Sequence record: NC_094493.1
DNA length: 64,000 nucleotides
Source: a phage
Reading direction: 5' to 3' (one strand)
Position numbers and translations under genes: made by a program. Numbering within the stretch: position 1 is the first letter of the stretch; each line of letters begins with the position of its first letter. A model generated the notes under the pieces. That model was not told the DNA's origin. It worked only from the letters and a program-made list of their open reading frames with translations, and searched no databases. This document shows positions 1-64,000 of the stretch, in pieces.

Positions 1-136
1 ATTCAGTTTCCCAAGTCCAGTATCCTACAAAAGCCACAACAGCTACCCACATTAATATCGATTTAATCTTTGACATTCTCTCTACCTCTTTCTTAATTTG
101 TTTAATTATGGCACATCCTTTGTGCCTTGTTGCACA

Positions 137-598
137 CTACTTAAACAACAGTTCAAAATAGTGCAAAATTAACAGAAGTTGAATTACGCCTAGCACAACA
201 GCAAGTATGTTAATCTTAGAATCAAAAAACTTCTTAACTTTTACCCTAAAAGGTTCCTTAATGTCCTTTACGATCCTATCTATAGATGACCTCATATCCC
301 TGATTACCATCCTGAACATTAAAGACGGATGATCCCTCTCTGTAACGGAATCGAAAACATACTCTCTTTGATCACAAGGGCCGCCAGCTCTGCGTATTAA
401 CCTCTCCACAGAGACCTCGTACGACACACCTGTAACGTAATCATCTATGACAAGGAGTGACGGGTCTTTATCGTCCAAGGGTATCAAAGTTATCTTTCCA
501 GATTTTGTTAAAATTTCTCCTTTTTCAAGTAAGGTGTACCAATGCTCTCTGCCAAGACTGTTGAGGCACGTTTTTACATATTTAACAAACATCGTCAC
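137..598 (-). CDS. hypothetical protein with C-terminal hydrophobic helix
   Basis: 153-aa ORF; C-terminal ILAVVLGVIQLLLILHYF resembles a membrane anchor; no catalytic motif recognised. Confidence 0.4.
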   Translation of the reverse strand: MTMFVKYVKTCLNSLGREHWYTLLEKGEILTKSGKITLIPLDDKDPSLLVIDDYVTGVSYEVSVERLIRRAGGPCDQREYVFDSVTERDHPSLMFRMVIRDMRSSIDRIVKDIKEPFRVKVKKFFDSKINILAVVLGVIQLLLILHYFELLFK

Positions 599-798
599 CC
601 CTCATCGCACGTCTGATATAACCACTCTATAAAATCTTGATACCATTCGCCCTCTGAGCGCTCCGTAGGCCAATAATCTTCACCCTCTCGTGCATTAAAA
701 TCTGAGTATTCAACTTTCCACTCCTTTACCAGCTCGTGGAGAAGGTTTTCAGCCTGCTCTAAAGATTTATTTTTTGCCATTGCTGTCTCCTTTTTCAA
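595..798 (-). CDS. hypothetical small protein
   Basis: 67-aa ORF in same-strand gene run; start overlaps stop of upstream ORF. Confidence 0.3.
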   Translation of the reverse strand: MKKETAMAKNKSLEQAENLLHELVKEWKVEYSDFNAREGEDYWPTERSEGEWYQDFIEWLYQTCDEG

Positions 799-999
799 GA
801 TAGTTATACATCAGAACTGCACCACCTAAGATGGCTACCAGTAACAATACCCCAGATAGCATCTCAATAAACATGGCTTGAAACACTGGAAGGTCTCCCT
901 AAATTAACGCACCATTTTAAATACATGCTCTTTTCCCATAAAGGTGCCTGGCTAAGATCTGCGTAGAACGCAATCTCTTTAAGAACAGTATAAACAGTT

Positions 1000-1236
1000 T
1001 TAGGTGCGGTCTCCATCCCTACTCTCCTTTTTCTCCTTACGGATATTCTTGTAGTAATCAACTAGGCACATTATTACAATGAAGATAACAATAGGCCAAA
1101 AAGGTGCAGCAGTGATGATGGTGATAAAATCATCAAACTTCACCTTTCGTCTAGCTACTATGCATACACCTGTCAAGAATACCGCTGTTATAACGGCTAT
1201 TACCAGGTAACCTATTAGCACAGCATTTATACTCAT
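1000..1236 (-). CDS. small membrane protein (two predicted TM helices)
   Basis: 78 aa; hydrophobic segments AVLIGYLVIAVITAVFLTGVCIV and ITAAPFWPIVIFIVIMCLV; charged C-tail. Confidence 0.4.
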   Translation of the reverse strand: MSINAVLIGYLVIAVITAVFLTGVCIVARRKVKFDDFITIITAAPFWPIVIFIVIMCLVDYYKNIRKEKKESRDGDRT

Positions 1237-1267
1237 TAGTCCTCCCTTTTGTAGGTTAAATTATATA

Positions 1268-1801
1268 CTACAGATGGTTGCTTATGGTGTCAAGAAAATT
1301 ATCTCGTTCTTTCTCGGAGTTTTCACGGGTGTAGCTGAAAAACATATCTAGAATAACCTTATTGATATATTCCAGCTCCTCTGTGTTCAGGTACTTAGCA
1401 GGATCTACAATGACATCCCAAATATCATACAGACCACACTCATGATATCCATAACGCCACTCAATTGTCAAGCTGAGCGGCAAATCTTTACCGTCACAAA
1501 CAACCTTCCATCTACATATGTTGGTATCTGGGCGTATCTGTGCACGGTATACCTGTACAAAATCCAATTTGAATTTGAGGTATTCGTCATACAATTTAAG
1601 CACAAAGCTCTCGATTTGTGGAGACACTTTTGCAGCAAACTGTGCGTATTTGTATTTGCACTGGATGATCTTTCTGCGTTTTGCAGTTAAATTTTTTGCC
1701 GCCAGTTGTTCTTCAGTGTATCTCCACCTACGATCAACAAACGCAACAGGGTCTTTGTCCCCATAGAGGTCTTCCCAGTTAATCAGAAGCATACCTGTCA
1801 C
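1268..1801 (-). CDS. hypothetical protein
   Basis: 177-aa ORF, coupled to downstream ORF; no motif recognised. Confidence 0.4.
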   Translation of the reverse strand: MTGMLLINWEDLYGDKDPVAFVDRRWRYTEEQLAAKNLTAKRRKIIQCKYKYAQFAAKVSPQIESFVLKLYDEYLKFKLDFVQVYRAQIRPDTNICRWKVVCDGKDLPLSLTIEWRYGYHECGLYDIWDVIVDPAKYLNTEELEYINKVILDMFFSYTRENSEKERDNFLDTISNHL

Positions 1802-2031
1802 TCCTCCACAACTTCAAGGCCTTTACCGCCTCGCTCTGGCAGATTACTTAAAGATAGGTAATACATATAATCAGGAGAGATCCTGCCAGACTCTGCACCT
1901 GCAGATAGTAAATCTTTTCCCTTAACCATGACAACATTATCGTTTGCAGATAGTCGTTTTGCTTCCACAATTTTACCAACGCAGTCAACCAAGGAAGGGT
2001 ACCCTAAATCTGTAAGAAATTTAACTTTCAT
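1798..2031 (-). CDS. hypothetical small protein
   Basis: 77-aa ORF overlapping the start codon of 1268..1801. Confidence 0.3.
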   Translation of the reverse strand: MKVKFLTDLGYPSLVDCVGKIVEAKRLSANDNVVMVKGKDLLSAGAESGRISPDYMYYLSLSNLPERGGKGLEVVEE

Positions 2032-2070
2032 GCTACCTCCTACCTCTACCGTCCCTGGTAAGATAAATTA

Positions 2071-2469
2071 TTACTGAACAAAGCGCGGAGCTGGGAAGGA
2101 TAACTCTTCTAAAGAGAAGATTTCATTCCCCACAATCCATGTTGCAGGATCATCTGGGTTGACTGGATAGATAATCATCACCTCGTCAGTGTTACATACC
2201 CGCTTTTTACCTGTGGAGTCATCAGCAACCAGCATGCGCGGTTCTTCAGAAATGCACAGGTAGCCTCCTCGGCCCACTGTTCCTTCCACAGGGTCTTGCC
2301 CTTTGATCACGATGATTATCTTCTCTCCTGTGGTGATATTACCTTGCACACTCACCGTTTGACCAACTTTAGATGTGCCGAACTTGGTGGTTTCAAACAT
2401 TAAATCTCGAATTACTGTTGCATAGTCTCCAGACACTTTCTTACCTTCTTTAGTGATCTCAATCTTCAT
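2071..2469 (-). CDS. hypothetical protein
   Basis: 132-aa ORF; no motif recognised. Confidence 0.4.
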   Translation of the reverse strand: MKIEITKEGKKVSGDYATVIRDLMFETTKFGTSKVGQTVSVQGNITTGEKIIIVIKGQDPVEGTVGRGGYLCISEEPRMLVADDSTGKKRVCNTDEVMIIYPVNPDDPATWIVGNEIFSLEELSFPAPRFVQ

Positions 2470-2732
2470 ACACTGGGCTCCTTAAATGAATCTATGTAAT
2501 CAATTAAATCCCAAGCATCCCTATGACCTGTCAGAGGGTATACTTCTCCAAGAGGGATCATAGCAATAAGTCTATCAAAAACCCAATCTGGGCGCAACAT
2601 TTTATGGTGATACTCCCACTCACCTTCTACAGATTTTTTCTGAGTAATCAGGATCTCTGTGTAGTGTTTCGCCTGTCTTGAGTAAATTGAAAATGACTTG
2701 TACATAAATGACCCCCTTGTTGAGAACAACAA
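2466..2732 (-). CDS. hypothetical protein
   Basis: 88-aa ORF, 4-nt overlap with downstream ORF. Confidence 0.35.
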   Translation of the reverse strand: MLFSTRGSFMYKSFSIYSRQAKHYTEILITQKKSVEGEWEYHHKMLRPDWVFDRLIAMIPLGEVYPLTGHRDAWDLIDYIDSFKEPSV

Positions 2733-2739
2733 TACATAA

Positions 2740-3093
2740 CTACCAGGTTACTGTCAAGTAGGCAACCGTGTTATTTTTCTCTGGAGAGATGCCAACAACA
2801 TCTACCTGCAGACCTCCTGCCCTCAAATCCCCAACAATATGCGGGAAGTAATCTGAGAGATGTGAGGGTAGATTTATCGAAAATCCGCATCCCAGAAAGC
2901 CTGCTAACGCTTTATTTTGTATCTCCCCTACAATCGCATCATAAATGGAGTTAAGCTCGTCAGGGAGCGTTACAGGACGTTTTAGCGCTAACTGGTGCAA
3001 CTTGTCCTTAGCACTCATTTTCATTTCAAATCTGCCTCTGGTGGTGCCAACCACATAAATGGCGGCAAGTTTAGACGGTTTTTCTTGTCCCAT
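2740..3093 (-). CDS. hypothetical protein; 5' end overlaps methyltransferase ORF in another frame
   Basis: 117-aa ORF; first 73 nt overlap 3021..3554; internal Met (MKMSAKD) may be the real start. Confidence 0.3.
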   Translation of the reverse strand: MGQEKPSKLAAIYVVGTTRGRFEMKMSAKDKLHQLALKRPVTLPDELNSIYDAIVGEIQNKALAGFLGCGFSINLPSHLSDYFPHIVGDLRAGGLQVDVVGISPEKNNTVAYLTVTW

Positions 3094-3554
3094 ACAAAAT
3101 ATGCATATGCCTGCCCATCCGTTCTACCATTGGATTGGAATGACGGGCGCTTAGATATTGTGATCACAGTGGTAGGTGCATTATCAAGCCACCATTCAAA
3201 TCTGGCCTTGCTTTCCAGAAAATTAAGACGCAAAAGCATAATAACTACGTCGGCATCTTTCAACGCCTTGTCCACAAACTCACGAGCCAGGCTGTACGGC
3301 GGGTTGGTGATAATACAGTCAACATGGTTGTATTCTGTATTCAGATAGTCAACACCTTCTTGGATTTCTCCCCATGCAGATCCTAATGGCATACGGGAGT
3401 AGAACACACCTGAGGCACTATTCCTGCAAGGCTCTAAGTAGGTCCAGTCTTCTGGGAACGTAATAAGGTCATACAGCCCTTCTGCACACCACTCCGGTGT
3501 CACATACTCATCGTAGGCGTTACGTTGTTCATCAGGTTTTCTAGCACAAGTCAT
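3021..3554 (-). CDS. small phage Dam-like DNA N6-adenine methyltransferase (putative)
   Basis: 177 aa; motif IV DCIITNPPY; size typical of small phage Dam-type MTases; motif I not confidently located. Confidence 0.5.
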   Translation of the reverse strand: MTCARKPDEQRNAYDEYVTPEWCAEGLYDLITFPEDWTYLEPCRNSASGVFYSRMPLGSAWGEIQEGVDYLNTEYNHVDCIITNPPYSLAREFVDKALKDADVVIMLLRLNFLESKARFEWWLDNAPTTVITISKRPSFQSNGRTDGQAYAYFVWDKKNRLNLPPFMWLAPPEADLK

Positions 3555-3570
3555 GCAAATCTCCAGATCA

Positions 3571-3594
3571 TAAAAGCCCTCCGAAGAGGGCTTT
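3571..3594 (-). terminator. rho-independent terminator-like hairpin
   Basis: aagccctc-cgaa-gagggctt stem-loop followed on minus strand by TTTTAT, just downstream of 3606..4655. Confidence 0.45.
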
Positions 3595-3605
3595 AGAATT
3601 AATGT

Positions 3606-4655
3606 TTAAGCTTCTTCGACAATTCCTGCACCCAGGATTTTTTCATTGAGCTCTTTTGCTGTTTTAATGATATTGTCCATCAGACGCTTGCGGGTCTTAT
3701 CTTTCACCTTAACCTCTTCACCGCCGTTCAGAGTAGTCTTCAATTGAGACAGAATATCCTGAAGTTCAACGACAGAGAATCTCTGCAGATCTTCTGAAGT
3801 AATCTCACCCAGGGCAATTCTGACGGTCTCGCCACTTTCCATCTGCAGATTCAGGAACACAGTGTGAACATCACCTTTCGAACCACCCGCTTTTGCAGAT
3901 TCAACCGCATGAACTAACTCATCTAAAGATGTGCACTGGTGAATCTCCGGAAGACCTGCTTCACCTAACACGCCTTCTTCATCACCTTTTGCCAGAAGCT
4001 TTTTCGGTTTTTGTCCGTTCTGGATGCGTTGTATGTTGCCTTCATCCAGAATAATAGCTCCAGTGCGTGCTGCCAGCTCTTCTCCGTCCAACCACACTTC
4101 GCCACCAGCTGTGATGGATGCGATCTCATCTTCTGTTAGCACCCCACCGTAGTATTTTTCGATCAGGCGTTCAAAACGTTTTTTCCAGTAGCTGACCTGA
4201 GTATTCATGTTCACACCGTTACCATAAGTGCCACCTTGATAGTAGTGGAACATAAACTCTGTGTCCGGAGCCACAGTACGTTCTTTACAACCAAGCCATA
4301 AGATTGTTCCAGCAGAGCAGCACATCCCTTCAGCATGTGCAACAACGCTTGCCTGAGACTCTCGGAATGCCTGCAGATAAGCCATTGCAATGTGCACGCA
4401 ACCCCCAGGGCTATTGATGATCACCCGAATGCTTTCTTCCGGCTGAGCCATACGGATCGTCTGCAGACGAGACATATGATCTTGTAAGTCTTCCAAATCG
4501 TCGATATAAAGAACGTGGTCAACAACAGGTGTTGGGTAGCTGTATGTTTCCATGATACCGCCCGGCATACCAAACATTTTATTACTCATAGGTTCGAAAC
4601 CGTTCTGTTTTTCTTTCATGCCGTGTACCATGGCTCTGCGAGGTGTTAAATTCAT
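3606..4655 (-). CDS. ClpP-like serine protease with C-terminal charged/helical extension
   Basis: 349 aa; ClpP-type VIINSPGG and catalytic-Ser context GMCCSAGT; about 120 aa of charged C-terminal sequence. Confidence 0.55.
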   Translation of the reverse strand: MNLTPRRAMVHGMKEKQNGFEPMSNKMFGMPGGIMETYSYPTPVVDHVLYIDDLEDLQDHMSRLQTIRMAQPEESIRVIINSPGGCVHIAMAYLQAFRESQASVVAHAEGMCCSAGTILWLGCKERTVAPDTEFMFHYYQGGTYGNGVNMNTQVSYWKKRFERLIEKYYGGVLTEDEIASITAGGEVWLDGEELAARTGAIILDEGNIQRIQNGQKPKKLLAKGDEEGVLGEAGLPEIHQCTSLDELVHAVESAKAGGSKGDVHTVFLNLQMESGETVRIALGEITSEDLQRFSVVELQDILSQLKTTLNGGEEVKVKDKTRKRLMDNIIKTAKELNEKILGAGIVEEA

Positions 4656-4715
4656 GAGAAATCCTTAATATTGGAAGTTGAAAGCTATTTATTTAAACCT
4701 GATTCACATTTACCT

Positions 4716-5027
4716 TTATTTAGCAATCACTATGGAATACTTACGATTGTCAGAAGCATCACAACTCAATGATTGCCAGTCTACCACATACCACGTATCA
4801 TTGTCAACAATTACTTTATCGCCTGTTCTGTAGCAAGTGCTGCTTTCAATAATTCTAGACTCGATAAAGAATCTGTGTCGGCGCTCACGTAGCAACGCTA
4901 AGTTAATTATATTACCACCGCTGTCCTTGGTCCACACATTCTTGGATCCCTTATTTGCCAAAATTGTCTCTCCGTTATAGACAAACAGGCAGTATATTTT
5001 ATTCAGTTTCTCTTGTATTGTAGCCAT
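4716..5027 (-). CDS. hypothetical protein
   Basis: 103-aa ORF preceded by a consensus promoter. Confidence 0.4.
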   Translation of the reverse strand: MATIQEKLNKIYCLFVYNGETILANKGSKNVWTKDSGGNIINLALLRERRHRFFIESRIIESSTCYRTGDKVIVDNDTWYVVDWQSLSCDASDNRKYSIVIAK

Positions 5028-5055
5028 ACTGTCCTTCTCTCTGTTTTGTCCGATA

Positions 5056-5084
5056 ATAATATCTAAAGCTTACCTATTTGTCAA
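5056..5084 (-). promoter_or_regulatory. sigma70-type promoter (minus strand)
   Basis: reverse complement reads TTGACA-17nt-TATTAT upstream of ORF 4716..5027. Confidence 0.5.
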
Positions 5085-5128
5085 CAACTGTTTTAGATAT
5101 TTAAGGGTGGAATAACCACCCTTCTGTA

Positions 5129-5917
5129 TTACTCGGAAACAGGGGTCCAAATATGATTTGCACGATCCTCAATAAGATTGAGTGCGATCTGACGACCCAA
5201 CCCAGAACGAACGACATCGTCTGGACTATCAAAGCTGATCATTCCAACCTCAGGATCTGGATGACGAGTAAAGAAATCCGTCACCCATGCAAGGCCAGAT
5301 TTACCAGGGATGTCACGTTGGCTATTATCACCCATAATTACAAGGGTGGCTTGATCAGAGATCCTTGTGATAATTGACAACATTTCTTCAGGGTTAGTTT
5401 GCTGTGCCTCGTCAATCAGGACAAAGCATCGCTCATCGAAACTACGACCACGAATGCTTTCAACTTCACAAATCTCGATACGGCTGTTCTGACCGTCTCC
5501 CAGCATTGCGGCAAAAGCACCTTTGCCAACACGACGACAAATCGTGTCCATCATGCTTCGAAGATAGGGCCACAGTTTCTGCATTGCATTTCCAGGTTTA
5601 AATCCTGAAGTCTTTCCTGTCTGAACGTAAGGACGTGCAACAATAATCTTATCAATCTCGTTCTTACGCAGAAGATCACCTGCATATGCAGATGCCATGA
5701 ATGTCTTACCGGATCCAAACACACCGTTTACAATAATAATCTTACGTGACCCTAGATAATCAAGATACTTTTGCTGCTTCTTATTCATTGGTCGGAGAGC
5801 TGGAGCGGTGTGCTCTCTTTCGTCAGCAAATTTCTCAGCAGCCTTACGCAGGCGATCAGATTTGCGAGCCTCTCTAGCTTCATCACGCATGCGTTTTGTT
5901 TCTTTAGCTCGACCCAT
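5129..5917 (-). CDS. phoH: PhoH-like ATPase
   Basis: 262 aa; Walker A GVFGSGKTFMA and Walker B-like FVLIDEAQ in PhoH-type arrangement. Confidence 0.85.
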   Translation of the reverse strand: MGRAKETKRMRDEAREARKSDRLRKAAEKFADEREHTAPALRPMNKKQQKYLDYLGSRKIIIVNGVFGSGKTFMASAYAGDLLRKNEIDKIIVARPYVQTGKTSGFKPGNAMQKLWPYLRSMMDTICRRVGKGAFAAMLGDGQNSRIEICEVESIRGRSFDERCFVLIDEAQQTNPEEMLSIITRISDQATLVIMGDNSQRDIPGKSGLAWVTDFFTRHPDPEVGMISFDSPDDVVRSGLGRQIALNLIEDRANHIWTPVSE

Positions 5918-5955
5918 GTTGGGACTCCTTTCAGATTGAGATGTGCCAAGTACTT

Positions 5956-6306
5956 TTACTGCAACAGTTTTTCAATAGCCGCTTCCATGCTGCTTGCAAC
6001 AGCCTGAACTCGGATATTCATCTCTTCTTGGTGGATCAGCTCCTTAAGCTCTTTAATGGTAAATTCTTTAGAGAAACCTTCCACCATAATCTTGTGCAAG
6101 GCTTCTTGCGTGTCTACTTGCAAGAACTTTTCCAGTTTGTTGGCAGAGGCTTCTAAATCAGCCCGAATACGAGGGTCATCTGTGCGATTCAGCATTAGGC
6201 GTAAGCCATCAAGATTAGTAGAAATAGCATCTGCATGTTGAGTAACTAACCGTGGCAAAATGAGATCTACAAACTTATTAGCCAAATCGATACGTTCTTG
6301 TGTCAC
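5956..6306 (-). CDS. hypothetical protein
   Basis: 116-aa ORF; helical/charged; no motif recognised. Confidence 0.4.
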   Translation of the reverse strand: MTQERIDLANKFVDLILPRLVTQHADAISTNLDGLRLMLNRTDDPRIRADLEASANKLEKFLQVDTQEALHKIMVEGFSKEFTIKELKELIHQEEMNIRVQAVASSMEAAIEKLLQ

Positions 6307-6417
6307 TGTTGCACCCCCTCTTCATCTTCATGATGTTTCTTTTCACGCTTGTGTTTTTTCTTAAGCTCAAGCGCAATCTCTTTCTTGTACGCCTTCTTCA
6401 AGGCTTTTTTAGCCATT
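6304..6417 (-). CDS. small lysine-rich protein (below track size cut-off)
   Basis: 37 codons MAKKALKKAYKKEIALELKKKHKREKKHHEDEEGVQQ read on minus strand; ATG preceded by AGGAGGTG. Confidence 0.25.
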
Positions 6418-6445
6418 TGGCACCTCCTCTGCTTTCATTACGGCA

Positions 6446-6475
6446 ATTATAACCAACTCAACAAAGCTTTGTCAA
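6446..6475 (-). promoter_or_regulatory. sigma70-type promoter (minus strand)
   Basis: reverse complement reads TTGACA-18nt-TATAAT upstream of the small basic ORF. Confidence 0.45.
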
Positions 6476-6478
6476 CAA

Positions 6479-6952
6479 CTAGTCTACCTGAACCCAACCG
6501 CCTGATACTTTTTTAAACATTCTTTGGTTATCACTGCCTCGGAACGGTTTCTTGGTTGGTAAATCTTTTACATACTTACCGTCAATGATGATATCAGCCA
6601 GTTTAAGAACATCACTAGAGATATGGTCAAATGTGAACCCAGTATATACAAGAATAGTTTTCTTGTCACCAAATTTTTCCTTAATTTTCTCCATCAGGCT
6701 AATAATATCTGGCTCATTATAGTATGCTAAGGGTTCTCCACCCAGCAGAGAGATACCGCACACAGACGGGTTATCTAAATCTGACAAGATTTTTTGCAAG
6801 TCTTCTTCAGTAAACTCTCTCCCCTTATCTTTTGACCAAAATGCCTGATTAAAGCAACCATGGCAAGCGTGTGGGCACCCAGATACCCATAAGGCAGTTC
6901 TAATACCTGGCCCTTCGGTGTAAGATATTTCTGTGTATCCGGCAATATTCAT
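6479..6952 (-). CDS. nrdG: anaerobic ribonucleotide reductase activating protein
   Basis: 157 aa; radical-SAM CxxxCxxC (GCPHACHGC); downstream of nrdD. Confidence 0.85.
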   Translation of the reverse strand: MNIAGYTEISYTEGPGIRTALWVSGCPHACHGCFNQAFWSKDKGREFTEEDLQKILSDLDNPSVCGISLLGGEPLAYYNEPDIISLMEKIKEKFGDKKTILVYTGFTFDHISSDVLKLADIIIDGKYVKDLPTKKPFRGSDNQRMFKKVSGGWVQVD

Positions 6953-7068
6953 AGATACTCCGCATCACATTTAGGGCAATGCCAAATAAAATCGTCCAGT
7001 GCCTTGCACCAACGAAGATTGCAACGACAACCACACTTGCAAATTTTATAAATACCTGTAGACATACT
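6949..7068 (-). CDS. small Cys-rich protein (putative zinc ribbon) between nrdD and nrdG
   Basis: 38 codons MSTGIYKICKCGCRCNLRWCKALDDFIWHCPKCDAEYL; GGAGG RBS; ATGA overlap with nrdG start. Confidence 0.3.
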   Translation of the reverse strand, partial: SMSTGIYKICKCGCRCNLRWCKALDDFIWHCPKCDAEYL

Positions 7069-7128
7069 GTACCTCCTAGCTCACTGTATGTCAATAATAT
7101 GCCACATCCTTGTGGCTTTTGTCAAGTA

Positions 7129-9252
7129 TCAGCAACCACAACTTCCGTAGTGCTTAACCCGTTCTATAACTTCCGCTTGCTTACCTTTATTGTAAGGACG
7201 GGAGTTTGGACTAGACAGGTACCCGGATACACGTCTGATCACACTGATCGTTCCCTCTTCATGGTTTCCACACTCTGGGCATACGAATCCCTTAGCTGTT
7301 GCACTGAACTCACCAGAGAAACCACACTTAAGACATTTATCCACAGGCTGGTTGATACCAAAATACATAATGTGTTTATATCCGAAATCAACAAGAGCTT
7401 CCAAAGCATCTAAGTTGTTTTTCAGATTTGGTGTCTCTACGTATCCGATGTTGCCACCAGAAGAGATCATAGCAAAACCTTCCTCATACTCCCACTTATC
7501 AAAAGGAGAGCTATTGATCCATACTGGCTGATGGAAACTGTTGGTGAGATATTCATGCTCGTGCTTCAACACTTCAGGATATTCACGATCCAGACAGGTT
7601 GCAGCTTTATAGCATAGACTCTCAGAAGGGGTGCCGTACAAGCTAAACGCTAGTCTACTTTCCTTCTTGTATCGCTCACAAGCATCTCTCATGTGCTGAA
7701 GTATTCCAAGAGCTAAAGCCTTGTCACCCTCCCTGCCCAAAATCTGACAGGTTTCATACACACCAATATACCCAATACTGATGGAAGCGTACCCGTCATA
7801 GAAGAGTTTATCAATACTCTCTTCAGGATCCAGGCGAGCAAGAGCGCCTTCACACCACATGATAGGGTTCTGCCCTGCCTTTGTTCCTTTTAGACGGTTA
7901 ACCCTTACAAGGTGAGCTTCATACGCCAAATCCAGATACTCGTCAAGAACTGCAAAGAAATCAACACCTTCCGTTTTAGCTTTTGCCGCAATCATTGGTA
8001 GGTTAAGGCTAACAACGCCTAAGTTAAATCTGCCAAGGTATTTCTCCTCGCCTGTTTCCAAGTCATTATATTTGCTAAGAAAACTCCGGCAACCCATGCT
8101 CGTTACTTTACCATCTGTCGAGCCTGTCACTTTACGATTTAGTGGAACAGAAACAAAGTCAGGATAAATCCGCTCTGCAGAGCATTCCAGAGCTAATCGT
8201 TTCAAATCATAGTTAGGATCTCCAGGGTTCATGTTGACACCCTCTTCTAGGAAGAACAGCACTTTAGGGAACACAGGTGTGATACGTTCTTCACCAAGAC
8301 CCATTTTGTGGACTTTCAAGTAATTTTTGGTAATCATTCTACCAAAGACCGAGGTATCCAGTCCTAAACTTAATGTGATGAATGGAGTTTGCCCGTTGAC
8401 AGAAGTTAACGTATTGATTTGATAGAGCAAAGTCTGCATGCTGTCAAATACGTCTTTATCTGTCATTTGCATTGCAACAGTCTCAGCATCTGGCAACCAA
8501 TGTTCCTGGCAAAATTTAAGGTTCTTCTCATAGGTCGCTTCAGCATACTGTGCCAGATAATGATCAATATGGCTCATAGTCTGACCCCCATATTGAGCAC
8601 TAGCTACTGCACTAGAGATTTGGCTAAGGATTGTTGTTGCAACCCCTATTGACTTAGGCTTACTGACATGGGCGTTACCAATGTTGAATCCGTTTTCCAA
8701 CATATCTGGATAATTTACCAAACAACAGTTTGTTAACGGACTGATCAAGTAGTCAAGATCATGCACATGGATGAAGCCTCTATTGTGCTCTTCTGAGACA
8801 CGGTCTGGCAGGATCTGTGTTGATGCAAGGTGTTTGCTAAGGATGCCTGCAAGCAGGTCACGATGAGTGTGTACATGATTGGTAGGCTTATTTGCGTTTT
8901 CTTTTGTAAATTCATCACAAGTGCGATCCAAGAAGCCACTAATATCTGCAAGCAGTTTTCCACCTGCCTCTCTGTTATTATCTCTTGTCTGCCTATACTG
9001 GATGTATTCTCTGGCTGCACATTTTAAACCCATATCCATAAGAGCGTCTTCAACAAGGATATGGATATTTTTTACAGAGATCGTGCACTGGTCGGTTGGT
9101 AGATTGTTAGCAACAACTTCATTAACCGCGCAGGCGATCCGGTAAGCTTCTTCTTCAGTATGCCCAGACTCAAGTAAGGCGGACTCTGCCGCCTTGATCA
9201 CCTTAATTCCGTTATAGACCTCTTCTCTACCATCCCGTTTTACAACTTTCAC
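7129..9252 (-). CDS. nrdD: anaerobic (class III) ribonucleoside-triphosphate reductase
   Basis: 707 aa; C-terminal glycyl-radical motif RVSGYL and terminal Cys cluster. Confidence 0.9.
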   Translation of the reverse strand: MKVVKRDGREEVYNGIKVIKAAESALLESGHTEEEAYRIACAVNEVVANNLPTDQCTISVKNIHILVEDALMDMGLKCAAREYIQYRQTRDNNREAGGKLLADISGFLDRTCDEFTKENANKPTNHVHTHRDLLAGILSKHLASTQILPDRVSEEHNRGFIHVHDLDYLISPLTNCCLVNYPDMLENGFNIGNAHVSKPKSIGVATTILSQISSAVASAQYGGQTMSHIDHYLAQYAEATYEKNLKFCQEHWLPDAETVAMQMTDKDVFDSMQTLLYQINTLTSVNGQTPFITLSLGLDTSVFGRMITKNYLKVHKMGLGEERITPVFPKVLFFLEEGVNMNPGDPNYDLKRLALECSAERIYPDFVSVPLNRKVTGSTDGKVTSMGCRSFLSKYNDLETGEEKYLGRFNLGVVSLNLPMIAAKAKTEGVDFFAVLDEYLDLAYEAHLVRVNRLKGTKAGQNPIMWCEGALARLDPEESIDKLFYDGYASISIGYIGVYETCQILGREGDKALALGILQHMRDACERYKKESRLAFSLYGTPSESLCYKAATCLDREYPEVLKHEHEYLTNSFHQPVWINSSPFDKWEYEEGFAMISSGGNIGYVETPNLKNNLDALEALVDFGYKHIMYFGINQPVDKCLKCGFSGEFSATAKGFVCPECGNHEEGTISVIRRVSGYLSSPNSRPYNKGKQAEVIERVKHYGSCGC

Positions 9253-9527
9253 TTTTTCTCTCCAAAACCATTCTTAACAAAAGAGATGAAATCGTCGGCA
9301 CCGCCTATATGGACACTTTCAAGATTGCTTTCTAAGAAGATCTGCGGCAACGTTCTGGGTACGATTGGACTGCACTTCTCAATAAGCTCTTCTTTTGTGT
9401 AACCCTCGCCAAGTGTCTTATATACAAAAGGCAGACCTTTACTGACTGCAAATTCTTTTGCTCTTACACAATGTGGGCAGTTATCTTTACCGTAAATAAT
9501 AAAGAAAAAAGATTTTTCACAGCTCAT
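9249..9527 (-). CDS. glutaredoxin/thioredoxin-like redoxin
   Basis: 92 aa; CPHC redox motif near N-terminus; coupled between nrdB and nrdD. Confidence 0.7.
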   Translation of the reverse strand: MSCEKSFFFIIYGKDNCPHCVRAKEFAVSKGLPFVYKTLGEGYTKEELIEKCSPIVPRTLPQIFLESNLESVHIGGADDFISFVKNGFGEKK

Positions 9528-9530
9528 GTA

Positions 9531-10619
9531 TTAAAACTCCCAAATTTCTTCTTCAGCGTCATTAACAGTTGTGTTGACGCGGTAGTCAGTGTTCGACATT
9601 TCTTGGTTCGCCGTCTGTTGCAATGAAGGTTTCATCCACACCTGCATAAACGGTAGAGGGTCCTTTGTTGGCGGCACAAAGTCTTTGTCGATGCCGTAGT
9701 AATCATAAATCGGTGAGCAGTTATAGTCAACCCATTCTTTAAGCAACGGTGAGTTAAGACCTATAATCGCTCTTCCTTCGCTGAAAATATAGTCACTCCA
9801 ACCGTACTCTTTGGTTCGTACTTCATCAAGAATCTCTTTTAACTCCCCTTTTATCTCAAGGAAGCTTTTCTCCCATGCCGGATCATTAAGCAGGATATCA
9901 ATGATGGCAAAATCACCTTTCGAATGTAGCATTTCGTCAAGCATGATTTTTTGAACAAGCTGCGCCACCTGAACAAAAATACCCTGTTCAGCTACTGCGA
10001 AAGTGCATGCAAAACTTGCAATAAACTCAATACTTTCCAGGGCTAAAAGTGCAAAAAGCGCTCTAAGAATGCATTTCCGCACAATATCTTCTTCAACACT
10101 AGAAGGATCCAGTCGGTATTTTGCACCAATAACCTCAAGCTCTTGCATGTATTTGACAATAACGCCGGATCTGCTCAGAACGTTTTGGTTTTCCTGAATC
10201 TCTTCTATAATCTCACGGGCATTGGGGAGGCATTGTCTAACAATCTCTGAGTAAGTTAGTGCGTGAAGAACTTCAATCTCTGACTGTTTCATCAATAGAG
10301 TGAAAAGCTCACTATTGGTGATAAATGGTGAAAACAGACAAATGATAGATCTTGCCGCAACGCTATCAGCCTCCCATTGCCACATCAAGGTCTGCACCAT
10401 CACGTCATAAGTTGACTTTGAGCATGTTACAAAATCTGAAATAGATTGCGACAAATCCACTTCATCCTCTGCCCAGTCTTGTTCTTTTTGTTTTTTGTAT
10501 AGTTCAAACAGTTGTGGATATTTTTTGTTGATAGAGTCGTACATACCCATTTGCTGTCCTAGAAACAGCGGATAGTCACCAGTTTTATGAGCGGTGTTCT
10601 CAGCATTAAATACAGCCAT
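9531..10619 (-). CDS. nrdB: ribonucleotide reductase small subunit (class Ia beta)
   Basis: 362 aa helical ferritin-like protein directly downstream of nrdA; acidic C-terminal tail EEEIWEF. Confidence 0.8.
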   Translation of the reverse strand: MAVFNAENTAHKTGDYPLFLGQQMGMYDSINKKYPQLFELYKKQKEQDWAEDEVDLSQSISDFVTCSKSTYDVMVQTLMWQWEADSVAARSIICLFSPFITNSELFTLLMKQSEIEVLHALTYSEIVRQCLPNAREIIEEIQENQNVLSRSGVIVKYMQELEVIGAKYRLDPSSVEEDIVRKCILRALFALLALESIEFIASFACTFAVAEQGIFVQVAQLVQKIMLDEMLHSKGDFAIIDILLNDPAWEKSFLEIKGELKEILDEVRTKEYGWSDYIFSEGRAIIGLNSPLLKEWVDYNCSPIYDYYGIDKDFVPPTKDPLPFMQVWMKPSLQQTANQEMSNTDYRVNTTVNDAEEEIWEF

Positions 10620-10658
10620 TATTCTAACCTCTAAAATGGGGCCGAAGCCCCTTTAAAA

Positions 10659-12974
10659 TTATAGTGCACAACTTTCGCAATACTGATCTTCAACTGAACT
10701 ATCTGCAGTCAAAGGATAGTTCTTTCTGGTTTCATCTTCAGCCTGTTTCTTGGCATGAAGTTCCTCTGCCAAGGAGTCACCAGCACCAACCCTAGAGTTT
10801 AAATAATACCATGTCTTCATTCCGAATTTAGTGGCACGGATAAGGTACCCTAGCTGCTCCTTCATTGAAATTTTACCATCTTTCAACTTGGTGTAGTCTA
10901 TGTACAAATCCGCGCTGATTGCCTGACCTGTGAATTTTTGAATCACAGCATACATATCGATCATGTCGTTAGTATCAACGTCCCAAGCCGAAGTGTAATA
11001 CTCTTTCAACTCATCATAGTCAGGAACGATAAACAGCACCTGCCCTTGTGGCGACTTTTTAAAGATAATGTGCTCACGGACAGGATAGACCCCGTTAGTG
11101 GTGTTTGTTGCCAGCGAAGAGCTTTCATTAGGCATATATGCTTCAAGAACGCTATTACGTAGCCCACCATTTTCAATGATTTCTTTACGTAACCCTTCCC
11201 AATCCTGTTTAAGAGAAGGATCTTTCACCACGCTATCGACCTCTTTGTTATAGGTGTCGATTGGTAACCAACCTTCTGGATATTTTGTTTTATGCATCCA
11301 CTCGCAGACACCACGCTCTTTTGCCAACCGTAAACTTGCCTTATGCAAGCTGTAGCTGTGAAGTTCTGCAAGATCGTGAACGAGCTGTTTACTTTCAGGA
11401 GATCCGTAAGTAACCTTGTGGCTGGCAATAAAATGTGCAACATTGGTAAGGCCAACCCCGATGGATCTGCGTTTTTTAACTGTGCTTTCCATATTTTCAT
11501 ACGGATATGTCATGATTTCCATAACATTGTCAATCATAAGCACCGTATAGTATGCAACATCCTCATACTCCTCTGGAGTAACCCTCCCAGCTACAAGAGA
11601 TGACAGGAAGCACAATGCAACCTCTCCATCATCAGCATCGTACTTGAAGATATTACGCATATCTGAATAGCCTTTTGTCGGGAGGGCTATTTCTGCACAC
11701 AGGTTACTTGAATAGATCACATCTTTAAAAGGTGTATGTCTATTCATCTCATCTGTCCAGTATACATACAGCCTTCCCACCTCAGTACGCTGCGTGATCA
11801 GTTCAACAGCAAGATCTCTAGCCCGGATCCATGTTTTAGGAATACTGTCATCTTTAGCAATACGATCAACCTCTGCATCAAACTCCTCCATAGACATGGT
11901 GAAGATACCCTCATGCAGTTGAGGCGCGTGCTTATAAGAAACAAGCATCCAATCCAAATTCTTAGCCACACGGTTGATAAACGACCTATTAATACCGATG
12001 GAGTAGTCCATGGTGTTGATTCTTTTTGAAGCAACAGTCATAGGGTTTCTCAAACGGATTAGCTCATCAATCTGCGGGTCCAGTGCAAGGAATGATACTG
12101 TTGCAGAACCGCCACGTGATTGTTGTCTGTTCTCCTTAACACCAGCATCAATACCTCGATAATATGGAATCTTACCCATATGTTTAATAGTGTTACCACG
12201 AACACCATCGCCTGCAGATCTTGAGGATAAGTAGTAGCCGATACCTGCCTGGTTAACCGTCATTGTGTACGCAACTTCACGTGCCACACCAATAGATTTT
12301 GCTGTATCGTCAGCTTTTATTACACAACAAGATGCATACCCTGTCTTACCTGTGCGCAGCCCGTTTAAGTACGGTGTCGGGGCATTGATCTTTAAGTCGG
12401 ACAGATAAGTGTATAATTTTACAACATCGTTGATACGACGTTCTTTCGGCATATTCTTCATGACAGCCATTGCTATCCCCATAAACATCATCTGGGGAGA
12501 TTCAAACAGGGTGTCTTTAAGAGTATCTTTGATCCCGTATTTGTCGCGAAACTGTTTAAGGACTGCATAGCCGTAACCGAGATCTTTACTGTGGTCAATA
12601 ACAGCGTCTAAAGTGTTTAGCTCGGTAAAGCTATAACCCATATCCTCCCAATAACCTTTCTCAACCATGTCATTGTAAAATGATGGTAAGGAAGGGATCT
12701 TTGTAAACCCTCCAAAAGCCTCTTTATAGATCTGACCAATAAGAACACGACCAGCCATACGGGAATGTGCTTCGTCTTTACGGCTAACACAAGAGTCTAT
12801 AATAGCTTGGTTAACTTCTTTGGTTGTACATCCATCATACAACCGCTTGTAGGCATCCAGTGCAATATGTGACCAATTGCCGTTACCATCGTCACCGAAA
12901 ATAGCTGCCTTATTTAAACGTTCTGGATCGAATGCCACTTCACATCCGTTGCTTTTAATTACCTTGGTGATCAA
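10659..12974 (-). CDS. nrdA: ribonucleotide reductase large subunit (class Ia alpha)
   Basis: 771 aa; active-site NLCAEIALP; C-terminal redox pair CESCAL. Confidence 0.9.
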   Translation of the reverse strand: MITKVIKSNGCEVAFDPERLNKAAIFGDDGNGNWSHIALDAYKRLYDGCTTKEVNQAIIDSCVSRKDEAHSRMAGRVLIGQIYKEAFGGFTKIPSLPSFYNDMVEKGYWEDMGYSFTELNTLDAVIDHSKDLGYGYAVLKQFRDKYGIKDTLKDTLFESPQMMFMGIAMAVMKNMPKERRINDVVKLYTYLSDLKINAPTPYLNGLRTGKTGYASCCVIKADDTAKSIGVAREVAYTMTVNQAGIGYYLSSRSAGDGVRGNTIKHMGKIPYYRGIDAGVKENRQQSRGGSATVSFLALDPQIDELIRLRNPMTVASKRINTMDYSIGINRSFINRVAKNLDWMLVSYKHAPQLHEGIFTMSMEEFDAEVDRIAKDDSIPKTWIRARDLAVELITQRTEVGRLYVYWTDEMNRHTPFKDVIYSSNLCAEIALPTKGYSDMRNIFKYDADDGEVALCFLSSLVAGRVTPEEYEDVAYYTVLMIDNVMEIMTYPYENMESTVKKRRSIGVGLTNVAHFIASHKVTYGSPESKQLVHDLAELHSYSLHKASLRLAKERGVCEWMHKTKYPEGWLPIDTYNKEVDSVVKDPSLKQDWEGLRKEIIENGGLRNSVLEAYMPNESSSLATNTTNGVYPVREHIIFKKSPQGQVLFIVPDYDELKEYYTSAWDVDTNDMIDMYAVIQKFTGQAISADLYIDYTKLKDGKISMKEQLGYLIRATKFGMKTWYYLNSRVGAGDSLAEELHAKKQAEDETRKNYPLTADSSVEDQYCESCAL

Positions 12975-13279
12975 TTTGCTTCCTCCACTTCACTAACGTA
13001 TTTATCAAGGCAGGTATCAGTATCTTGCTGGATAAAAGTATCCTCTTCTACAGAGATATTTATAATTTTACCTGTATACTCGTCATAATAGACATCATCA
13101 TACATTTTAATATCGTTTGTCAGGCCATTGAACCAAAGCCAACCAACATACTCTGCCCGACTTGCAAAACCAAGATCCTTCCACTTGGAGTTATGACTCA
13201 TCTTCACCACCTTAGCTTTCAATACCGAATAATTTTTCCAGGCGATGCAGATCTTCAAAATTGAAAGGTTCATCAACAA
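12971..13279 (-). CDS. hypothetical protein
   Basis: 102-aa ORF coupled to nrdA start; real start may be internal (MSHNSKW). Confidence 0.35.
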   Translation of the reverse strand: MLMNLSILKICIAWKNYSVLKAKVVKMSHNSKWKDLGFASRAEYVGWLWFNGLTNDIKMYDDVYYDEYTGKIINISVEEDTFIQQDTDTCLDKYVSEVEEAN

Positions 13280-13712
13280 TATGAATATCTTCAGCCTTTT
13301 CAGATTGTTTTGTATACTTTCTTACATTAACACGATCCTCTACAGGGATATCATACGGGAGATCTTGAACAAGCATTGCCTCACCAGGTGCTTTATCTAC
13401 ATCTAAAATATCTACACCGTTATACATTTGTGGGTATCTAAAGTCTGCACGCATGACACCAGCAAATACATCTGCCTTTCGATAATGTGTTGGCTTATTT
13501 TTGCATCGAACGTTTTTTCCACGAAGAACATCAATACTTTTTAAATCAAACCCTACGGCAAAGAGTGCAGCTCGGAGACCGTTTCGTGTGCGAACGTTAA
13601 ACCCGGGGACGGTAGATAGAAAATCTAAAGTAACTGAAATAAATGTCTTTTTAGGAATCATAACATTACTCATATCTGTCTCCATTTCTGGCTCACCAAC
13701 AAAGTGAGCCAT
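13212..13712 (-). CDS. hypothetical protein
   Basis: 166-aa ORF; no motif recognised. Confidence 0.35.
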   Translation of the reverse strand: MAHFVGEPEMETDMSNVMIPKKTFISVTLDFLSTVPGFNVRTRNGLRAALFAVGFDLKSIDVLRGKNVRCKNKPTHYRKADVFAGVMRADFRYPQMYNGVDILDVDKAPGEAMLVQDLPYDIPVEDRVNVRKYTKQSEKAEDIHIVDEPFNFEDLHRLEKLFGIES

Positions 13713-13771
13713 TATTATAGATTATCTAATACTATTAGTCAACACAAAAGTTACCTATCGCTGTGATAGGA

Positions 13772-14755
13772 TTAACCTTTCACGAAGTGGTTATTAAGCA
13801 GTTGTCTGTGCTGAACCCACCCACAAAAGTTGGCAGACCAGAATTTACCATCACGGTCTTGATGGGTTACACCTTCCTGCCAAGTACTGATGTCTTGTGT
13901 GATTTCACATGAAGACAGGTAGTAGTTTAAACGTTCCATTGCGTTATCGTGATCCATAGGTGTTGCCTGGTGCTCGTAAGGGCTTGCATGAATACGATCC
14001 CCACCAATCAATTTTTTAGCCACACTATCTGCCTTTTCAAACGTGCTGTCAATATTTCGATAAGATACTTGTGCACAGCAACTAGCACTGATAGACAGAG
14101 CTTCTTTAGTATCGAGAATGCAGAGCTTTCCTTCTGTGTCACGTACAGCGTAGTTAAACTCTCCGTCCAAATAAACGTGCTCTACATATGGGGTGTGCCA
14201 TTGACCCGGTTTAAGGATTTCAGGAGTGCTATTCTCAAGAGCCTCCCACATACAATTAGCTAACATCTGAATCGTAGGATCCGCATCGTGCCAGCAACGG
14301 AGGTGGAAAAAATTATTCCACTCGGTGCTTGTTACAACTGTTTTCATGCGCTGGAACGGCTCCACTAAGCGGTTACATACTTGCTTATGGTAACCAGCAA
14401 GGGCGAACTTCTCTGCATGCCAAGCGGCGTTTTTTGCAGCTTCTTTCCAAAACTCTTCAGGAGTTAGCTCCATGTCAGTGTACTCTACACGGATCTTTTG
14501 ATCGTGTTCCCCACCATCTTCCATTCCTCGCTTATTTACACCGAAGCGAACTGGCATTGCCGGATTCTCCACAATCTGTTGCAGCATCTTGCCGACAGGT
14601 ACTGCACGGGAAGACATGGCGTTTCGGCTGAACACTCGGTGCGTCATAAGCTCTGAGTGAATAATTCGAGGATACTCTAGTTCAAAAGTGGTGATACGCT
14701 TACCTTTCTCGGAAATGCTGTCAGCAATAATCTTTGCAGTGCACAGTTTTAGCAT
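13772..14755 (-). CDS. thyX: ThyX-like flavin-dependent thymidylate synthase (putative)
   Basis: 327 aa; ThyX signature HR-x7-S (THRVFSRNAMSSR, cf. RHRIASYNELSGRY); nucleotide-metabolism neighbourhood. Confidence 0.6.
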   Translation of the reverse strand: MLKLCTAKIIADSISEKGKRITTFELEYPRIIHSELMTHRVFSRNAMSSRAVPVGKMLQQIVENPAMPVRFGVNKRGMEDGGEHDQKIRVEYTDMELTPEEFWKEAAKNAAWHAEKFALAGYHKQVCNRLVEPFQRMKTVVTSTEWNNFFHLRCWHDADPTIQMLANCMWEALENSTPEILKPGQWHTPYVEHVYLDGEFNYAVRDTEGKLCILDTKEALSISASCCAQVSYRNIDSTFEKADSVAKKLIGGDRIHASPYEHQATPMDHDNAMERLNYYLSSCEITQDISTWQEGVTHQDRDGKFWSANFCGWVQHRQLLNNHFVKG

Positions 14756-14955
14756 TATTTAGCTCTCCTTGTTTTAATTTTGGAAATTTCGTCTGGGTTT
14801 ATGTTGGCCTTAAATGCAAGGTATCTGTTGAACATGTCAGAGCACATATCTTGGGTGATCCTAGAGGCATACACTAGCTTACCTCCTAGATCATACACCT
14901 CTAGCCAGTCACCGTATCTGACTACAGGATCGCCACCTTTAGAACATCTGCCCAT
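14755..14955 (-). CDS. hypothetical small protein
   Basis: 66-aa ORF coupled to thyX-like gene. Confidence 0.3.
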   Translation of the reverse strand: MGRCSKGGDPVVRYGDWLEVYDLGGKLVYASRITQDMCSDMFNRYLAFKANINPDEISKIKTRRAK

Positions 14956-14956
14956 T

Positions 14957-15550
14957 TCAAATACCTTCTAAAAACTTTCCTATTTTATACCAGCTATTGG
15001 CGGTATAGTCAACACTGACCTTTAACTCCTCGAATTGCTCATAAGGCGTATCTTTTAGGATTTTAATAACTTCAGGTCGTGAAGCGAATTGGTTAAGGTA
15101 TTCATGCCTGTCGTCAATTATAACATCTACAGCCACATTTCCTTTGAAATGTGTGGCGTAGAAGCCGTGACCCTGGGTGTGATCGTCCAGATCCATAAAA
15201 TCACTGGTCCAACGCTTTAAGAACCTTGATTTAGATGCAAGGTGACCTTTCTTGCATACCGAGATAAATGCAAGCTTGTGACCACGAGCCACCAAATCTT
15301 TCATAACCTCAATAGCCCCCTCTTCAGGCTTAAGAAAGTCGTAGAGGAATGGGTCACTCCAGAAATCAAAAGGCCCTATGATGTTTTCTTTGGGGCGATC
15401 AGGCCAATACTTTGACAGATCGTAATACATCAGTCCATTAGAAGGTTTAGCGACTGTCTTACTGGCTGGACCATACAAACGCTCCAACCACTCCCACCAT
15501 GCTGTTCCTGAATCTACCAGTGTCAAATCTACATCAATTCCGATTAACAT
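14957..15550 (-). CDS. HAD-family phosphatase, likely 5'(3')-deoxyribonucleotidase
   Basis: 197 aa; N-terminal DxDxT motif (GIDVDLTLVD). Confidence 0.6.
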   Translation of the reverse strand: MLIGIDVDLTLVDSGTAWWEWLERLYGPASKTVAKPSNGLMYYDLSKYWPDRPKENIIGPFDFWSDPFLYDFLKPEEGAIEVMKDLVARGHKLAFISVCKKGHLASKSRFLKRWTSDFMDLDDHTQGHGFYATHFKGNVAVDVIIDDRHEYLNQFASRPEVIKILKDTPYEQFEELKVSVDYTANSWYKIGKFLEGI

Positions 15551-16161
15551 TCTTCTTGGGCCTCTTTAGCATCAATATACTTGCACACAATCTCCGATGC
15601 ACACTCCCAAGGTGCACCTTCAGGGTTTACAACATCGAACTCAATCCCTTTTATTCCGTTCTTTTCCAGACTTAGATAGGTTCTGGAATCATTTCCCCAG
15701 TCATATCCGACACGGTGAATACGGAACAACAACAGATCTCCACCTGTGCTGTATGCGTACTCGCTAAGGCATGCCAGCTCCTCTTTGAATCCACCATCGG
15801 AGTAAACAACAACCCCTTTACCTTTAGGGAAATCTTTCTTCAAGGATGTGACTGCGGCCTTACCGAAAGCATCTTCACCAAAGATAGGTTTAATCAGATT
15901 TTCACTACAATGGATCATCCACTCTCGCGGAGAAACATGCTTACCGTCTATCATTAAGAAAGGGCAAGGCTCTTCTTTGTAGTGGCGGTCATAAAGTGCA
16001 TTCCAGAGTTGAGGAGTTACACCAGCTGCCTTAATTGCCACGCTGAAGAGCATCTCCTTAACCTCACGATGGTGTGAGTTAGGAATAGCTTCCAACAAGA
16101 GATCTGCAATGTGATCCTTACCACTACTAGGTGGGGCGTTAAGAACAATAATATCCATCAA
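15544..16161 (-). CDS. deoxynucleoside monophosphate kinase (T4 gp1-like)
   Basis: 205 aa; N-terminal P-loop LNAPPSSGKD resembling T4 gp1 SGVKRSGKD. Confidence 0.65.
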   Translation of the reverse strand: MMDIIVLNAPPSSGKDHIADLLLEAIPNSHHREVKEMLFSVAIKAAGVTPQLWNALYDRHYKEEPCPFLMIDGKHVSPREWMIHCSENLIKPIFGEDAFGKAAVTSLKKDFPKGKGVVVYSDGGFKEELACLSEYAYSTGGDLLLFRIHRVGYDWGNDSRTYLSLEKNGIKGIEFDVVNPEGAPWECASEIVCKYIDAKEAQEEC

Positions 16162-16361
16162 AAACCTCCGTGGTATTCTTCAACTGCATCAATAATACTT
16201 TTACACTTATCTACCAGCTCGTTAGCCACTACAGCATCGTCTTCCCAAACAGCCTCTTCAATCTGATCAAGCAATGATCGCATCTTATCCATCATTTCTG
16301 GGATAAAGTTTTCTGAAAAGCTGTCTGGAACTGTTAACCTTAGTGTCATTGCGGTCTCCAA
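16158..16361 (-). CDS. hypothetical acidic small protein
   Basis: 67-aa ORF, acidic, coupled to dNMP kinase gene. Confidence 0.3.
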   Translation of the reverse strand: METAMTLRLTVPDSFSENFIPEMMDKMRSLLDQIEEAVWEDDAVVANELVDKCKSIIDAVEEYHGGF

Positions 16362-16376
16362 TCATACTATGCGTTA

Positions 16377-16835
16377 TTAGAAGTTTGTTTTTACACGTCC
16401 CTTTTCATCTACCTCATTGTTAGCTAAAAGCGTTACAAAGTCTGTGAAACGGACATGAAGAACTCTTTTCTTGTCAAGGTATCCTAAAGCCACCCCTGAA
16501 AAATTTAGCATCAAGGGGGCTAAAGAAGCTCTAGCACTGAAATGCTGTTGTTCTACTCTTCCTACACCCTTAGTGTAGGATGGGTTAAGATTGTAAGTTC
16601 TGAATCCCAGTTTTGTTGGAGCTTTAGAATTAAAAACAACTTTATAGCGTTTCTTACTCAACTTATGCTCCAGGATAAGAATTCCCTTATCACCCTTGAT
16701 AAGTTGAAAATCTGTAAAGTGCTCTTTTAAGACGAAAGGTAGTGCCAGTCCCATCGCCTGCCCTCTTTGTACCGCTGTCTCACCAAAAGCTTTCGCATCA
16801 GTGAGTTCTTTGGTCAAGTCTATGCTTTTGATCAT
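16377..16835 (-). CDS. hypothetical protein, possible PD-(D/E)xK nuclease
   Basis: 152 aa; candidate D-x9-ExK (IKGDKGILILEHK); 5' end overlaps the 3' end of the upstream methyltransferase gene by about 38 nt. Confidence 0.3.
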   Translation of the reverse strand: MIKSIDLTKELTDAKAFGETAVQRGQAMGLALPFVLKEHFTDFQLIKGDKGILILEHKLSKKRYKVVFNSKAPTKLGFRTYNLNPSYTKGVGRVEQQHFSARASLAPLMLNFSGVALGYLDKKRVLHVRFTDFVTLLANNEVDEKGRVKTNF

Positions 16836-17646
16836 ACCTGGTCTCCAAAATGTATTGTAGTTCTTTCTTGCCTATACTCTTCATTCCAGCAGTCTTACCT
16901 GCTTCTTCTTGAAAAGAAGAATAGCATTCAGCAAACACTCTGTCAACACCGTCAACTAAAGATTTTATGAAATATGTCGATTCTTCAGATTTTGGGTCAT
17001 CATCTCCCAATACTTTTCCAGCATTATACCCAACACGTCTTACACAGAAGTCGTAGTCATCTGGAGTGCTAAAAGAAAATAACTTATTCTCTCCAATCTC
17101 TACAGGATCCCTATTACACGCCTTTTTCTCCCAAATTTGGAAAACACACGGCACGTCATAAGGTTTGCCATTAAGTAAAAACGAATTCTTAGGGCACCTT
17201 TCGCTGTAGACAAGGTGCATCGACATGTCCAGTTTGTTTGCAAAAAATATTTTTTCAAATGTCCGTGGCAAGATGAAGGCTATAGCCCCTCCAAGCTCTA
17301 GCAATGATGCACAATGGTTGAAGAATTTGCAAGCTAAAGATGAATTCTTGCCAAATGGTGGGTTACCTATGAAGACATCTGCCTTGGGATGCACCTCCAA
17401 GAAGTTTGCCTGAATGCACGGTGTTGGTCCTTCAAATTCAGGATCTGGTACTAAATCGTACGACAGTATCTCTGAAAATAGTTTTGAAAAAGAACCCCTT
17501 CCAGCAGAAGGCTCAACGTATGCACAATTCCCATACTTATCTTTTACTTTACCAACAAGATATTCTGCATACTCAGGGTTTGTGTAATATTTGTCGTTGG
17601 ACTCTTTCTTACTCAAAGTGCCTCCAAAAGGAAAAGGGAGGCGCAA
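16798..17646 (-). CDS. DNA N6-adenine methyltransferase (gamma-class)
   Basis: 282 aa; motif I VEPSAGRGSF followed by motif IV FIGNPPFG. Confidence 0.7.
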   Translation of the reverse strand: MRLPFPFGGTLSKKESNDKYYTNPEYAEYLVGKVKDKYGNCAYVEPSAGRGSFSKLFSEILSYDLVPDPEFEGPTPCIQANFLEVHPKADVFIGNPPFGKNSSLACKFFNHCASLLELGGAIAFILPRTFEKIFFANKLDMSMHLVYSERCPKNSFLLNGKPYDVPCVFQIWEKKACNRDPVEIGENKLFSFSTPDDYDFCVRRVGYNAGKVLGDDDPKSEESTYFIKSLVDGVDRVFAECYSSFQEEAGKTAGMKSIGKKELQYILETRYDQKHRLDQRTH

Positions 17647-17661
17647 GCCTCCCTCTACTTG

Positions 17662-18645
17662 TTAGATTATCTGAATCAGGGTGTTTTTCATCTCTTCTCT
17701 GGTACGGATGTTGTTACGATCACGAACAACAGATCCACAACCTTCGCAGCGGTATGTTTTAAATGCACTCAGCTGAGTATACGCCAAAGCTTCTTCCTCG
17801 TGAAGGTGTTCTCCACCACAGCGTGGGCAACGAACCTTTGGCTCCTCGTCCTGGTAGTACAATGACATGTTTGGGTGCTGCTTAGCAAACGGGCGAGCCA
17901 GCAAATACAAGCCTTCCAGAGACAGGATATCACCAACATTATACTCCCGCATCTGTTTAAATGCCTCAAGATCGCCATGGACACACTTGATCCACATTTC
18001 AAATGTGTGGTCAATCAGTTTCTGTCGGGCCAGTTGGAAGTATTTGCATGCATACTCTAAAGTGTTTGCATTCAAACGGAATGCCTTCTTGATCATTTTA
18101 AGGGTGTCAACCTCTTTGTAGGGGCTTGTTGGAGGCAACCCGTGAAATGCAAATCGTTGGTTGGCCCACCCGCAGTCAAAACCTGAATTGTGGGCTACTG
18201 CGACATCGCATTTATCCAGATAATACCACAAATCCTGAATCAATTCGAGATCATTGTGAATATCCTCATCCCACATTTTGTAATCTGGAAGAGCGCAGTC
18301 AACCACACTAGGGCTGTCTAACCACTTACCTGCGAAAGTTAGCATATAGGGCATAACTTCAATACCACAGGTTTGAATGTTGGTCTTATAGTGCCCAAAG
18401 AACCAGCCGTTTGTTGGGGATGTCTCTGTATCATACACCCAAACTTTAGCACCTTTGTGCTCTTCAAGGAAGCGCTCCGTTGCTTCTCCTACAATCTCCG
18501 ACATATTCTCTTGTGCACGTTTAAGCTGTAGTCGGATCCAGCTCTCACGTGACTCACGGCCTAAAAATTCACGAGCAATTTGTCTATTAGTGTATCCTTG
18601 TTGCTTTAGTGTTAAAATTTGCTCAAGAGTTAACTTTGTCATCAT
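17662..18645 (-). CDS. DEDD-family 3'-5' exonuclease with C-terminal zinc ribbon
   Basis: 327 aa; Exo I VYDTETSP, Exo II AVAHNSGFD, Exo III YNVGDI; CPRCGG...CEGCG. Confidence 0.6.
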   Translation of the reverse strand: MMTKLTLEQILTLKQQGYTNRQIAREFLGRESRESWIRLQLKRAQENMSEIVGEATERFLEEHKGAKVWVYDTETSPTNGWFFGHYKTNIQTCGIEVMPYMLTFAGKWLDSPSVVDCALPDYKMWDEDIHNDLELIQDLWYYLDKCDVAVAHNSGFDCGWANQRFAFHGLPPTSPYKEVDTLKMIKKAFRLNANTLEYACKYFQLARQKLIDHTFEMWIKCVHGDLEAFKQMREYNVGDILSLEGLYLLARPFAKQHPNMSLYYQDEEPKVRCPRCGGEHLHEEEALAYTQLSAFKTYRCEGCGSVVRDRNNIRTREEMKNTLIQII

Positions 18646-18657
18646 CGTTAAGATTCC

Positions 18658-18879
18658 TTAGTAAAACTGAAGAATGTCTTTTAAAGCGAAGTCACGATAT
18701 TCGCCCTTGTCTACATCGAAGGCACGCATCAACCACTGCTCTTCTTTATGATACTCTGTAGAGCCAAACCATAAATTAGGCTCAGTAACGCAGCGATCTG
18801 CAACAACACCTTTCCAGTTACGGTATTTCATCCTGATCAGGACTGAGTCGCAAGGATTGAATACCTTTTTCATCCCCAT
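18658..18879 (-). CDS. hypothetical small protein
   Basis: 73-aa ORF, overlaps 3' end of 18818..19423. Confidence 0.3.
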   Translation of the reverse strand: MGMKKVFNPCDSVLIRMKYRNWKGVVADRCVTEPNLWFGSTEYHKEEQWLMRAFDVDKGEYRDFALKDILQFY

Positions 18880-19423
18880 AGAAATCTCTCTCCTCAGTTT
18901 TCTTTATAAACTCCTGCATGTAGAGCTCAATAGCCTCATGCTTGGTGCACTCTGGATTAATGACAAGATTGAGATCTGATTCTGCTCGTGCAATAATCGT
19001 AGCTTTAGAGCATCTCCTCAAGAACTTTGTCATATCATCTCTGTAGTTTTTGTGGAGCGGGAAGTCGCTGTAGTCTTTCTCCAAATAGTCAGCCATCCGG
19101 CGCAACGCCTCTGATAAACTGCAATCTGTATACTCGTTACAGTATTTCATCCAGTATTTAAGCACATACCCCTCAAAGGTATTAGTGCATTGAGACAAAA
19201 CACCCCTGCAACGACCAGTCAGATGATCATGATCTAAACAAGGCTTACGAAGTGGCTCGCACAAGATCGGATCAAGACCATCCTGCTCCTCTGACAATTC
19301 TTTTCGAAAGTTGGCTATGTCCTTAGAATCTTTTAACCACCCGTTATGAACTGGGGCTTTGACAGCTTTCTTTCTTATTTTACGCTTTGCGATAATCCCT
19401 CCAGATGAGCCCTGCCTATCCAA
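18818..19423 (-). CDS. Endonuclease VII-like junction-resolving nuclease
   Basis: 201 aa; CLDHDHLTGRCRGVLSQCTN matches Endo VII His-Me/zinc motif. Confidence 0.65.
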   Translation of the reverse strand: MDRQGSSGGIIAKRKIRKKAVKAPVHNGWLKDSKDIANFRKELSEEQDGLDPILCEPLRKPCLDHDHLTGRCRGVLSQCTNTFEGYVLKYWMKYCNEYTDCSLSEALRRMADYLEKDYSDFPLHKNYRDDMTKFLRRCSKATIIARAESDLNLVINPECTKHEAIELYMQEFIKKTEERDFYGDEKGIQSLRLSPDQDEIP

Positions 19424-20004
19424 TAAGCATCTGCGAGATCGGCCTTACCTTGTACCAAATTGATCCCGTCTAGGAACCCAGGTTCAGATACTTCGCAGGC
19501 CTTAACCATCAACTTTTTATCCATTGTAACAGGTTTCTTCACAGTATGCTCTTTACCTGTCTTTTTGTCAAGCTTTTTCTTCTCCTCAAAAGCAAGTTCT
19601 TCAGGAAGATGACTACGAGCAAACTTTTTGGCAGTTGTTGGTGTCACTGTGTGGACCTTAAACAGGCCGTCATTTTCACAATCAGCTAAGGCATCCCAAA
19701 GCATAATTTCAAGACCGTAAAACAACCCAGCCAGTTCACGTGTGGCATCCCCGCGTGATCCAAAGGAAAGCCCTTCCATAACCACGGTGTCAACGTGATG
19801 CGTGTGGATATAATATCTGACCTGTTTGCAGATCCAGTCAATACGCTCAGCAGCTGTTGCAAAAGAAACCGTCCCTGGTTTCTTCTCTTTTGCAGATGAG
19901 CTTTGAGTTCGTAACACAACCTTATGAACAGGCTTTCCATCGTCCCATACAACGCAAGCTGTGTGTGTCAACGACTGGTCTATGGATAATAGACGCTCTC
20001 TCAT
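19375..20004 (-). CDS. RNase H-fold nuclease, possibly RuvC-like resolvase
   Basis: 209 aa; LSIDQSLTHTACVV and VVMEGLSFG resemble RuvC carboxylate motifs; weak. Confidence 0.3.
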   Translation of the reverse strand: MRERLLSIDQSLTHTACVVWDDGKPVHKVVLRTQSSSAKEKKPGTVSFATAAERIDWICKQVRYYIHTHHVDTVVMEGLSFGSRGDATRELAGLFYGLEIMLWDALADCENDGLFKVHTVTPTTAKKFARSHLPEELAFEEKKKLDKKTGKEHTVKKPVTMDKKLMVKACEVSEPGFLDGINLVQGKADLADAYWIGRAHLEGLSQSVK

Positions 20005-20336
20005 GCTTCCTCATCCTCCTCTCCTTCATCAGGAGCATAAGCCTTATCTTTGAACAAGACGAGAGAGCAAAGCTTAACATCTGTTTCCACACTGGTGAAC
20101 ATGCATAACCGCTCGCCCTCAATCAACTCACAATCCTCTTTTAAAACAGCAGACCATACACGGTCATCTGCGTAATCATCTGTGTACAGGATGTATGAAA
20201 TAGTGTCATCTTCATACAACCGCCACATACCTGTGGCAACAATAAATGTATTTTTTGTTTTAATGGTCCCTGTTGTATGATCATCCTCAAAAACAGCTTC
20301 CATAATTGCATTATCTACAGAATTTTTAGTCATCAA
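20001..20336 (-). CDS. hypothetical acidic protein
   Basis: 111 aa, Asp/Glu-rich with C-terminal DEGEEDEEA. Confidence 0.35.
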   Translation of the reverse strand: MMTKNSVDNAIMEAVFEDDHTTGTIKTKNTFIVATGMWRLYEDDTISYILYTDDYADDRVWSAVLKEDCELIEGERLCMFTSVETDVKLCSLVLFKDKAYAPDEGEEDEEA

Positions 20337-21472
20337 ATTGCTCCAACATTTCTAAGAACGTTAACAAGTTTTGTTCGATCATTGAATGTTCGCTTCATAT
20401 ACAAACAGTCAAAAATTATACTCATCCACTGACCTACGGAAATTCTACGATCAATACCATTGAAGTCAGTATACTTAACAACACCTTTCGGGAACCACTT
20501 CTTGTACTGATCAATAATAGCCGCCCACATCTCCTTTGGAGTGCTGCACTGAGACAGTAGGTAGAATGCTGAGGCATCCCCGAACTTACCCTTACCGATA
20601 AGTCCTTGATACGGCTTGATGTTGTCAGCAGAGTCACCACACAGCATTTGGTATCCGAAGAACAGCATTCCGTAACCACCAACCTCTCCATTAGGCTTCA
20701 TGAAGATGTTACCCATACCGTTATCGATCAGCATAGGGGTTTCCCTTACAAAATCTCCCTTATCATTTCGCATGGGATCGAACACAAGCCCCGGTAGTGT
20801 TCTTTGGTCCTTATCAATAGAGATAATAAACTTGTTGAACTTACCTGTTTTTTGGTAGTGGTTCCAACCTTCAAATTGCTGGATAGCTAACCAGTCGTCA
20901 GCCTCGATACCGTTGATCACTTGAGCATTATACTGCTTTTGGAGATACTGTCTTGCATCTCCAAGCAGCAGTGGTCGAAGAGTATTGTTACGGTTGGCTT
21001 TATATCTTTCCGGCATTGGGAGATCTAGTCTGAAGTTACCTGTGCCTCCCAGCACCCCAACGCACCGATCTTCCGGAATACCGAGATAATTAAGGACTGC
21101 ATTAGCTTTACACTTAATTGTGTGCAAGCAGTTCTCTACAGGATCTGGGGTTTGGATATCCAAGACATCGAAATCTTCTCGTGTCCACGGAATAAACTCC
21201 TTGCCAGCCTTTTTACATGCAGCTTCACGGTTGGTATTCTCAGCTTTTAACCAACCACCAACGGTGTTCTTCTGCCGCCCCCAGAACTCTGTTCGTGTTT
21301 TAAACATCTTCTTACGTCCGGAGGCTTTGTGTGTTACCTCAATTGTCCTTTTTTCACAACTTGCTGCAGCTTGATATGCAACCTGATCGAAGTCATAATA
21401 AACTATAGCGTCAGGTTCAAGAAGATCAGCCAGACAATCTATGGACTCAATAAGCGGATATTCTCTACTCAA
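20333..21472 (-). CDS. flap endonuclease / 5'-3' exonuclease (RNase H-type)
   Basis: 379 aa; IEADD, ISIDKD and GDSADNIKPYQGLIGKG motifs of the FEN family. Confidence 0.75.
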   Translation of the reverse strand: MSREYPLIESIDCLADLLEPDAIVYYDFDQVAYQAAASCEKRTIEVTHKASGRKKMFKTRTEFWGRQKNTVGGWLKAENTNREAACKKAGKEFIPWTREDFDVLDIQTPDPVENCLHTIKCKANAVLNYLGIPEDRCVGVLGGTGNFRLDLPMPERYKANRNNTLRPLLLGDARQYLQKQYNAQVINGIEADDWLAIQQFEGWNHYQKTGKFNKFIISIDKDQRTLPGLVFDPMRNDKGDFVRETPMLIDNGMGNIFMKPNGEVGGYGMLFFGYQMLCGDSADNIKPYQGLIGKGKFGDASAFYLLSQCSTPKEMWAAIIDQYKKWFPKGVVKYTDFNGIDRRISVGQWMSIIFDCLYMKRTFNDRTKLVNVLRNVGAI

Positions 21473-21773
21473 AGACCCTCCTGTTAGTTATTCTGCAAGA
21501 TGGTTGGATGCTGTAATGGAATGCATCATCACTCTCTGCAATAAGTGACTCAACATCCCAATACTTTTCAAAAAGGAACGGATTAGACCCCCAGTGGTGG
21601 GTTATTTTCATCAAGGAGTCTGGTATCATATAACCACAGATCTTAATTACATCGCCAGGTTGAATTGTGTTTTCATGAAGGTTGCTTGCCTTCTTCAGAA
21701 TCATACCTTTATGATTCTCGTTTGCATACAACTGGACAATATCTTTATCTTCAATAATAAAAATTTTAAGCAT
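21465..21773 (-). CDS. hypothetical protein
   Basis: 102-aa ORF preceded by consensus promoter. Confidence 0.35.
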   Translation of the reverse strand: MLKIFIIEDKDIVQLYANENHKGMILKKASNLHENTIQPGDVIKICGYMIPDSLMKITHHWGSNPFLFEKYWDVESLIAESDDAFHYSIQPSCRITNRRVFE

Positions 21774-21806
21774 ATCTAGTTCTCCTAGTTTATAGATATC
21801 TGACCG

Positions 21807-21836
21807 ATAATATCAGATTAATAACACTTTTGTCAA
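21807..21836 (-). promoter_or_regulatory. sigma70-type promoter (minus strand)
   Basis: reverse complement reads TTGACA-18nt-TATTAT upstream of 21465..21773. Confidence 0.45.
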
Positions 21837-22126
21837 GACTTTTTAGTCTTTCTTGGAGAGCTTTTTGTTGATCTTTTCCTTTTGTGGTAGATTCCAAGTG
21901 CAGCGTTTTCTTGGGCGCACGTTTTAACAGTTCTCAGACAAGAACTTTCAGCTTTAGGCAGGTTTAACTCCCACCAACCAAGCCAGTAAAGTTCTGATTC
22001 AGACAACTGCTCAGATTCAGCCTTCCGATACAAGGCTTGCATACCTCTGATGATATCGTCCAGAGGTGTATCGAATACAAAAGCTGTCTTATCGAATTTC
22101 TCTTTTACAGGTTTCTTAGCCATCAA
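21833..22126 (-). CDS. hypothetical protein with basic C-tail
   Basis: 97 aa; C-terminal KRKRSTKSSPRKTKKS. Confidence 0.35.
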   Translation of the reverse strand: MMAKKPVKEKFDKTAFVFDTPLDDIIRGMQALYRKAESEQLSESELYWLGWWELNLPKAESSCLRTVKTCAQENAALGIYHKRKRSTKSSPRKTKKS

Positions 22127-22580
22127 GGTAACCCTCTATCCACGAAAAGTCAGTCTTCCATTCTGGAACTTTACTAAGCTCACGCCACTCTGCAAAGCAG
22201 TCTCGGTAATAGGCCTCTGCCATACCCTTGGTGATCTTATTCACCTTAGCTAACTGACTAACTGCCTGAGCATACTTTCCACGGATATTTGCTAACCCAG
22301 GATGCACCGATGTGTGACAATCTGGGCACAACGCTATCAGTCCGACAAGCCGGATCACTCCCTCTTCGAAAGTGTAAAGTTCATGACACTCCACTGGGTG
22401 TTTGCTGCCTTTACCGCCGCACACCTCACAGGTGTAGTTGGCTTCTCTATAGCACTTCTTGCGGATCTTATCCCACTCACTCTTCTTCACAGCGTTTCGG
22501 AGGTTATTATACCAAGCTGTTTCTGGGATCAGTTGCACAATAAGCCTGCGTTCAGACTTCATTAAACGTCCGTCTTCCAC
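22116..22580 (-). CDS. HNH/His-Me finger nuclease-like protein
   Basis: 154 aa; CEVCGG...HPVECHE...LCPDCHTSVH pattern. Confidence 0.45.
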   Translation of the reverse strand: MEDGRLMKSERRLIVQLIPETAWYNNLRNAVKKSEWDKIRKKCYREANYTCEVCGGKGSKHPVECHELYTFEEGVIRLVGLIALCPDCHTSVHPGLANIRGKYAQAVSQLAKVNKITKGMAEAYYRDCFAEWRELSKVPEWKTDFSWIEGYLDG

Positions 22581-22589
22581 GTATTCTCC

Positions 22590-22796
22590 TCACTCAAAGA
22601 AATGGGTGCGAGGACAAGATCCAGCCTCGCCTTGTTTCACAAGCTCGTAGAGCTCACCTTGACTTGTCTCATAAAGGCAAATACGTTTACCATTGTCCCG
22701 ATATACATCGACAAGATACGCTGTTTCACCTGCAAACACGACACCACAGGCCAGACATGCTGCCATGAACAAAATTGCCAACAGAAAGTCTTTCAT
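22590..22796 (-). CDS. small lipoprotein
   Basis: 68 aa; signal peptide MKDFLLAILFMAACLACGVVFAG with lipobox-like Cys; directly downstream of endolysin. Confidence 0.5.
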   Translation of the reverse strand: MKDFLLAILFMAACLACGVVFAGETAYLVDVYRDNGKRICLYETSQGELYELVKQGEAGSCPRTHFFE

Positions 22797-22859
22797 GGTT
22801 AAACCCTCCTAAACATTTTATGAGGTAACAATACCACGTCCGTGTGGTTATGTCAATGA

Positions 22860-23330
22860 TCAATCAAGGACAACACCGCCTGCCTTTTTAAACACCTCGA
22901 TCAACTTCTCAATCTTCTGTTCATGCTGACCATATCCAGCACCAGGCAACGAAGCCCAGCGGGAACGGCATTTATGGATAGCCTCGTGGATACGCCCTTC
23001 GTCAATGTCGGCGAGAGCCTTGCACTCACGGATCAGTTGCAACGCAATCTTGTCCTGACTGGCAGGGCCAAAATCTGGCAATCCTAACTGTTCCATGTAG
23101 TGTTTAGCAAACTTCTCCAAAACCTGGTAACGCCCAGCAGCGGAGGAGGTAAGTTTAGCATTTAGCTTAACGTAAACACCGGGATGCTTGCTGTAATCGC
23201 TGAACAGCTTGCCTCCGACTATGACATCGTATCCCCGATCCTTGGTAGGTTGTCTACCATTATCTGTGCCTTCCGAATATGCGATCATATCCAAGAAAGC
23301 CTTTCGTTGAACATTTTTATCAAGTTTCAT
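22860..23330 (-). CDS. endolysin, lambda R-like lytic transglycosylase
   Basis: 156 aa, near-colinear with lambda R including catalytic AYSEGTDNGRQ and C-terminal WASLPGAGYGQ. Confidence 0.9.
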   Translation of the reverse strand: MKLDKNVQRKAFLDMIAYSEGTDNGRQPTKDRGYDVIVGGKLFSDYSKHPGVYVKLNAKLTSSAAGRYQVLEKFAKHYMEQLGLPDFGPASQDKIALQLIRECKALADIDEGRIHEAIHKCRSRWASLPGAGYGQHEQKIEKLIEVFKKAGGVVLD

Positions 23331-23472
23331 TTTTCATACTCTCCAGTTCACTCATAACGAGCCCCGATCAGCACCACTGTGTGGTGTGGCTAGGTTGCAC
23401 AGTTCATACATCAGGGCATATGTAGGTGCAAATTGAAAACACTTATTCAATTGGCTACTAAACATACCTAAA

Positions 23473-24756
23473 TTATTCCAGCACCTCCCAAGTGTCTGGG
23501 TTAACATTTCGGACGCAGATACCGACAGGGAATTGGTAGTTGTTGTCTTCTGTCCTTGCTTGATATTTGAAGGTGACAAACTTGCCGATCATTTCCTGCA
23601 TTCTGTCATAGCTACGCTCCTCGTGCGTACCTTTCATCTTCATTTTAACAACAATACCTTCCTTGTCAACACAGATAAGAACACCTTCATCATTCTTATC
23701 TTTCTCAACGTCAATAACTTTCACCTCTGCGTCGTTGAACTTTTTCCATTTCAATGCTTCAGATGTTCTCTGACCGTACTCATATTTACCACAGAAGTTA
23801 CGCATAATGGTACCTTCATATCCTTCGGACATGAATATACCAACAGATTCTTCGCAATGATCAACTGTGTACGCAAGCTCTGCGTCAACAACCTTGATAT
23901 GGTCAAGCATCAGAGTGGTAACGGTATCCTCTGCATCCATAAGATCCTTGCAGCGTCCAGACTCTGTTTCGGGATCCCACCACACCTTGTCGCTAGGAAT
24001 ATCAAAAATGTGATACTCCAGATCGTAGCTACAGTACCCACCGTAACGCAAATCATCACGAACAGGCTCAACATCGACAGGAATATCTACCTTGTTGAAG
24101 TTTTTATATGTTGATAAGCCGGACTTAATTGCGGCATGACGGCGTTTTTTATCTGCCTCATAGTCTTTATCGATCTCGGCCTGAATCTCTTCCTGTGTGC
24201 GCCACCGTTTAGCAAGAGACACTATTTTCTGCAAAGGAAGACCATGAATGTATAGTTCCCCATCAAGTTGTTTAATCCCAGTGGTAGAATGGAAAGAACG
24301 AAGTTGCTCTAAAAGCTTTCCTTGAATAGGGTAGGACTTATTACCACGGGAAATAAATTTAGGCTCACCATTTTGGAAAACAACAAGCAGACGAAGGCCA
24401 TCTAACTTACGCAAGATCCAGCAAGGTAGTTTAAGTGCCTTGCCACGCTTCAGGTAGTCATGCACCAGCATGGGTAAAAGATCAACACCCTGCTCGCAAT
24501 CTTCCATGTTTTCAACATACCCCAGACGGACTTGTTTTTCCCACTTGCTGATAGCCTCAAGCTCGGCCTGTTGCTCAGCTGTAGTCTCATTGGCACGACC
24601 TACGTTCTTAGGTGTGCATACCGTCTCTTTGTACTGCAATTTACCGTCAAGCTTGCCAAACTCTACGATAACCTTTTCGCCATCAGTGAATACTTTCCAC
24701 TGTTGGTAGCTGCCATCTTTGTTCAGTGCGTACAGTGTTGTTTTGATTTGATGCAT
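23473..24756 (-). CDS. ATP-dependent DNA ligase
   Basis: 427 aa; nucleotidyltransferase motif I KLDGLR. Confidence 0.7.
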   Translation of the reverse strand: MHQIKTTLYALNKDGSYQQWKVFTDGEKVIVEFGKLDGKLQYKETVCTPKNVGRANETTAEQQAELEAISKWEKQVRLGYVENMEDCEQGVDLLPMLVHDYLKRGKALKLPCWILRKLDGLRLLVVFQNGEPKFISRGNKSYPIQGKLLEQLRSFHSTTGIKQLDGELYIHGLPLQKIVSLAKRWRTQEEIQAEIDKDYEADKKRRHAAIKSGLSTYKNFNKVDIPVDVEPVRDDLRYGGYCSYDLEYHIFDIPSDKVWWDPETESGRCKDLMDAEDTVTTLMLDHIKVVDAELAYTVDHCEESVGIFMSEGYEGTIMRNFCGKYEYGQRTSEALKWKKFNDAEVKVIDVEKDKNDEGVLICVDKEGIVVKMKMKGTHEERSYDRMQEMIGKFVTFKYQARTEDNNYQFPVGICVRNVNPDTWEVLE

Positions 24757-25025
24757 TACTCGGCCTCTTCCTTAAAAATTTTAAACATCTCTTCTTTACT
24801 CATTACCAACCAGTCTCCCATAAAGTCAACTAGCCAATCTCCCTGGTACAAGACAAGGTTACCAAAAGGCTCGACAAGCTCACACATGCGACGAAGATCT
24901 CTGGTCCGAACAGGTGACGATGTAAACACACCTGTATCAATCCACCGTTGCAGATCAGATACTGATGAAGAGCTTCCGTCAAACTGGTGGGCTTCTACAG
25001 GTTTAGCAAGATTAAATAACGGCAT
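24756..25025 (-). CDS. hypothetical protein
   Basis: 89-aa ORF coupled to ligase gene. Confidence 0.3.
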   Translation of the reverse strand: MPLFNLAKPVEAHQFDGSSSSVSDLQRWIDTGVFTSSPVRTRDLRRMCELVEPFGNLVLYQGDWLVDFMGDWLVMSKEEMFKIFKEEAE

Positions 25026-25320
25026 TGCAGTCCTCCTTCTGTAGTAGGTCTTTTATAGGATAAACAAGTAAGTGTGGATCGGAATAACGTATAGTCTTAT
25101 TCTGCCACACTATGAACTTTATTACAACCAAATTTACAATATCTTTATCACCATGTAGCCCAACACACACATTTGTCCATATTTTGTGGTTGAAGATCTT
25201 GCTATCGATGTAGATTTTAGTGTCAAACTTATCTTCCATTCTACCTATAAGTTTGATCAGCTCCTTCATCTGGTCGCCAAACACAGCATCTTTTTCAAGA
25301 TCTCTGGAATGCTTGTACAT
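25012..25320 (-). CDS. hypothetical protein
   Basis: 102-aa ORF; no motif recognised. Confidence 0.3.
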   Translation of the reverse strand: MYKHSRDLEKDAVFGDQMKELIKLIGRMEDKFDTKIYIDSKIFNHKIWTNVCVGLHGDKDIVNLVVIKFIVWQNKTIRYSDPHLLVYPIKDLLQKEDCNAVI

Positions 25321-25358
25321 AACTAACTACCTCGCTGCATACTTTCCATAATAAGTAA

Positions 25359-25376
25359 AGCCGGGATTACCCGGCT
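25359..25376 (-). terminator. terminator-like hairpin (minus strand)
   Basis: gccggg-atta-cccggc stem-loop followed on minus strand by TTTACTTATT, downstream of 25383..26096. Confidence 0.4.
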
Positions 25377-25382
25377 ATGTTG

Positions 25383-26096
25383 TCAAATATACTCTGTTAC
25401 ATCCTTGAAGCTCGAAGGCTTCATGATCTTACCTTTACTGTCAAGGAATATGATAACTTTATTACCGTTGTAGAATTCTTCCTTAGCAACAAAACCTTCA
25501 TATCGACCATCAAAGCGTCGCTCAAGATCTTTAATCTCCAACTCGATGAGTTGTTCAGCAGGCATATCTGCACTGGCACCGTGTGAATACCGTAGATGGT
25601 TGACCCGTGCAAACTTGCTGTCATTCGATTTGAGAACCTTACGCATCATCCCGCACACATCGCCGCGAAGCTGGAACAGCAAAGCTGTTGACAACTCTGC
25701 TAAGCGGTAAGCAGACGCTCTTTGCTTAGAGGTGTTTTTCGCAGCGATCAGTGTATCATAGAACTCACCAATCTTGAACTTAATACCTCGTGGATTATCA
25801 AACAGGTTTGACCACTTTTCGTGATTGTCATTAACAAGATAAGCGGCATAACTTGTGACAACATGAAGATCGCAGGCCTCTTTTAGCAAGTGATCTCCAC
25901 CATCACCTTTCTCCAGCTCTTCCAAAACTTCATTGAACTCTTCCTCAATGAAGCTAAGCTGTAATTCGAATGGTGTGTATGATTTTTTCACCTTAGCTGC
26001 CACACGGTTCCAGTTTTCCACCCAGTTGGCAGACCAAAGGTAGTTTTCAGGCTGAGACAGTTTTTCCAGGTTGTCGATCAGTTTAGTATTCAGCAT
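25383..26096 (-). CDS. hypothetical protein, possibly MazG-like pyrophosphohydrolase
   Basis: 237 aa; acidic helix FIEEEFNEVLEELEKG reminiscent of MazG EExxE metal site; weak. Confidence 0.25.
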   Translation of the reverse strand: MLNTKLIDNLEKLSQPENYLWSANWVENWNRVAAKVKKSYTPFELQLSFIEEEFNEVLEELEKGDGGDHLLKEACDLHVVTSYAAYLVNDNHEKWSNLFDNPRGIKFKIGEFYDTLIAAKNTSKQRASAYRLAELSTALLFQLRGDVCGMMRKVLKSNDSKFARVNHLRYSHGASADMPAEQLIELEIKDLERRFDGRYEGFVAKEEFYNGNKVIIFLDSKGKIMKPSSFKDVTEYI

Positions 26097-26109
26097 TAAA
26101 GGTCTCCTT

Positions 26110-26871
26110 TTAAAGTTCCATAAAGTTTTCTACAGTTTCAATAAATACTTTATCAGAGAAAGCGTCAACAGCACCGTTAAACCATACAGGGATCCCGCGA
26201 TCCTCATATTGATAAAGGTCGCTACGTGAAATGCCACTTCCATCTGCACTCTGCGAATCATACTTGTTTACAATCAGCAGTTTTGTGCCTTTACAAGTAG
26301 CAGGAAACAATTCCCAGTTAAAATTAATAACTGTGTTAGAACAACCTACCAGGATAACCATATCATTGCTTGTGAGAGATGTCAACAGGTCATACATGTC
26401 TGTATACTTAGGAGCAACCTCACCGAAGAACACTACATTGGGCTTAACCCAGGTATACTTACCTGTATCTACCTCCGTGTATCCGATATTTTTAATTACA
26501 TCATTACCTTCAGCATCTTCGTAGGTGATTTCAGGCAAATACCCGTGGACATGTAAAATATCTTCATGTTTTACACCAGCACGCTCCAGCAAATCATCTA
26601 CATTGGTGGTAAGGTTGATCACACGACCAGACCAGCGGGAATACCACTCAGCGATCCGAAGATGTGCAAGGTTAGGATCAACACTGCCCAGAGCTACACG
26701 ACGTGCATTGTAAAAGTCATGCACCTTATAGTAGTTCTTGGCAAAGGTGTGGATGTTGCACACCTCATCTATGCTGAAATTCTCCCACATTGCAGTACTA
26801 CCAGATCGGAAAGTGGGAATACCAGATTCAGCGCTCAAACCAGCACCGGAGATAATAATCAGTCGTCGCAT
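26110..26871 (-). CDS. Sir2-family NAD-dependent protein
   Basis: 253 aa; sirtuin NAD-binding GAGLSAESGIPTFR, TTNVDDL and catalytic HG; no zinc-ribbon Cys pairs seen. Confidence 0.8.
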   Translation of the reverse strand: MRRLIIISGAGLSAESGIPTFRSGSTAMWENFSIDEVCNIHTFAKNYYKVHDFYNARRVALGSVDPNLAHLRIAEWYSRWSGRVINLTTNVDDLLERAGVKHEDILHVHGYLPEITYEDAEGNDVIKNIGYTEVDTGKYTWVKPNVVFFGEVAPKYTDMYDLLTSLTSNDMVILVGCSNTVINFNWELFPATCKGTKLLIVNKYDSQSADGSGISRSDLYQYEDRGIPVWFNGAVDAFSDKVFIETVENFMEL

Positions 26872-26879
26872 AAGTGCCC

Positions 26880-27230
26880 TCAGTAGATGTTTTGTTTAAT
26901 CTCTATTCCAAACTTTTTAAACGAGTCAGCTGCAAGCATGAATTTACGAGCCGCTGATGGATTAGAAGTATGTACGAAAATCTTCACGTTGTCAACCACG
27001 GGAGGCTTACCGAATACAAATTTTTCCTCCAACATGGATAGGCAATCGTATCCTTCGAATACTTCTCCTAGGTCGTTGTCCATATGCCACTCAGAAACGC
27101 GTCTGTAGAGCTTTCCCTTATCGTTAATAAAATCCATAAACTCGGAGGAATTCTTCAGCCAAACAGCGTCTGGGAGCCCGTAATTTGACGGATCTCTTAA
27201 GTCATCTAGCCACACAATCAACTTCTTCAT
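26880..27230 (-). CDS. small alpha/beta protein with receiver/flavodoxin-like acidic motifs
   Basis: 116 aa; LIVWLDDLRDP, HMDNDLGE, IFVHTSNP; ATGA-coupled to rnlA and 9 nt upstream of the Sir2 gene. Confidence 0.35.
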   Translation of the reverse strand: MKKLIVWLDDLRDPSNYGLPDAVWLKNSSEFMDFINDKGKLYRRVSEWHMDNDLGEVFEGYDCLSMLEEKFVFGKPPVVDNVKIFVHTSNPSAARKFMLAADSFKKFGIEIKQNIY

Positions 27231-28162
27231 TGCATATAGTTCTCGTTGTGGAAATAGTAATCAAGTATCTCACGGCGTTCCTGCTCCAGGAGGCAGTTCC
27301 ACACATCCTCTGTGTAATTGCTACGAATGAAGTTTACCATGCCGTAAAACTCTTCGTCAACACGTTTAAAGATATCATCATCCCAAATCTTCCAAGCTTT
27401 ACCCCTCATTACGGCCTTCCGTGCCAGATAGTATGGAGACTTGATCTTCAGCTGCAGATCATAAGGGTAGTAAGGCTTACGAATCATATACCCTTCACCT
27501 CTTGTTTCTGCAGCTAATTCTTTTGCATAGCTGAACGGAATTTCACGCACAGTGTGAGGACGTTTTGCACCAAGGTATTTGGCAATCCCATCTAAAGCTG
27601 CTTCTGGTAGCATTATTCCAGAATCATTATATCTGCAACCTATCAAATATGCGCCATGATCTTCCTGAACAATATGCGGATCTGAAGGGTGACAAATTTC
27701 AAACATGAATGTCATGTTTTCATTGCCCATAACCTTCTTGATAAGATCTAAATTACCACATTGCTCTTGGATGGTTTCCTTTGCAAGGTTACAATATGGA
27801 GAATCAAGAGACCCGGTTGTTGAGAACAATAGTTCACCTTTATGAGATGATACCACACCGAGGAATCCGTTCTTTTTCTCTACCGCAGTAACAAGTTTAC
27901 TGTCCGGTAGGTTGGTGGAGTTTTCTCCTAAGTTGAATACTTTTGTGAAAGGCCATGCCACAACATTCCCCTCATTGCCAACAACAATACCTCGGCACTC
28001 CAGTAAACGCGGAGACAAATGCCACAGATTGTTGTAGAATACTTTTCTGGCATATTTATAGATCTTTAATCCAAGATCTGGATAATACCGACTGGTTACA
28101 AGACCTTTGTCTACTAGGTCATCTGCATTAAAATACTTCATCATACGTTCCTCATTTGTCAT
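27227..28162 (-). CDS. rnlA: RNA ligase 1 (T4 RnlA-like)
   Basis: 311 aa; RLLECRGIVV...WPFTKVFNLGEN parallels T4 Rnl1 ALECRGIMF...FFNLNEN; motif I lysine in VEKKNG. Confidence 0.8.
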   Translation of the reverse strand: MTNEERMMKYFNADDLVDKGLVTSRYYPDLGLKIYKYARKVFYNNLWHLSPRLLECRGIVVGNEGNVVAWPFTKVFNLGENSTNLPDSKLVTAVEKKNGFLGVVSSHKGELLFSTTGSLDSPYCNLAKETIQEQCGNLDLIKKVMGNENMTFMFEICHPSDPHIVQEDHGAYLIGCRYNDSGIMLPEAALDGIAKYLGAKRPHTVREIPFSYAKELAAETRGEGYMIRKPYYPYDLQLKIKSPYYLARKAVMRGKAWKIWDDDIFKRVDEEFYGMVNFIRSNYTEDVWNCLLEQERREILDYYFHNENYMQ

Positions 28163-28205
28163 TTTGTCAGTCTATCCTGCCACACAAATAACCTAGTGTC
28201 AACAC

Positions 28206-28234
28206 TTGAAATTAACAAAACAGTTAGGTATACT
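28206..28234 (+). promoter_or_regulatory. sigma70-type promoter
   Basis: TTGAAA-17nt-TATACT upstream of kinase gene. Confidence 0.45.
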
Positions 28235-28262
28235 ATCATTAAAATTAAAACGGAGGGTTGCT

Positions 28263-28673
28263 ATGTCTAAAATGCTATATATCGTGCGTGGTCTGCCAGG
28301 GTCTGGCAAATCAACACTGGCAAATGCGCTATCTTTAGAAGGTCTGTATCCACATTTTGAGAACGACATGTTCTGGTATGACGATGACGGCAATTACAAC
28401 TGGGATGCAAGTAAAGTAACACTCGCAGCAAAATGGTGCAAAGATAACGTAGAAGATATGATGCGTATGGGATACGACCGTATCGTGGTAAGTAATACGT
28501 TTACAAAAGAAAAACATGTGCAGGAATATGTTGACATGGCAATCAGTCACGGGTATAGTTATACCGTGATCGTGGTTGAAAACCGCCACGGTAATAAAAG
28601 CATTCATGATGTTCCAGACAAGGTTGTGGATCGTATGGAACGCCAGCTTAAAAACTGCATTAAACTTAAATGA
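28263..28673 (+). CDS. P-loop kinase, polynucleotide 5'-kinase-like
   Basis: 136 aa from ATG after GGAGGG; Walker A RGLPGSGKST as in T4 Pnk kinase domain GCPGSGKST. Confidence 0.65.
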   Translation: MSKMLYIVRGLPGSGKSTLANALSLEGLYPHFENDMFWYDDDGNYNWDASKVTLAAKWCKDNVEDMMRMGYDRIVVSNTFTKEKHVQEYVDMAISHGYSYTVIVVENRHGNKSIHDVPDKVVDRMERQLKNCIKLK

Positions 28674-28680
28674 GGAATGT

Positions 28681-29235
28681 ATGAAATACTTTGTAACAAG
28701 CGACACACACTTTCTCCACCAGCGGGTCATGGAGTTTGATTCATGTCAAAAACACAGATCTCAGTATGATCACAATCTTGACAGTATGAATGCGGGAATC
28801 ATCACCAAGTGGAACTCTGTTGTGTCACCTGCAGACACTGTGTTTCACTTGGGAGATATTGCGTGCACTAATGATAAGAATATCAACAAATTGCTCCCAG
28901 ATGTTCTAAATATGTTGAACGGACATATTATTCTTGTTCGTGGTAACCATGACACAAGGACGACTGTCAGAATTATGAAAGAGTTCGGTCATGAGGTTGT
29001 AGATTATTACGAGCTTCGCCACAACAAGAATTTGATCTGTATGAGCCATTACCAGTTTGCAAAGTGGAACAGAAAGCCTCACGGATCAGTCCAACTGTTC
29101 GGTCATGCTCACGGAACCACACAGCAGTTGTTTGGCAGGCAGTTTGATGTCGGTTGGGATGTGTGGGGGAGACTCTTACCATTAGAAGAGGCATACCGTA
29201 TTGCAATGAGTCTTGCTATTGACAGCGGGGAGTAA
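28681..29235 (+). CDS. calcineurin-like metallophosphatase
   Basis: 184 aa from ATG 7 nt after kinase stop with GAGGA RBS; motifs SDTHF, GDIA, GNHD, GHAH. Confidence 0.75.
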   Translation: MKYFVTSDTHFLHQRVMEFDSCQKHRSQYDHNLDSMNAGIITKWNSVVSPADTVFHLGDIACTNDKNINKLLPDVLNMLNGHIILVRGNHDTRTTVRIMKEFGHEVVDYYELRHNKNLICMSHYQFAKWNRKPHGSVQLFGHAHGTTQQLFGRQFDVGWDVWGRLLPLEEAYRIAMSLAIDSGE

Positions 29236-29282
29236 TCCCTGCTATTTTAAAGAAAATTGCCACACAAGGAGAATCAGGAGAT

Positions 29283-29633
29283 ATGAAAGATGGGGATAAG
29301 CTGCTATATCTTAAAGTCCCCCTTGAAATACTGTCTATGTCAAAAGTTTTGAATGACACAACTGGGGAGGTTGTTGTTCTTGACTTATATGACAAGATCG
29401 TATACTGCTACCTGCACAACTGGTATAAGCTTGGAGGAAATTCACGCTTCACACCCAGCACAAGGAAAATTGCAGCAGATGTTGGGATAAAGAAAACAAA
29501 AGCAGCAGCGTGCGTTAAAACTTTAGAATGTGCAGGAGTGGTTGAAATATCCACACAAGGGAGAGGTAAAAGATGTACATTTTCCAAAGTTTTGCCACCA
29601 GAAGAGGTTATTCGAATGTCAACAACTGGTTAG
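29283..29633 (+). CDS. hypothetical protein, possible HTH DNA-binding
   Basis: 116 aa; helix-turn-helix-like TRKIAADVGIKKTKAAACVKTL; immediately upstream of palindrome array. Confidence 0.3.
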   Translation: MKDGDKLLYLKVPLEILSMSKVLNDTTGEVVVLDLYDKIVYCYLHNWYKLGGNSRFTPSTRKIAADVGIKKTKAAACVKTLECAGVVEISTQGRGKRCTFSKVLPPEEVIRMSTTG

Positions 29634-29709
29634 ACCAGTAAAAACTTAAATATCTGTACTATAAGGATTCGTATGTTTTATGTTCGCTCTGGAACAGAGG
29701 TCAGTAACT

Positions 29710-29788
29710 GTCCGTGATACGGACACTACTGTCCGTCACGCGGACACATCTGCCCGTAATACGGACACTAACTGTCCGTGATACGGAC
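29710..29788. repeat. array of four 15-bp palindromes GTCCGT-N3/4-ACGGAC
   Basis: copies start near 29710, 29731, 29752, 29774 (21-22 bp spacing); followed by AT-rich tract with AGTAC...GTACT palindromes. Confidence 0.7.
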
Positions 29789-29929
29789 ACATAAAGAATA
29801 TAACTAAAATAACTAAATAATAAAAATAAAAGATCTAGTACTTATGGTACTAAGTACATATACTTAACTTATGTAGAATATACTAGATCCTAAGTACCAT
29901 GTTTTAAAATTATTACTTACTATAGGTAG

Positions 29930-30180
29930 TGTCGGCCCTTCATTGGCACTCGCCTACGAGGGGCGAGATGCCGGGCCTCCTTGGTGCACACAATAACAGA
30001 AGTGCATACATGCAGGTCTGTTAACATGTGTGGGAGCGAAGCGATAGCGCAGGCCAAAGGCCGAGCACTGATGTGGACCACCGACGAAAGCTTGCCAGCG
30101 CCGTAAGGAGTCGGTTGAGAGTCTCCCGCGCGAGCTTGGATGAAGTTTATGTGTGGAAACTGACAAGAAGGCCCCTAAAT
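29930..30180. ncRNA. candidate structured non-coding RNA (GC-rich island, strand undetermined)
   Basis: about 250 nt visibly GC-rich in AT-rich context, no credible ORF, local hairpins (ctcgcc/ggcgag; ccgac...gtcgg). Confidence 0.25.
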
Positions 30181-30292
30181 CGCTCCACAGCTATATAAAC
30201 TATACCAGGTAATGCAATCGCACCAGTTTGATAGAAAAGCTCGTTACAAAGTGATACAGTGAGTTTTTCTATAACTTGAAGAGGAGGCGGCT

Positions 30293-30871
30293 ATGGGTTC
30301 ACGCAAAGATGACCGTGAAAAGATTGCAAAACGTTATCAGAATGAAGAACAGATGGAGAAAACTTTCAAATGGAAGCCTGGTTTCCAGCGTAATCATTCT
30401 AACGCTCGTGATCGTAAGCATCCAGATAAGTGGCTAACACCGCCAAATGATGGCATGCAGGTTGGTGATGAGAAGGAGATGTCACCTGGAAAAGATGGCA
30501 ACTACATTCGCACTAAGGAAGCTGGTCCAAAGGATGACAGCTATCTTGTAGATAAGGTTCTTAATGGTATTGATGTAGATGTTGACACTGCACGAAACCT
30601 TTTTCTTGGTTGGTATCGTACAGGGTTTTTCGACATCAAGGCTATTCGTCGTGTTTGTGATATTAAAAAGTCTGCCTATGATGATGACTCCCTACATCGC
30701 ACTCTGAGACAATACTCAGAGAGATACGGTCATCCAGTTATCACTCTTGACGATATTAACGAAGTGATGTATCATGCAGAGGTTGTTGCAGGTAGATTCG
30801 GTGATGCATATCTAGATATCCTTTCTGCAAAGGATGAGGTAATGTTAAATAAGATTTACTATGAACGCTGA
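30293..30871 (+). CDS. hypothetical protein
   Basis: 192-aa ORF with GAGGAGG RBS; no motif recognised. Confidence 0.4.
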   Translation: MGSRKDDREKIAKRYQNEEQMEKTFKWKPGFQRNHSNARDRKHPDKWLTPPNDGMQVGDEKEMSPGKDGNYIRTKEAGPKDDSYLVDKVLNGIDVDVDTARNLFLGWYRTGFFDIKAIRRVCDIKKSAYDDDSLHRTLRQYSERYGHPVITLDDINEVMYHAEVVAGRFGDAYLDILSAKDEVMLNKIYYER

Positions 30872-31070
30872 GGGGTGCTTAATGAACAATCCGGTAGCAA
30901 AGAACTGTAATAAGTTCAACAAGTCTGCAATTCACACTGACAGGAAAAAGAGCTGGTCTCCTGACATTGACGAGGAGCTTGAGAGTTACTTTGAAGACAT
31001 GGTCACCAATGCAGATGAGGTTGCGATTAAAGAATACGCAGACAGGAAGGATAAGGCCGGAATCTGTTGA
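30861..31070 (+). CDS. hypothetical small protein
   Basis: 69-aa ORF overlapping stop of upstream gene. Confidence 0.3.
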   Translation: MNAEGCLMNNPVAKNCNKFNKSAIHTDRKKSWSPDIDEELESYFEDMVTNADEVAIKEYADRKDKAGIC

Positions 31071-31095
31071 CAAAAATAGTGTTACCTGATAAGAT
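31067..31095 (+). promoter_or_regulatory. sigma70-type promoter
   Basis: TTGACA-17nt-TAAGAT upstream of 31147..31389. Confidence 0.5.
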
Positions 31096-31146
31096 CTGCA
31101 ATATGATGTGATGCAATTTTAACTTACGAGGTCTACAGGTAATGCT

Positions 31147-31389
31147 ATGTTTAAGGTTAAGCTCGTTTTTCGTTCCATGAATGAGGATTATTTAGAAGAT
31201 GAAGGTGAATTTCGTGCACTGGATGATGCAATAGATTTTGCCAACGACTTAGCTTGTATGAATACAGGTTATGGGCTATGTTGTTGGGATGGTGGTGTTC
31301 AGATCGGTGATAGCAAGATCTTCTACTTCTACCCTGAGCCTGATAACAAACAAATTAAGTATGTTTTATTTATTTGTGCTTTACAATGA
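31147..31389 (+). CDS. hypothetical protein
   Basis: 80-aa ORF; acidic. Confidence 0.35.
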   Translation: MFKVKLVFRSMNEDYLEDEGEFRALDDAIDFANDLACMNTGYGLCCWDGGVQIGDSKIFYFYPEPDNKQIKYVLFICALQ

Positions 31390-31429
31390 GGTTGTTTTCG
31401 TGTATCATGATGAATATCCAATTTAAAGA

Positions 31430-31680
31430 TGAATTTGATGGCTTTATCTCTGGATGCTTTGAAACAGGGTTCGGAGAAGGCTGAGTTCCCCTTAGAGGGC
31501 TTGATAGTGCACCACACTTAAAATGGTAGGGGCAGCCAGCACATGACGATGTGACCCCAGCCAACCTGTAACAAGGTCGAGCCGAAGCGCGGGTAATAGG
31601 CCTCTGGTAACCCACTTGTTGGGTCTTGCTGGTCCAGGACGCTGGACAAGTCGCAGGGAATACCACCCTGCGGCGAACTT
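31430..31680. ncRNA. candidate structured non-coding RNA (GC-rich island, strand undetermined)
   Basis: about 250 nt GC-rich, no credible ORF; perfect small hairpins cacat-GACG-atgtg, gtccag-GACG-ctggac, caggg-aatacca-ccctg. Confidence 0.3.
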
Positions 31681-31707
31681 GACAATCAGTATTTGCTATG
31701 ATAAAAT
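31679..31707 (+). promoter_or_regulatory. sigma70-type promoter
   Basis: TTGACA-17nt-TAAAAT; GGAGG RBS and ATG at 31736 follow. Confidence 0.55.
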
Positions 31708-31735
31708 CCACCTATCACGTGATAATGGAGGAAAC

Positions 31736-32074
31736 ATGGCGGATACAACTAAAAAGCGTCGCCGTAGAGGCAGACCTCTGAAAGAGGAGTCCAACGCCAT
31801 TCAGCTAGAGAAGAACATCCTTGATATGAAGGAATCTTTTATAGCGATGGTTCCAGAAGCTCACAAAGTTTTAAGAGAGCTGATGTTGGACCCGAAAACC
31901 AAACAAAATATTCGTCAAAGCATTGCAGAGTATGTTCTTGATAAGGCAGACCGAATGCAGGAAGAATATGATGAGATGTTTGGTGAAGAGGAAGAGGTGG
32001 TAGTGGAAGAGGCTGAAAAACCAGCACCTTTTATGCCATTTACTACAGAAATACAGCCTGTTAGCAATAGCTAA
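31736..32074 (+). CDS. small DNA-binding protein with AT-hook-like motif and acidic tail
   Basis: 112 aa from ATG; N-terminal KKRRRRGRPLKEE, C-terminal EEYDEMFGEEEEVVVEE. Confidence 0.4.
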   Translation: MADTTKKRRRRGRPLKEESNAIQLEKNILDMKESFIAMVPEAHKVLRELMLDPKTKQNIRQSIAEYVLDKADRMQEEYDEMFGEEEEVVVEEAEKPAPFMPFTTEIQPVSNS

Positions 32075-32083
32075 AATATTTTC

Positions 32084-32112
32084 TTGACAAACTTTGCTTA
32101 ACAGTGTAATAT
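32084..32112 (+). promoter_or_regulatory. sigma70 consensus promoter of tRNA cluster
   Basis: TTGACA-17nt-TAATAT about 60 nt upstream of first tRNA. Confidence 0.6.
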
Positions 32113-32170
32113 TGTAAACATGGTCTCCCACCTTTTCTGGCGGCTAAGGTGTAAAAGAAAGCCACCCAGT

Positions 32171-32245
32171 GCCCTGTTAGCTTAGTGGATAAAGCAGCGG
32201 CCTTCTAAGCCGTTGACACTGGTTCGAGTCCAGTACGGGGTGCCA
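32171..32245 (+). tRNA. tRNA-Arg (anticodon TCT)
   Basis: cloverleaf drawn by hand: acceptor gccctgt/acggggt, anticodon loop cttctaa, T-loop ttcgagt, encoded CCA. Confidence 0.75.
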
Positions 32246-32249
32246 AATT

Positions 32250-32336
32250 GGGGAGTTATCCCGTAGAGGTAGCGGTGTAGACTGTAAATCTATTGTCATT
32301 GCGACTCGGGTGGTTCGACTCCACCACTCCCCACCA
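32250..32336 (+). tRNA. tRNA-Tyr (anticodon GTA), long variable arm
   Basis: acceptor ggggagt/actcccc, anticodon loop ctgtaaa, T-arm ggtgg-ttcgact-ccacc, CCA; 87 nt. Confidence 0.75.
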
Positions 32337-32450
32337 AATTTATATTTTTAGATGCATAAATAATACAGATAATGGCATTGATATTTATCGTCGTTTATAC
32401 TAGTCACTAACTGCTCGAAAATCAGTGTCATTATCAGTATAATTTATAAA

Positions 32451-32541
32451 GGAGGGTAGGGAGCAATGGTGCTCAAGCGGTCTTGAAAACCGTCCCGTTG
32501 AGGATGACTCGATGATGGTTCGATTCCATTACTCTCCGCCA
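32451..32541 (+). tRNA. tRNA-Ser (anticodon TGA), long variable arm
   Basis: acceptor ggagggt/actctcc, anticodon stem gcggt/accgt with loop cttgaaa, T-loop ttcgatt, CCA; about 91 nt. Confidence 0.7.
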
Positions 32542-32639
32542 CATTGTTGACCTTGTAATTAAGCGAAAGCCGGAAGCAGAACCGGATTATCAAATGTTAC
32601 AGTCGTCATCGCCGACTAGCAACATGGTCAACATACTGA

Positions 32640-32736
32640 GCTAGGTAAGCCCTTTGGCAAGGGCGAGGATTTTTAATCCTGAAAATAGACGAGGTAGTCG
32701 TTGAATACATAGGTGGTTCGATTCCATCACCTAGCA
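32640..32736 (+). tRNA. atypical tRNA-like gene (possible tRNA-Lys TTT variant, about 97 nt)
   Basis: acceptor gctaggt/acctagc, D-arm gccc...gggc, T-arm ggtgg-ttcgatt-ccatc; anticodon arm aggatttttaatcct ambiguous; about 30-nt extra arm; no CCA. Confidence 0.45.
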
Positions 32737-32743
32737 CCTTTTT

Positions 32744-32819
32744 GCTGATGTAGCACAATCGGTAGTGCAATTGATTTGTAATCAATAGGTTGTAGGTTCA
32801 AGTCCTGCCATCAGCACCA
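32744..32819 (+). tRNA. tRNA-Thr (anticodon TGT)
   Basis: acceptor gctgatg/catcagc, anticodon stem attga/tcaat with loop tttgtaa, T-loop ttcaagt, CCA. Confidence 0.75.
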
Positions 32820-32820
32820 A

Positions 32821-32895
32821 GGCCCTGTAGCTGGAAGGTTCAAGCAAGCGACTCATAATCGCCAGACGGTGGTTCAATTCCACCCAGGGCCACCA
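32821..32895 (+). tRNA. tRNA-Met/Ile2 (anticodon CAT), elongator-type
   Basis: acceptor ggccctg/cagggcc with paired 1-72, anticodon loop ctcataa, T-arm ggtgg-ttcaatt-ccacc, CCA. Confidence 0.7.
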
Positions 32896-32906
32896 AATAG
32901 TAAATA

Positions 32907-32983
32907 CTCCGCGTAGCTCAGCTTGGTAGAGCGCCTGATTTGGGATCAGGAGGTCGAGTGTTCGAATCACTCCGTGGAGACCA
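32907..32983 (+). tRNA. tRNA-Pro (anticodon TGG)
   Basis: acceptor ctccgcg/cgtggag, anticodon stem cctga/tcagg with loop tttggga, T-loop ttcgaat, CCA. Confidence 0.75.
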
Positions 32984-33029
32984 CTTTCAGTTATACTTTA
33001 AACATATACAAACAAAAGGAACCTTTAAA

Positions 33030-33299
33030 ATGTATACACTTAAAATTGTAGAGCGTGTAAATCCAACTCATACCGTAGATTTTCGTGACGATTTCAATCC
33101 TCTGGCTGTAAATCTTCGAGAGTCATATCATGAACTCAGCTGCGATGCAGTGGTGGTCTTTTTTGAAGACAACTCTGAAGGGGCGGTAGCTTGTGTTGTT
33201 GATAGTGAGCAGAAGTTTTATATTTACAGAGATGTAGATGCATACTTGATGAATGAAAATGCAGTTACTGTTAGAATCATCCACCGAGTGCCTCGATAA
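33030..33299 (+). CDS. hypothetical protein
   Basis: 89 aa from first ATG after tRNA-Pro (track ORF 32940 starts inside the tRNA). Confidence 0.35.
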   Translation: MYTLKIVERVNPTHTVDFRDDFNPLAVNLRESYHELSCDAVVVFFEDNSEGAVACVVDSEQKFYIYRDVDAYLMNENAVTVRIIHRVPR

Positions 33300-33353
33300 G
33301 TATTAGTCTCCTTTTAGTTAGTTTCGATCTATTTAGGTTACTCAATTTTAACC

Positions 33354-33386
33354 CGCCCCGTTAGCTGTATAGCTGCGGGGTTTTTT
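33354..33386 (+). terminator. rho-independent terminator
   Basis: ccccg...cgggg stem enclosing agctgtatagct, followed by TTTTTT. Confidence 0.5.
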
Positions 33387-33404
33387 CGTTTCTGGAGCCT
33401 TAAA

Positions 33405-33803
33405 ATGATTTCAGTTTTAACATGGCTGAGTAGGTATAGAGGGATCATAAAAGGTTTAGTTTTTGCAGCTGCGATAGGTACAGCTTATCTTGGAGCCGTG
33501 TATTGGTTTAACTCTAAGCTTAATGATGCCTACCAAGAAGGTGTGTCAGCAACAGAGTTAAAGTGGGAACGGATCCTTGATCAGCAACAAAAGCAGGCCG
33601 ACAAAATTAAAATGGGCCACGCAGAGGAGGTTAAAAACCTTGAAAAATCCCTTTCTGACCTGCAGGATAAATTAAATATGGCTGAGAAGGCAGGTAAAGA
33701 AAAGCAGATTATTTACCTCCAATCACCTGAGGGTAAGAAGTCAACACTCCCTGATCAGCTTATAGATATTTATAATGAGAGTATTAATCAGGAGGGTCGA
33801 TGA
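33405..33803 (+). CDS. i-spanin (Rz-like)
   Basis: 132 aa; N-terminal TM helix IIKGLVFAAAIGTAYLGAVYWF then charged coiled-coil region; 4-nt overlap with lipoprotein gene. Confidence 0.5.
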   Translation: MISVLTWLSRYRGIIKGLVFAAAIGTAYLGAVYWFNSKLNDAYQEGVSATELKWERILDQQQKQADKIKMGHAEEVKNLEKSLSDLQDKLNMAEKAGKEKQIIYLQSPEGKKSTLPDQLIDIYNESINQEGR

Positions 33804-34087
33804 GAGTTGCTGCACTGTTTATTGTGTGCTTGTTATTGTGTGGGTGTGCAACCAGCGTTGAGAGAGAATACAAGATTGACCCTCCAGATGTAGGAAGGTT
33901 GATTGTTAAACCCCCGGAAGGTGCCATGAAACCACCTGCTAAAGCTATACCTTTAAAGAAAGGTGCGCCAGATGCGGTGAATTCTGGCATTATGAGGGAT
34001 AATAATCTGTCTTGTAGCAATGATAGAGCTAAATTGATCATTTTGCAAGACTATATTAGAACACTGTTTCCAAAGGAGAGAGGTTAA
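33800..34087 (+). CDS. o-spanin (Rz1-like lipoprotein)
   Basis: 95 aa; signal peptide with lipobox LLLCGCAT, Pro-rich mature part. Confidence 0.55.
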   Translation: MRVAALFIVCLLLCGCATSVEREYKIDPPDVGRLIVKPPEGAMKPPAKAIPLKKGAPDAVNSGIMRDNNLSCSNDRAKLIILQDYIRTLFPKERG

Positions 34088-34830
34088 TGTCTAAGATTTA
34101 CGGACCGTGTTCTGAAAAGCAGAAGATGATCCTAGAAAACGATGCAGATATTTTGGTAATCGGCGGTGCCGCAGGGTCTGGCAAGTCGTTCCTCTTGCAG
34201 TTGATGCCGCTTAAAATTATTGATGACCCCCACAGCTCTGTGGTTATGTTCCGAAGAACAACCCCACAGTTGGAAGGTGAGGGTGGACTATGGCCTAAAG
34301 CAGTAGCTATTTATAGTGATCTGCCTGAAAACATTAAGCCAAAGTTCAGAGAGAAGGATCATAAGTTCATTTTTCCACGGTTTGATCCGAACACTGGCAA
34401 GTGGGATAGGAGCAAAAAGGGAGCTGTTGTAAAATACTGCCACATGGAGTATGTACAAGATAAGCTTAACCATCAAGGGCTTGAGTACACCATGGTTTGC
34501 TTCGATGAGGGAACGCAGTTCGAATGGGAGCAGATAGACTATCTGATGTCTCGTCTGCGATCTCAGTCAAAGTATCCATCAAGAATGGTTATCAGCTGTA
34601 ACCCAGATTCAGAACACATGCTTGCCAAACTGGTTAGATGGTGGTTGGACGATGAAGGGTATCCAGATCCGGAGAAATGCGGTAAGAAAAGATATTTTAT
34701 CCGACGCGACGGTGAATTTATCTGGGGAGACTCTAAAGAAGAGTTGATAGAGAAATACACCACGGTTAACGGACTGGGTGTGGAGATCAAGCCAAGACCG
34801 TTGTCATTCTCGTTTATAGGCGCAACCATT
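34087..34830 (+). CDS. terminase large subunit, exon 1 (ATPase domain)
   Basis: Walker A LVIGGAAGSGKSF, Walker B MVCFDEGTQ; proposed 5' splice site after T34829/34830, in-frame TGA at 34834 lies in intron. Confidence 0.8.
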
Positions 34831-35830
34831 AAATGATAGTGGCTTCGTGCAGAAATGCACGTCGAATAACTTCGTTAATTGCTGGAAAATCCGATTGCTA
34901 AACGGACAATCAGCAGCTATAATTACCCTTCCGAACCTGTAGTAGGGAGATGTTTGAAATGAAAAATTTAGGCTTTTTAGGCTACAATCATTATTGTGCT
35001 ACATACGATGGCAGAATTTACAGTCTGTATTCTAATAAATTCCTCCATCCTAATGTGCAGAAAAAGACTGGCTATGCTATGGTAACTTTGTGCGAGGACG
35101 GTAAAAAGTTCCAAGTGCTCGTTCACAGAGTGATTGCTATGACTTTTGTTGATAATGATAATCCCAGCGTGAAAACTCAAGTAAATCACCTTGATGGCAA
35201 TAAGTTGAATAACGCCGCATGGAACCTTGAGTGGACAACACCTGAGGAAAACACACATCATGCTCATGAAATGGGACTTAAAAAGGACTATGTCAATAAA
35301 TACAGGTCCCTAGATGATGCCACTGCTCTTGAAATATGTAGACTGTTAGAGCAAGGTGCAAGGGTAAAAGACATTTGTGAAATGTTTGGTGTCAATCAAC
35401 CACTTGTAAGTGGTATAAAGAATGGCTCAGTATACCCAGATATTTCTAAAGAGTTTAACTTTAGAAAAGTGCCAACCTCTAATAGGATAAGTGAGCACAA
35501 GATAATAGGTATCTGCGAGGATCTTAGTGATAGGGTTTTGTGTGTAAATAAAATAGCTAAGAAGTGGGGCGTAAGTTTTAGTGTTGTTAAAGGAATAAAA
35601 GACCGTAAGACTTACACCTATATTTCAAACAATTACGATTGGTAATGTAGTTCAACGACTATCCCGAGAGGGAGTAGGGCGCAAGCTTATGGCGCTCGAA
35701 AAGCGAAGCACCCTGAGATGGGTGGTGATATAGTCTACTCTGCATGGTAACATGCAGCGGCACGTAATGGTGCGGAGGGTGGTGTTGCGACCACCTTTGA
35801 ATATAAGGATTCGATAATCCTGTCTGCTTG
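34831..35830 (+). mobile_element. group I intron with embedded HNH homing endonuclease gene
   Basis: ordered core elements P aattgctggaaaa (about 34877), Q aatcagcagc (about 34908), R gttcaacgacta (about 35649), S gatatagtc (about 35726); GACTA/TAGTC form P7; P9 hairpins downstream; boundaries +/-3 nt. Confidence 0.8.
34959..35645 (+). CDS. HNH homing endonuclease (intron-encoded)
   Basis: 228 aa from second ATG (RBS GGGAGA); HNH motif VNHLDGNKLNNAAWNLEWTTPEENTHH; ORF sits between Q and R. Confidence 0.85.
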   Translation: MKNLGFLGYNHYCATYDGRIYSLYSNKFLHPNVQKKTGYAMVTLCEDGKKFQVLVHRVIAMTFVDNDNPSVKTQVNHLDGNKLNNAAWNLEWTTPEENTHHAHEMGLKKDYVNKYRSLDDATALEICRLLEQGARVKDICEMFGVNQPLVSGIKNGSVYPDISKEFNFRKVPTSNRISEHKIIGICEDLSDRVLCVNKIAKKWGVSFSVVKGIKDRKTYTYISNNYDW

Positions 35831-36613
35831 AGAGACAACCCAGAATACCTTGCTTTCCTCGAAGGTCTACCAGAGCTGGAAAAAGCTCAGCTTCTCCATG
35901 GTAACTGGTTTGCAAAGCCTGAGGGTGCAAACTATTTTCAAAGATCTTTCCTTCGTGATGCCGATAGAGTACCTCTTGGGTCAGTATCTTGCAGGGCATG
36001 GGATAAGGCAGGAACCGAGAGAACTTCCGGTAATAAATTTCCTGACTTTACTGCCAGTATTAAGGTAAGTAAAGATAGCGACGGCTTTTATTACCTGTCC
36101 GGTGATTATTGTCCTGAGAACGTGGATGACGGGAGGTATTCCACAGGTCTGGAAGGCAAGTTCTGTAAAAAGGCTGGTGAACGAGATGTGATCATCAGGA
36201 AACAGGCGCAGTTCGATGGTGATGATTGCATAATCGTCTTCTCTGTGGACCCAGGGCAGGCAGGTAAGAGTGAGTTCTTAACCTCCTCCAGATCCTTGCT
36301 TGCCGAAGGGTTCAGGGTTGAAGAAGACCCAATGCCTTCCAACAAGTCTAAACTGACAAGGTTCTCACCTTTTGCCAATCTTGCCCAACAAGGAATGGTG
36401 AGGATTGTAAAATCCAGTTTCCATCCTGATACTCTGGAAGCATTTCTGACTGAACTTGAAAAATTCAACGGGGAAAGATCAACATTTAACAGAAAAGACG
36501 ACTGGGCCGACTGTGTAGCTTCTGCGATTAATTTCCTAGAGAAAGAGGAGGTAGCACTTCCTTGTGTGATTCCATCAATCTCATCACCTTCTATGTTCAA
36601 GCGTTTTATCTAA
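35831..36613 (+). CDS. terminase large subunit, exon 2 (nuclease domain)
   Basis: frame open without start/RBS; LLHGNW, VDPGQAGKSE and KDDWADCV motifs of terminase RNase H-like nuclease. Confidence 0.8.
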   Translation, partial: RDNPEYLAFLEGLPELEKAQLLHGNWFAKPEGANYFQRSFLRDADRVPLGSVSCRAWDKAGTERTSGNKFPDFTASIKVSKDSDGFYYLSGDYCPENVDDGRYSTGLEGKFCKKAGERDVIIRKQAQFDGDDCIIVFSVDPGQAGKSEFLTSSRSLLAEGFRVEEDPMPSNKSKLTRFSPFANLAQQGMVRIVKSSFHPDTLEAFLTELEKFNGERSTFNRKDDWADCVASAINFLEKEEVALPCVIPSISSPSMFKRFI

Positions 36614-36616
36614 GTG

Positions 36617-36645
36617 TTGCCAATCTTAATTAGATGTGGTACAAT
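36617..36645 (+). promoter_or_regulatory. sigma70-type promoter
   Basis: TTGCCA-17nt-TACAAT between terminase stop and portal start. Confidence 0.45.
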
Positions 36646-36663
36646 AAAGTAATTGGAGATACT

Positions 36664-36690
36664 AGCCCTCTGACGAGGGCTATTTTGTTA
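36664..36690 (+). terminator. terminator/attenuator-like hairpin in portal leader
   Basis: agccctc-tgac-gagggct stem-loop followed by ATTTTGTT. Confidence 0.4.
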
Positions 36691-36713
36691 TACTGTTTTG
36701 AGGGGTAAAGCTT

Positions 36714-38270
36714 GTGTCCAAAAAGAACCGCAGGAAACACAACGCCACAGCCAAAACTGTGAATAAATCTGGGAACGCAGGCGCACCAACTCATAATGTT
36801 CGTATGAGTGAGATCGGTTCTGGCGCACTTTCCCAAATTATGGCAGAATCGCAATCTATGATGGTTGAGGAATTGCGTTGGCCTCAGCTGATTGCCACAG
36901 TGGAGACTATGAAATGTGATTCCACAGTTGCTACTGCCTTAGATACAAAATATGTTTTCATCACGAAAGCATTCAATGATTTTAAGATCCTTTATAATGT
37001 TAAAAGTGAAGACTCTAAGAAAGCTGCCGAGCTTATAGAGTATTCTTTGCGTAATTTGGCAAACCAACAAACTCTTCGAGATATTGCAAGAAGCGCAGCT
37101 ACCTTTAACGAGTATGGTTTTTCACTGTTTGAGAAAGTATACCGCAGAGAGAAAGAAGGTAAATATGCCGGGATGCTTCTTATCGATAAAATTGCATTCC
37201 GACCTCAGGCCAGCCTGTCCAGATCAGAGCCGTTTGTTTTTGATAAGAATAGCAGAACACTGACAGGTATTTATCAGTCACCTAATGCATTTCTAAACAC
37301 TCAGAATGCACGCTGGGCTGGACCTCTTGCTGCAATGCCTTCAAAAGGCTTTAATGAGCCTGAAATTTTCATCCCTGCTAAAAAGCTTATGCTCATGACC
37401 CTGTCAGGAACAGAATCTAACCCTGCAGGTGTGTCACCTATGATAGGTTGCTACAGATCTTTCCGTGAGAAAGTTCTGATTGAAAACCTTGAGGTTGTTG
37501 GCTGTTCCAAAGACCTTGGTGGTGTGCTTGAGCTGAAAATTCCTTCCAATATTTTGAACAAGGCCAGCATTGACCCGAATTCAATGGAAGGGAGAATGGT
37601 TGCAGACCTTATGCTTGACGCAGCAAACGCCCATAGTGGTGAGCAAAGTTTCTTTATACTTCCGTCTGATAGAGATAAGTCTGGTAAAGAGCTTTACTCC
37701 ATGACCCTGAAGGGGGTTGACGGTATGGGCAAGCAGTATTCCACTAAAGATTTGATTGATGCCCGTAAGAAGGCGATTCTTGACCGTTTCGGTGCTGGCT
37801 TTATTAACCTCGGTAACGATAACGTCGGATCTTTCTCTCTGTCTGAGTCAAAACAGTCTATCCATGGTCATTTTGTTCAGCGTGATATAGATATTATCAC
37901 TGAGGCCTTCAATAAAGATCTTATTCCACAGCTTCTGGCATTGAATGGTATCATCCTTGAAGATGATGATATGCCTAAACTGAAACCTGGCCTGATTGAA
38001 GAGGTGGACATGGAGAGCTTCTCCAAGTTTGTCCAGAGGATCGGTGCTGTAGGTTACTTGCCAAAAACTCCTGCAGTAATTAATAAGATTCTTGAAGTAG
38101 GTGGGTTTGATGAAAGATTTGACGAGGACATGGATCAGGAAGAGCTAATGAAGCTCTTGGGCCAGGACATCAGTAGGGCTGGCGATGGAATGGCTGCAGG
38201 ATCCACTGGCAACGGCACTTCTAAGATGTCATCAACCAGAGATAATTCCATATCCAACATGGAAAATTAA
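36714..38270 (+). CDS. portal protein (putative)
   Basis: 518 aa, GTG start; position immediately after terminase large subunit; called from size and order only. Confidence 0.55.
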   Translation: MSKKNRRKHNATAKTVNKSGNAGAPTHNVRMSEIGSGALSQIMAESQSMMVEELRWPQLIATVETMKCDSTVATALDTKYVFITKAFNDFKILYNVKSEDSKKAAELIEYSLRNLANQQTLRDIARSAATFNEYGFSLFEKVYRREKEGKYAGMLLIDKIAFRPQASLSRSEPFVFDKNSRTLTGIYQSPNAFLNTQNARWAGPLAAMPSKGFNEPEIFIPAKKLMLMTLSGTESNPAGVSPMIGCYRSFREKVLIENLEVVGCSKDLGGVLELKIPSNILNKASIDPNSMEGRMVADLMLDAANAHSGEQSFFILPSDRDKSGKELYSMTLKGVDGMGKQYSTKDLIDARKKAILDRFGAGFINLGNDNVGSFSLSESKQSIHGHFVQRDIDIITEAFNKDLIPQLLALNGIILEDDDMPKLKPGLIEEVDMESFSKFVQRIGAVGYLPKTPAVINKILEVGGFDERFDEDMDQEELMKLLGQDISRAGDGMAAGSTGNGTSKMSSTRDNSISNMEN

Positions 38271-38337
38271 AAATTATCAACACAGGGGGTTGCAAAACCT
38301 CCTTTGGCGTGATAAAATAATCCACATGGGGAATAAG

Positions 38338-38757
38338 ATGCCACAGGAAGAAATGATTTCCTACGAAATCATCTACGAACCGGACACTAAAGACGCTCAC
38401 GGTGAGTGGATGAGTAAAGACACCATCAAAAAGGCTAAAGATAATTGGGACGCAGCATACGCCGCAGGCCTAGTTTCTGAAAACCTTTTCCACTTGACCT
38501 CTACAGATGCTTTCACTATTGAAAAGACGTGGATTCAAGAAGAGTTTGATGTTGTAGTAATTGGTACTGAGCAGGTCATCAAGGCTGGCTCTTGGGTTGC
38601 TAAAGTTAAATACAATAATCCTGAATTATGGGAAGCTAAGAAGGCGGGCATTGTTGGTGGCCTAAGCATTCAGGCAACAGGTAATGTTGATGAAGAGACG
38701 GGCGAAATTACCAATGTAAATTTCGGGATCAGTGTTGTAGAAGAGGGCAATGAATAA
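38338..38757 (+). CDS. hypothetical head morphogenesis protein (possible prohead protease)
   Basis: 139 aa from ATG with GGGGA RBS; sits between portal and scaffold. Confidence 0.3.
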   Translation: MPQEEMISYEIIYEPDTKDAHGEWMSKDTIKKAKDNWDAAYAAGLVSENLFHLTSTDAFTIEKTWIQEEFDVVVIGTEQVIKAGSWVAKVKYNNPELWEAKKAGIVGGLSIQATGNVDEETGEITNVNFGISVVEEGNE

Positions 38758-39737
38758 TGTCTGAAAAAACAATCACTATTAAAGAGAAGGGTATTGCCCT
38801 GTGCCATAAGGCGCAAGGCTATAGCGCTAACAATCGGCCTGTATCTCTTTTAATGAAGAGCGATCTTAAGCCTGAGCAGTTAACAGACGATATTGTTAAG
38901 GCACTTCGCCAAGTTACTGTGGAGCTCAGTTTTGAAGAATACCTGCGTCGTTTTTTCGATATGTGGTATGACGATGCTAAGGCACTGGCTCACCTGCTTG
39001 GGTTCGAGATTGAGGAAGAAGCTTGGGCAAAAGAACACCCAGATTGGGAGTGGGCACAGGCTGATGCAGAGGCTTGTGTGCAGTGGTTAGAAGAACGTTG
39101 TGATAACGTAACCATTCACAAAGCTGCTAAAGAAGGTAAAGATTTAAGTATTGTTGACCAATACACTCTGTTGAAAACCCAACAAGTTTTTGAGCAGATG
39201 ACCGCTGATCTCTTCGATGAAGAAGGGAAACTTATTAAAGCGGCGCAGGAAACCACAGAAGAAGTTGTTACAGACGCTGTGGACAATGTTGATAAATCCG
39301 CAAATACCGAGGAGAATCCGGTGGAAGACGTAACCAAGTCTCAAGAGTACCTGGACCTGCTGAAACAGTTCGAAGAACTGAAAGCTACCAATGAAAAGGC
39401 TGAAGAAATCATCAAGGCTCAGGTAGAAGTTGAAAAAGCTAAAATGCTGGAAAAAGCTCAGGCGTTAAGCTTCACCACTGAAGAAGACCACGCATCTCTG
39501 GTCGAATTCATGCTGGATAAAGCTAACGCTCCTGTTGTTGAATTGCTGGAAAAAGCTCAAGCTCGTATTGCTGAACTGGAAGCTAAAGTTGAAAAAGCTA
39601 AAGAAGAGTTCGCAACCACCGAGCAAGGCAAAGATGGTGATGTCGTAGTAGATGACATTGCTAAATCTGCTGAAGATATTATTGCTGAAAACGTCGCTAA
39701 AGCTCTGGCTCGTGCACGTAAAGAATCTAATAAATAA
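38757..39737 (+). CDS. scaffolding protein (putative)
   Basis: 326 aa; acidic, C-terminal half of Ala/Glu/Lys coiled-coil repeats (EKAKMLEKAQA, ELEAKVEKAKEE); upstream of capsid gene. Confidence 0.55.
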   Translation: MSEKTITIKEKGIALCHKAQGYSANNRPVSLLMKSDLKPEQLTDDIVKALRQVTVELSFEEYLRRFFDMWYDDAKALAHLLGFEIEEEAWAKEHPDWEWAQADAEACVQWLEERCDNVTIHKAAKEGKDLSIVDQYTLLKTQQVFEQMTADLFDEEGKLIKAAQETTEEVVTDAVDNVDKSANTEENPVEDVTKSQEYLDLLKQFEELKATNEKAEEIIKAQVEVEKAKMLEKAQALSFTTEEDHASLVEFMLDKANAPVVELLEKAQARIAELEAKVEKAKEEFATTEQGKDGDVVVDDIAKSAEDIIAENVAKALARARKESNK

Positions 39738-39758
39738 TCTGCTTAATAGGGGAAAATA

Positions 39759-40133
39759 ATGATCACCACTCAATATTCTGATATCGTGCTCGGCAAAGTA
39801 GATGCAAGCGATGCAGGTTTCAACTTTAAAGAGATTGAAATTACCCTTACTGCTGATCACGTTGCTGGCGCAGTAGTTACCAAAACTGGCACTCTGGCTA
39901 ACAAAGATGGCACAGACACATTTGGTGTTCTGGTTGACCGTGCACTTCTGCCGGACTCTGCTGGCAAAGTTAATCTGGCAGAGCCTCTGACTGTGGGTCA
40001 GAAATACAAATTAGTCGTTGCTGTTCGTGGCGTTACTTTCGCTAAAAAACACCTGAAAGTAGCCAGCGGCGAAGCTGCACCTGCTGCAGTTCTGGAAGCT
40101 CTCGAAGCCAAAGGCAACAAAGTTCAGGAATAA
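39759..40133 (+). CDS. head decoration/accessory protein (putative)
   Basis: 124 aa with strongly host-optimal codons (ctg, cgt, ggt), directly upstream of capsid gene. Confidence 0.4.
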   Translation: MITTQYSDIVLGKVDASDAGFNFKEIEITLTADHVAGAVVTKTGTLANKDGTDTFGVLVDRALLPDSAGKVNLAEPLTVGQKYKLVVAVRGVTFAKKHLKVASGEAAPAAVLEALEAKGNKVQE

Positions 40134-40167
40134 TCCTAGATCTTTGGGAAACAAATTTTAAAGTTAT

Positions 40168-41184
40168 TTGGAGAAAATAATGCGTAAAGATGATTTTGGT
40201 ATTGTTGATTTAGGTGCTACTCTTGAACTGGTTCCGCGCCAATATCGCCTGATCACTGGTATGGATCTGTTTGAAACCCATCTCGGCACCTCAACAATCG
40301 CACAGATCGAACGTGTTGATGAAGTGGTTGGTGATATCGCCGCTCGCCGCCGTGGTGGTGAACGTAACTACGTTGATAGCGAACGTGCACAGATCAAAAA
40401 CCTGAACATCCCGTTCTTCCCGCTGGATAAGGGCATTACTGCTGCGGACGTTCAGAACTTTCGTCGCTACTTCACCCCAGATGCACCGAAAACTGTGCAA
40501 GACGTGGTTACTCGTGTAGTTCGTCGTATTCGTCTGAGCCACGAAACCCTGCGTGAAAAAGCTCTTTTTTCTGCAATTCTGGGTAAATCCTATGCACCTG
40601 GTGACAAAACTTGCCAGTATGACTATTACACGCTGTGGGGCGTTTCTCAGAAATCTATCGAAATCGATCCTAAAAATGCAGCACAGGACCCGATGGAAGT
40701 AATCGAAGATGCACGTCTGCACATTGCTCTGCAGGCTGGTGACAACGCTGGTGCTTATAACATCATCGCGCTGTGCTCTCCGAAATTCTTCTCTGCACTG
40801 GTTCATCACCCACTGGTAGAGCTGGCCTACACCTACTACAGCTCTTCTCAGGAACCGCTGCGTCGTCGTCTGGGTGCAGGTGGCGAACAAAGCATTTACC
40901 GTGTGTTTGAACACAAGGGTATGACCTTTATCGAAGATATTTCTGGCAACATTCCGGACGGTGAGGCTCGCCTGATGCCTATGGGTATCGATCAGATGTT
41001 CCAGCTGCACTTTGCCCCGGCTGACACTGTGGAAGATGCAAATACCCCAGCTCAAGAGCTGTATATGTGGTATAAACACTCTGCCTACCTGAGAGAACAG
41101 AAAATCGAATCTGAAACCTCTATGCTGGCAGTTAACACCCGTCCAGAGCTGGTTGTTAAAGCAACTCTGAAAGGTGGTGACTAA
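40168..41184 (+). CDS. major capsid protein (putative)
   Basis: 338 aa; extreme host-optimal codon bias, follows scaffold/decoration genes, ends at very strong terminator. Confidence 0.65.
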   Translation: MEKIMRKDDFGIVDLGATLELVPRQYRLITGMDLFETHLGTSTIAQIERVDEVVGDIAARRRGGERNYVDSERAQIKNLNIPFFPLDKGITAADVQNFRRYFTPDAPKTVQDVVTRVVRRIRLSHETLREKALFSAILGKSYAPGDKTCQYDYYTLWGVSQKSIEIDPKNAAQDPMEVIEDARLHIALQAGDNAGAYNIIALCSPKFFSALVHHPLVELAYTYYSSSQEPLRRRLGAGGEQSIYRVFEHKGMTFIEDISGNIPDGEARLMPMGIDQMFQLHFAPADTVEDANTPAQELYMWYKHSAYLREQKIESETSMLAVNTRPELVVKATLKGGD

Positions 41185-41208
41185 TCACTAAGGTGATTCA
41201 TCCCATAT

Positions 41209-41238
41209 GGGGAGGGGGTTCTCCCCCTCCCCTTTTTA
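41209..41238 (+). terminator. rho-independent terminator
   Basis: ggggaggggg-ttct-ccccctcccc followed by TTTTT. Confidence 0.7.
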
Positions 41239-41265
41239 TTTATTAGGGTTTAACAGGAGTGTCCC

Positions 41266-42120
41266 GTGAATAGAGTTGTATATCCAGTCGAGTATGATCC
41301 TCTATTAAGAGTTTTCAACAATCAGTTAAGTTTTTATCAATTTTTAGCACAATACAATCCAGAAATCAATGTTGGTTTATCAGCCCTGCTGCCACCAACA
41401 GAGTTCGTTATTGGAAGTGTTCACTATCCATGCAGAACGATTGTAGACTTCTTCGAGAAGATTGCAAAACACACAGGCCTGCCAATTGATACTGGTATCT
41501 CAACTATCCGTATGGGTGTTATTCTTCTGTTCTTCACAGAGAACCTTGATGAAAGCACTTTAACACTGCAAAGCGGTGATGTCAATATCACACTCACCCC
41601 GTCAGTGTTTAAAGAGGTAGATGCCGCTTTCAAAGTTTCAGTGGCAGAGGGCCATCTGTGGGACCCTGAAGGGATGCCCAAAAAAGTGACCATAAACGAT
41701 GAGCAATGCGATGTTGCTTATGCAGAAGATACCCAGACTTTCACCATTGAGTGGCCTAAGAAACGTTCTCAGGTTGTAAATCTTGGGCTGACTTCTACAG
41801 TAGCCCCAGAACCTGAACCAGAGCCGGAGCCACCTGTAGGCCCTACTGAACCTGGTGGTGGCAGTGAGGAATCACCAGGCCCGACCGCACAGGAGGGTAC
41901 GGAAGGTACTGAACAGGATCCTGAGCAGGCACAAGAATCAAGATCTTCTCACGGCGATGTTGATGCCATACTGCACCAAGCCGCAGCTCTTAACAACGAA
42001 GATGACAAAAGTGGTTCGAAAGATGCACTCCAAACCTTCGCCAAAGAGCACGGTGTTACCTTAAGTAAGGCAAAAACTTTCCAAAATATGATGAAAGATT
42101 TTGAGGCTGCACTGGCATAA
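41266..42120 (+). CDS. hypothetical structural protein with PE-repeat linker
   Basis: 284 aa, GTG start after AGGAG; APEPEPEPEPP linker. Confidence 0.35.
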   Translation: MNRVVYPVEYDPLLRVFNNQLSFYQFLAQYNPEINVGLSALLPPTEFVIGSVHYPCRTIVDFFEKIAKHTGLPIDTGISTIRMGVILLFFTENLDESTLTLQSGDVNITLTPSVFKEVDAAFKVSVAEGHLWDPEGMPKKVTINDEQCDVAYAEDTQTFTIEWPKKRSQVVNLGLTSTVAPEPEPEPEPPVGPTEPGGGSEESPGPTAQEGTEGTEQDPEQAQESRSSHGDVDAILHQAAALNNEDDKSGSKDALQTFAKEHGVTLSKAKTFQNMMKDFEAALA

Positions 42121-42182
42121 TTTTGTTAAGGCCCCTTCCAAATCAGGAATGGGGCTTTATTTTTACGAGGTATTTTCAAATG

Positions 42183-42800
42183 GCATGGTATGAAGATGAA
42201 GAGATTATCCCGTCCCCGCCTAACCATGATGGTGTAGTCGATACCCCAGAAGAACCACCAAAAGAAGATCCTGTACTTCCGGAACCTGATCCAGACCAAC
42301 CTCTTATCAATATTATGAGGTTGTTGCTCGGCAATGTTGATGAGGAAACTCTCCCTGATGAGGTAATTAAAACATTCCTTGACATGGAGAAGTTGAAACT
42401 AAATTATCCGGCAGATCCTGATAAGCTACCTCTGCTCAAGTACAATGTGCTTGTGCAACTTGTGCGGTGGCTAATGATGCAGGAAGTGTCCAGCGGTAAT
42501 GCAAGTATAACTTCCCGTCTGGAAAAAATAGGTGATGAGACCATAGAGATTCGTGGTGGATCTTCCTACGCTCAATGGAAAGATTTCCTTGATTGGCTGC
42601 TGGCACACCCAGACTATGTAGATTCTGAGCTAGATGCTTACAGCAGAATGATTATCATTGGTGGTGTTCGTGTAGATGAAGGAATTCGGGTTAAATTTAA
42701 TGAAAACAGCAACGGGCCGTTCGATGTCCAGGGTATTACACCTATCAGTGGTCTAAATAACCAACCTCCTCGCCACCCAAGACGCAAACGCAGTTTTTAA
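42183..42800 (+). CDS. hypothetical structural protein
   Basis: 206 aa from ATG with GAGG RBS; Pro/Glu-rich N-terminus. Confidence 0.35.
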   Translation, partial: AWYEDEEIIPSPPNHDGVVDTPEEPPKEDPVLPEPDPDQPLINIMRLLLGNVDEETLPDEVIKTFLDMEKLKLNYPADPDKLPLLKYNVLVQLVRWLMMQEVSSGNASITSRLEKIGDETIEIRGGSSYAQWKDFLDWLLAHPDYVDSELDAYSRMIIIGGVRVDEGIRVKFNENSNGPFDVQGITPISGLNNQPPRHPRRKRSF

Positions 42801-42806
42801 AAATTG

Positions 42807-42835
42807 TTGCTTTTGATGTATCTTTGTGGTAAAAT
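42807..42835 (+). promoter_or_regulatory. sigma70-type promoter
   Basis: TTGCTT-17nt-TAAAAT upstream of 42854. Confidence 0.45.
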
Positions 42836-42853
42836 ACATTAGTGAGGGATATA

Positions 42854-43312
42854 ATGCTAAAGGTTAAATGTCAAACAAAGTTCAACCTAAAGCGTTTAGA
42901 TCGCTTCTACAAAGAACTTGTGAGACTTGAAAGTAAAACAATAACCTACGGCTTTTATGACGAACCTCACCCGTCAGGCTTAAATATGGCAACATTGGCA
43001 GCCATTCACAACTTCGGTTGGAACGGGCTGCCTGTTCGCAATTTCATGGAGACAGCCTTTGCATTTCACAGTACTCAACTACAGACCTTGACAGAAAAAT
43101 TGTTGAGAGCTATGGCTAGAGGGTCAAGTGCAGAGGCTATTCTTAAGCAGATGGGGGACACAGGGGCCAAAGCTATCCAGTTTGTTATTGAGGCTGGGCA
43201 GTTTAGTAATCCTACTGTTAGCGAGCAGTGGGCACAAGAGAAAGGCTTCAACGAGGCTATGCGGCATTACGATGTGCTGCTTGAATCTGCAACCTTTAAG
43301 ATCGGACAGTAA
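42854..43312 (+). CDS. hypothetical head-tail joining protein
   Basis: 152 aa from ATG; position between capsid and tail genes. Confidence 0.3.
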   Translation: MLKVKCQTKFNLKRLDRFYKELVRLESKTITYGFYDEPHPSGLNMATLAAIHNFGWNGLPVRNFMETAFAFHSTQLQTLTEKLLRAMARGSSAEAILKQMGDTGAKAIQFVIEAGQFSNPTVSEQWAQEKGFNEAMRHYDVLLESATFKIGQ

Positions 43313-43327
43313 AAATAAGGGGGTTGA

Positions 43328-43753
43328 GTGGCAGCAGGTTATAAGCTGATAGGAAAGAACAGACTAATACCTCGTAAAACATTCAAAGGTCGCCACAGAG
43401 TGTATAACAAAACAGTTGGTGGCCCTTTTGCCAACGAGGGGTTAGAACTTGAGTATGAAGAGTTTGATGTCTTAGAGTGTGTTGTGCAGCCGTTGACAGG
43501 AAGGGCGGCTAAAGATTACTCCTCTCAAATAAACCCTGAAGGTGACAGACAGTACGAGGCTTTTACAGTTTACTCCTCAACCAAGTTGTATAGTCCGGAT
43601 GAAGGAACATATGCAATGGCTGATCAAATTCAACTTCCTGACATCCGTGGTGACTTGAAATGGTTTACCGTTTTAAAATGCGATGCATATGTTACCTCTG
43701 GTGGTGGGAGATATAGATTTTTTGTGGTAGAAGAGCCTGAAGGAGAAAACTAA
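43328..43753 (+). CDS. hypothetical head-tail joining protein
   Basis: 141 aa, GTG start after AAGGGGG. Confidence 0.3.
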   Translation: MAAGYKLIGKNRLIPRKTFKGRHRVYNKTVGGPFANEGLELEYEEFDVLECVVQPLTGRAAKDYSSQINPEGDRQYEAFTVYSSTKLYSPDEGTYAMADQIQLPDIRGDLKWFTVLKCDAYVTSGGGRYRFFVVEEPEGEN

Positions 43754-44304
43754 TGGAAGCTTTCGAAAAAGTTTTTTCTGATCTTGAAACAACCATTGCT
43801 AAGCTCGTCAAGGTTGCCACAGGAAGAACTGTAGTTCTGGCAGAAAGCTCTACCATACCGAAGCCGGAAGGTGAGTTTGTACTTTTACAAACCTTGGCGA
43901 TCAATCCCACCACTTGGGAAGATAATGAGTTTCAAGATGCGGAGGGTAATGCTTACGTCACCCACAGCTACACTGTTACTTATATGTTAACAGCTTATCG
44001 TGGCAGGGCATATGCTGCACTTAGCAGAGTATTGCAAGCAATAAACCTTCCAATGTTTTATGACAAGTATTTCCCTCTGGGATCGTGCTTTGCCTACTCT
44101 AACAATTCAACAATCTCATCCCAAAGAGTGCCGTTGAATAAGCAGACGTATGAAAATAGAGCCACTGTGATGCTGACATTTAACGTAAGGTTTGTTGAAA
44201 CAGACATTGGGGCTTTTGAGGATCTTCAGGGAATTAAGGCTGAAATAACCACACACTTCCCTTCACCCAATTCTGGTAAAGCGGTTACAGACAGTGGTCA
44301 GTAA
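43753..44304 (+). CDS. hypothetical tail completion protein
   Basis: 183 aa, ATGA-coupled to upstream gene, precedes sheath-sized gene. Confidence 0.3.
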   Translation: MEAFEKVFSDLETTIAKLVKVATGRTVVLAESSTIPKPEGEFVLLQTLAINPTTWEDNEFQDAEGNAYVTHSYTVTYMLTAYRGRAYAALSRVLQAINLPMFYDKYFPLGSCFAYSNNSTISSQRVPLNKQTYENRATVMLTFNVRFVETDIGAFEDLQGIKAEITTHFPSPNSGKAVTDSGQ

Positions 44305-44319
44305 TCGTTATAATTGTGT

Positions 44320-44336
44320 AGTGTAATGATTACACT
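44320..44336. promoter_or_regulatory. 17-bp perfect palindrome in sheath gene leader (operator-like)
   Basis: AGTGTAAT-g-ATTACACT just downstream of a TATAAT hexamer (44309-44314) and 40 nt upstream of 44377. Confidence 0.4.
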
Positions 44337-44376
44337 GCGTGTTTGATATCCGTGCACAGATATTAAGAGGAAACAA

Positions 44377-45753
44377 ATGCCATATTTAGATAAAGTGGTA
44401 GATGTTACAGTTAACCTCGGAACCCAGCCTATTGACACTGTAGGTTTCGAAACTCCCCTGTTCATCGCTATCCACAATAACTTTACTGAGCGAGCTCGCG
44501 TATATGCGGAGCTGGATCAGATGGTGGAAGATGGTTTCGCACAAGGCTCTGCAGCGTATGAGTTTGCAGCAAAAGCTTTTGGTGGTGTATTCCCTCCACA
44601 ATACGTTATGATCGGCAGACAGGCCAAAGAAAAGACCACTGTAGATTTTAAAGGTATTGCTGCCGCAGCTGATACCGATGTTGTAATGACTATTGCAAAA
44701 GGTGACTACAATACTGCCTTGATAGTCCCTATCTCTGGTGGAACAGGGGCAACTCAGATCGCAGAGGCAATGAAGGAAAAAATTGAGGCTGATGATAGCT
44801 TAGACGGTATCACCGTGCAGGCCGAAGAAGGTGTTATCACCATCACTGGTGATTGTACTGTTGGTTATCATACTGGTAACTATACGATCAAAAACATTGC
44901 TAATAGTGAAAAACCTTCTACCGTGATCGACAAGATCAACGCTGAGCAGGATAATTGGTACTTCCTGTGTCATGAAGACCACACGGACATTGAAGCGTGT
45001 GCTAAGTGGGCTCAGGCTAACTACAAACTGCATGTCTACTCTACTGCAGAAGATGTGACTGGTAAAGACAGCAATATTGCCACTAAACTGAAAGCTGCAA
45101 AATATGACAGTGTTGGTATGTACGACCCTCGCGCAGACAAAGACTTCCCAGAGGGCGGTATTATCGGTGCTATGGCATCCAACGATCCGTCATACGGCGA
45201 CAGCTTACACTTAAAACAGATGCCTGGTGTTCTTGCACCATCCCTGACCTTGACCCAGCGCATGGCGATTTGGGAGAACAACATTAACTTCTACAGAACA
45301 ATCAACGGTGTTGGTGCTTTCTGGGAAGGTAAGTGTGCTTCAGGTCAGTATGCAGACGCTATTCGTTTTGCACACTGGATCAAGTTCAGATCTGAAGAGT
45401 CCATGTTTGGGTACATGCATCGTCGCTCCAATATGGGTTTAAGCATGAAGATGTCTGATGATGATCTTCCGGTTATCAAGTCTGTCCTGATGAACAACCC
45501 AATCAACACTGGCATTAAGAATGGTGCGATCCTGACAGGTTTCGACGAAGACAATAATGTGTTCTACGACCCGATCATCACAGTTCCTAAACGTGCAGAA
45601 ATCCCAACCAATCAGTTGGCTGCTCGTGTTCTGGAAGGTGTGAAAGTAGAACTGGTGTATAATAACGCCCTGCACTTCGTTCGTATCCGGATCAACGTCC
45701 TTCTGGACAAAGTTGGTTCTAAATCCACCAATGCTGTTGCAATGACTGAATAA
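44377..45753 (+). CDS. tail sheath protein (putative)
   Basis: 458 aa, host-optimal codons; followed by 157-aa tube-sized ORF, then chaperone pair and tape measure. Confidence 0.5.
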   Translation: MPYLDKVVDVTVNLGTQPIDTVGFETPLFIAIHNNFTERARVYAELDQMVEDGFAQGSAAYEFAAKAFGGVFPPQYVMIGRQAKEKTTVDFKGIAAAADTDVVMTIAKGDYNTALIVPISGGTGATQIAEAMKEKIEADDSLDGITVQAEEGVITITGDCTVGYHTGNYTIKNIANSEKPSTVIDKINAEQDNWYFLCHEDHTDIEACAKWAQANYKLHVYSTAEDVTGKDSNIATKLKAAKYDSVGMYDPRADKDFPEGGIIGAMASNDPSYGDSLHLKQMPGVLAPSLTLTQRMAIWENNINFYRTINGVGAFWEGKCASGQYADAIRFAHWIKFRSEESMFGYMHRRSNMGLSMKMSDDDLPVIKSVLMNNPINTGIKNGAILTGFDEDNNVFYDPIITVPKRAEIPTNQLAARVLEGVKVELVYNNALHFVRIRINVLLDKVGSKSTNAVAMTE

Positions 45754-45763
45754 GGAAGCCTAG

Positions 45764-46237
45764 ATGGAAACTCAAATTTTAACTCCTTATGCGTATGACC
45801 CTAAAAAGGTCAAACTGTATCTGATGCAGCAGCGTGTCACTGGCTTCGCTGCTGACACCAAGATTGTTGTTTCAAGAAACGAAGACAACATTTATCCTCA
45901 CGTCGGTGTGGATGGTGAAATGTCTGCAGCTCTGTCCCGTAACCAATCTGGTGTTATGACTGTGTCTTTGCAGAACACTTCTGTATGGAACGCTTACCTT
46001 TCTGACTGGCAGAAACAGGCATCTATTACTGGCCTGGTATTCTTCCCGGTTCTGCTGGAAGGTAGCCAGGGCCCTGGTATTTCCACAATCGGTTGGATCC
46101 AGAAACAGCCTGACCTGACTTACGGAACCGAAGTAGGTCAACTGGACTGGGATATCGGTATTTTGGATGCATGGCTCAACCGTGATAACATTACTGGTGC
46201 TCTCACTGGCCTCGCAGGTCTTGCAGGTATTATCTAA
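45764..46237 (+). CDS. tail tube protein (putative)
   Basis: 157 aa directly after sheath candidate; ends at terminator. Confidence 0.5.
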   Translation: METQILTPYAYDPKKVKLYLMQQRVTGFAADTKIVVSRNEDNIYPHVGVDGEMSAALSRNQSGVMTVSLQNTSVWNAYLSDWQKQASITGLVFFPVLLEGSQGPGISTIGWIQKQPDLTYGTEVGQLDWDIGILDAWLNRDNITGALTGLAGLAGII

Positions 46238-46254
46238 GGGCACGCTTTAGCATA

Positions 46255-46280
46255 AGCCTCACCTTCGGGTGGGGCTTTTT
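46255..46280 (+). terminator. rho-independent terminator
   Basis: agcctcacc-ttcg-ggtggggct followed by TTTT. Confidence 0.65.
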
Positions 46281-46292
46281 GCTTTTATGGTT

Positions 46293-46321
46293 TTGACATG
46301 TGTGTTTGTTTTTGGTATCAT
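46293..46321 (+). promoter_or_regulatory. sigma70-type promoter
   Basis: TTGACA-17nt-TATCAT upstream of 46351. Confidence 0.5.
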
Positions 46322-46350
46322 AGGTTGTAGGAAAAGTAAAGGAGATAATC

Positions 46351-48201
46351 GTGGCTAGAAAACTAAGATCAAGCACAGAGGAGTTCATTGCTAAGGCTAG
46401 GGAAGTTCATGGGGATAAGTATTCTTACGAAAAAACTGTGTACACAGGTTGTACAAAACCTCTGATTGTAACGTGCAGCTTGCACGGTGACTTCAAAATA
46501 ACTCCGCACAAACACATCTCTGGTAAGCAAGGTTGCCCGGAGTGTGGTAAGCTGGTTCGGGCAGCGAAAAAGAATAAGGGCGCTCTGTTTGTAGAAAGAG
46601 CTAAAGCTATCCACGGGGATAAATACGACTACTCCCTTGTGAATTACAAAACTTGCAAAGATCCTGTGGAAATCATCTGTAATAAATGTGGTAAACATTT
46701 TCTGCAAACTCCTGACAACCACATTAACACCAAAAAAGGTTGCCCCGTTTGTGGTAAGGAGAGGTCAAAAGAGAAATTGGTGGCTAGAGGAAAAGAACGT
46801 AGAGGAAAACCGAATCTTAGGCACAGATCTTCAACAGAAGAGTTTTTAAAGAAAGTTTTCAATAAATTCCCTCAGAACAGGGATTTGTTTGATTACTCAC
46901 ACGTTAAGTATACAACTTGTGAGGAAAAAGTAGAGATTCATTGTAAGGTTTGTGGGTACGTTATGCATCAAAAACCTTCAGACCATCTACAAGGGAAAGG
47001 GTGTAAGCGCTGTGCTGGAATGGCTACTTCTGCGAAAAAAGTGCCAAGTTTTCAAGAGGTGGCAGAAAGAGCCAAAGCTGTACATGGCGACAAATACGAA
47101 TATTTTGAAGATTCTTATGTGAATGCCTCAACACCTATGAAAATACGTCACAAAGAGTGTGGTAACATCTTCATGCAGCGTCCGGAGTTCCATTATGGTA
47201 AAGGCCAGGGTTGTCCTCGTTGTTGCCATAATCAGTCAACTGGCGAGAAAGATGTGCTGTCATTCATTAAAGGTATATATAGTGGTGTTGTTGAAGAGAA
47301 TGCGTGGGTTTTGGAAAACTTCAAATATCCGTCTAAGAAAAAGATGGAATTGGATATTTACCTCCCAGAGTTAAAGCTTGCTGTAGAATACAATGGTGTC
47401 TTCTGGCACTCAGTTGATCGTAAAGGGAAAGGATATCATATCCAGAAGAGAAAGGCTTGTGAGCAACAAGGAATTCGCATGCTATCTATTTGGGAATGTG
47501 ACTGGCATGATTCTCGTAAAAGGCCTATCATTGAGAGATATCTTAAAAACGCTCTTGGTGTTAAAGATGAGAAGACAGTGTATGCAAGGAAGTGCACGAT
47601 AAAAGATGTGGACAATAAAACTTACCGAGATTTTATGGATAAGAACCACATTCAAGGGTATGCAACTGCTAAAGAAGTGAAGAAGGGACTTTTTACAGCC
47701 GACGGTGAACTGGTAGCCTGTATGAGTTTTAAAATACTGAAAAACAAGGATCAAAAGGTAACACCTTTCGTCATGTGGGACATGGTAAGATATGCCACAA
47801 GCTGTAACGTTCCTGGTGGACGTAGCAAGCTGTTTAAACATATCCAAAAGGAGTTTAAGATGGATCATGTTCAATCTTTTCTTGATAGAGACTACTTTAC
47901 GGGCGTGTCCTATAAAGAGGAAGATGGATGGGTTCTGGCAGAGGACGATCAGGTGTCTATCAGTTTCTGGAGTTACCGAGGGGGTAGGATGTCAAGGCAA
48001 GCGTGGTGGAAGTCTAACATTCCAGAAACATTGAAACGTCTTGGGTTGGACGAATCCTTGTATGATCCGGAGAAAACACAAGAGTGGAATGCCAAAAATG
48101 CAGGATGTCACATTTTGGAGAACAGTGGTAACTCTCGCTTCGAGTGGCACAGCGAGGAAGGTAAAAATGACCCTGTGTATTTAAACTGGTTGAAAGGTTA
48201 A
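46351..48201 (+). CDS. free-standing homing-endonuclease-like protein: four zinc-ribbon repeats plus Vsr/PD-(D/E)xK-like nuclease domain
   Basis: 616 aa, GTG after AAGGAG; four repeats of about 60 aa (HGDKY-Y...C..C..HG.F...P..H..GKGCP.CG); later ELDIYLPELKLAVEYNGVFWHS. Confidence 0.5.
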   Translation: MARKLRSSTEEFIAKAREVHGDKYSYEKTVYTGCTKPLIVTCSLHGDFKITPHKHISGKQGCPECGKLVRAAKKNKGALFVERAKAIHGDKYDYSLVNYKTCKDPVEIICNKCGKHFLQTPDNHINTKKGCPVCGKERSKEKLVARGKERRGKPNLRHRSSTEEFLKKVFNKFPQNRDLFDYSHVKYTTCEEKVEIHCKVCGYVMHQKPSDHLQGKGCKRCAGMATSAKKVPSFQEVAERAKAVHGDKYEYFEDSYVNASTPMKIRHKECGNIFMQRPEFHYGKGQGCPRCCHNQSTGEKDVLSFIKGIYSGVVEENAWVLENFKYPSKKKMELDIYLPELKLAVEYNGVFWHSVDRKGKGYHIQKRKACEQQGIRMLSIWECDWHDSRKRPIIERYLKNALGVKDEKTVYARKCTIKDVDNKTYRDFMDKNHIQGYATAKEVKKGLFTADGELVACMSFKILKNKDQKVTPFVMWDMVRYATSCNVPGGRSKLFKHIQKEFKMDHVQSFLDRDYFTGVSYKEEDGWVLAEDDQVSISFWSYRGGRMSRQAWWKSNIPETLKRLGLDESLYDPEKTQEWNAKNAGCHILENSGNSRFEWHSEEGKNDPVYLNWLKG

Positions 48202-48202
48202 A

Positions 48203-48231
48203 TTGACAATGCACCATAATCATGGTAAAAT
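48203..48231 (+). promoter_or_regulatory. sigma70 consensus promoter
   Basis: TTGACA-17nt-TAAAAT upstream of chaperone gene. Confidence 0.55.
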
Positions 48232-48274
48232 ACACAAATATGGTGCACAACATGACTAATAAGGATGCTATAAA

Positions 48275-48748
48275 ATGGCTATAAACTTTAGACCTACAAC
48301 AGAGATTGATTTAGCAGGGCACAACTTTGTGATCACCCACTGGGGACCGATGAAAGCAATGAAAAACATGCCTAAAATCGGTAAGATTGTGGCTGTCCCG
48401 CTAGGTGCTATCGGTGGATCTATTATCTCTGGTGGTCAGAATATGGCAGAGGTCCTTCCTACTGCTCTGGCTTACCTGTTCCAAGAACTTGATGATAATT
48501 CTATTGAAGAGTTATTTAAAATCTTGTTCGAAGATATTACCGTAGATGGTGTGGATAAGCTTAACCCGGATGTTGTGTTTGCAGGGCATCTGCTGGAGAT
48601 GATTAAGCTGGCAGGTAAGGTTCTGGAGGTTAACTACGGCTGTTTTTTCACACAAGACGGTTTAGGAAGCCTTCTGGAGATGTTACAGCAGATGGGTATG
48701 ATTCAGCAGGTGAACAACCTGGATCAGACTCCGGAAGAGCAGGAATAA
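48275..48748 (+). CDS. tail assembly chaperone (G-like)
   Basis: 157 aa directly upstream of tape measure; contains slippery heptamer T_TTT_TTC at 48643-48649. Confidence 0.55.
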   Translation: MAINFRPTTEIDLAGHNFVITHWGPMKAMKNMPKIGKIVAVPLGAIGGSIISGGQNMAEVLPTALAYLFQELDDNSIEELFKILFEDITVDGVDKLNPDVVFAGHLLEMIKLAGKVLEVNYGCFFTQDGLGSLLEMLQQMGMIQQVNNLDQTPEEQE

Positions 48749-49008
48749 GTAAGGTTGTTGTGAGGGCCAGTGAGTGGGCAGCCAAGAACAGTTCACTCAA
48801 CTGGTTCGACTTTCTTTGGTGCAGGGTGCTCAAGAATTTCAAAGGGGAAAATTTTGAATCGCTAAATCTTGCAGATATGGCGTATTTCCTGAAGCTCTGT
48901 GAGTATCTTGATATCGAAGAATTCCTAGATACCGTCCAAAACAGGGAAATGGAGCGGGAGCAGAAGGCTGCCGCAGCTGCTGCGAAAGCTAAGCGCAGGA
49001 GAGGATAA
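48643..49008 (+). CDS. -1 frameshift extension of tail assembly chaperone (GT-like product, C-terminal part)
   Basis: -1 frame is open from slippery site TTTTTTC (48643) to stop at 49008; track ORF 48760..49008 is its distal part. Confidence 0.45.
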   Translation, partial: FFHTRRFRKPSGDVTADGYDSAGEQPGSDSGRAGISKVVVRASEWAAKNSSLNWFDFLWCRVLKNFKGENFESLNLADMAYFLKLCEYLDIEEFLDTVQNREMEREQKAAAAAAKAKRRRG

Positions 49009-49012
49009 TCTA

Positions 49013-49048
49013 AGGGCCGGATTCCTTTTCTGGGATCTGGCCCTTTTT
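49013..49048 (+). terminator. terminator-like hairpin
   Basis: agggccggat...atctggccct imperfect stem followed by TTTTT. Confidence 0.45.
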
Positions 49049-49062
49049 ATTATGAGGAAACC

Positions 49063-51399
49063 ATGGCTACAAACAAAATAGTTGCCACAACAGTCAACAA
49101 GATTGGCTTTGAGATAGAGAACTCCTCCTACAAAAAAGCTGTAGAGAAAATTCGCAGTATTGGGAGGGAGTTCAGGAAACTGGGCGAGGATTTTAACTCA
49201 GCCAACCCCATGAGTAGATGGCAGGCGGTAGCTGTTAAAACCCAGCAGACAATGCAGAGGGTTGCCAGACAGCAATCTCAGGCAAATGCTAAACTGCACA
49301 GAGAGAGCATAGCACAGGCCAAGAAAGAGGCTGCAGTAAGGGCTGCAATAGAACGTAGGGAGAATGCGAGACGTAAACAAGCTGTAGGTAATCTTACCGC
49401 TAAAAATCCAGAAATGGCTAGGATGCGTAAGTTCTACCAGCAGCAAGCTAAAGAGGCCAAAAAGGCTGCCAAATCTGCACCAGTGTCTTACGGTGGTTAT
49501 AAGGCACCTAAGGCAAGAGTTTTGGCTAATGCCAAATCTTTCAAATATATCCCCGGTAACCCTAATATGGGTGGTGTGGCTTCCGACCCTAACCTTGTGA
49601 AAGCTCAGACAGCCGCTATGAATCGTTATCATAGACAGCTAAGAAGAGACAGTAAAGCTGGTATGGATAATAAGCTTATGTCGGATCGTGAGGCAAGGAG
49701 AACCCACCTCTACAACTCCGCGATAAGACTTTCTGCCAAGTATGGGGCCGGATTCCGTGGAAGCTTGCCAGGATACTCAGAGTTAGAGTCCAGGTTTGCT
49801 CGCGGGGAGATGAAGAAGTCAACCTTTAACGCCCACCTGTCAGCGCTGCAGTCTGGGTTTAAAAGCGCCACCAGCCAAACGCTTACACTAGGTGATGCCA
49901 TGAGAGACCTACGTAGATCTGTTATTAATGCAACAGCTGCGTATACGGCTTTTTCTGGATTTGCTGCGGTTAACAGATCCGGTCACATGATGGAGGGGGC
50001 AAGTGCTGCTCTTACTGCTGTTACTGGAGATCCAAACAAAGCCAACAGTGAGGTTGCGTTTGTCCAGCAAGAGGCTATGCGTCTTGGTTTTGATCTCAAA
50101 TCTGGTCTTCAAGGTTACGCCCAGATGTCGGTAAACGCCAAAAACCAGATGACAAATCAGGAAGTGCATGAGCTGTTTTCTGCATACTCACAGTATGCTG
50201 CTGCTTATGGTGCCGATGAGGTAAAATACCAGCGCGGTATTATGGCTATCCAACAGATGCTAGGCAAGGGACAAGTAATGTCCGAAGAACTGAAGCAACA
50301 ACTTGCTGAAGCATTGCCCGGTGCATACGAACCTTTTATCAAGGCCACCAAAGAGGCTTTTGGTCTTTCTGAACTCTCCATGGATCAGTTCATGGACATG
50401 ATGAAGAAAGGTGAGGTTAAAACAGCCAAGATCATGAAGTATGTGGCTAAGTACATGAACGAGGCATCTGCAGCTGGTTATGAAAGAATGCAGAAGTCTA
50501 ACGTGCTGGCAGAAAACAGACTGAAAACCTTTATCGAACTGACTCGTCAGAAACTGTTCACCCGTTGGTCTGACGAACTAACAGAGTTCTATTATACACT
50601 GATCCGCACTGGTGAGACTCTGCAATTTATGTGGGATGCCTCTGGTGATTTTGTTAGCGGGTTTGTGAGAGGCCTTAACTGGGTAGTTGGTGAACTGAAC
50701 AACACTATAGTCAAGATCCGCATGTTTTTCCTTGAATGGGGGATTAAATGGGGGTTCATAACAGCTAAGACGAAGGAATATTCTGAAGAGCTTCATGACA
50801 CCTTTAGCTATGCTAAATGGGCAGGGTTTGCTGCTGCCATCATGCTGGTCGTCAACGCCCTAACAAAAGGTTTTGTCATGGCATCTATGCTTGTAAAAAC
50901 CTTTAAATTCCTTAGCTCTCTAAGGGGTGCAGCTGGAGTAGCAGGTGCCGCTACTACAGAAGGATCTGGTGGTGGCGCTCCGGCAGGAAAAGGGGGAGGT
51001 GGCCTCAAGACACCTGGTGGCAAAGTTGGTCTGCTCGGTAAGCTAGGTATTATCGGTACAATACTAAGCGCCGGGGAATTATTTAATGACCGTTACAACC
51101 CACTAAGTGAAAGAAATCAGCAGCTGGATACTATCAGCGATATGATTCGCAAAGATATCATATCGGGAGGTAACGGGTTTGTTAATCCTTTGGACACCTT
51201 ACCGGGCGGGACTCTTCCGTTGCCGGGTGGCCCTGGTTTTGCTTCTCAATTAAGAACTATGGAAATGCTACCTTTAGAGATCAGTGATGGGAAAATCACG
51301 ATTTCAATAGATGAGGGTGAGTTTAACAAAATATTTGATGCAAAACTTGAGTGGGAGAACAATAAAGATATCAACTTCATGTCTACCGACCTTTGGTAA
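49063..51399 (+). CDS. tail tape measure protein
   Basis: 778 aa, longest ORF after chaperone pair; Ala/Gln/Lys-rich helical N-half, Gly-rich tract GGGAPAGKGGGGLKTPGGKVG. Confidence 0.8.
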   Translation: MATNKIVATTVNKIGFEIENSSYKKAVEKIRSIGREFRKLGEDFNSANPMSRWQAVAVKTQQTMQRVARQQSQANAKLHRESIAQAKKEAAVRAAIERRENARRKQAVGNLTAKNPEMARMRKFYQQQAKEAKKAAKSAPVSYGGYKAPKARVLANAKSFKYIPGNPNMGGVASDPNLVKAQTAAMNRYHRQLRRDSKAGMDNKLMSDREARRTHLYNSAIRLSAKYGAGFRGSLPGYSELESRFARGEMKKSTFNAHLSALQSGFKSATSQTLTLGDAMRDLRRSVINATAAYTAFSGFAAVNRSGHMMEGASAALTAVTGDPNKANSEVAFVQQEAMRLGFDLKSGLQGYAQMSVNAKNQMTNQEVHELFSAYSQYAAAYGADEVKYQRGIMAIQQMLGKGQVMSEELKQQLAEALPGAYEPFIKATKEAFGLSELSMDQFMDMMKKGEVKTAKIMKYVAKYMNEASAAGYERMQKSNVLAENRLKTFIELTRQKLFTRWSDELTEFYYTLIRTGETLQFMWDASGDFVSGFVRGLNWVVGELNNTIVKIRMFFLEWGIKWGFITAKTKEYSEELHDTFSYAKWAGFAAAIMLVVNALTKGFVMASMLVKTFKFLSSLRGAAGVAGAATTEGSGGGAPAGKGGGGLKTPGGKVGLLGKLGIIGTILSAGELFNDRYNPLSERNQQLDTISDMIRKDIISGGNGFVNPLDTLPGGTLPLPGGPGFASQLRTMEMLPLEISDGKITISIDEGEFNKIFDAKLEWENNKDINFMSTDLW

Positions 51400-51410
51400 T
51401 AAACTGTGCA

Positions 51411-51436
51411 GGGGGGCTCCGGCCCCCTTTATTTTA
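51411..51436 (+). terminator. rho-independent terminator
   Basis: gggggc-tccg-gccccc followed by TTTATTTT. Confidence 0.6.
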
Positions 51437-51442
51437 TCGGTG

Positions 51443-51471
51443 TTGTAAAAACGGCTATTTTATGATACAAT
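51443..51471 (+). promoter_or_regulatory. sigma70-type promoter
   Basis: TTGTAA-17nt-TACAAT upstream of 51505. Confidence 0.45.
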
Positions 51472-51504
51472 ATCTAGATGGTATCGGAGTGTCCTGGAGA
51501 GGTT

Positions 51505-52389
51505 ATGCCAAGCAATATAGTTGATGAAAAAGACCTGTACAAGCCTCAAGAGGTTAAATCTCCAAAGGCTGAAAAGGCAGAACAGCAAACTGAAAGCGAT
51601 GTAAAGTACACTATGTTTGTCAGCGGTCTTAACTATGGTGGTCGCAATACGGAGATGAAGGGTAAAAACTTTACTAACGATCTTGCCATCATCTTCGATC
51701 AGGTTGAGAATTACTCTTTCAAACATTCTGTTGATAAGACTGGGTTTGCGGTGGAAGATAAATCTACCCTGTCAGACCACGCTGTAATTAAAGATGGTGT
51801 ATTTTCTTTTACTGGTAGGGTAAATACATCACCACATATAATCTATGAGCAAAACTACATTGACAGGAATACTGACTCTAAAAACCCTGCAGCGTCTATG
51901 CGACCAGGCGCTGCACTGGAGGCTTTGACTGAGATCATTAATAAGCGCCAGTTGGTTTCTTTGGTTACCGAGGAGAGACTCCTTGAGAACTACATCATAA
52001 CCAGCCTTTCTGCCAACAAGTCTGTTGGTGAAGGTGCTGCGATGGTGTTTGATGTAGAACTTACAGAGTTCCGCACATTCTACTTGAACAAGGTTGTTAA
52101 TGCAACTGTATACAGCAACCCTAAGAAAGTAGGCAAGACCCAGCAAAAAGGTGCTGTCAACGACTGTAAGAATGGCAGTAACGTAGGTAACAAGAGGGAC
52201 ACAGGGGCATTTGCAGACACTGCATCCACAAATGCCGCAGAAGAGTGGCAGCCCTACAAATCTATGATGTGGACGGATGAAAACGGTGTTACTCAATCTG
52301 CTGCGGATTGGTATTATCAGGAATATGGAAGACCTTCTACCATAGTCCCATCTGAGCAGGGAAACTACAACAAAGTTAACGGAAAATAA
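51505..52389 (+). CDS. hypothetical tail/baseplate protein
   Basis: 294 aa from ATG with GGAGAGG RBS; first gene after tape measure. Confidence 0.35.
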   Translation: MPSNIVDEKDLYKPQEVKSPKAEKAEQQTESDVKYTMFVSGLNYGGRNTEMKGKNFTNDLAIIFDQVENYSFKHSVDKTGFAVEDKSTLSDHAVIKDGVFSFTGRVNTSPHIIYEQNYIDRNTDSKNPAASMRPGAALEALTEIINKRQLVSLVTEERLLENYIITSLSANKSVGEGAAMVFDVELTEFRTFYLNKVVNATVYSNPKKVGKTQQKGAVNDCKNGSNVGNKRDTGAFADTASTNAAEEWQPYKSMMWTDENGVTQSAADWYYQEYGRPSTIVPSEQGNYNKVNGK

Positions 52390-52401
52390 GGAGAGCGTGT
52401 A

Positions 52402-52782
52402 ATGGAACTTAAAGATTGGTGCATAATCACCTTTGTGTGGGACATTGACGGCTTTCCTGATCAAACCATGCGTGTTGTTTTAGACAATGAGACGTATGAA
52501 ATGCGTATGCAATGGAATGAGAGGGATGAGTCCTGGTGGTTATCTCTTGGTCCGGTAGGTGACAGCCCTTTAGTAACCAGAAAAGTAACAGCTTGTCAAG
52601 ATATTTTAGACGGACTGCATTACAGAGACGATTTACCGAAAGGTAGATTGATGGCGCTGTCGTTTAAAGACGATCAATATTGGGGCAGGGTTGGAAGATA
52701 TAACCTTGGGGCGAGATCTGAGCTACAACTTGTATACGGCACCCCGGTTGATCTTTACAAGGAACAGCAAGGGTTAGAATAA
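52402..52782 (+). CDS. hypothetical baseplate protein
   Basis: 126-aa ORF in tail module. Confidence 0.35.
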   Translation: MELKDWCIITFVWDIDGFPDQTMRVVLDNETYEMRMQWNERDESWWLSLGPVGDSPLVTRKVTACQDILDGLHYRDDLPKGRLMALSFKDDQYWGRVGRYNLGARSELQLVYGTPVDLYKEQQGLE

Positions 52783-53786
52783 TGGCAGAGTACAGACGTA
52801 GAACATGGCGATTATTGTTTGGTCGTCCTGTAGAACATGGCGGTAAATCAAAAACCAATATCCCAAAATCTGTTGAAAAGAAAGGGGAGAGTGATTCCGG
52901 AGTTTATGAAGTTAGCTCGGACACTGGTGCTGCCAATATAGAGTTTGACATACAAAAGGACAATACCAAAGAGCCAAACAAAGGTTATGTGACAGTTTAC
53001 AACCTGTCTGACGATACAGTTAACTATCTGGATATGCATCAGGCTGATGCCCTTGCAGTTATGTTTGAAGCTGGCTATGATAATGAGAACCAGTTGATAT
53101 TCTCCGGAACTGTGGAGTTTGTTGAAGACAGATGGGAAGGTCCGACCAGAAAAACTAAGTTCATCTTTGGAGATGGCACTGAGAACATCATTAAGTGCCA
53201 AAGCACAAGATCTTATCAGAAAGGCACACCTCTGAACTCTGTGCTTAATGACCTGCTGAAGGATATGAACTTGCCAAAAGGTAGGGTTGTTGGTTTTGGA
53301 AACCAGACTTTGCAATACTCTATGGCTTTCTCTGGAAACACTGCAGAGAACCTCCGCAGGTTTGCAAGGCTGACCAACTCAACATTTAGCGTTCAGGATG
53401 GGGCTTTGTATTGGACCAAGGTTGGAAAAAGGTTCAAAGACTCTGTGTTTGAAATAAGTGCAGAGTCTGGGATGCACGGATCTCCTACCCCTAAAAACCC
53501 AGAACCTGCTAAAAAACGAAAAGCTAAAGCTGCTGCCAAAGGTGGTTCGACATCTAAAAAGAAAAAGAAAAACCCGAGAGAGGATGTTGGCCTTACTGTA
53601 ACCACATGCCTTAACGGAGCTATCCTCCCAGAGTCCACTATTTATCTTAAAAGCAAGCAATATACAGGATTCTATAAGGTGATCACGGTGCATCATAAGG
53701 GCACCATAGAAGGAGGTGATTACACTACAGAGCTTGGCCTTGGGGAAACAGTGGGTGGAGTTGTTGACAAAACTGAGGAGGTATAA
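52782..53786 (+). CDS. hypothetical baseplate protein with Lys-rich segment
   Basis: 334 aa; KKRKAKAAAKGGSTSKKKKKNPRE; ATGA-coupled. Confidence 0.35.
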   Translation: MAEYRRRTWRLLFGRPVEHGGKSKTNIPKSVEKKGESDSGVYEVSSDTGAANIEFDIQKDNTKEPNKGYVTVYNLSDDTVNYLDMHQADALAVMFEAGYDNENQLIFSGTVEFVEDRWEGPTRKTKFIFGDGTENIIKCQSTRSYQKGTPLNSVLNDLLKDMNLPKGRVVGFGNQTLQYSMAFSGNTAENLRRFARLTNSTFSVQDGALYWTKVGKRFKDSVFEISAESGMHGSPTPKNPEPAKKRKAKAAAKGGSTSKKKKKNPREDVGLTVTTCLNGAILPESTIYLKSKQYTGFYKVITVHHKGTIEGGDYTTELGLGETVGGVVDKTEEV

Positions 53787-54463
53787 TGGCAATAAATAGG
53801 AAAGATGCTGCTGTAAGATCCTTTATAGAAAAAATAATGAGGGACTACCACACCAGTATCAGGGCCAGAGTTGTCAGTGTTGACTACAGTATACCTTCTG
53901 CAGCCGTGCAGCCAATAGCTGAAACTACGTTTGATGACGGAGATGTGGAGAGATACCCTCTTATCTATGACGTTCCAATTCAGGTGATGTCTGCAAACAG
54001 CGGAAAGGCAAGGTTAACACTTCCTATTAAGGCCGGAGATGTTGTAGGATTACAGTTTTCAGAGAGAAATGAAAACAATAACGACGATCAACAAACTCAC
54101 GGCCTGTTTCCCGGGTGGGCAATCACCTCTGTCCATTCAGACTCAAACGCTTTACAGATCGATCCTGATAACGTAGAGTTATGGAATGATAGGGTTTATT
54201 TTAAACTGACACCTTCTGGCGATTTTGAGCTTCAAACACCTGGTGGGACATTACGGTGCGACAGCAGCGGGGAGTTTTCTTTCACTAACGGGGCTGCCAA
54301 TTTGCGAGCTGCTGTGGATGGAAATATCAGAATGAATGGTGCCACAATAGACCCATCTGGTAGAATTATAACTGCTGCTGGTGTGGATTTGGATTCATTC
54401 TATGCAGAATATAAAGGTCATACCCACTCTTGCCCTGATGGCGAGACAAGTGGACCGCACTAA
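53786..54463 (+). CDS. baseplate central spike-like protein (putative)
   Basis: 225 aa; C-terminal GHTHSCPDG resembles HxH metal-binding spike tips. Confidence 0.4.
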   Translation: MAINRKDAAVRSFIEKIMRDYHTSIRARVVSVDYSIPSAAVQPIAETTFDDGDVERYPLIYDVPIQVMSANSGKARLTLPIKAGDVVGLQFSERNENNNDDQQTHGLFPGWAITSVHSDSNALQIDPDNVELWNDRVYFKLTPSGDFELQTPGGTLRCDSSGEFSFTNGAANLRAAVDGNIRMNGATIDPSGRIITAAGVDLDSFYAEYKGHTHSCPDGETSGPH

Positions 54464-54475
54464 TAGAGGGCTTTC

Positions 54476-55192
54476 ATGGCTACGCTTTATAGTGATATAT
54501 TGATGGACCCACAGACAGGCGATTTGGCGATAGACAAAGGTCTTGAGTTGATAGATTCAAACCAAGTAAGTCTGCGCCAGCGCTTGTGGATGAGGTTTAA
54601 TACGTGGAAGGGGAGCTGGTACTTTGACGAGTTGTTTGGCTTCCCTTATATGGACTTTCTCAGTAAGAAGGTCATGAAGACTGTTCTTGATAACAAGATC
54701 ATGGAAGTGGCAAGACAAGAGCCGGATGTGCTAAACATCATAAACTTCCAGTCTACCATGGACCGAAGATCGAGAACATACCAAGCGTTCTTTGAGGTTG
54801 TTACCAAAGAGAACGAGATTGTAAGGCTGGCTTTCGTAGGTCTTGATCAGTTCACCTACCCACAACCTGATTCTGGGACAACCTCTCTCTGTGATGATGA
54901 GGGTTGGATTAAGTGGGCTAATAAACTGTACTACCTGATCAACTTCAGATTACCTAGAACCGGAGATGCCACATGGTGGAACCAGTATGCTGGTCCTGAG
55001 ATGGAAAACCCGATCCCTGTAGGCTCTCTGTTGACTCAGGATAAAGATCTGCTGATGACTGAGGCAGAACAAACCATTAACCGCAATACCTGGACGCTTG
55101 CTCCAGATGAGCGCGAATACTCTGGTGTTATTGCTACCTCCAATGATGAGGCTATTGCCAACCAGTCTGGTCGTGCTATTGATGTTAACTAA
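54476..55192 (+). CDS. hypothetical baseplate protein
   Basis: 238-aa ORF in tail module. Confidence 0.35.
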   Translation: MATLYSDILMDPQTGDLAIDKGLELIDSNQVSLRQRLWMRFNTWKGSWYFDELFGFPYMDFLSKKVMKTVLDNKIMEVARQEPDVLNIINFQSTMDRRSRTYQAFFEVVTKENEIVRLAFVGLDQFTYPQPDSGTTSLCDDEGWIKWANKLYYLINFRLPRTGDATWWNQYAGPEMENPIPVGSLLTQDKDLLMTEAEQTINRNTWTLAPDEREYSGVIATSNDEAIANQSGRAIDVN

Positions 55193-55201
55193 GGAGAAAT
55201 C

Positions 55202-55870
55202 ATGGCTGTAGCTTATCCTACAATACCAATTCCAGATCTTGAAGATGCAGAAACAGTCCTGAGTGATGACTTCTTGGTTGTCAACCAGACTGATGGGACA
55301 AGAAAGGCTAAGATTGACGATGTTGTCAACGATCTTAGTATTACTAAGATAGTCTATTTCACAGAGGGTGGTTATCTTAAGAGCAAGAAGGACTTTGCTT
55401 ATGACCCAGAGACTAAGCGCTACTACACGTGGAACGGGGATTATCCTAAAATAATCCTCCCAGACTCCACTGTAGAGGGTGCTGGGGGCGTGTCTGCAAA
55501 TGCCTGGTCTGTTTTTGGTGAGCTTGCTGCAACTTCTTCTGGCAGAATAGTTGATTACGGATCTATCGGTGGTCAGCTTGATATGGATCTTGAAGTTGCG
55601 GATACCTTTAAGGTTCGACTAACTTCAAATACCACAATCTCTTTTGAAAATCAAACAGAAGGTCTTGAAGGGGTGGCGAGAACTATAACCGTATGCATTA
55701 CTCAGACCTCTGGCGGCAACAAAGTCTATTGGCCTGGTAATGTTAAATGGTCCTACGGAAGAGATCCTATCCTAACATTTACAGCTGGTGCAACAGATAT
55801 TTTCAAGTTGGAAACCTACGACAACGGGTTAACTTGGTACGGGGCACTGATTATCGCAGGAGCTATCTAA
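55202..55870 (+). CDS. tail fibre-related protein sharing N-terminal module with long fibre
   Basis: 222 aa; N-terminal ETVLSDDFLVVNQTDGTRKAKIDDVVNDL parallels TAVTEDDYLVVQQPDLTRRVKIGDVVHVD of 58505..62323. Confidence 0.4.
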   Translation: MAVAYPTIPIPDLEDAETVLSDDFLVVNQTDGTRKAKIDDVVNDLSITKIVYFTEGGYLKSKKDFAYDPETKRYYTWNGDYPKIILPDSTVEGAGGVSANAWSVFGELAATSSGRIVDYGSIGGQLDMDLEVADTFKVRLTSNTTISFENQTEGLEGVARTITVCITQTSGGNKVYWPGNVKWSYGRDPILTFTAGATDIFKLETYDNGLTWYGALIIAGAI

Positions 55871-55871
55871 G

Positions 55872-58469
55872 ATGCGTATTCAACATAACATTGATAACGT
55901 ATTTCAGATGATTGAGGGGCACAGGAAGTGCCTCGATAACAACACAGGTATTACCAACACCCCTACACAAAATAAGCTAGTAAACCCTGATGGTCTTATA
56001 GCTGCAGGGTGGGCAGGTAATAAGATAAATAATGATTGGGCAATGCATGAGTCCCAAGCTGTGTTGATTCTGGGATACATTGAAGCATACAGGGCATCGA
56101 AAAGCGATTTCTATCTGGATAGGGCAAAAGATGCTTGGGAAGCTTACAATAGCCATCTTCTGGGCGCATATGCAGTAGAAAGTAAAATGCAAAGATTGTC
56201 CCACTACCCTCTATCCACAGATGGGGTTCCATCACATGGTGGGTTTAAAGATGTGGTGGTGTCTTTTACCAACGGTAGAGGAAAAATCCCAGCTGGATCT
56301 CCGACATGGGGGGAATACCTGGACAAGGCATTCCAAGCGTATAAAGGTGTGTTAGGAAGAAACACTGTAGACTCTGATGTTTACGGTGGCACAGATGCTA
56401 ACCCAGATTGGACAACATCCGGATTAAATTGGTGGGTTGAGTGGTACATAGCATGGGATGGTAACCGCTATTGGGCTAACGGGAGCATAGCCGACAGTGG
56501 GCATACGTCTATAGAGTTCGGCACAATCCAATTACAAGATAAGGGTGTTACAGGAAGCCACAAGGTGACCTATTGTGTAAGATTACCTCAAGAGCAGGGT
56601 GGATCGGTGATACCTGCTGGATCCCCTGTAATTGTAAATCCTATAAACGTGGTTGCAGATAATCAGGCCCCAGAGTTGGACGGGGAAGAAATGTGGTGTG
56701 ACGCTTGTTATCAACTCTACACCTTGACAGGTGAGGAAAAGTATCACACCGCATTTAAACAGTCTTACAACAAGTTGCTTAATTTCAGTGATATAAACGC
56801 CTACGACAAACTGTTTAGGAAGACCACGTTGATTAAGGCACCGTTTACAGATGGTACTTGTCTTGTTGCAGGAACAGTTCCTGTCATGAGCAGGGACAGT
56901 GACGGATATATCAATTTTAGAATGAACGCACGCCAGCCTTGCGAAATAATTCAAAAAGGGACTACATACAAAATAGGCAGAGATGCTGAAATTGTTATGA
57001 ATTTCGGAGGAGAAGGGGTTCTGTTCCAGCCACATTTCATCCTTAATGATGGCAACAATAACAAAAAACAGTACAGGATAGGTGTTCCTTTTGGAGGGGC
57101 AGAGGTAACAGAAATAGTTGCCAAGGTTACTGATTTCGTAGAGGTGGTTGGTAAAGACGGTAATCCATATCTCTTACCTAAAGAGGAAAACATTGTCGTA
57201 AGTGGTGGCGCTAGTGTTAGTATGCAGTATGATACCGACATTTACAACCACTCTGACAACTTCACCCGTTGTAATATAGTAAGAGGTAAAGTAACTTTCA
57301 ATTTTGGAAGAGAGATTTCTTTAAACTCAGTAACTTATCGATCAGATGATGAGATGGTAAGGGTCAAATTTCTTGACAAAGACAGGTGGTTATGGTATGC
57401 TGATCTATATGCCACTAATGGACAATGGATAACAGAAACTCTTACTCTAGGAGATTTCAAACTAGATCCGACACAACCTCATCACACTGAAGAAGAGATT
57501 AAACCTTTCTTTGCTAATCCTAAGGGGCTCACCTCTGTAGATTTCAGCCTAAGCGACAGACAGATAGGTAATGGCTTGTTTGATCTGTACTGCGTAAACA
57601 CGCTGCCGCAGTTCTATATTGCAGATAGGGATGCTTATCTAATATGGTTTAGCGTATGGATGGCAAGCAAGACAGAATCAACCGCCAAGGTTGGTGATTG
57701 CTATGTCAGAAACTACAAGCAAGGCGCATACAGGCACACACCGGGTGTGTTCCCTGCCGGAAAGGTGATAGATAAGGAAAACTATCTCTTAGAGGAAAAG
57801 CCAAATTGGCCCTACCCTGGCATGCAATACCCAGCAGTATACTGCATGGGTGCAGAAAACATAGATCGCCATAGATTGTCAAATACAATAGGCTTTCTGT
57901 ATGACGCTCAAGTCTGGTATAATAATACATTTAAGACAGAGGGTCCAGTTGCCTCACGTTATGTATGGCAGAGAGGTAATGAAGGGTTGACTGGTTGGTG
58001 GGAGATGGTAGATAACTCTAAGCTCCAGTCAAGATCTTTTGTTGCTGCGTGCCGCACAATCTATGAGCTCAAGAAACATAAAGAACCTGTTGATGAAAGA
58101 TTATTCCTGTTCTGCCAGAAATGGGCATGGTTCCTCAACAGATTCCAGTCATCTCATTCAGGAAATCTGCCTACAGACTTTAACACCTCTGGGGGATATT
58201 CTTATCAAGACAGAGGGGACAGGATGTGGGTGGTAGGTGAATGGCTTGCAGGTTGCTGCTGGCTAGGTCTGTGCGGGTATTCAGAGACAATACCCCAAAT
58301 AGATATTGTTGTAGAAGCCTGTGTGAAGCTGCTGCAAAAGCACCACTTCATTAATGGGGATAATGTTTTAAACGGCTGCTGGGCAGTTTCTGATCCGGTT
58401 GGCTATCACTCTGGCGAAATCCTTCGCGGTCTGGGACTTTATGCTCAATACCGTGGATTGTACCTTTAA
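55872..58469 (+). CDS. tail fibre/spike protein (putative)
   Basis: 865 aa, Trp/Tyr/Gly-rich; between baseplate genes and long fibre gene. Confidence 0.4.
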   Translation: MRIQHNIDNVFQMIEGHRKCLDNNTGITNTPTQNKLVNPDGLIAAGWAGNKINNDWAMHESQAVLILGYIEAYRASKSDFYLDRAKDAWEAYNSHLLGAYAVESKMQRLSHYPLSTDGVPSHGGFKDVVVSFTNGRGKIPAGSPTWGEYLDKAFQAYKGVLGRNTVDSDVYGGTDANPDWTTSGLNWWVEWYIAWDGNRYWANGSIADSGHTSIEFGTIQLQDKGVTGSHKVTYCVRLPQEQGGSVIPAGSPVIVNPINVVADNQAPELDGEEMWCDACYQLYTLTGEEKYHTAFKQSYNKLLNFSDINAYDKLFRKTTLIKAPFTDGTCLVAGTVPVMSRDSDGYINFRMNARQPCEIIQKGTTYKIGRDAEIVMNFGGEGVLFQPHFILNDGNNNKKQYRIGVPFGGAEVTEIVAKVTDFVEVVGKDGNPYLLPKEENIVVSGGASVSMQYDTDIYNHSDNFTRCNIVRGKVTFNFGREISLNSVTYRSDDEMVRVKFLDKDRWLWYADLYATNGQWITETLTLGDFKLDPTQPHHTEEEIKPFFANPKGLTSVDFSLSDRQIGNGLFDLYCVNTLPQFYIADRDAYLIWFSVWMASKTESTAKVGDCYVRNYKQGAYRHTPGVFPAGKVIDKENYLLEEKPNWPYPGMQYPAVYCMGAENIDRHRLSNTIGFLYDAQVWYNNTFKTEGPVASRYVWQRGNEGLTGWWEMVDNSKLQSRSFVAACRTIYELKKHKEPVDERLFLFCQKWAWFLNRFQSSHSGNLPTDFNTSGGYSYQDRGDRMWVVGEWLAGCCWLGLCGYSETIPQIDIVVEACVKLLQKHHFINGDNVLNGCWAVSDPVGYHSGEILRGLGLYAQYRGLYL

Positions 58470-58472
58470 CAT

Positions 58473-58493
58473 AGGGGGCTGTTTGCCCCCTTT
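58473..58493 (+). terminator. weak terminator/attenuator hairpin
   Basis: agggggc-tgttt-gccccct followed by only TTT, then RBS and ATG of fibre gene. Confidence 0.4.
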
Positions 58494-58504
58494 CAGGAGA
58501 AAGA

Positions 58505-61500
58505 ATGGCTGATATTAAAGTTGTCAGAATTGAATCTCTTCCTGCCACTACCGCAGTGACAGAGGATGATTACCTGGTTGTTCAACAACCAGACCTGACT
58601 CGTCGTGTAAAAATTGGCGATGTTGTCCATGTGGATGGGACTGTTTCTCATGTAATCTCCTTTAAGGAAGGTGGTAAGTTAAACGGCCCAATGGATTTTG
58701 CCTACTTCGAAGAGGAAGACCTCTACCTGCGTTGGAAAGGCGAATTTCCACACACTGTTCCTGCACTATCTTCACCGTACTCCGATGGTGGGATTACTGA
58801 CGCTGCATGGATGGTATATACTGACCCGTCCCTAAGGGAGGAGCTGGAATCTACCATTGGCGCATCTATGATCATGACAGCCGAAGGGCAGTCTGTCCAG
58901 GATGTAATGGATGTTACTGTTCAGACAGCTAACGATGCTAAAGCCCTTGCACAGCGTGTAGATTTTGGTACAGTGCACACTGTAGGTGATGTTATCCACC
59001 TTGATAACTTTGTTGGCCCTGCAGTTATTGAAGAGGGAAGAACCACCAACTACCCTTCTGTAGCAGCTGGTGAAAAATTTCTGAACGGTGTGGTATCTCG
59101 TCGTGATACTACAACTGTTGATGGCATTTTCCGTGGCGCTACCTCCGGAGCCATGTATACCATCGCAGTAACCAACGGTGTAGCGACAACAAAAAGAATA
59201 GCACTTCGTGATGAATTTAAACGCCTAGAGGCAAACAACCCAACAAGAACAGTTATCCGTGCTGGAGATGATTTAAACACGGCAGGGTACTTGCAGCTTG
59301 ACGCAACAGGCCGTTGGGGTATGTGGAACCAACAAACAGCCTCGTGGCAACCTCTTGCTATAGAGCAAGGCGGCACAGGGGCTAGAGATGCCGCTGGAGT
59401 CCGTATCAATATCGGTGCTTTCTATAAGCAACGTGCAGCCCTTGAGCCAAATTTCAATATCAATAACTTGACTGGTAATCAGGATGGTGTATACTACCAG
59501 CCGATGACTGCTTATGCAACTGAGGCAAATGGTTACCCTGCAGGTTCTGGTGCTGGTCACCTGATTGTTTGGCAGAACAATGCTAACGGCGGTACAGGTT
59601 GTCGTCAGGAATACTATCCATTCTCTAACGTAGATGTTTGGTATTTAAGAACCTATCAGGCCAACACAAATCAGTGGACTGCATGGCAGCCGATGGTCAG
59701 ACCTCGTAACGATGATACCTTTAGAGCGCACATCGGTCTCGGGTCTAGAAACTCCCCTACCTTTGGGCACCTTTACCTGTCTCAAAGTTCTGCTGATGTT
59801 AAGTCAGCATCAGGTATTGTTAACGGGGACAAATACAGCGCTGACGGTGTCCTTGAGCATGGATATAGGATCTACTCTGAGGTAAGAAACGACAATAAGG
59901 CTTGGTTGACAATCCACCTGCACAAAGGTGCAAAAGGATCTGAAACTCATAGATATTTAGGTTTCCGCGAAGATGGCGTGTTAGACTGCCCTAAATACAT
60001 GCAGGTTGGGGATCTTACTGGTCAGCTGACAAACTGGGGTCTTGGAGAATGGATCCGTAGTTCAGGGGCAGAAAGAGGCTTCTGGGGGTCCAAGAAAGCC
60101 GCCAAGATGGTTGTCTGGGATGGTGGGATGGACGAATCCGGTAACGGCACTCTGGAATGGGGTGTTTATAACAACCGGAAGGCCAAGTGGGAACCTTTAC
60201 CTCAAGCCGCAGGTGGTACTGGGGCTACAACTTTAGCAGATGCTCAGAATCTGTTCAAAGTTCCTATAGCAGCAGGTGTGAAAGACTTCTTAACACTGCC
60301 AAGAACCGCAGGGATGGAAGATGGGAAATACTACCCGATCATCGTTAGAACAGATCCGTATTACGCCCCTTCGACAGGTACAGATATTACCATAGTCACC
60401 AGGTCTTCATCTGGAAATGACCCTATGAACTGTGCCACCCTGCAGTGTCACTATAGAACTGGCGGCTGGACGGACAGGGGAGACTCTTTCTACGGGGTAG
60501 TAAATTTCTACCAGAATGAAAAAGCACTTCTTGGGATGGTTGCTCCAGCAAGGGGTAAACAAGAGTATGTTGCTTTCTATGCAGAGGCTCGTGCTTTCCC
60601 TGTCAGCATATACGCAAGTAGAAATGTTGTCGAAGTGTTTACCAGAGAGCAAGATTACCAGGTTGGGGCTGTAACAGCCAATCAGGATGGGGTTAAGTTC
60701 GTTGCACCTCTTCAGTCAGCAGATTTGAATCTCGCTATTCTTGGAGATAACAACACCAATACCAGACCTATTGTTGACTTCAAAGGTACTTCAGGGTTCT
60801 ACACTGGCGGCGGCACACAGTGGCACTATATAGGCACTGCTGAACGCTATGCTGTGATGAGCAAAATGAATATGCCTAAAGTCGAGCTATGGGCAGACGG
60901 TATTGACTACCTTTGCCCTGGTAGTCAGACCACTCGAAAAGCACTGTTCTCTAATGCAGGGTTCCAGGCTGCGTCGGAAGGAACAGAGGATCTGATCAAC
61001 AACACCTTTACCTCTAAATGTGGTAATGGTGCAAGACTGCAAGGACAGGCAGAGTTCAGATCTACTCCAGAAGCTGCTCAAGTTATTGTTCGTGATGTTG
61101 TAGGCACAGCTCATAGATTCTACAACTTCAACAAAGATGGCACTTTCTCAGCTCCGGGCGGTTTTGTATGCCACACGGGTGCAGACTGGAACAACCAGTT
61201 TGGGCCTAACAACCCGTCAAAAATAATAGCTGGTAATGTTAACGGCCCACAAGATACCATGGTTGTAGGCGGGTTATCTGTAGGATTCTCGGGAAACTAC
61301 GCTTTCCAGATTGCTGGCAGACAAAGTAACTTATACACCAGGTCTATAGAAGGTGGTAATCACCATCCCTGGAATAAGGCTATGCAACACAGGGGTCAAG
61401 GTCTTGGTTCTTCAGACCTTAACACCTATCACGGATTGTGGGAAGGTATTTACCATCAGCCTGCAAATAATGATGCAACATATGATCGTCATTATCCCGT

Positions 61501-62323
61501 AAATGAGGCCGGAACACTTATTGTGTTGCAAAATAACGCCAATAACGGTAATGGGTGTGTTCAAGAATATATTACCTACCATGGCGATAGATTTACACGT
61601 TATGGGAATATGGTGAAACAGGTCTTCACTTGGGGCCCGTGGACCCAAACAGGTGGTAATGGTGTTAGCTTCAGATATGGAGGAACAACTCCCGAAGGGG
61701 AAATACCGACCTCAGAGTTAAAGGTATATATTTCTGGAAGCCATGTTACTAATAACGGTGGCAACATGCCTGCGAATAGCGCTCATATGCACTATTGGGG
61801 CAACGGCAGCACAGGGGATCGCCCAAACGTGTTAGAGTTTAAGGTTCTTGACGAGTCTCAAGCAAATTGGGTATGGCATTGCGGTACCTTGCCAGATAAA
61901 TCAAGATATTTTGCTGTCAACGGTACGGTAGAATGTACTACTGTTAGCCAAAGTTCCGATAGGGACCTGAAGGATAACATAGAGGTCATACCTAACGCTC
62001 TGGAAGCAATTAGAAAAATGAAAGGTTATACCTACACCTTGAAAGAGAATGGTATGCCTTATGCAGGCGTGATTGCTCAAGAGGTTATGGAAGCATTGCC
62101 AGAGGCAGTAGGATCTTTCGTAAAAAGGAAGGAAATAGAAGGTCCTACTCAAGACGGTATTCCTCTGATGACCGAGGAAAGGTTCTATAACGTTGACTAC
62201 GCAGCTGTAACAGGCTTGCTTGTCCAGGTTTGCAGGGAACAGGACGATAAAATAACCGCCCTTGAGGAGCAGGTTAAAAAATTGACAGAGGTTGTTACTG
62301 GATTGCAAGAGAAACTGAAGTAA
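58505..62323 (+). CDS. long tail fibre protein with C-terminal intramolecular chaperone (S74-type) domain
   Basis: 1272 aa; Gly-rich fibre body; C-terminal SDRDLKDNIEVIPNALEAIRKMKGYTYTL...GVIAQEVMEALPEAV. Confidence 0.7.
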   Translation: MADIKVVRIESLPATTAVTEDDYLVVQQPDLTRRVKIGDVVHVDGTVSHVISFKEGGKLNGPMDFAYFEEEDLYLRWKGEFPHTVPALSSPYSDGGITDAAWMVYTDPSLREELESTIGASMIMTAEGQSVQDVMDVTVQTANDAKALAQRVDFGTVHTVGDVIHLDNFVGPAVIEEGRTTNYPSVAAGEKFLNGVVSRRDTTTVDGIFRGATSGAMYTIAVTNGVATTKRIALRDEFKRLEANNPTRTVIRAGDDLNTAGYLQLDATGRWGMWNQQTASWQPLAIEQGGTGARDAAGVRINIGAFYKQRAALEPNFNINNLTGNQDGVYYQPMTAYATEANGYPAGSGAGHLIVWQNNANGGTGCRQEYYPFSNVDVWYLRTYQANTNQWTAWQPMVRPRNDDTFRAHIGLGSRNSPTFGHLYLSQSSADVKSASGIVNGDKYSADGVLEHGYRIYSEVRNDNKAWLTIHLHKGAKGSETHRYLGFREDGVLDCPKYMQVGDLTGQLTNWGLGEWIRSSGAERGFWGSKKAAKMVVWDGGMDESGNGTLEWGVYNNRKAKWEPLPQAAGGTGATTLADAQNLFKVPIAAGVKDFLTLPRTAGMEDGKYYPIIVRTDPYYAPSTGTDITIVTRSSSGNDPMNCATLQCHYRTGGWTDRGDSFYGVVNFYQNEKALLGMVAPARGKQEYVAFYAEARAFPVSIYASRNVVEVFTREQDYQVGAVTANQDGVKFVAPLQSADLNLAILGDNNTNTRPIVDFKGTSGFYTGGGTQWHYIGTAERYAVMSKMNMPKVELWADGIDYLCPGSQTTRKALFSNAGFQAASEGTEDLINNTFTSKCGNGARLQGQAEFRSTPEAAQVIVRDVVGTAHRFYNFNKDGTFSAPGGFVCHTGADWNNQFGPNNPSKIIAGNVNGPQDTMVVGGLSVGFSGNYAFQIAGRQSNLYTRSIEGGNHHPWNKAMQHRGQGLGSSDLNTYHGLWEGIYHQPANNDATYDRHYPVNEAGTLIVLQNNANNGNGCVQEYITYHGDRFTRYGNMVKQVFTWGPWTQTGGNGVSFRYGGTTPEGEIPTSELKVYISGSHVTNNGGNMPANSAHMHYWGNGSTGDRPNVLEFKVLDESQANWVWHCGTLPDKSRYFAVNGTVECTTVSQSSDRDLKDNIEVIPNALEAIRKMKGYTYTLKENGMPYAGVIAQEVMEALPEAVGSFVKRKEIEGPTQDGIPLMTEERFYNVDYAAVTGLLVQVCREQDDKITALEEQVKKLTEVVTGLQEKLK

Positions 62324-62330
62324 CTGTTTT

Positions 62331-62356
62331 GCCCTCGCTTCGGCGGGGGCTTTTTG
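62331..62356 (+). terminator. rho-independent terminator
   Basis: gccctcgc-ttcg-gcgggggc followed by TTTTT. Confidence 0.65.
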
Positions 62357-62362
62357 TTTGTA

Positions 62363-62391
62363 TTGCGTATTAACTCAAAATCTGGTAAAAT
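62363..62391 (+). promoter_or_regulatory. sigma70-type promoter
   Basis: TTGCGT-17nt-TAAAAT upstream of 62423. Confidence 0.45.
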
Positions 62392-62422
62392 AACTATCAT
62401 GATTGTTTAACCTGGAGGCACA

Positions 62423-63013
62423 ATGTTTTTATGGGAAAGGCCTAGATACCTTCCAGATATTAGATTGGAGCTGCTGGCAGATATTGTTACGTTTAAAAGT
62501 CCGTTTACAGGTAAAACGCAAAAAGTAACCTATGCCACACCTAACTGGAAAGGCACTTTGACGGTTTCCAATATCAGCGAGTCACAGTTGCTAGAGCTTA
62601 AGAGCTTTGTTGATCAGGTGTATAAAGATGGAAACATCTTTCTTATTAAAACTTACGGTCACTCAGTTACAGCTAATGAGCCAATCGCCCTTGGGCCTAC
62701 TGGTAACGACGATTTTTTGAAGACGGTTGGGTGGGAGCCAAACAGAGACATAGCCAGAGCTGGGGATAAAATATCTGTCAATGATGAATTGAAAGTGGTA
62801 ACAGCTCCAGTGCGTAGCGATGGTGTTGGGTCTGCTGTTATAAGCATATCTCCAAGACTTAGAAAACCTATTGCCGCAGGGGACACTATGAAGATAATAA
62901 CTCAATCCCCGAAGGGTAGGTTTCATATCAGAGATATTTATAAAATTAAGCAAAAAGTCGATGCTATGCAAAAAGGTGATAATATAGTTATCAACTTCTT
63001 TGAGGATTTCTAA
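62423..63013 (+). CDS. hypothetical tail-associated protein
   Basis: 196-aa ORF after fibre gene. Confidence 0.35.
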   Translation: MFLWERPRYLPDIRLELLADIVTFKSPFTGKTQKVTYATPNWKGTLTVSNISESQLLELKSFVDQVYKDGNIFLIKTYGHSVTANEPIALGPTGNDDFLKTVGWEPNRDIARAGDKISVNDELKVVTAPVRSDGVGSAVISISPRLRKPIAAGDTMKIITQSPKGRFHIRDIYKIKQKVDAMQKGDNIVINFFEDF

Positions 63014-63014
63014 G

Positions 63015-63566
63015 ATGATCAGAGCGCCATTAGATAATTTATTTCTTGAAAAGCTGGAGCTTGATGGTGTTGAGATCTTAATTGCTGCAAAGCTGGAGCT
63101 ACCGACAGGAACTGTCAGGGTGTGCTCAGGCACTGGTGTTGTAGTAATTGAGGGGCAACATTTTATAGGGATAGGTGGATCAGCAACGTTAACTGCTGTG
63201 TCTGAGAAAGATGCCACCAACTTCGGATCTGTGGTAGCGACATTGAACGGGTTTGATCCTAAGTATGTGGGTGATCTTCTGAAGACGGAGTATTCCGGTT
63301 GTCGTGCCACGTTGTACATTACCGCTATGGAGAATGGTCTGCCTGTCACAACTAATGGCTTGTTTGACGGCCTTATAACAGATATGGCTATTCAGACAGG
63401 GGAGAATAGTGCTTTGTCCATATCCATCTCTTCCATCTTCAATAGTTGGTTAAGAGGTTTTCCTTATCGGTACACGGAGGAAAGCCACAGCTCAAGAAAC
63501 GATAATGACAGATTTTTTAAATATGTGGATCAGGTGGCGAGCCGCCCGATCATTTGGGAGGTTTAA
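63015..63566 (+). CDS. hypothetical tail-associated protein
   Basis: 183 aa from ATG 1 nt after upstream stop. Confidence 0.35.
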   Translation: MIRAPLDNLFLEKLELDGVEILIAAKLELPTGTVRVCSGTGVVVIEGQHFIGIGGSATLTAVSEKDATNFGSVVATLNGFDPKYVGDLLKTEYSGCRATLYITAMENGLPVTTNGLFDGLITDMAIQTGENSALSISISSIFNSWLRGFPYRYTEESHSSRNDNDRFFKYVDQVASRPIIWEV

Positions 63567-63991
63567 TGAGCACACACCCTCGTTTAGTGGATTGGCAAGA
63601 AAGATTGTGGAAAGTGTTTGACGAAGAGGCCACCATACCTTTTGAATGGGGATTCCACGATTGTTGCACCTTTGCGGCTAAGTGTGTTGATGCCCAATAC
63701 GGAACAGATTTTCTTTCCAACTTCGAAGGAACGTATAAAACAGAGTTGGAAAGCAAAAGATGGTGCATGCTTCGTTTCAAAACTACACACCTGCCTACTA
63801 TTTTTGATCTCTTTATGACTCGGCTGGATACTCCTAAACAGGTTCAGCGTGGAGATATTGTCATTTTCGAAGGTCTGAACGGGCTCACCGCTGGTGTGTT
63901 CTGGAACAACCAGATTTGGGCGAAAGGTGATAAAGGGGTCTTTATGTTCGACATGAAAGATTCTATCGTTGTTGATGTCTGGAGGTATTAA
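63566..63991 (+). CDS. hypothetical protein with Cys/His pattern
   Basis: 141 aa from ATG overlapping upstream stop (TAATG); WGFHDCCTFAAKC; function unknown. Confidence 0.3.
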   Translation: MSTHPRLVDWQERLWKVFDEEATIPFEWGFHDCCTFAAKCVDAQYGTDFLSNFEGTYKTELESKRWCMLRFKTTHLPTIFDLFMTRLDTPKQVQRGDIVIFEGLNGLTAGVFWNNQIWAKGDKGVFMFDMKDSIVVDVWRY

Positions 63992-64000
63992 TGCCAATTG

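Follow-up and report, generated by a model that had tools for sequence, protein, structure and literature searches.

Cleavage of tRNAs is a common bacterial strategy against phages, employed by PrrC, RloC, PARIS, retron Eco7 and Cas13a, and RNA repair is therefore plausible as a general phage counter-measure. To our knowledge, T4 Pnkp and Rnl1 form the only phage RNA-repair system that has been studied in depth. A second arrangement, the sirtuin-centred RNA-repair neighbourhood type 2, was described by comparative genomics, with Escherichia phage V5 and Proteus phage Mydo as its prototypes (Iyer, Burroughs, Anantharaman and Aravind, 2022, Viruses 14:1977, section 3.7.3; PMC9503650). The V5 neighbourhood, in which a MazG-like enzyme is listed as a component, was given the same functional reading there as we propose below (PMC9503650). 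The locus described here is thus not new: the V5 neighbourhood has been known computationally since 2022, and the genes of the module are already annotated in GenBank.

The window, a stretch of 64,000 nucleotides of phage DNA (NC_094493.1), derives from an rV5-like Vequintavirus. It is 99.8% identical to phage phiWec189, rV5-type genomes are about 97% identical to it, and 117 phage records match the stretch at 95-99% identity. Six genes within 25383-29235, judged from their sequences, probably constitute a module with which rV5-like phages heal and seal RNA (tRNA) ends:

27227-28162, minus strand: predicted Rnl1-type ATP-dependent RNA ligase, 311 aa (PF09511, phrog_562)
28263-28673, plus strand: stand-alone minimal Pnk-like P-loop kinase, 136 aa (GLPGSGKST)
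28681-29235, plus strand: stand-alone binuclear metallophosphoesterase, 184 aa (PF12850, PF00149; aq_1665-like clade)
26880-27230, minus strand: cREC (cyclic-phosphate-processing receiver domain) protein, 116 aa (PF20274 cREC_REC, E = 1.5e-14)
26110-26871, minus strand: Sir2-family (sirtuin) protein, 253 aa (PF02146, 7e-28; phrog_2162)
25383-26096, minus strand: MazG-like nucleotide pyrophosphohydrolase homologue, 237 aa (phrog_671, 5e-22)

An earlier note on this DNA had singled out the ligase, the kinase and the phosphatase, and these are indeed found at the positions it gave, with the motifs and the spacing that it described. It regarded the three as a complete toolkit; the enzymes are all present, but cREC, Sir2 and the MazG-like gene, which it overlooked, succeed the ligase on the minus strand. 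In profile searches, the ligase, kinase and phosphatase all exceed curated Pfam cut-offs. The Pfam scan gave no match for the window ORFs at 24756-25025 and 25012-25320, or for the 138-aa, 73-aa and 135-aa ORFs of related loci and the 414-aa protein of locus L002, and the NCBIfam scan returned solely matches far below threshold. PADLOC connected five of the six proteins with no defence system, and for the sixth, the kinase, it returned nothing beyond weak P-loop matches.

The ligase contains the motifs ECRG, FNLGEN and KKNG, and matches PF09511 (RNA_lig_T4_1) with 55.5 bits (cut-off 28.3) and phrog_562 with E = 4e-66. Single-sequence phmmer searches of the PDB with the ligase or the kinase retrieved nothing meaningful, and family profiles were therefore needed. 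The ligase family profile has T4 Rnl1 as its sole PDB match (2.6e-12), hhalign pairs the ligase with T4 RnlA at a probability of 97.6%, and the top Foldseek matches of the AF2 model (pLDDT 91.9) are all RNA ligases, namely Rnl3, Trl1-LIG and T4 Rnl1. Among the 13 functionally important T4 Rnl1 residues that were checked, 11 are identical in the ligase. K96 within KKNG, the predicted adenylylation lysine, aligns with T4 K99, and the nucleotidyl-transfer residues K96/G99 (motif I lysine, KxxG), E155 (motif III Glu), E223/G224 (motif IV EG) and K239/K241 (motif V KxK) correspond to T4 K99/G102, E159, E227/G228 and K240/K242 and are invariant across the ligase family. The Rnl1-specific N-terminal residues R57, K74 and F76 are also kept; their T4 equivalents R54, K75 and F77 are reportedly essential in mutagenesis by the Shuman laboratory. 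T4 D101 and K119 are not conserved, being replaced by N98 and T116, both invariant in the ligase family. Together, the Pfam score, the profile match and the retained residues bear out the earlier assignment to the Rnl1 type.

The alignment to T4 Rnl1 ends at residue 248-249, and the T4-type C-terminal domain (around 120 aa, T4 residues ~255-374) is mostly missing; in the AF2 model, motif V is followed by a helical tail of about 65 aa. In T4 Rnl1, the C-terminal domain confers tRNA specificity. The ligase also scores far below the NCBIfam equivalog model for T4 RnlA (TIGR02308; 38 bits, cut-off 242.25). A Trl1-like identity is unsupported at the sequence level, since the profile search did not retrieve Trl1 even at E = 10. 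The family is found in 661 phage records, from phages of Escherichia, Pseudomonas, Vibrio, Streptomyces and other hosts. Many GenBank records call the protein an 'RNA ligase and tail fiber protein attachment catalyst', which would make it mainly a tail-fibre attachment factor, as in the second activity of T4 gp63. We consider this extremely unlikely: the annotation is carried over from T4 gp63, every nucleotidyl-transfer residue is kept, and the gene lies among early or metabolic-type genes and is linked to end-healing enzymes.

The kinase ORF is open from 28206, with the likely start at ATG 28263 preceded by GGAGG. Its product exceeds the cut-off of PF13671 (AAA_33; 42.5 bits, cut-off 27) and comprises the kinase domain only, with no fused C-terminal HAD (DxDxT) 3'-phosphatase domain. 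Within the P-loop, K16/S17 align with T4 Pnk K15/S16. The candidate general base, D35, does not vary among 36 family members and pairs with D35 of T4 Pnk, the general-base aspartate there, as D38 is in CthPnk. There is no equivalent of the acceptor-binding arginine (T4 R38, CthPnk R41); the window kinase has W38 at this position, which is aromatic in the family and F or Y in most members. As for the two lid arginines of T4 Pnk, hhalign pairs the invariant R108 with T4 R122, and the variable K112 with T4 R126. By profile and by fold, its nearest neighbours are kinases that act on polynucleotides and tRNA, and the fold is nearer to polynucleotide kinases than to nucleotide kinases. With the P-loop and D35, this agrees with the Pnk-type identity claimed before. 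The family, of about 130 aa, has thousands of metagenomic members.

The likely phosphatase start, ATG 28681, lies exactly 7 nt past the kinase TGA, a tight coupling that the earlier note had also read, and a GAGGA spans the kinase stop ahead of it. The protein, in which DTHF, GDIA, GNHD and GHAH are read, scores 28.5 against PF12850 (cut-off 27) and 27.8 against PF00149 (cut-off 21.5). All six metallophosphoesterase motifs (DxH, GD, GNH(D/E), H, GH, GHxH) are present, and D8/H10, G58/D59, G88/N89/H90, H123, G141/H142 and H144 are invariant over 38 sequences. A binuclear metallophosphoesterase encoded by its own 184-aa gene, in place of a fused HAD domain, is therefore what the locus contains, as had been claimed. 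While the enzyme assigned to 3' healing is separate here, the use of a metal phosphatase for this step is not new: CthPnkp and lambda phosphatase, both metallophosphatases, already heal RNA 3' ends (PMC2190708).

The best solved relative of the phosphatase family profile is 1xm7, aq_1665 (4.6e-27), and its further PDB matches at E up to 0.1 are GpdQ, YfcE, Rv0805, MJ0936 and MPE, without lambda phosphatase or CthPnkp among them. By profile comparison, the phosphatase falls in the uncharacterised aq_1665 clade, outside the lambda-phosphatase/CthPnkp clade, so that an activity on RNA ends can only be predicted. After aq_1665, its nearest solved relatives (GpdQ, Rv0805, YfcE and MJ0936) are small-molecule diesterases. 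These cyclic-nucleotide or phosphodiester hydrolases suggest another reading, in which the substrates of the kinase and phosphatase are small molecules, for instance NAD+/ADP-ribose metabolites or immune signals made of cyclic nucleotides, and an anti-defence island is all that links the two enzymes to the ligase. Consistent with this, the kinase in other phages adjoins the NAD+-reconstitution genes Pribosyltran/Adps, NAPRTase/Namat and Macro, and Iyer et al. chose the name 'nucleotide kinase', not polynucleotide kinase (PMC9503650). Even so, we regard this reading as quite improbable and favour RNA-end healing.

Linkage across viral genomes was assessed in 53 non-redundant IMG/VR viral loci that carry the ligase family, counting neighbours within 3 kb of the ligase. 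The phosphatase is present in 46/53 loci and the kinase in 41/53, with both in 38/53; the triad genes nearly always share a strand, whereas their order varies, with at least five arrangements. Furthermore, 13 loci show a kinase-ligase fusion, truncated by a contig end in two, and the full-length fusion ORFs (421-432 aa), which are Pfam-confirmed and belong to two ligase clusters, have the domain order kinase to ligase. The ligase-kinase-phosphatase triad is an evolutionarily conserved core, and these data support a functional link among the three enzymes. An ATP-dependent DNA ligase is also found within 3 kb in 21/53 loci, and lies about 2.5 kb from the RNA ligase in the window. The kinase and phosphatase could thus heal 5'-OH/3'-phosphate DNA breaks for that enzyme during replication or repair; indeed, T4 Pnk accepts both DNA and RNA, and the phosphatase weakly matches the ligase-associated nucleases PdeM and MPE. 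However, those matches are far under the cut-offs, and it is the Rnl1-type RNA ligase with which the kinase constantly occurs and to which it can be fused, rather than the DNA ligase, which together make DNA-end processing very unlikely. Compared with the 97%-identical phage Mangalyan, the three genes differ mostly by synonymous codons: 16 synonymous and 5 non-synonymous in the ligase, 3 and 0 in the kinase, and 8 and 7 in the phosphatase.

The minus-strand run continues past the ligase in close order. The cREC ATG overlaps the ligase TGA as ATGA, Sir2 starts 8 nt past the cREC stop, and the MazG-like gene is the final gene of the run. The cREC family has been defined and tied to RNA ligases (PMC7824862). 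The sirtuin is atypical, with no CxxC pairs and a score under every NCBIfam CobB cut-off; no PADLOC defence-Sir2 model matches it, which leaves a host-defence origin of this gene unsupported. cREC, Sir2 and the MazG-like gene adjoin the triad in the nearest relatives (roughly 145 kb), and the MazG-like gene accompanies Sir2 and cREC in relatives. Together, these genes most likely point to a second, NAD+-linked end-processing branch.

The same genes underlie the proposal that this phage relies mainly on a yeast-like, NAD+-dependent pathway (PMC9503650). In this pathway, cREC or the metallophosphoesterase would open the cyclic phosphate, leaving a 2'-phosphate, the kinase would phosphorylate the 5' end, and the ligase would seal the break but leave a junction 2'-phosphate, which Sir2 would remove with NAD+, while the MazG-like enzyme and the metallophosphoesterase would clear ADP-ribose cyclic phosphate. 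The tight packing of ligase, cREC and Sir2, which are co-directional in loci L009, L011, L014, L016, L018, L020 and L064, is consistent with it, as are the Foldseek scores of Trl1 ligase domains, which equal that of T4 Rnl1, and the atypical features of the sirtuin. On the other hand, Sir2 is near the ligase in only 7/53 loci and cREC in 6/53, and the ligase family matches T4 Rnl1 at the sequence level, not Trl1. We also know of no sirtuin that removes an RNA 2'-phosphate, which further counts against it, and we consider this route unlikely as the main one. Relaxing the searches to E = 1 across the loci added no further Sir2 and just two weak cREC matches (L044, 2.8e-5; L076, 0.041). Since relaxed thresholds add almost nothing, the triad-only loci are essentially without Sir2 or cREC, and these two genes look like lineage-specific additions to a self-sufficient triad.

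A fuller version of this idea would have the triad as an autonomous, very widespread minimal RNA-repair cassette, its ligase family being found in 661 sequenced phages of Proteobacteria and Actinobacteria, with the aq_1665-type enzyme, from an uncharacterised clade, as its sole 3' healer, to which the rV5 lineage added cREC, yielding a 2'-phosphate, and a zinc-less sirtuin removing that 2'-phosphate with NAD+. As a whole, this scenario is speculative and we would not expect it to hold in full. If true, this would be the first case of a sirtuin serving as an RNA 2'-phosphotransferase, a role for which a published proposal already exists.

Transcription signals and the surroundings of the module were also inspected, and three further features are relevant:

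28163-28262, no strand: 100-bp intergenic region from which the ligase and kinase genes diverge
25359-25376, minus strand: GC-rich hairpin just 3' of the MazG-like stop, with a weak T-tail
32171-32983, plus strand: seven-gene tRNA cluster (ARAGORN, Rfam, predicted fold)

The ligase and kinase are thus divergently paired, as noted earlier, with starts 100 bp apart. The plus strand of the region between them has a promoter-like TTGAAA-17-TATACT at 28206-28234 and a GGAGG ribosome-binding site. A promoter scan of the whole 25.0-30.4 kb found 16 candidates against 13.7 expected from shuffled sequence, which is not above expectation, so the promoter at 28206-28234 is only a candidate. The hairpin is a possible endpoint of transcription for the minus-strand unit; terminator counts over 25.0-30.4 kb do not exceed the shuffled expectation either, and the operon boundaries are accordingly only suggestive. 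The tRNA cluster, which the earlier note had placed about 3 kb away, comprises seven tRNA genes by ARAGORN and lies 2.9 kb downstream of the phosphatase. Among the seven, the tRNA-Lys(UUU)-like gene at 32640-32738 is unusual in having a long extra arm. The earlier note took the proximity of the cluster to point to a counter-defence role; such a link between the module and the tRNA genes is conjectural.

The genes have been identified above, along with their retained catalytic residues, their folds, and their conserved linkage and fusions; from these we infer the enzymatic activities, the RNA substrates and a role in counter-defence, which is most likely the rejoining of tRNAs cut by bacterial defence nucleases. 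When metal-independent RNases of the host, among them anticodon nucleases and HEPN-type effectors, cut RNA, the ends produced are a 2',3'-cyclic phosphate and a 5'-OH. The 136-aa Pnk-like kinase would phosphorylate the 5'-OH, using P-loop K16/S17 and D35 as the general base, and the 184-aa metallophosphoesterase would remove the 2',3'-cyclic or 3'-phosphate to give a 3'-OH. The Rnl1-type ligase, adenylylated on K96, would then move AMP to the 5'-phosphate and seal the break. Several observations count against this scheme: the kinase has no counterpart of T4 R38 and a variable residue opposite R126, and goes by the name of nucleotide kinase in Iyer et al.; the ligase carries N98 and T116 and a shortened C terminus; the phosphatase falls outside the clade with proven RNA end healing; and a DNA ligase is near in 21/53 loci. 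The accessory branch would have cREC opening the cyclic phosphate so that a 2'-phosphate remains, which Sir2 would strip in a KptA/Tpt1-like, NAD+-linked reaction.

We looked for experimental work on the rV5-type module in the literature and found none for the six proteins. The parts of this module differ from those of T4, with a kinase family of about 130 aa, a metallophosphoesterase of an uncharacterised clade, cREC and an atypical sirtuin, and biochemistry could therefore define new RNA end-healing enzymes and show whether a sirtuin can stand in for Tpt1. rV5-like phages serve in phage therapy and biocontrol, and there is thus practical value in knowing which defences they escape.

Compared with the anti-PrrC system of T4, formed by Pnkp (PseT) and Rnl1 (gp63), the window ligase has the nucleotidyl-transfer residues in common, and the window kinase shares the fold, the P-loop and the Asp35 equivalent of T4 Pnk. 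The genes are clustered in both phages, pseT and rnlA being about 1.4 kb apart in T4. In contrast to T4 Pnkp, the window kinase stands alone without a HAD (DxDxT) domain, and a second protein, the binuclear metallophosphoesterase, is the one to which 3' healing is attributed; the window ligase is 63 aa shorter than T4 Rnl1 and has nothing matching T4 residues 250-374.

In the bacterial Pnkp-Hen1 system, represented by Clostridium thermocellum Pnkp, kinase, metallophosphoesterase and ligase reside in one polypeptide, whereas the window has three proteins. Its ligase is of the Rnl1 type rather than a Pnkp ligase module, its phosphoesterase belongs to a different clade, and neither the Hen1 partner, a 2'-O-methyltransferase, nor any other methyltransferase is found among the genes of 23.4-30.9 kb. 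Fungal and plant Trl1, which combines ligase, kinase and cyclic phosphodiesterase and works with Tpt1, gives no sequence-level match; it also differs in that the phage fusions run from kinase to ligase and that the window has neither a 2H phosphoesterase nor Tpt1/KptA. Nevertheless, the ligase folds are comparable (Foldseek E ~1e-11 to 1e-9), related phages show kinase-ligase fusions, and in the window an NAD+-using Sir2 and a predicted cyclic phosphodiesterase, cREC, lie beside the ligase.

The closest system is the type 2 neighbourhood of Iyer et al., whose V5 prototype is this very locus in phages of this group: sirtuin, T4-like tRNA ligase, cREC, kinase, MazG-like enzyme and calcineurin-like phosphoesterase are all in the window. 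Their description centres on the sirtuin, and the phosphoesterase is only 'occasionally' present (PMC9503650). In our ligase-centred census, by contrast, the phosphoesterase (46/53) and the kinase (41/53) are near-constant, and the sirtuin (7/53) and cREC (6/53) are the minority.

The locus at 27227-29235 is real and was read correctly in outline from the sequence alone. The ligase, kinase and phosphatase are all present with the motifs and spacing described in the earlier note, including the 7-nt gap and the divergent starts, and profile searches bear out all three assignments, with Pfam matches above the curated cut-offs (RNA_lig_T4_1, 55.5 bits; AAA_33, 42.5; Metallophos_2, 28.5; Metallophos, 27.8). 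The description of a "complete" three-gene toolkit stands in outline and fails on completeness, because three further genes, encoding cREC, Sir2-family and MazG-like proteins, were missed.

Genes of the locus and of its minus-strand extension
27227-28162, minus strand: ligase, 311 aa; ECRG, FNLGEN and KKNG motifs
28263-28673, plus strand: kinase, 136 aa; GLPGSGKST motif; most plausible start ATG at 28263, with GGAGG upstream
28681-29235, plus strand: phosphatase, 184 aa; DTHF, GDIA, GNHD and GHAH motifs
Minus strand, overlapping the ligase stop: cREC protein, 116 aa; Pfam cREC_REC, E = 1.5e-14
26110-26871, minus strand: Sir2-family protein, 253 aa; start 8 nt past the cREC stop
Minus strand, after the Sir2 gene: MazG-like protein, 237 aa; matches a PHROG annotated as nucleotide pyrophosphohydrolase

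Exactly 7 nt separate the kinase TGA from the phosphatase ATG, with GAGGA spanning the kinase stop, and 100 bp lie between the divergently oriented ligase and kinase starts. The ligase TGA and the cREC ATG overlap as ATGA, and the ligase is not the last gene of its own transcription unit. Pfam describes cREC_REC as a "cyclic-phosphate processing receiver domain". A GC-rich hairpin lies 3' of the MazG-like gene, and counts of terminators and promoters in the region show no excess over chance. The nearby tRNA cluster, put at about 3 kb away in the earlier note, comprises seven genes, the first of them 2.9 kb downstream of the locus.

Escherichia phage phiWec189 matches the 2.9-kb stretch around the locus at 99.8% identity, and over 110 rV5-like Vequintavirus genomes match it at 95-99%; codon differences from a 97%-identical relative are mostly synonymous, so the three genes are working ones. 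In the records of relatives, the ligase is labelled "RNA ligase (and tail attachment protein)", the kinase AAA family ATPase, nucleoside triphosphate hydrolase or 3'-phosphatase, 5'-polynucleotide kinase, and the phosphatase phosphoesterase or metallophosphatase. The cREC gene of phage Mangalyan (L001, 6081-6431) is mislabelled "RNA ligase 1 and tail attachment protein". About 18 "Campylobacter phage" records are 98% identical to E. coli rV5-like phages, suggesting wrong host labels.

Linkage across other genomes was assessed in 80 viral contigs encoding the ligase family, whose six-frame ORFs were searched with family HMMs; ligases were collapsed at 85% identity into 53 clusters. Of the 53 clusters, 46 have a phosphatase no more than 3 kb from the ligase (45 of them on its strand), 41 a kinase (40 on its strand) and 38 both, and look-ups based on kinase or phosphatase homologues agree with this ligase-based census. 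The order is phosphatase-ligase-kinase in 27 clusters and kinase-ligase-phosphatase in eight; several orders are rarer, and the divergent rV5 type accounts for one cluster. cREC, Sir2 and MazG-like genes accompany 6, 7 and 9 of the 53 clusters, respectively, these being the ~145-kb genomes nearest the window, and relaxed thresholds added no further clusters with these genes. An ATP-dependent DNA ligase lies within 3 kb in 21 of the 53. The ligase family occurs in 661 phage records, with hosts including Escherichia, Pseudomonas, Vibrio, Streptomyces, Klebsiella and Acinetobacter.

In the related contig L009, Metallophos, HNH, Rnl1, cREC, AAA_33, SIR2 and DNA ligase genes lie on one strand; L007 has a similar layout, and in L002 the kinase and Metallophos genes overlap. 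An HNH/NUMOD4 homing-endonuclease gene sits between phosphatase and ligase in several relatives (L007:7563-8096, L009:1886-2449, L011:9369-10010), indicating that the module tolerates mobile-element insertion. Pakpunavirus-like contigs (L019, L024, L025, L027, L032, L034, L040) carry a conserved 138-aa ORF between ligase and kinase and a conserved 73-aa ORF between phosphatase and ligase (e.g., L024:10918-11334 and L024:9594-9815); both lack Pfam matches and may be further module components.

The ligase alone retrieved no match in a single-sequence PDB search, and a profile of 33 family members matched T4 Rnl1 (E = 2.6e-12, T4 residues 51-249) and nothing else up to E = 10; hhalign against the T4 rnlA product gave 97.6% probability. 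Thirteen T4 Rnl1 residues, reportedly shown to be functionally important by mutagenesis in the Shuman laboratory, were mapped, with their identities confirmed in the T4 record. The ligase shares eleven of them (R57, K74, F76, K96, G99, E155, E223, G224, K239, K241 and Y245 in ligase numbering); at the other two positions, where T4 has D101 and K119, it has N98 and T116, neither of which varies within the family. AlphaFold models the protein with confidence (pLDDT 91.9), and Foldseek places only RNA ligases at the top of the matches to this model (Rnl3, Trl1 ligase domains and T4 Rnl1, at ~1e-11). About 65 residues of helices remain past motif V, and no alignment reached T4 residues 250-374, the domain responsible for tRNA specificity in T4 Rnl1. 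The NCBIfam "T4 RnlA equivalog" score is 38 bits against a cut-off of 242. The ligase therefore counts as Rnl1-family under the broad Pfam definition, within which it represents a distinct, shorter subfamily.

The kinase belongs to a large, tightly conserved family of ~130-aa stand-alone proteins (at least 7989 sequences at E ≤ 0.001), in which R9, the P-loop, D35, C59, N78/T79 and the ENRH motif are among the invariant features. Full-length PDB matches of the family profile are Pnkp1, T4 Pnk, O-phosphoseryl-tRNA kinase and CthPnk, and hhalign against T4 PseT gave 96% probability across the kinase domain. D35 pairs with the T4 general base D35 and the invariant R108 with T4 R122; unlike T4 Pnk, which has R38, the kinase has no arginine at D+3, and the position aligned with T4 R126 is not conserved. 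Two ligase clusters (13 loci, two cut by a contig end) encode kinase and ligase as single ORFs of 421-432 aa, with the kinase N-terminal and both domains full length, as independently confirmed by Pfam; contigs L048-L052, L055-L058 and L061-L063 (e.g., L058:9527-10825) hold no phosphatase of the triad family near the fusions. The kinase is structurally a polynucleotide kinase, in places fused to the ligase. A small-molecule, DNA-end or tail-fibre role for the locus is much less likely than RNA repair, as both the fusions and the fold ranking count against it.

None of the six binuclear metallophosphoesterase motifs varies among 38 phosphatase homologues. Among solved structures, much the closest relative is aq_1665, an uncharacterised protein from Aquifex (1xm7, E = 4.6e-27), followed by GpdQ, YfcE, Rv0805, MJ0936 and nuclease MPE. 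The family search of solved structures did not retrieve lambda phosphatase or the CthPnkp phosphatase domain, and RNA-end activity is therefore not transferable by homology from that characterised clade. The earlier proposal that a metallophosphatase replaces the HAD domain of T4 Pnk accordingly holds for gene content and not for activity by homology. A C-terminal DHH motif is present in most homologues and absent from the rV5 group, including the window protein (alignment A3). In one viral lineage, a 135-aa ORF with a DxDxT-like, HAD-type DYDNT motif lies between metallophosphoesterase and ligase (L046:6535-6942); it has no Pfam match and could be a second, HAD-type phosphatase. A 273-aa ORF carried by three contigs (L004:5187-6008, L005:3814-4635, L006:3814-4635) opens with 29 residues that correspond to mid-metallophosphoesterase (GD motif region) and continues as ligase without its N-terminus; it is apparently a deletion chimera of the two genes and may be non-functional.

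We consider RNA repair the likely overall function of the locus. The conserved core is most likely a three-enzyme heal-and-seal pathway with a putative counter-defence role, in which the kinase would phosphorylate the 5'-OH, the metallophosphoesterase would remove the 2',3'-cyclic or 3'-phosphate, and the ligase would seal via a K96-AMP intermediate. Phages of the rV5 lineage probably have, in addition, an NAD+-linked branch that deals with 2'-phosphate ends and is supplied by cREC, Sir2 and the MazG-like enzyme; that a yeast-like, NAD+-dependent route is the main one in these phages seems unlikely. The window Sir2 (26110-26871, minus strand) keeps the GAGxSxxSGIPxFR and HG motifs and lacks the CxxC pairs, so that it seems to be missing the zinc module typical of sirtuins; its scores fall short of all the NCBIfam cut-offs for CobB, and none of the PADLOC models for defence Sir2 proteins matches it.

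NAD+-reconstitution genes (PRPP-synthetase-like Adps/Pribosyltran, NAPRTase-like Namat/NAPRTase, and Macro) adjoin the kinase or ligase in unrelated phages (L003, L004, L007 and Pseudomonas phage Adele, L091). This adjacency gives the region the character of a counter-defence island, apparently common to RNA repair and NAD+ rescue. An unusual 99-nt tRNA lies at 32640-32738 (plus strand), which ARAGORN leaves unassignable with a 4-base anticodon and which scores just 35.5 bits with Rfam; it is called tRNA-Lys in the Mangalyan annotation. Its anticodon loop, UUUUUAA, gives the anticodon UUU (Lys), and its ~30-nt extra arm folds into a stem of 5 bp (the entire cloverleaf has z = -3.7). Class-II-like features are unusual for a tRNA-Lys(UUU); since PrrC and PARIS attack tRNA-Lys(UUU), this tRNA may serve as a substitute that resists the nucleases.

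Our literature searches found no experimental work on the rV5-type module, and earlier descriptions mean that the locus is already known as a computational prediction and is not novel. The NAD+-linked branch for 2'-phosphate ends, with a KptA-like sirtuin, was proposed by Iyer et al. (2022; PMC9503650), who had described this gene neighbourhood with Escherichia phage V5 as a prototype and whose 2021 jumbo-phage paper defined the cREC domain and linked it to RNA ligases (PMC7824862). A 2025 paper on phage Adele reported a putative polynucleotide 5'-kinase, without a 3'-phosphatase domain, beside an RNA ligase, and did not tie the nearby phosphoesterase to this pair. What we add is that the conserved core is the ligase-kinase-phosphoesterase triad, not the sirtuin, together with the structural identity and occasional ligase fusion of the kinase, the placement of the phosphoesterase in the uncharacterised aq_1665 clade, and a shortened ligase subfamily with two family-specific active-site substitutions. 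The locus is a good target for biochemistry, rather than a discovery. The proposed triad route would run parallel to those of T4 Pnkp/Rnl1 and of bacterial Pnkp, the latter having a binuclear phosphatase with proven healing activity on cyclic phosphate ends (PMC2190708).

Follow-up and report, generated by a model that had tools for sequence, protein, structure and literature searches.

The DNA analysed here, a 64,000-nt stretch of a phage genome (NC_094493.1; hereafter the window), carries four short palindromes and an AT-rich tract directly behind a small gene, and the question raised by this arrangement is whether it constitutes an origin of replication or a cluster of operators, the two readings offered by an initial annotation made from the letters alone.

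Genomic context of the array

The 3 kb around the array shares 98–99% identity with more than 100 genomes of Vequintavirus (rV5-like) E. coli myophages, and the gene order of the window is the same as in annotated relatives (Table 1). In rV5 itself, the equivalent of 29.7–29.9 kb is at about 65.1–65.3 kb. Records mislabelled as Campylobacter phages were found among these genomes. The initial annotation had placed the array at the early/late strand switch, which is incorrect for Vequintavirus: the divergent switch (28162/28206) lies 1.5 kb upstream, and both neighbour genes of the array are on the plus strand. A composite whole genome of approximately 136 kb was built from the window and the remainder of phiWec191, and its cumulative GC skew reached a global minimum at 28221, 1.5 kb from the array. 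This minimum falls precisely where transcription changes direction and is therefore not independent evidence for an origin. Base-skew analysis in the rV5 genome paper gave only transcription switches, its authors having noted such a coincidence for all their skew switches. A second ORF-free region, of 2.5 kb and with repeats of its own, is found elsewhere in the genome, outside the window, and counts against reading the present locus as an origin.

Table 1. Features of the array locus and its surroundings, numbered as in the window.
Feature	Coordinates	Strand	Sequence	Remarks
Left-hand gene group	left of 28162	-		Sir2, cREC_REC protein, Rnl1-type RNA ligase
Right-hand gene group	right of 28206	+		AAA_33 kinase-like protein, metallophosphoesterase, 116-aa protein
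116-aa winged-helix protein gene	29283–29633	+		rV5 ORF79 homologue; proposed origin-binding protein
ORF-free gap (659 bp)	29634–30292			Directly after the 116-aa gene
Spacer, stop codon to site 1	29634–29708			3′ third (~29683–29706) is the most variable part of the locus (8-relative alignment)
Site 1	29709–29725		TGTCCGTGATACGGACA	Perfect 7-N3-7 dyad
Site 2	29730–29746		TGTCCGTCACGCGGACA	Innermost pair T..G here; C..G in Aya and L005–L009; T..A in L004
Site 3	29751–29767		TGCCCGTAATACGGACA	Dyad interrupted by a C at position 3 in all isolates examined
Site 4	29773–29789		TGTCCGTGATACGGACA	Perfect dyad; abuts the AT tract
A-rich tract	29790–29831	+	ATAACTAAA twice in tandem at 29800	Proposed DNA-unwinding element
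Nested short-palindrome AT-rich block	29832–29900			Possible second protein-binding block or promoter region
GC-rich conserved non-coding stretch	29929–30292	+		Reaches the next gene (30293–30871)
Genes downstream of the gap	30293–30871 (first gene)			192-aa protein without assigned function, then tRNA cluster, spanins, terminase

A phased array of dyads at a single locus

All four palindromes were located where the initial annotation had placed them, spaced every 21–22 bp (21, 21 and 22 bp from start to start); they are palindromic as described, and only their length needed correction, from 15 bp to a dyad of 17 bp with the consensus TGTCCGT-NNN-ACGGACA (7-N3-7). The true repeat unit is a 19-bp direct repeat, C-TGTCCGT-NNN-ACGGACA-C, and because the flanks of this unit are non-complementary all copies lie in one orientation. 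Four such units agree with the several 17–22-bp repeats at helical-repeat spacing expected of iterons. With up to two mismatches allowed, 0.09 ± 0.32 sites are expected by chance per 64-kb window; we found five, four of them within 81 bp, and five matches occurred in none of 100 shuffles of the window. The sole further match in the window is a two-mismatch site at 16439, and in the composite genome no dyad match with fewer than three mismatches was found besides the array and this site. A protein with just one target in the genome would be more readily understood as acting at an origin or a local operator than as a general regulator.

The initial annotation proposed a search for the palindrome in related genomes, and the array was present in 15 of 15 relatives. 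Most variation within it affected the central 3 bp and the innermost position of the half-sites, and the changes at site 2, including that of the divergent Aya group, keep or restore the dyad. By comparison, the 25 bp upstream of site 1 were far more variable than the sites in an alignment of eight relatives. The number of sites differs among isolates, with two in navn, three in JES2013, four in most and six in O157 typing phage 14, and copy-number changes in viable isolates always involve whole 21/22-bp units. One GenBank assembly (MG065672) and two Logan contigs are broken or end at or inside the repeats, which we attribute to heterogeneity in repeat copy number and not to physical genome ends.

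The AT-rich tract and the conserved DNA beyond it

The approximately 130 bp of AT-rich DNA reported after the array proved to be both real and extreme, with an AT content of 80% at ~29790–29920 and 92.5% at 29791–29830. On the plus strand 29791–29831 consists of 29 A, 9 T, 2 C and 1 G (93% AT, 71% A). At sizes of 40, 100 and 130 bp no other DNA in the window or the composite genome is richer in AT than this tract, and at 60 bp it is first in the 64-kb window; judged from AT content, the repeats are therefore adjoined by DNA predicted to melt easily. The reported direct repeat (ataactaaa, twice) is present as the tandem copies of ATAACTAAA, and both reported palindromes were recovered, AGTAC-ttatg-GTACT at 29837 and ATGGTACTAAG / CTAAGTACCAT at 29844 / 29890, together with a further pair, GATCTAGTA / TACTAGATC, at 29832 / 29881. 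The palindrome block contains four GTAC and two CTAG motifs, both of which are avoided genome-wide, as well as two GATC motifs. Its GTAC cluster is the densest in the window and is significant (~0.006 such clusters expected by chance), and the block is nearly invariant among 15 relatives.

Several candidate signals in this DNA were discarded. Enrichment of GATC (Dam) sites was dropped as an origin mark because GATC and AGATCT are common genome-wide (ratios of 1.33 and 2.0, respectively), and a T7-like promoter at TTACTATAGGTAG (29917) was dropped because no other part of the AT block varies as much among isolates. No sigma-70 promoter scoring at least 9/12 was detected in the AT block; TGTAGAAT (29872) resembles the -10 element of the strong KpS8 promoter and is not accompanied by a -35 element. 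No consensus sites for DnaA, IHF or Fis were found in 29600–30300. Host-factor sites of this kind (DnaA boxes, IHF) are typical of many plasmid origins and are not obligatory in phage origins.

The GC-rich conserved stretch at the downstream end of the gap may be a leader or a non-coding RNA, or part of an origin. Its variable sites exhibited no codon (3-nt) periodicity, its minimum free energy (MFE) gave a z-score of -2.9, and an Rfam scan of the array and this stretch returned nothing at the gathering threshold (best E-value 0.011, far under the gathering score). A scan of IMG/VR with a conserved 22-mer from this downstream region matched one locus only.

The adjacent gene encodes a homologue of an iteron-binding domain

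The gene just upstream of the array, described in the initial annotation as encoding a small possible HTH protein, ends 75 bp before site 1, and near-threshold Pfam matches together with an AF2 fold identify its product as a winged helix-turn-helix protein. By tblastn against the phage collection it is present in 118 of 118 Vequintavirus records that carry the region. The best Pfam matches fell just under their cut-offs (DUF6945, 27.1 bits against 28; HTH_36, 24.5 bits against 25), and there was no match to Pfam RepA_N at E ≤ 1. The protein belongs to PHROG 12838, 'replication initiation protein' (E-value 2.5e-80), and is labelled 'putative transcriptional regulator' in most GenBank records.

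The best solved relative by sequence was PDB 4RO3 (phmmer E-value 1.4e-6; 38% identity over 80 aa by BLASTP), the N-terminal domain of RepA from the V. cholerae PLE (PMC7145576). A profile of the enlarged family matched 4RO3 with an E-value of 4.9e-12, followed by a MarR protein at 8e-4. An earlier AF2 model from five near-identical sequences was unusable (pLDDT 46.9) and was replaced by one from 22 sequences, which is of moderate confidence (pLDDT 74.5, pTM 0.70). Foldseek searches with the latter again placed 4RO3 first (E-value 4.9e-5, TM 0.62), the top six matches being 4ro3 (twice), 4pql (twice), 4pt7 and 5kbj. The RepA_N N-terminal domains 4pql, 4pt7, 5kbj and 4pta aligned over up to 107 columns (TM 0.53–0.57), whereas generic repressors of the LexA, ArsR and MarR type aligned over approximately 65–75 columns comprising only the winged-helix core. 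The AF2 model thus combines a winged helix with the N-terminal extension that characterises the RepA_N N-terminal domains.

No C-terminal domain follows the DNA-binding domain, as the protein ends at residue 116. Judged by sequence similarity and predicted fold, the protein is homologous to the iteron-binding N-terminal domain of the RepA_N type and stands alone, so that the gene next to the repeats encodes a homologue of the part of an initiator that contacts iterons, with no further domain. RepA_N initiators rely on a C-terminal domain for more than DNA binding; without one, the protein is best described as possibly working like a RepA_N-type initiator and not as a full member of that family; for the same reason it may only bind and regulate.

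The module recurs in sister genera with different repeats

Searches with the 116-aa protein by tblastn (phage collection) and by a word-indexed protein search returned Vequintavirus only, an exhaustive HMMER search gave a handful of weak matches, and a search for related loci with the family alignment found nothing; a profile search was required to reach two other subfamilies. Scanning IMG/VR with the palindrome pattern yielded ~100 single chance matches and was uninformative. One unrelated, high-GC IMG/VR contig (L099) had another hairpin repeat in three copies.

A homologue of 105–114 aa (pairwise E-value 9e-6; DUF6945) is located at a divergent junction in Mydovirus KpS8, Seunavirus GAP31 and four metagenomic relatives; the module thus does sit at a strand switch in the sister genera, by contrast with Vequintavirus. 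Outward from the start codon, the KpS8 type has two 18–20-bp repeats 23 bp apart, an AT tract of ~55 bp and, beyond this tract as in the rV5 type, a pair of AGATCT motifs. The KpS8-type repeats are GTGCTCAAATTGAGCA-like in most loci; the locus encoding the most divergent protein of this group (P0029, locus L129) has different repeats, two copies of AGGTCCAAAATGAACCTTGG. In a third subfamily (182–217 aa; L014 and L015) an AT tract is followed by two repeats ending in AGGTACA in the junction region, 22 bp apart in L015. Among the homologues a C-terminal extension was found in this subfamily only. We also considered the 192-aa ORF downstream of the Vequintavirus gap as a split-off C-terminal domain of an initiator and rejected it, as it has no similarity to the L014/L015 extension.

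These sister-genus and metagenomic loci indicate that a small homologous gene, phased repeats and an AT tract are conserved together, while the sequence of the repeats turns over with the protein. The orientation of the gene relative to the order of sites, AT tract and GATC motifs is inverted between the rV5 type and the KpS8 (Mydovirus/Seunavirus) type, so the conserved feature appears to be the unit of sites plus AT tract and not a promoter-operator geometry.

A candidate lytic origin

With moderate confidence, based on sequence comparison and modelling, we interpret 29283–29920 as a candidate iteron-type lytic origin module with a stand-alone initiator consisting of an N-terminal domain only. 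Of the two readings in the initial annotation, that of an origin is strengthened by the homology to 4RO3, by a palindrome confined to a single locus, by the most AT-rich tract of the genome and by recurrence of the module in other genera; the operator reading, which is less likely, is weighed below. Against an origin, phased arrays of dyads also describe classical operators.

We infer a series of events at this locus that comprises protein-site binding, oligomerisation, melting of the tract, helicase loading and the start of replication. Dimers of the 116-aa protein would bind the four in-phase 17-bp dyads as iterons and, all lying on one face of the helix, could assemble into one nucleoprotein complex, thereby bending or wrapping the DNA. 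This complex would strain the adjoining A-rich tract, predicted to be the least stable duplex of the genome, until it opens. Because the 116-aa protein has no C-terminal recruitment domain, we propose that entry of the helicase would depend on the replisome of the phage, namely its own T7 gp4-like primase-helicase and family A polymerase.

For the Vequintavirus/rV5 group, whose origin had yet to be defined, a candidate of 640 bp with a named putative binding protein is now at hand. Phages of the rV5 type are widely isolated and have been explored for biocontrol and therapy, and a mapped origin would aid their engineering. Iteron origins are textbook knowledge, and the gene already receives the name 'replication initiation protein' from automated pipelines; the new elements are the candidate origin assignment for this phage group, the proposed domain-only initiator and the link to PLE RepA.

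Alternative interpretations

The array could instead be an operator or roadblock, at which a winged-helix regulator binds four phased dyads cooperatively and either blocks read-through from an early promoter (~28206) into the tRNA, lysis and packaging genes or controls a promoter in the AT block. The array does lie where three early-looking genes give way to a long non-coding leader, and the fold of the 116-aa protein, its weaker similarity to LexA, MarR, ArsR, GntR and CodY repressors, its prevailing GenBank label and its lack of any domain beyond the DNA-binding one all accord with a regulator. In the KpS8-type loci two sites lie directly 5′ of the ribosome-binding site of the gene, between the AT tract and the start codon, where they would give autorepression, which may coexist with an origin. 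Set against this, we found no sigma-70-like promoter scoring at least 9/12 in 29634–30292, in a scan that is blind to phage-specific promoters, and the rV5 paper gives no promoter or terminator in this region. Relative to the gene, the sites are on the 3′ side in rV5 and on the 5′ side in the KpS8 type, so that adjacency to the AT tract is conserved and operator geometry is not, and the closest characterised homologues (PLE RepA and ICP1 Odn) act on origin iterons and not on promoters. We regard an operator or roadblock role as possible, on balance unlikely; the origin and operator readings are compatible in any case, as iteron initiators commonly autoregulate.

That the dyads act in RNA, each folding into a 7-bp hairpin in the 116-aa gene's 3′ UTR and serving as a terminator or as a REP-like stabiliser of the mRNA 3′ end, appears very improbable. 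The array does follow the stop codon by 75 nt on the coding strand, and its single-stranded fold is much more stable than that of shuffled sequence (-25.1 kcal/mol, z-score -6.3), but no hairpin is followed by a T-run and no terminator-like site was found in the gap. Site 3 has a C-A mismatch on the plus strand that is fixed in 15 of 15 relatives, and site 2 forms a wobble pair on the plus strand and a mismatch on the minus strand, so that neither strand is consistently compatible with pairing. Moreover, strict helical phasing at 21–22 bp is meaningless for RNA, and the homologous sites in the sister genera, which are mainly direct repeats, precede the gene.

Some pac sites, such as P1 pac, contain repeat arrays with GATC motifs, the terminase large subunit gene lies ~4.4 kb downstream, and one assembly and two contigs begin or end at or in the array; nevertheless, a pac-like recognition site or a centromere-like site bound by a small protein is the least credible reading, since the 116-aa protein is homologous to an origin-binding domain and not to small terminase subunits, heterogeneity in repeat copy number accounts better for the contig breaks, and the sister-genus module is far from the terminase gene, at an early divergent junction.

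Comparison with known systems

Phage lambda provides precedents for both of the better-supported interpretations. In its OR and OL operators, dimers bind cooperatively to several 17-bp pseudo-palindromes at a spacing of about two helical turns. These operators overlap mapped promoters, whereas no promoter was detected over the rV5 array, and the lambda repressor is of a different helix-turn-helix class. Lambda ori has four dyad-symmetric iterons bound by dimers of the winged-helix N-terminal domain of O, followed by an AT-rich tract that unwinds, which is almost the same layout as that of the rV5 array. This is a resemblance of layout and does not imply family membership: the rV5 protein had no significant match to Phage_rep_O, to which the GAP31 homologue alone was weakly similar (E-value 0.017). 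Lambda ori is also situated inside the O gene, and O, unlike the rV5 protein, has a C-terminal domain that recruits P-DnaB.

The staphylococcal RepA_N initiators (pSK41, pTZ2162; 4pql, 4pt7, 5kbj and 4pta) provided the next-best folds after 4RO3 and matched almost the whole rV5 protein. Their domains are dimeric winged-helix structures that bind semi-palindromic iterons. They differ in carrying a host-specific C-terminal domain and in having origins that are usually inside the rep gene, and the rV5 protein is without a Pfam RepA_N match.

ICP1 Odn (gp88) shares its family of DNA-binding domain with the rV5 protein (pairwise E-value 7e-6; family profile E-value 4.3e-9). In Odn, which reuses a PLE RepA-type domain to cut the PLE origin (PMC8263062), the domain is fused to a T5orf172/GIY-YIG nuclease and acts on a foreign origin; in contrast, no nuclease domain is present in the rV5 protein, whose candidate sites belong to the genome that encodes it. 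In the 43–99 kb region of ICP1, around the mapped theta origin (~60 kb), gp88/Odn was the only family member, which lends the origin reading no support and suggests that some relatives of this replisome can do without a protein of this kind.

The closest parallel is the PLE. Barth et al. (PMC7145576) showed that its RepA recognises semi-palindromic iterons at the origin and that, in the course of infection by ICP1, it drives replication, for which it uses the replication machinery of ICP1 (PMC7145576, PMC8263062). The DNA-binding domain of PLE RepA is homologous to the rV5 protein, being its best match in both profile and fold comparisons, and the PLE origin resembles the rV5 array in having a short array of repeats in one orientation, an internal inverted repeat in each and an A/T-rich neighbour. 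Direct repeats with an internal dyad, as in the rV5 array, are what has been described for RepA_N iterons (PMC7145576), and whole-unit duplications (42 bp) occur naturally in both arrays. The PLE replicon also works with a phage replisome of the ICP1/rV5 type, ICP1 being among the closest relatives of the rV5 polymerase according to the rV5 genome paper. The two systems differ in that PLE RepA has a C-terminal domain and the 116-aa rV5 protein corresponds to the N-terminal domain only, and in that the PLE is a satellite with three iterons whereas rV5 is itself a lytic phage of the helper type. Binding and origin function are proven for the PLE, and the rV5 locus is known here from its sequence and a predicted fold.

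We raise tentatively, as a conjecture that may well prove mistaken, a scenario in which rV5-like phages start replication with a minimal initiator made of a RepA_N N-terminal domain, opening the origin by distortion only and relying on a self-loading T7 gp4-like helicase, and in which the origin module of this lineage gave rise, by descent or by capture, to the RepA-plus-iterons replicon of the PLE. If the PLE replicon did come from the origin module of a large lytic myophage, its use of an ICP1-type replisome would be explained. The comparison points to initiators made of a DNA-binding domain alone, and the homology with PLE RepA ties a satellite replicon to a module of large lytic phages.

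Repeats and ORF-free regions

Within the window, the tetranucleotide GTAC is densest at 29832-29900, in the AT-rich block that follows the palindromes, where four copies fall in 70 bp (approximately 0.006 such clusters expected by chance in the window) together with two copies of CTAG. Both are avoided genome-wide, with observed/expected ratios of 0.5 for GTAC and 0.29 for CTAG. A related AGGTACA repeat was found in the junction region of L014 and L015, two loci encoding longer relatives of the 116-aa protein, and the GTAC cluster may constitute a second binding motif. Structure is predicted (z -2.9) for the conserved, GC-rich stretch that separates this block from the next gene, with no codon periodicity among its variable sites and no match to an Rfam family; 18 bp of it are deleted in rV5 and Murica. 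It could correspond to a leader RNA, a non-coding RNA or part of the candidate origin.

The larger ORF-free region of the relative phiWec191, which is probably the 'non-coding' box on the map in the rV5 paper, contains ATAGTTGCCYTG four times, in both orientations, as well as several AT-rich stretches, has no Rfam match, and could be a second cis-acting region.

Coordinates of features in the window and in related phages
Feature	Location	Strand	Remarks
Rnl1-type RNA ligase	window 27227-28162	-	
AAA_33 kinase-like protein	window 28206-28673	+	
Metallophosphoesterase	window 28681-29235	+	
Conserved ORF-free stretch	window 29929-30292		between AT block and next gene; GC 51.5%
tRNA-like gene	window 32640-32738		ARAGORN: identity unassigned, 4-base anticodon call (atcc)
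2.5-kb ORF-free region	L018 (phiWec191) 15066-17542		outside window; convergent gene junction
Divergent junction	L013 (phage muut, Justusliebigvirus) 1100-1515		TAGATCTAAAGTC beside AT-rich palindrome

Neighbouring genes and database records

The RNA-repair-like gene set at 27227-29235 spans the divergent strand switch and is adjoined by Sir2 and cREC_REC genes. Six ordinary tRNAs form a cluster around the tRNA-like gene, which scored just 35.5 bits against the Rfam tRNA model and is annotated as tRNA-OTHER in GenBank relatives. Under the name 'Campylobacter phage' (host C. jejuni), GenBank lists eighteen records (MG0656xx) with approximately 99% identity to this E. coli Vequintavirus; they are probably mislabelled or were contaminated.

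Matches in other phages

Three intergenic copies of TTGTCCGTGCCACGGACAAGG in an IMG/VR contig from an unrelated high-GC phage (L099 2303-3421) fit the palindrome pattern, but were treated as coincidence because the vicinity encodes no related protein. At the divergent junction of phage muut, which belongs to another subfamily, the first gene is preceded by GCTCGTTACAGAG; both junction strings recur in the Vequintavirus gap, as TAGATCTAAAGTCC in Aya and as GCTCGTTACAAAG at position 30239 of the window, and nothing homologous to the 116-aa protein was detected near the muut junction. Some of the longer relatives of this protein (195-217 aa; P0011, P0020 and P0021 from L014 and L015) end in acidic C-terminal tails (for example ...DEDPDAPF or ...YYDTGEPF), which resemble the C-terminal tips through which SSB proteins dock replisome partners.

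Follow-up and report, generated by a model that had tools for sequence, protein, structure and literature searches.

A conserved, structured non-coding module beside an iteron-type, origin-like region of rV5-like coliphages and satellite-like plasmids

Classical single-strand initiation (ssi) signals measure about 40-140 nt. Those of the G4 type, found in the oric of phages G4, alpha3 and St-1 and in plasmid ssi, act independently of an initiator, and at the oric the DnaG primer on the SSB-coated strand starts at a CTG located 3' of hairpin I. The oriV of plasmid RSF1010/R1162 is composed of iterons, GC-rich and AT-rich segments, and then the ssiA/ssiB hairpins used by the RepB' primase. In the lambda ori, the dyad iterons bound by O lie inside the O gene and the adjacent palindrome measures 28 bp. 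P4-like satellites, for their part, copy the cos site of their helper. Mini-hairpins of the GCGAAGC, CGNNAG and CCGAAGG types occur in single-strand initiation sites, e.g., the G4 oric and RSF1010 ssiA, the latter containing CCGAAGG (PMC13037366).

In the present study, we compared with these systems a GC-rich, non-coding island of an rV5-like coliphage. The paper on rV5 did not locate the origin or discuss the gap that holds the island, and ascribed the skew changes to transcription (PMC3606486). As in the RSF1010/R1162 oriV, iterons are followed by an AT-rich tract and then by hairpins that would be the priming signals, and the CCGAAGG of ssiA recurs in one of the satellite-like plasmids described below (L015); unlike in RSF1010, neither a RepB'-type primase nor an oppositely oriented 40-nt ssi pair was identified. 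The resemblance to the lambda ori lies in four dyad iterons about two helical turns apart, followed by an AT-rich tract and palindromic DNA, and in a 116-aa winged-helix protein that weakly matches O-like initiator families; unlike in lambda, the gene does not contain the iterons, its initiator-like product has only 116 aa, and the hairpin module extends over about 260 nt. Taken together, the island is probably a conserved, cis-acting, structured element that is coupled to an origin-like region of the iteron type and that satellite-like plasmids also possess. In the searchable literature, we came across no account of the element and none that treats these plasmids as satellites.

The intergenic gap and its origin-like left half

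The window, i.e., the whole 64,000-nt stretch of record NC_094493.1 that was analyzed, derives from a Vequintavirus (rV5-like E. coli myophage). The 701 bases around the island match 118 phage records at 90-99.9% identity, and all of these are Vequintavirus, including 18 labelled "Campylobacter phage". The latter (MG065646-MG065690, host given as C. jejuni) share 97-99.9% identity with genomes of E. coli Vequintavirus across the region, and either their host label is probably wrong or their source was a contaminating coliphage. Similarly, CP057073.1, a 137,565-bp "E. coli plasmid" with an island match of 99.3%, may be a phage genome that was entered as a plasmid, given its rV5-type genome size.

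Gene order runs from an RNA ligase (minus strand) to a polynucleotide-kinase-like ATPase, a metallophosphoesterase and the 116-aa winged-helix (wHTH) protein (all plus strand). Beyond these lie a 659-nt gap, the gene of a 192-aa hypothetical protein, three small genes and seven clustered tRNA genes; the same neighbourhood is seen in annotated Vequintavirus relatives. The RNA-repair set (27227-29235), divergent around the strand switch, comprises a T4 Rnl1-type RNA ligase (minus strand), an AAA_33/zeta-toxin-like kinase that is annotated as polynucleotide kinase in relatives, and the metallophosphoesterase. Among the tRNAs, the one called by ARAGORN at 32640-32738 is 99 nt long, has an anticodon of four bases (atcc) and was assigned no amino acid (Rfam, 35.5 bits). 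Relatives list it as tRNA-Lys(TTT) or "tRNA-OTHER", and it may contain an intron or be aberrant. As a large myophage in which a tRNA cluster and RNA-repair genes are close by, the phage recalls T4, to whose stable RNAs, co-transcribed with the tRNAs and processed from their precursor, the original prediction had likened the island. This comparison did not hold: unlike the T4 RNAs, the element lies outside the tRNA cluster, has no tRNA-like fold and matches no Rfam family. It ends at 30190, 2 kb and four protein genes (ORFs 30293-30871, 30861-31070, 31147-31389 and 31736-32074) upstream of the tRNAs (32171-32983).

The gap (29634-30292), bounded by the wHTH ORF (29283-29633) and ORF 30293-30871, is as free of genes as had been predicted: its ORFs all measure 31-70 aa, among them the 70-aa minus-strand ORF (29954-30166) pointed out in advance. 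The reported richness in GC is real, at 0.525-0.53 over 29900-30199 versus 0.355-0.36 just upstream (0.52-0.53 for the island itself), but the rise is modest, and it is not unique, as the 64 kb contain about ten further 250-nt windows with a GC of at least 0.50 (e.g., 0.544 at 41751-42000). The genome, with an average GC of about 0.43, had been called AT-rich with some exaggeration. Folded as a single sequence with RNA parameters, the island deviates from shuffles weakly and nearly strand-symmetrically (z = -2.76 for the plus strand and -2.49 for the minus strand), and DNA parameters give z = -2.55 (plus strand, -49.3 kcal/mol) and -2.18 (minus strand). GC composition and single-sequence folding alone are unconvincing; it is the comparative evidence that makes the feature real.

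The left half of the gap has the layout of an iteron origin. The 116-aa wHTH protein (29283-29633, plus strand) is a candidate iteron-binding initiator: it is annotated as "replication initiation protein" or "transcriptional regulator" in relatives, matches PHROG phrog_12838 "replication initiation protein" (2.5e-80) with weak matches to other initiator and O-like families, and falls just under the cut-off for Pfam DUF6945/HTH_36. Starting 66 bp past the end of its gene, a repeat search delineated four iterons (29699-29790), each a dyad (ACTGTCCGTGATACGGACAC), spaced by 21, 21 and 22 bp; thus, as is typical of iteron origins, at least three direct repeats stand in helical phase. Elsewhere in the 64 kb the iteron pattern (GTCCGTNNNNCGGAC) finds just one site, with one mismatch (expected matches, 0.32), and in phage pangalan the iterons carry a repeat_region annotation. 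Directly adjacent, as an unwinding region would be, lies an AT-rich tract (29791-29919; GC 0.355-0.36 in overlapping windows) with two GATC sites, nested palindromes (GATCTAGTA...TACTAGATC) and TAAGTAC repeats, in which only 8 of the 129 sites vary across eight phages. DnaA boxes (TTWTNCACA) are missing from the whole interval between 21358 and 36758, hence from the gap, and the cumulative GC-skew minimum of the window falls at about 28.0-28.25 kb, at the strand switch and 1.5-1.9 kb to the left of the region. The phage also encodes a primase-helicase of the T7-gp4 type. The wHTH protein and the four dyad repeats could instead represent an autoregulated repressor and its operators.

The strongest clue to the function of the island is this genomic context. 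In every lineage that carries it, the order and polarity are identical, from iterons through an AT-rich stretch to the structured module. The iterons themselves are lineage-specific, reading GTCCGTnnnnCGGAC in phages of the window type, ATCTGATRCA..TATGYATCAGAT in two divergent phages (L011 and L041), and several different repeats among the plasmids. The DNA-binding protein changes along with them, being a 116-aa wHTH protein, a 143-aa wHTH protein, or a Rep-like HTH protein of about 300 aa with weak matches to phrog_428/391 and to replication-initiator and O-like families. Its gene lies upstream in phages and downstream in plasmids, and still the order of iterons, AT tract and module is kept.

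Architecture and conservation of the module

The island constitutes a structured module of about 260 nt (29929-30190). A hypervariable 10-nt linker (29920-29929), in which 8 of 10 positions vary among eight phages, forms the boundary between the AT-rich tract and the module. Then comes hairpin H1 (29934-29977, plus strand; GGCCC / GGCA / CUCGCC ... GGCGAG / UGCC / GGGCC), which shows compensatory changes, and a variable hairpin region, H2 (29982-30025, plus strand; AACAG..UGCA-UACA-UGCA..CUGUU), in which 24 of the 44 sites vary. H2 is in part dispensable: rV5 has lost 18 nt of it (29990-30007), and the two H2 changes of pangalan are not compensatory. The following segment (30026-30066, plus strand), conserved in relatives, consists of a ATGTGTGGGA box, a GCGAAGC mini-hairpin (30036-30042) and a GGCC-AAA-GGCC hairpin, and is the counterpart of the "cassettes" of the satellite-like plasmids, where homologous cassettes were found. 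In the core (30067-30135, plus strand), ATGTGGACC precedes a co-varying helix formed by ACCGAC (30080-30085) and GTCGGT (30110-30115), which encloses GAAAGCTTGCCAGCGCCG(T/G)AAGGA, invariant apart from the T/G, and is followed by GAGAGTCTCCCGCGCG. The 3' part (30136-30190, plus strand), with 12 of 50 sites variable, contains a small hairpin (AGCTT..AAGTT), a ATGTGTGGA box and the motif GGCCCCTAAAT(C/G)GC (30170-30183), which is common to all satellites and to L041, and it terminates in GGCCCCTAAATCGC.

Three blocks predicted to be unpaired, GAAAGCTTGCCAGCGCCG(T/G)AAGGA, GAGTCTCCCGCGC and CCCTAAAT(G/C)GC, are common to the phages and most of the satellites. As exceptions, plasmid L015 is without GAAAGCTTGCCAGCGCCG(T/G)AAGGA, L041 reads GAGTCTCGCGCGC, and IMGVR11 reads GAGTCTTCCGCGC and CTCTAAAC. 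CTG triplets are found at 30017, 30064 and 30160, and many of the TGTGTGGG boxes of the satellites are preceded by one, a distribution that is not specific.

Within the genus, the module is more conserved than its flanks. In the eight-phage alignment, the variable sites per base amount to 0.058 in H1, 0.096 in the core (here taken as 30026-30140) and 0.062 in the AT-rich tract, versus 0.80 in the linker, 0.55 in H2 and 0.19-0.29 in the flanks (0.29 before the iterons). This conservation can hardly be attributed to small proteins. Two plus-strand ORFs of 31 and 56 aa (29929-30024 and 30028-30198) do exist, they are annotated in BASEL phages and in rV5 (gp074), and the 18-nt deletion of rV5 keeps the frame. 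However, the variable sites are spread evenly over the three codon positions (8/10/9 and 9/10/9 in the two ORFs), Pfam and PHROG searches are without match, and in IMGVR11 and the satellites the nucleotide blocks and helices are retained even though the frames are interrupted or shifted. A coding role of the island, which we consider very improbable, was rejected on the codon-position counts and the absent family matches.

Both stems quoted in the original prediction, ctcgcc/ggcgag in H1 and ccgac/gtcgg in the core helix, exist, and the comparative alignment that it had proposed reveals compensatory base changes in each, which supports their maintenance as helices. The six pairs of the core helix are 100% paired in nine distinct sequences, with three of the six changed on both sides (ACCGAC/GUCGGU in the phage versus GCUGCC/GGCAGC in satellites), whereas controls with slid partners are 13-59% paired. 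H1 is likewise 100% paired over its 15 pairs in four distinct sequences (slid controls, 37-48%), and in plasmid CP020521 two separate pairs have switched on both sides from G-C to U-A. In satellite cassette A, both partners differ in 6 of 12 pairs, yet all 12 stay paired throughout (slid controls across helices, 13-59%). Plasmid L015 has GUCCGGAU/AUCCGGAC in place of the whole core hairpin, between retained copies of ATGTGGA and GGAGTCTCCCGCGCG. A covariance model of the core (R1) finds, at 92-98 bits, exactly one copy in each phage and satellite, and no match in the loci around the RNA-ligase gene of Mydovirus, Seunavirus, Phapecoctavirus and a Klebsiella phage.

Several other readings were tried and dropped. 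A long-range helix, GGGAG (30032-36) with CTCCC (30123-27), looked compensated in IMGVR11 (GGAAG/CTTCC) and was abandoned in view of CTCGC in L041, GGGAA in Aya and an ambiguous alignment; the pairings UAGUGC/GCACUA, GUGCAC/GUGGAC and GGUCU/GGACC, proposed by RNAalifold or by eye, are kept inconsistently. The idea of a CsrA sponge based on GGA motifs was rejected, as JEP1 lacks the GGA of the loop. A mimic of the CRISPR repeat was dismissed as well: GAGTCTCCCGCGC presumably resembles the start of the E. coli I-E repeat, without that repeat's hairpin. Readings of short motifs as ops, boxA or DnaA boxes were discarded as not conserved or absent.

Two further features of the region deserve mention. 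Between the module and the next gene lies a quasi-palindromic box, CAGGTAATGCAATCGCACC (30206-30224), read from the sequence, which, but for one mismatch, equals the reverse complement of GGTGCAATTGCATTACCTG in the corresponding position of the satellites (L008, minus strand, about 12320-12302); judged by this symmetry, it is a putative operator-like site whose orientation is flipped between phage and satellites. Moreover, a second GC-rich (0.51-0.54), ORF-free and hairpin-rich gap occurs at 31420-31690, between ORF 31147-31389 and ORF 31736-32074 and some 500 nt before the tRNA cluster. Six further Vequintavirus genomes conserve it at 94-99%, with indels of lengths not divisible by three; it has neither an Rfam match nor a blastn-level match in satellite L008. 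We regard it as a second candidate structured element.

Occurrence in divergent phages and satellite-like plasmids

A blastn search of the island against E. coli genomes and plasmids returned 85% matches to two island blocks, located in unannotated plasmid DNA. The matching plasmids are small and circular (13.2-13.7 kb), in addition to one 39.6-kb record with three copies: NZ_CP020521.1 (L008), CP148565.1 (L012), NZ_CP035869.1 (L013), NZ_CP043822.1 (L009/L014), CP134895.1 (L015) and NZ_CP178698.1 (L016). A motif scan of metagenomes added two satellite contigs of 13.9 and 15.5 kb (L030, L031), which brings plasmids and contigs together to about eight. Plasmids of this family have been deposited as "non-mobilizable". 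Four of the satellite proteins have homologues in the window, namely the major capsid protein (same PHROG family as that of the phage, 23% pairwise identity), a neck/tail-completion protein (43%), a tail protein (50%) and the tape-measure protein (26%), and the satellites also encode the Rep-like HTH protein and several iteron arrays. Because of these virion-protein homologues, the Rep-like protein and the iteron arrays, the 13-kb plasmids look like plasmid-borne satellites or mini-relatives of rV5-type phages.

The module of the satellites carries one to four extra cassettes, each opening with (T)GTGTGGG and continuing with one to three short hairpins. Promoter scans of two plasmids placed the best sigma-70-type sites of the downstream operon in the interval that separates the module from the genes; in these plasmids, therefore, the module is no 5' leader. 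Two other observations were made in the satellites: a C-rich/G-rich hairpin, CCCCCCTAACCCCCC...GGGGGAATGGGGAGGG, is conserved in the interval from the plasmid iterons to the module (L016, 1243-1265; L008, 13180-13202), and on the opposite strand of the iteron-module region three hairpins with T-runs score as terminator-like.

The element also occurs in two divergent phages, IMG/VR contig L011 and Logan contig L041, which differ from the window in their iterons and in having the 143-aa wHTH protein. Apart from these phages, the two flanking proteins are confined to the genus, and for the 192-aa protein a 50%-identical homologue exists without the element; this protein is absent from the satellites. 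In L011, a 287-aa ORF (157-1020, minus strand) directly follows the 192-aa gene; absent from the equivalent position of the window and from the called genes of L041, it represents a lineage-specific insertion. Wider pattern scans covered viral contigs, genome contigs and metagenomes. In viral contigs, the exact pattern recovered one real phage and one chance match, and the gapped pattern nothing; in genome contigs, the exact pattern gave 13 matches in diverse, mostly GC-rich MAGs, which were judged to be chance because of their taxonomy.

The original prediction had also considered horizontally acquired DNA. This applies only in the sense of a module exchanged between phages and satellite-like plasmids; the island is not junk, since it is among the best-conserved non-coding DNA of the genus. 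A non-coding element kept similar between a virulent helper-type phage and partial-virion elements is reminiscent of the cos sites of P2/P4 and of the replication hijack of PLE/ICP1. Unlike in those pairs, compensatory change keeps helices here instead of a plain double-stranded site, and the helper role is putative.

Priming signal, structured RNA or packaging site

The option of a packaging or replication cis element, raised from the outset, survives in part. The island is a conserved, non-coding, structured cis element, and replication fits best because the module always lies 3' of iterons and an AT-rich tract; packaging is disfavoured by the co-varying arms and the linkage to iterons. We tentatively suggest, as the foremost of several possible readings, that the module is a single-stranded-DNA priming (ssi-like) or primosome-loading part of a replication origin. 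In such a scheme, the initiator would bind the iterons and open the AT-rich tract, whereupon a helicase travelling rightward would expose the plus strand of the module as single-stranded DNA. This strand would fold into H1, the core helix and mini-hairpins of the GCGAAGC and CGNNAG types, would resist single-strand-binding protein, and would display the unpaired blocks GAAAGCTTGCCAGCGCCGNAAGGA, GAGTCTCCCGCGC and CCCTAAAT to a primase or primosome, for which host DnaG/PriA or the T7-gp4-like primase-helicase of the phage are candidates. The display by hairpins would fix the site of the first primer. A priming step independent of the initiator would explain why one module stands behind at least three iteron/initiator pairs, and why it is found in the 13-kb plasmid-like satellites of rV5-type phages.

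The closest functional analogy, as opposed to family membership, appears to be with the G4-type ssi signals. Common to both are a cluster of very stable hairpins on one strand (here H1 and the core helix), mini-hairpins of the GCGAAAGC/GCGAAGC type and the wider GCG(N)NAGC type (here GCGAAGC at 30036-30042), and conserved unpaired bases. Short strings are also common to the G4 oric and the module, i.e., GAGTCTCC, ATGTGG..GACC and CGAAAGC, with GTGCCTACGG in a satellite cassette. Nevertheless, GAGTCTCC is not conserved in alpha3 or St-1, the motif order differs, and the module is two to three times longer, resides in a double-stranded phage and lies beside iterons. Local alignment to the G4 oric (300 shuffles) is not significant for the window (p = 0.25) or IMGVR11 (p = 0.14), and among the satellites (p = 0.003-0.30) two values are marginal (p = 0.003-0.02, uncorrected); the alpha3 oric shows no similarity (p = 0.25-0.76), and blastn of the G4 oric against plasmids found nothing. 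Homology to the G4 oric was therefore rejected in favour of analogy only.

Whether the active form is DNA or RNA can be weighed from the helices themselves. DNA is favoured by stems that are almost purely Watson-Crick (G.U was ever seen at about 1 of 56 distinct supported pair positions), by RNA folding energies that are nearly equal for the two strands, and by the presence of the mini-hairpins GCGAAGC and CGAAAG, and of CCGAAGG in plasmid L015. We infer that the region functions as an origin, that single-stranded DNA and not RNA is active, and that the activity is one of priming. Against this reading stand the missing DnaA boxes, the position of the GC-skew minimum and the possible repressor role of the wHTH protein; moreover, the module, with 260-400 nt and up to about ten hairpins, exceeds the classical ssi signals, and the enrichment of mini-hairpin motifs is weak in the phage itself.

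According to the main rival reading, the plus strand would yield a structured RNA, either a stable non-coding RNA or an intercistronic or leader segment of a long rightward transcript, bound by a phage or host protein for processing, stabilization, antitermination or decoy, with the satellites copying it for the same regulation. Such a role is possible, if somewhat less likely than priming. Compensated helices with long invariant unpaired blocks in a multi-helix layout typify functional RNAs, and loops favoured in RNA are present (cUUCGg in two satellite cassettes, GAAA, and a GUAA/GGAA exchange of the GNRA type). One-sided changes give G.U on the plus strand only (A-U to G.U in Aya, IMGVR and L041), a C-G to U.G change occurs in the 3' hairpin, and the folding energy of the plus strand is slightly better in most phages. 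The region of the phage is also probably transcribed within the rightward unit, near the head of a transcription unit of about 55 genes (PMC3606486), and together with genes 79-77, as no terminator stands between it and the upstream promoter P76. Against this stand the near absence of G.U and the almost equal folding of the strands. The Rfam search proposed in the original prediction matched no family to the island, even at E <= 10: with Rfam 15, only tRNAs passed the gathering thresholds across the window, and at E <= 10 over 29600-32200 the best overlapping match, rli43, reached 20.7 bits against a threshold of 100. A tRNA/tmRNA scan found nothing in the gap, no promoter-like or terminator-like site brackets the element (no terminator-like site was predicted anywhere in the phage gap), and the 10 nt just upstream are hypervariable. 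Furthermore, the operon promoters of the scanned satellites lie downstream of the module, and the sole phage-conserved flanking protein, of 192 aa, has its element-free homologue and is missing from the satellites.

A pac site for the headful terminase of rV5-like phages, copied by the satellites for packaging, seems improbable. The rV5 genome is circularly permuted (PMC3606486), which implies headful packaging, the 15 annotated genes of the satellites include no terminase or portal gene, and the element is the only non-coding DNA common to phage and satellite at about 85% identity. The repeated (A)TGTGTGG(G/A) boxes, i.e., ATGTGTGG at 30026 and 30149 and ATGTGGAC at 30071, with three to six copies in satellites, would then be the binding sites of the small terminase. 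Yet 11 pairs co-vary, which recognition of double-stranded DNA would not lead one to expect; the element accompanies iterons, with the terminase genes kilobases away beyond the tRNA cluster; and ATGTGTGG is only mildly over-represented in the window as a whole (7 found versus 2.45 expected, a number reached by 2 of 100 shuffles).

Returning to the priming reading, a broader proposal, which we put forward as rather speculative, is that the module is a portable replication "start module" exchanged cassette by cassette between virulent rV5-type phages and plasmid-borne, capsid/tail-encoding satellites, or else a new phage/satellite RNA class recognized by a helper factor. If the former were true, the satellites would tap the priming machinery of the helper or host, an origin mimicry by structure and not by sequence. 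For the rV5-like coliphages, which are of therapeutic and biocontrol use and whose origin has never been mapped, the region offers a specific 0.6-kb candidate with a testable architecture. The 13-kb circular E. coli elements, with rV5-type virion genes and the module, likewise make a helper/satellite link testable for a virulent myophage. With its supported helices, invariant loops and swappable cassettes, the module may represent a single-strand initiation signal of a new class or, alternatively, a structured RNA that is new.
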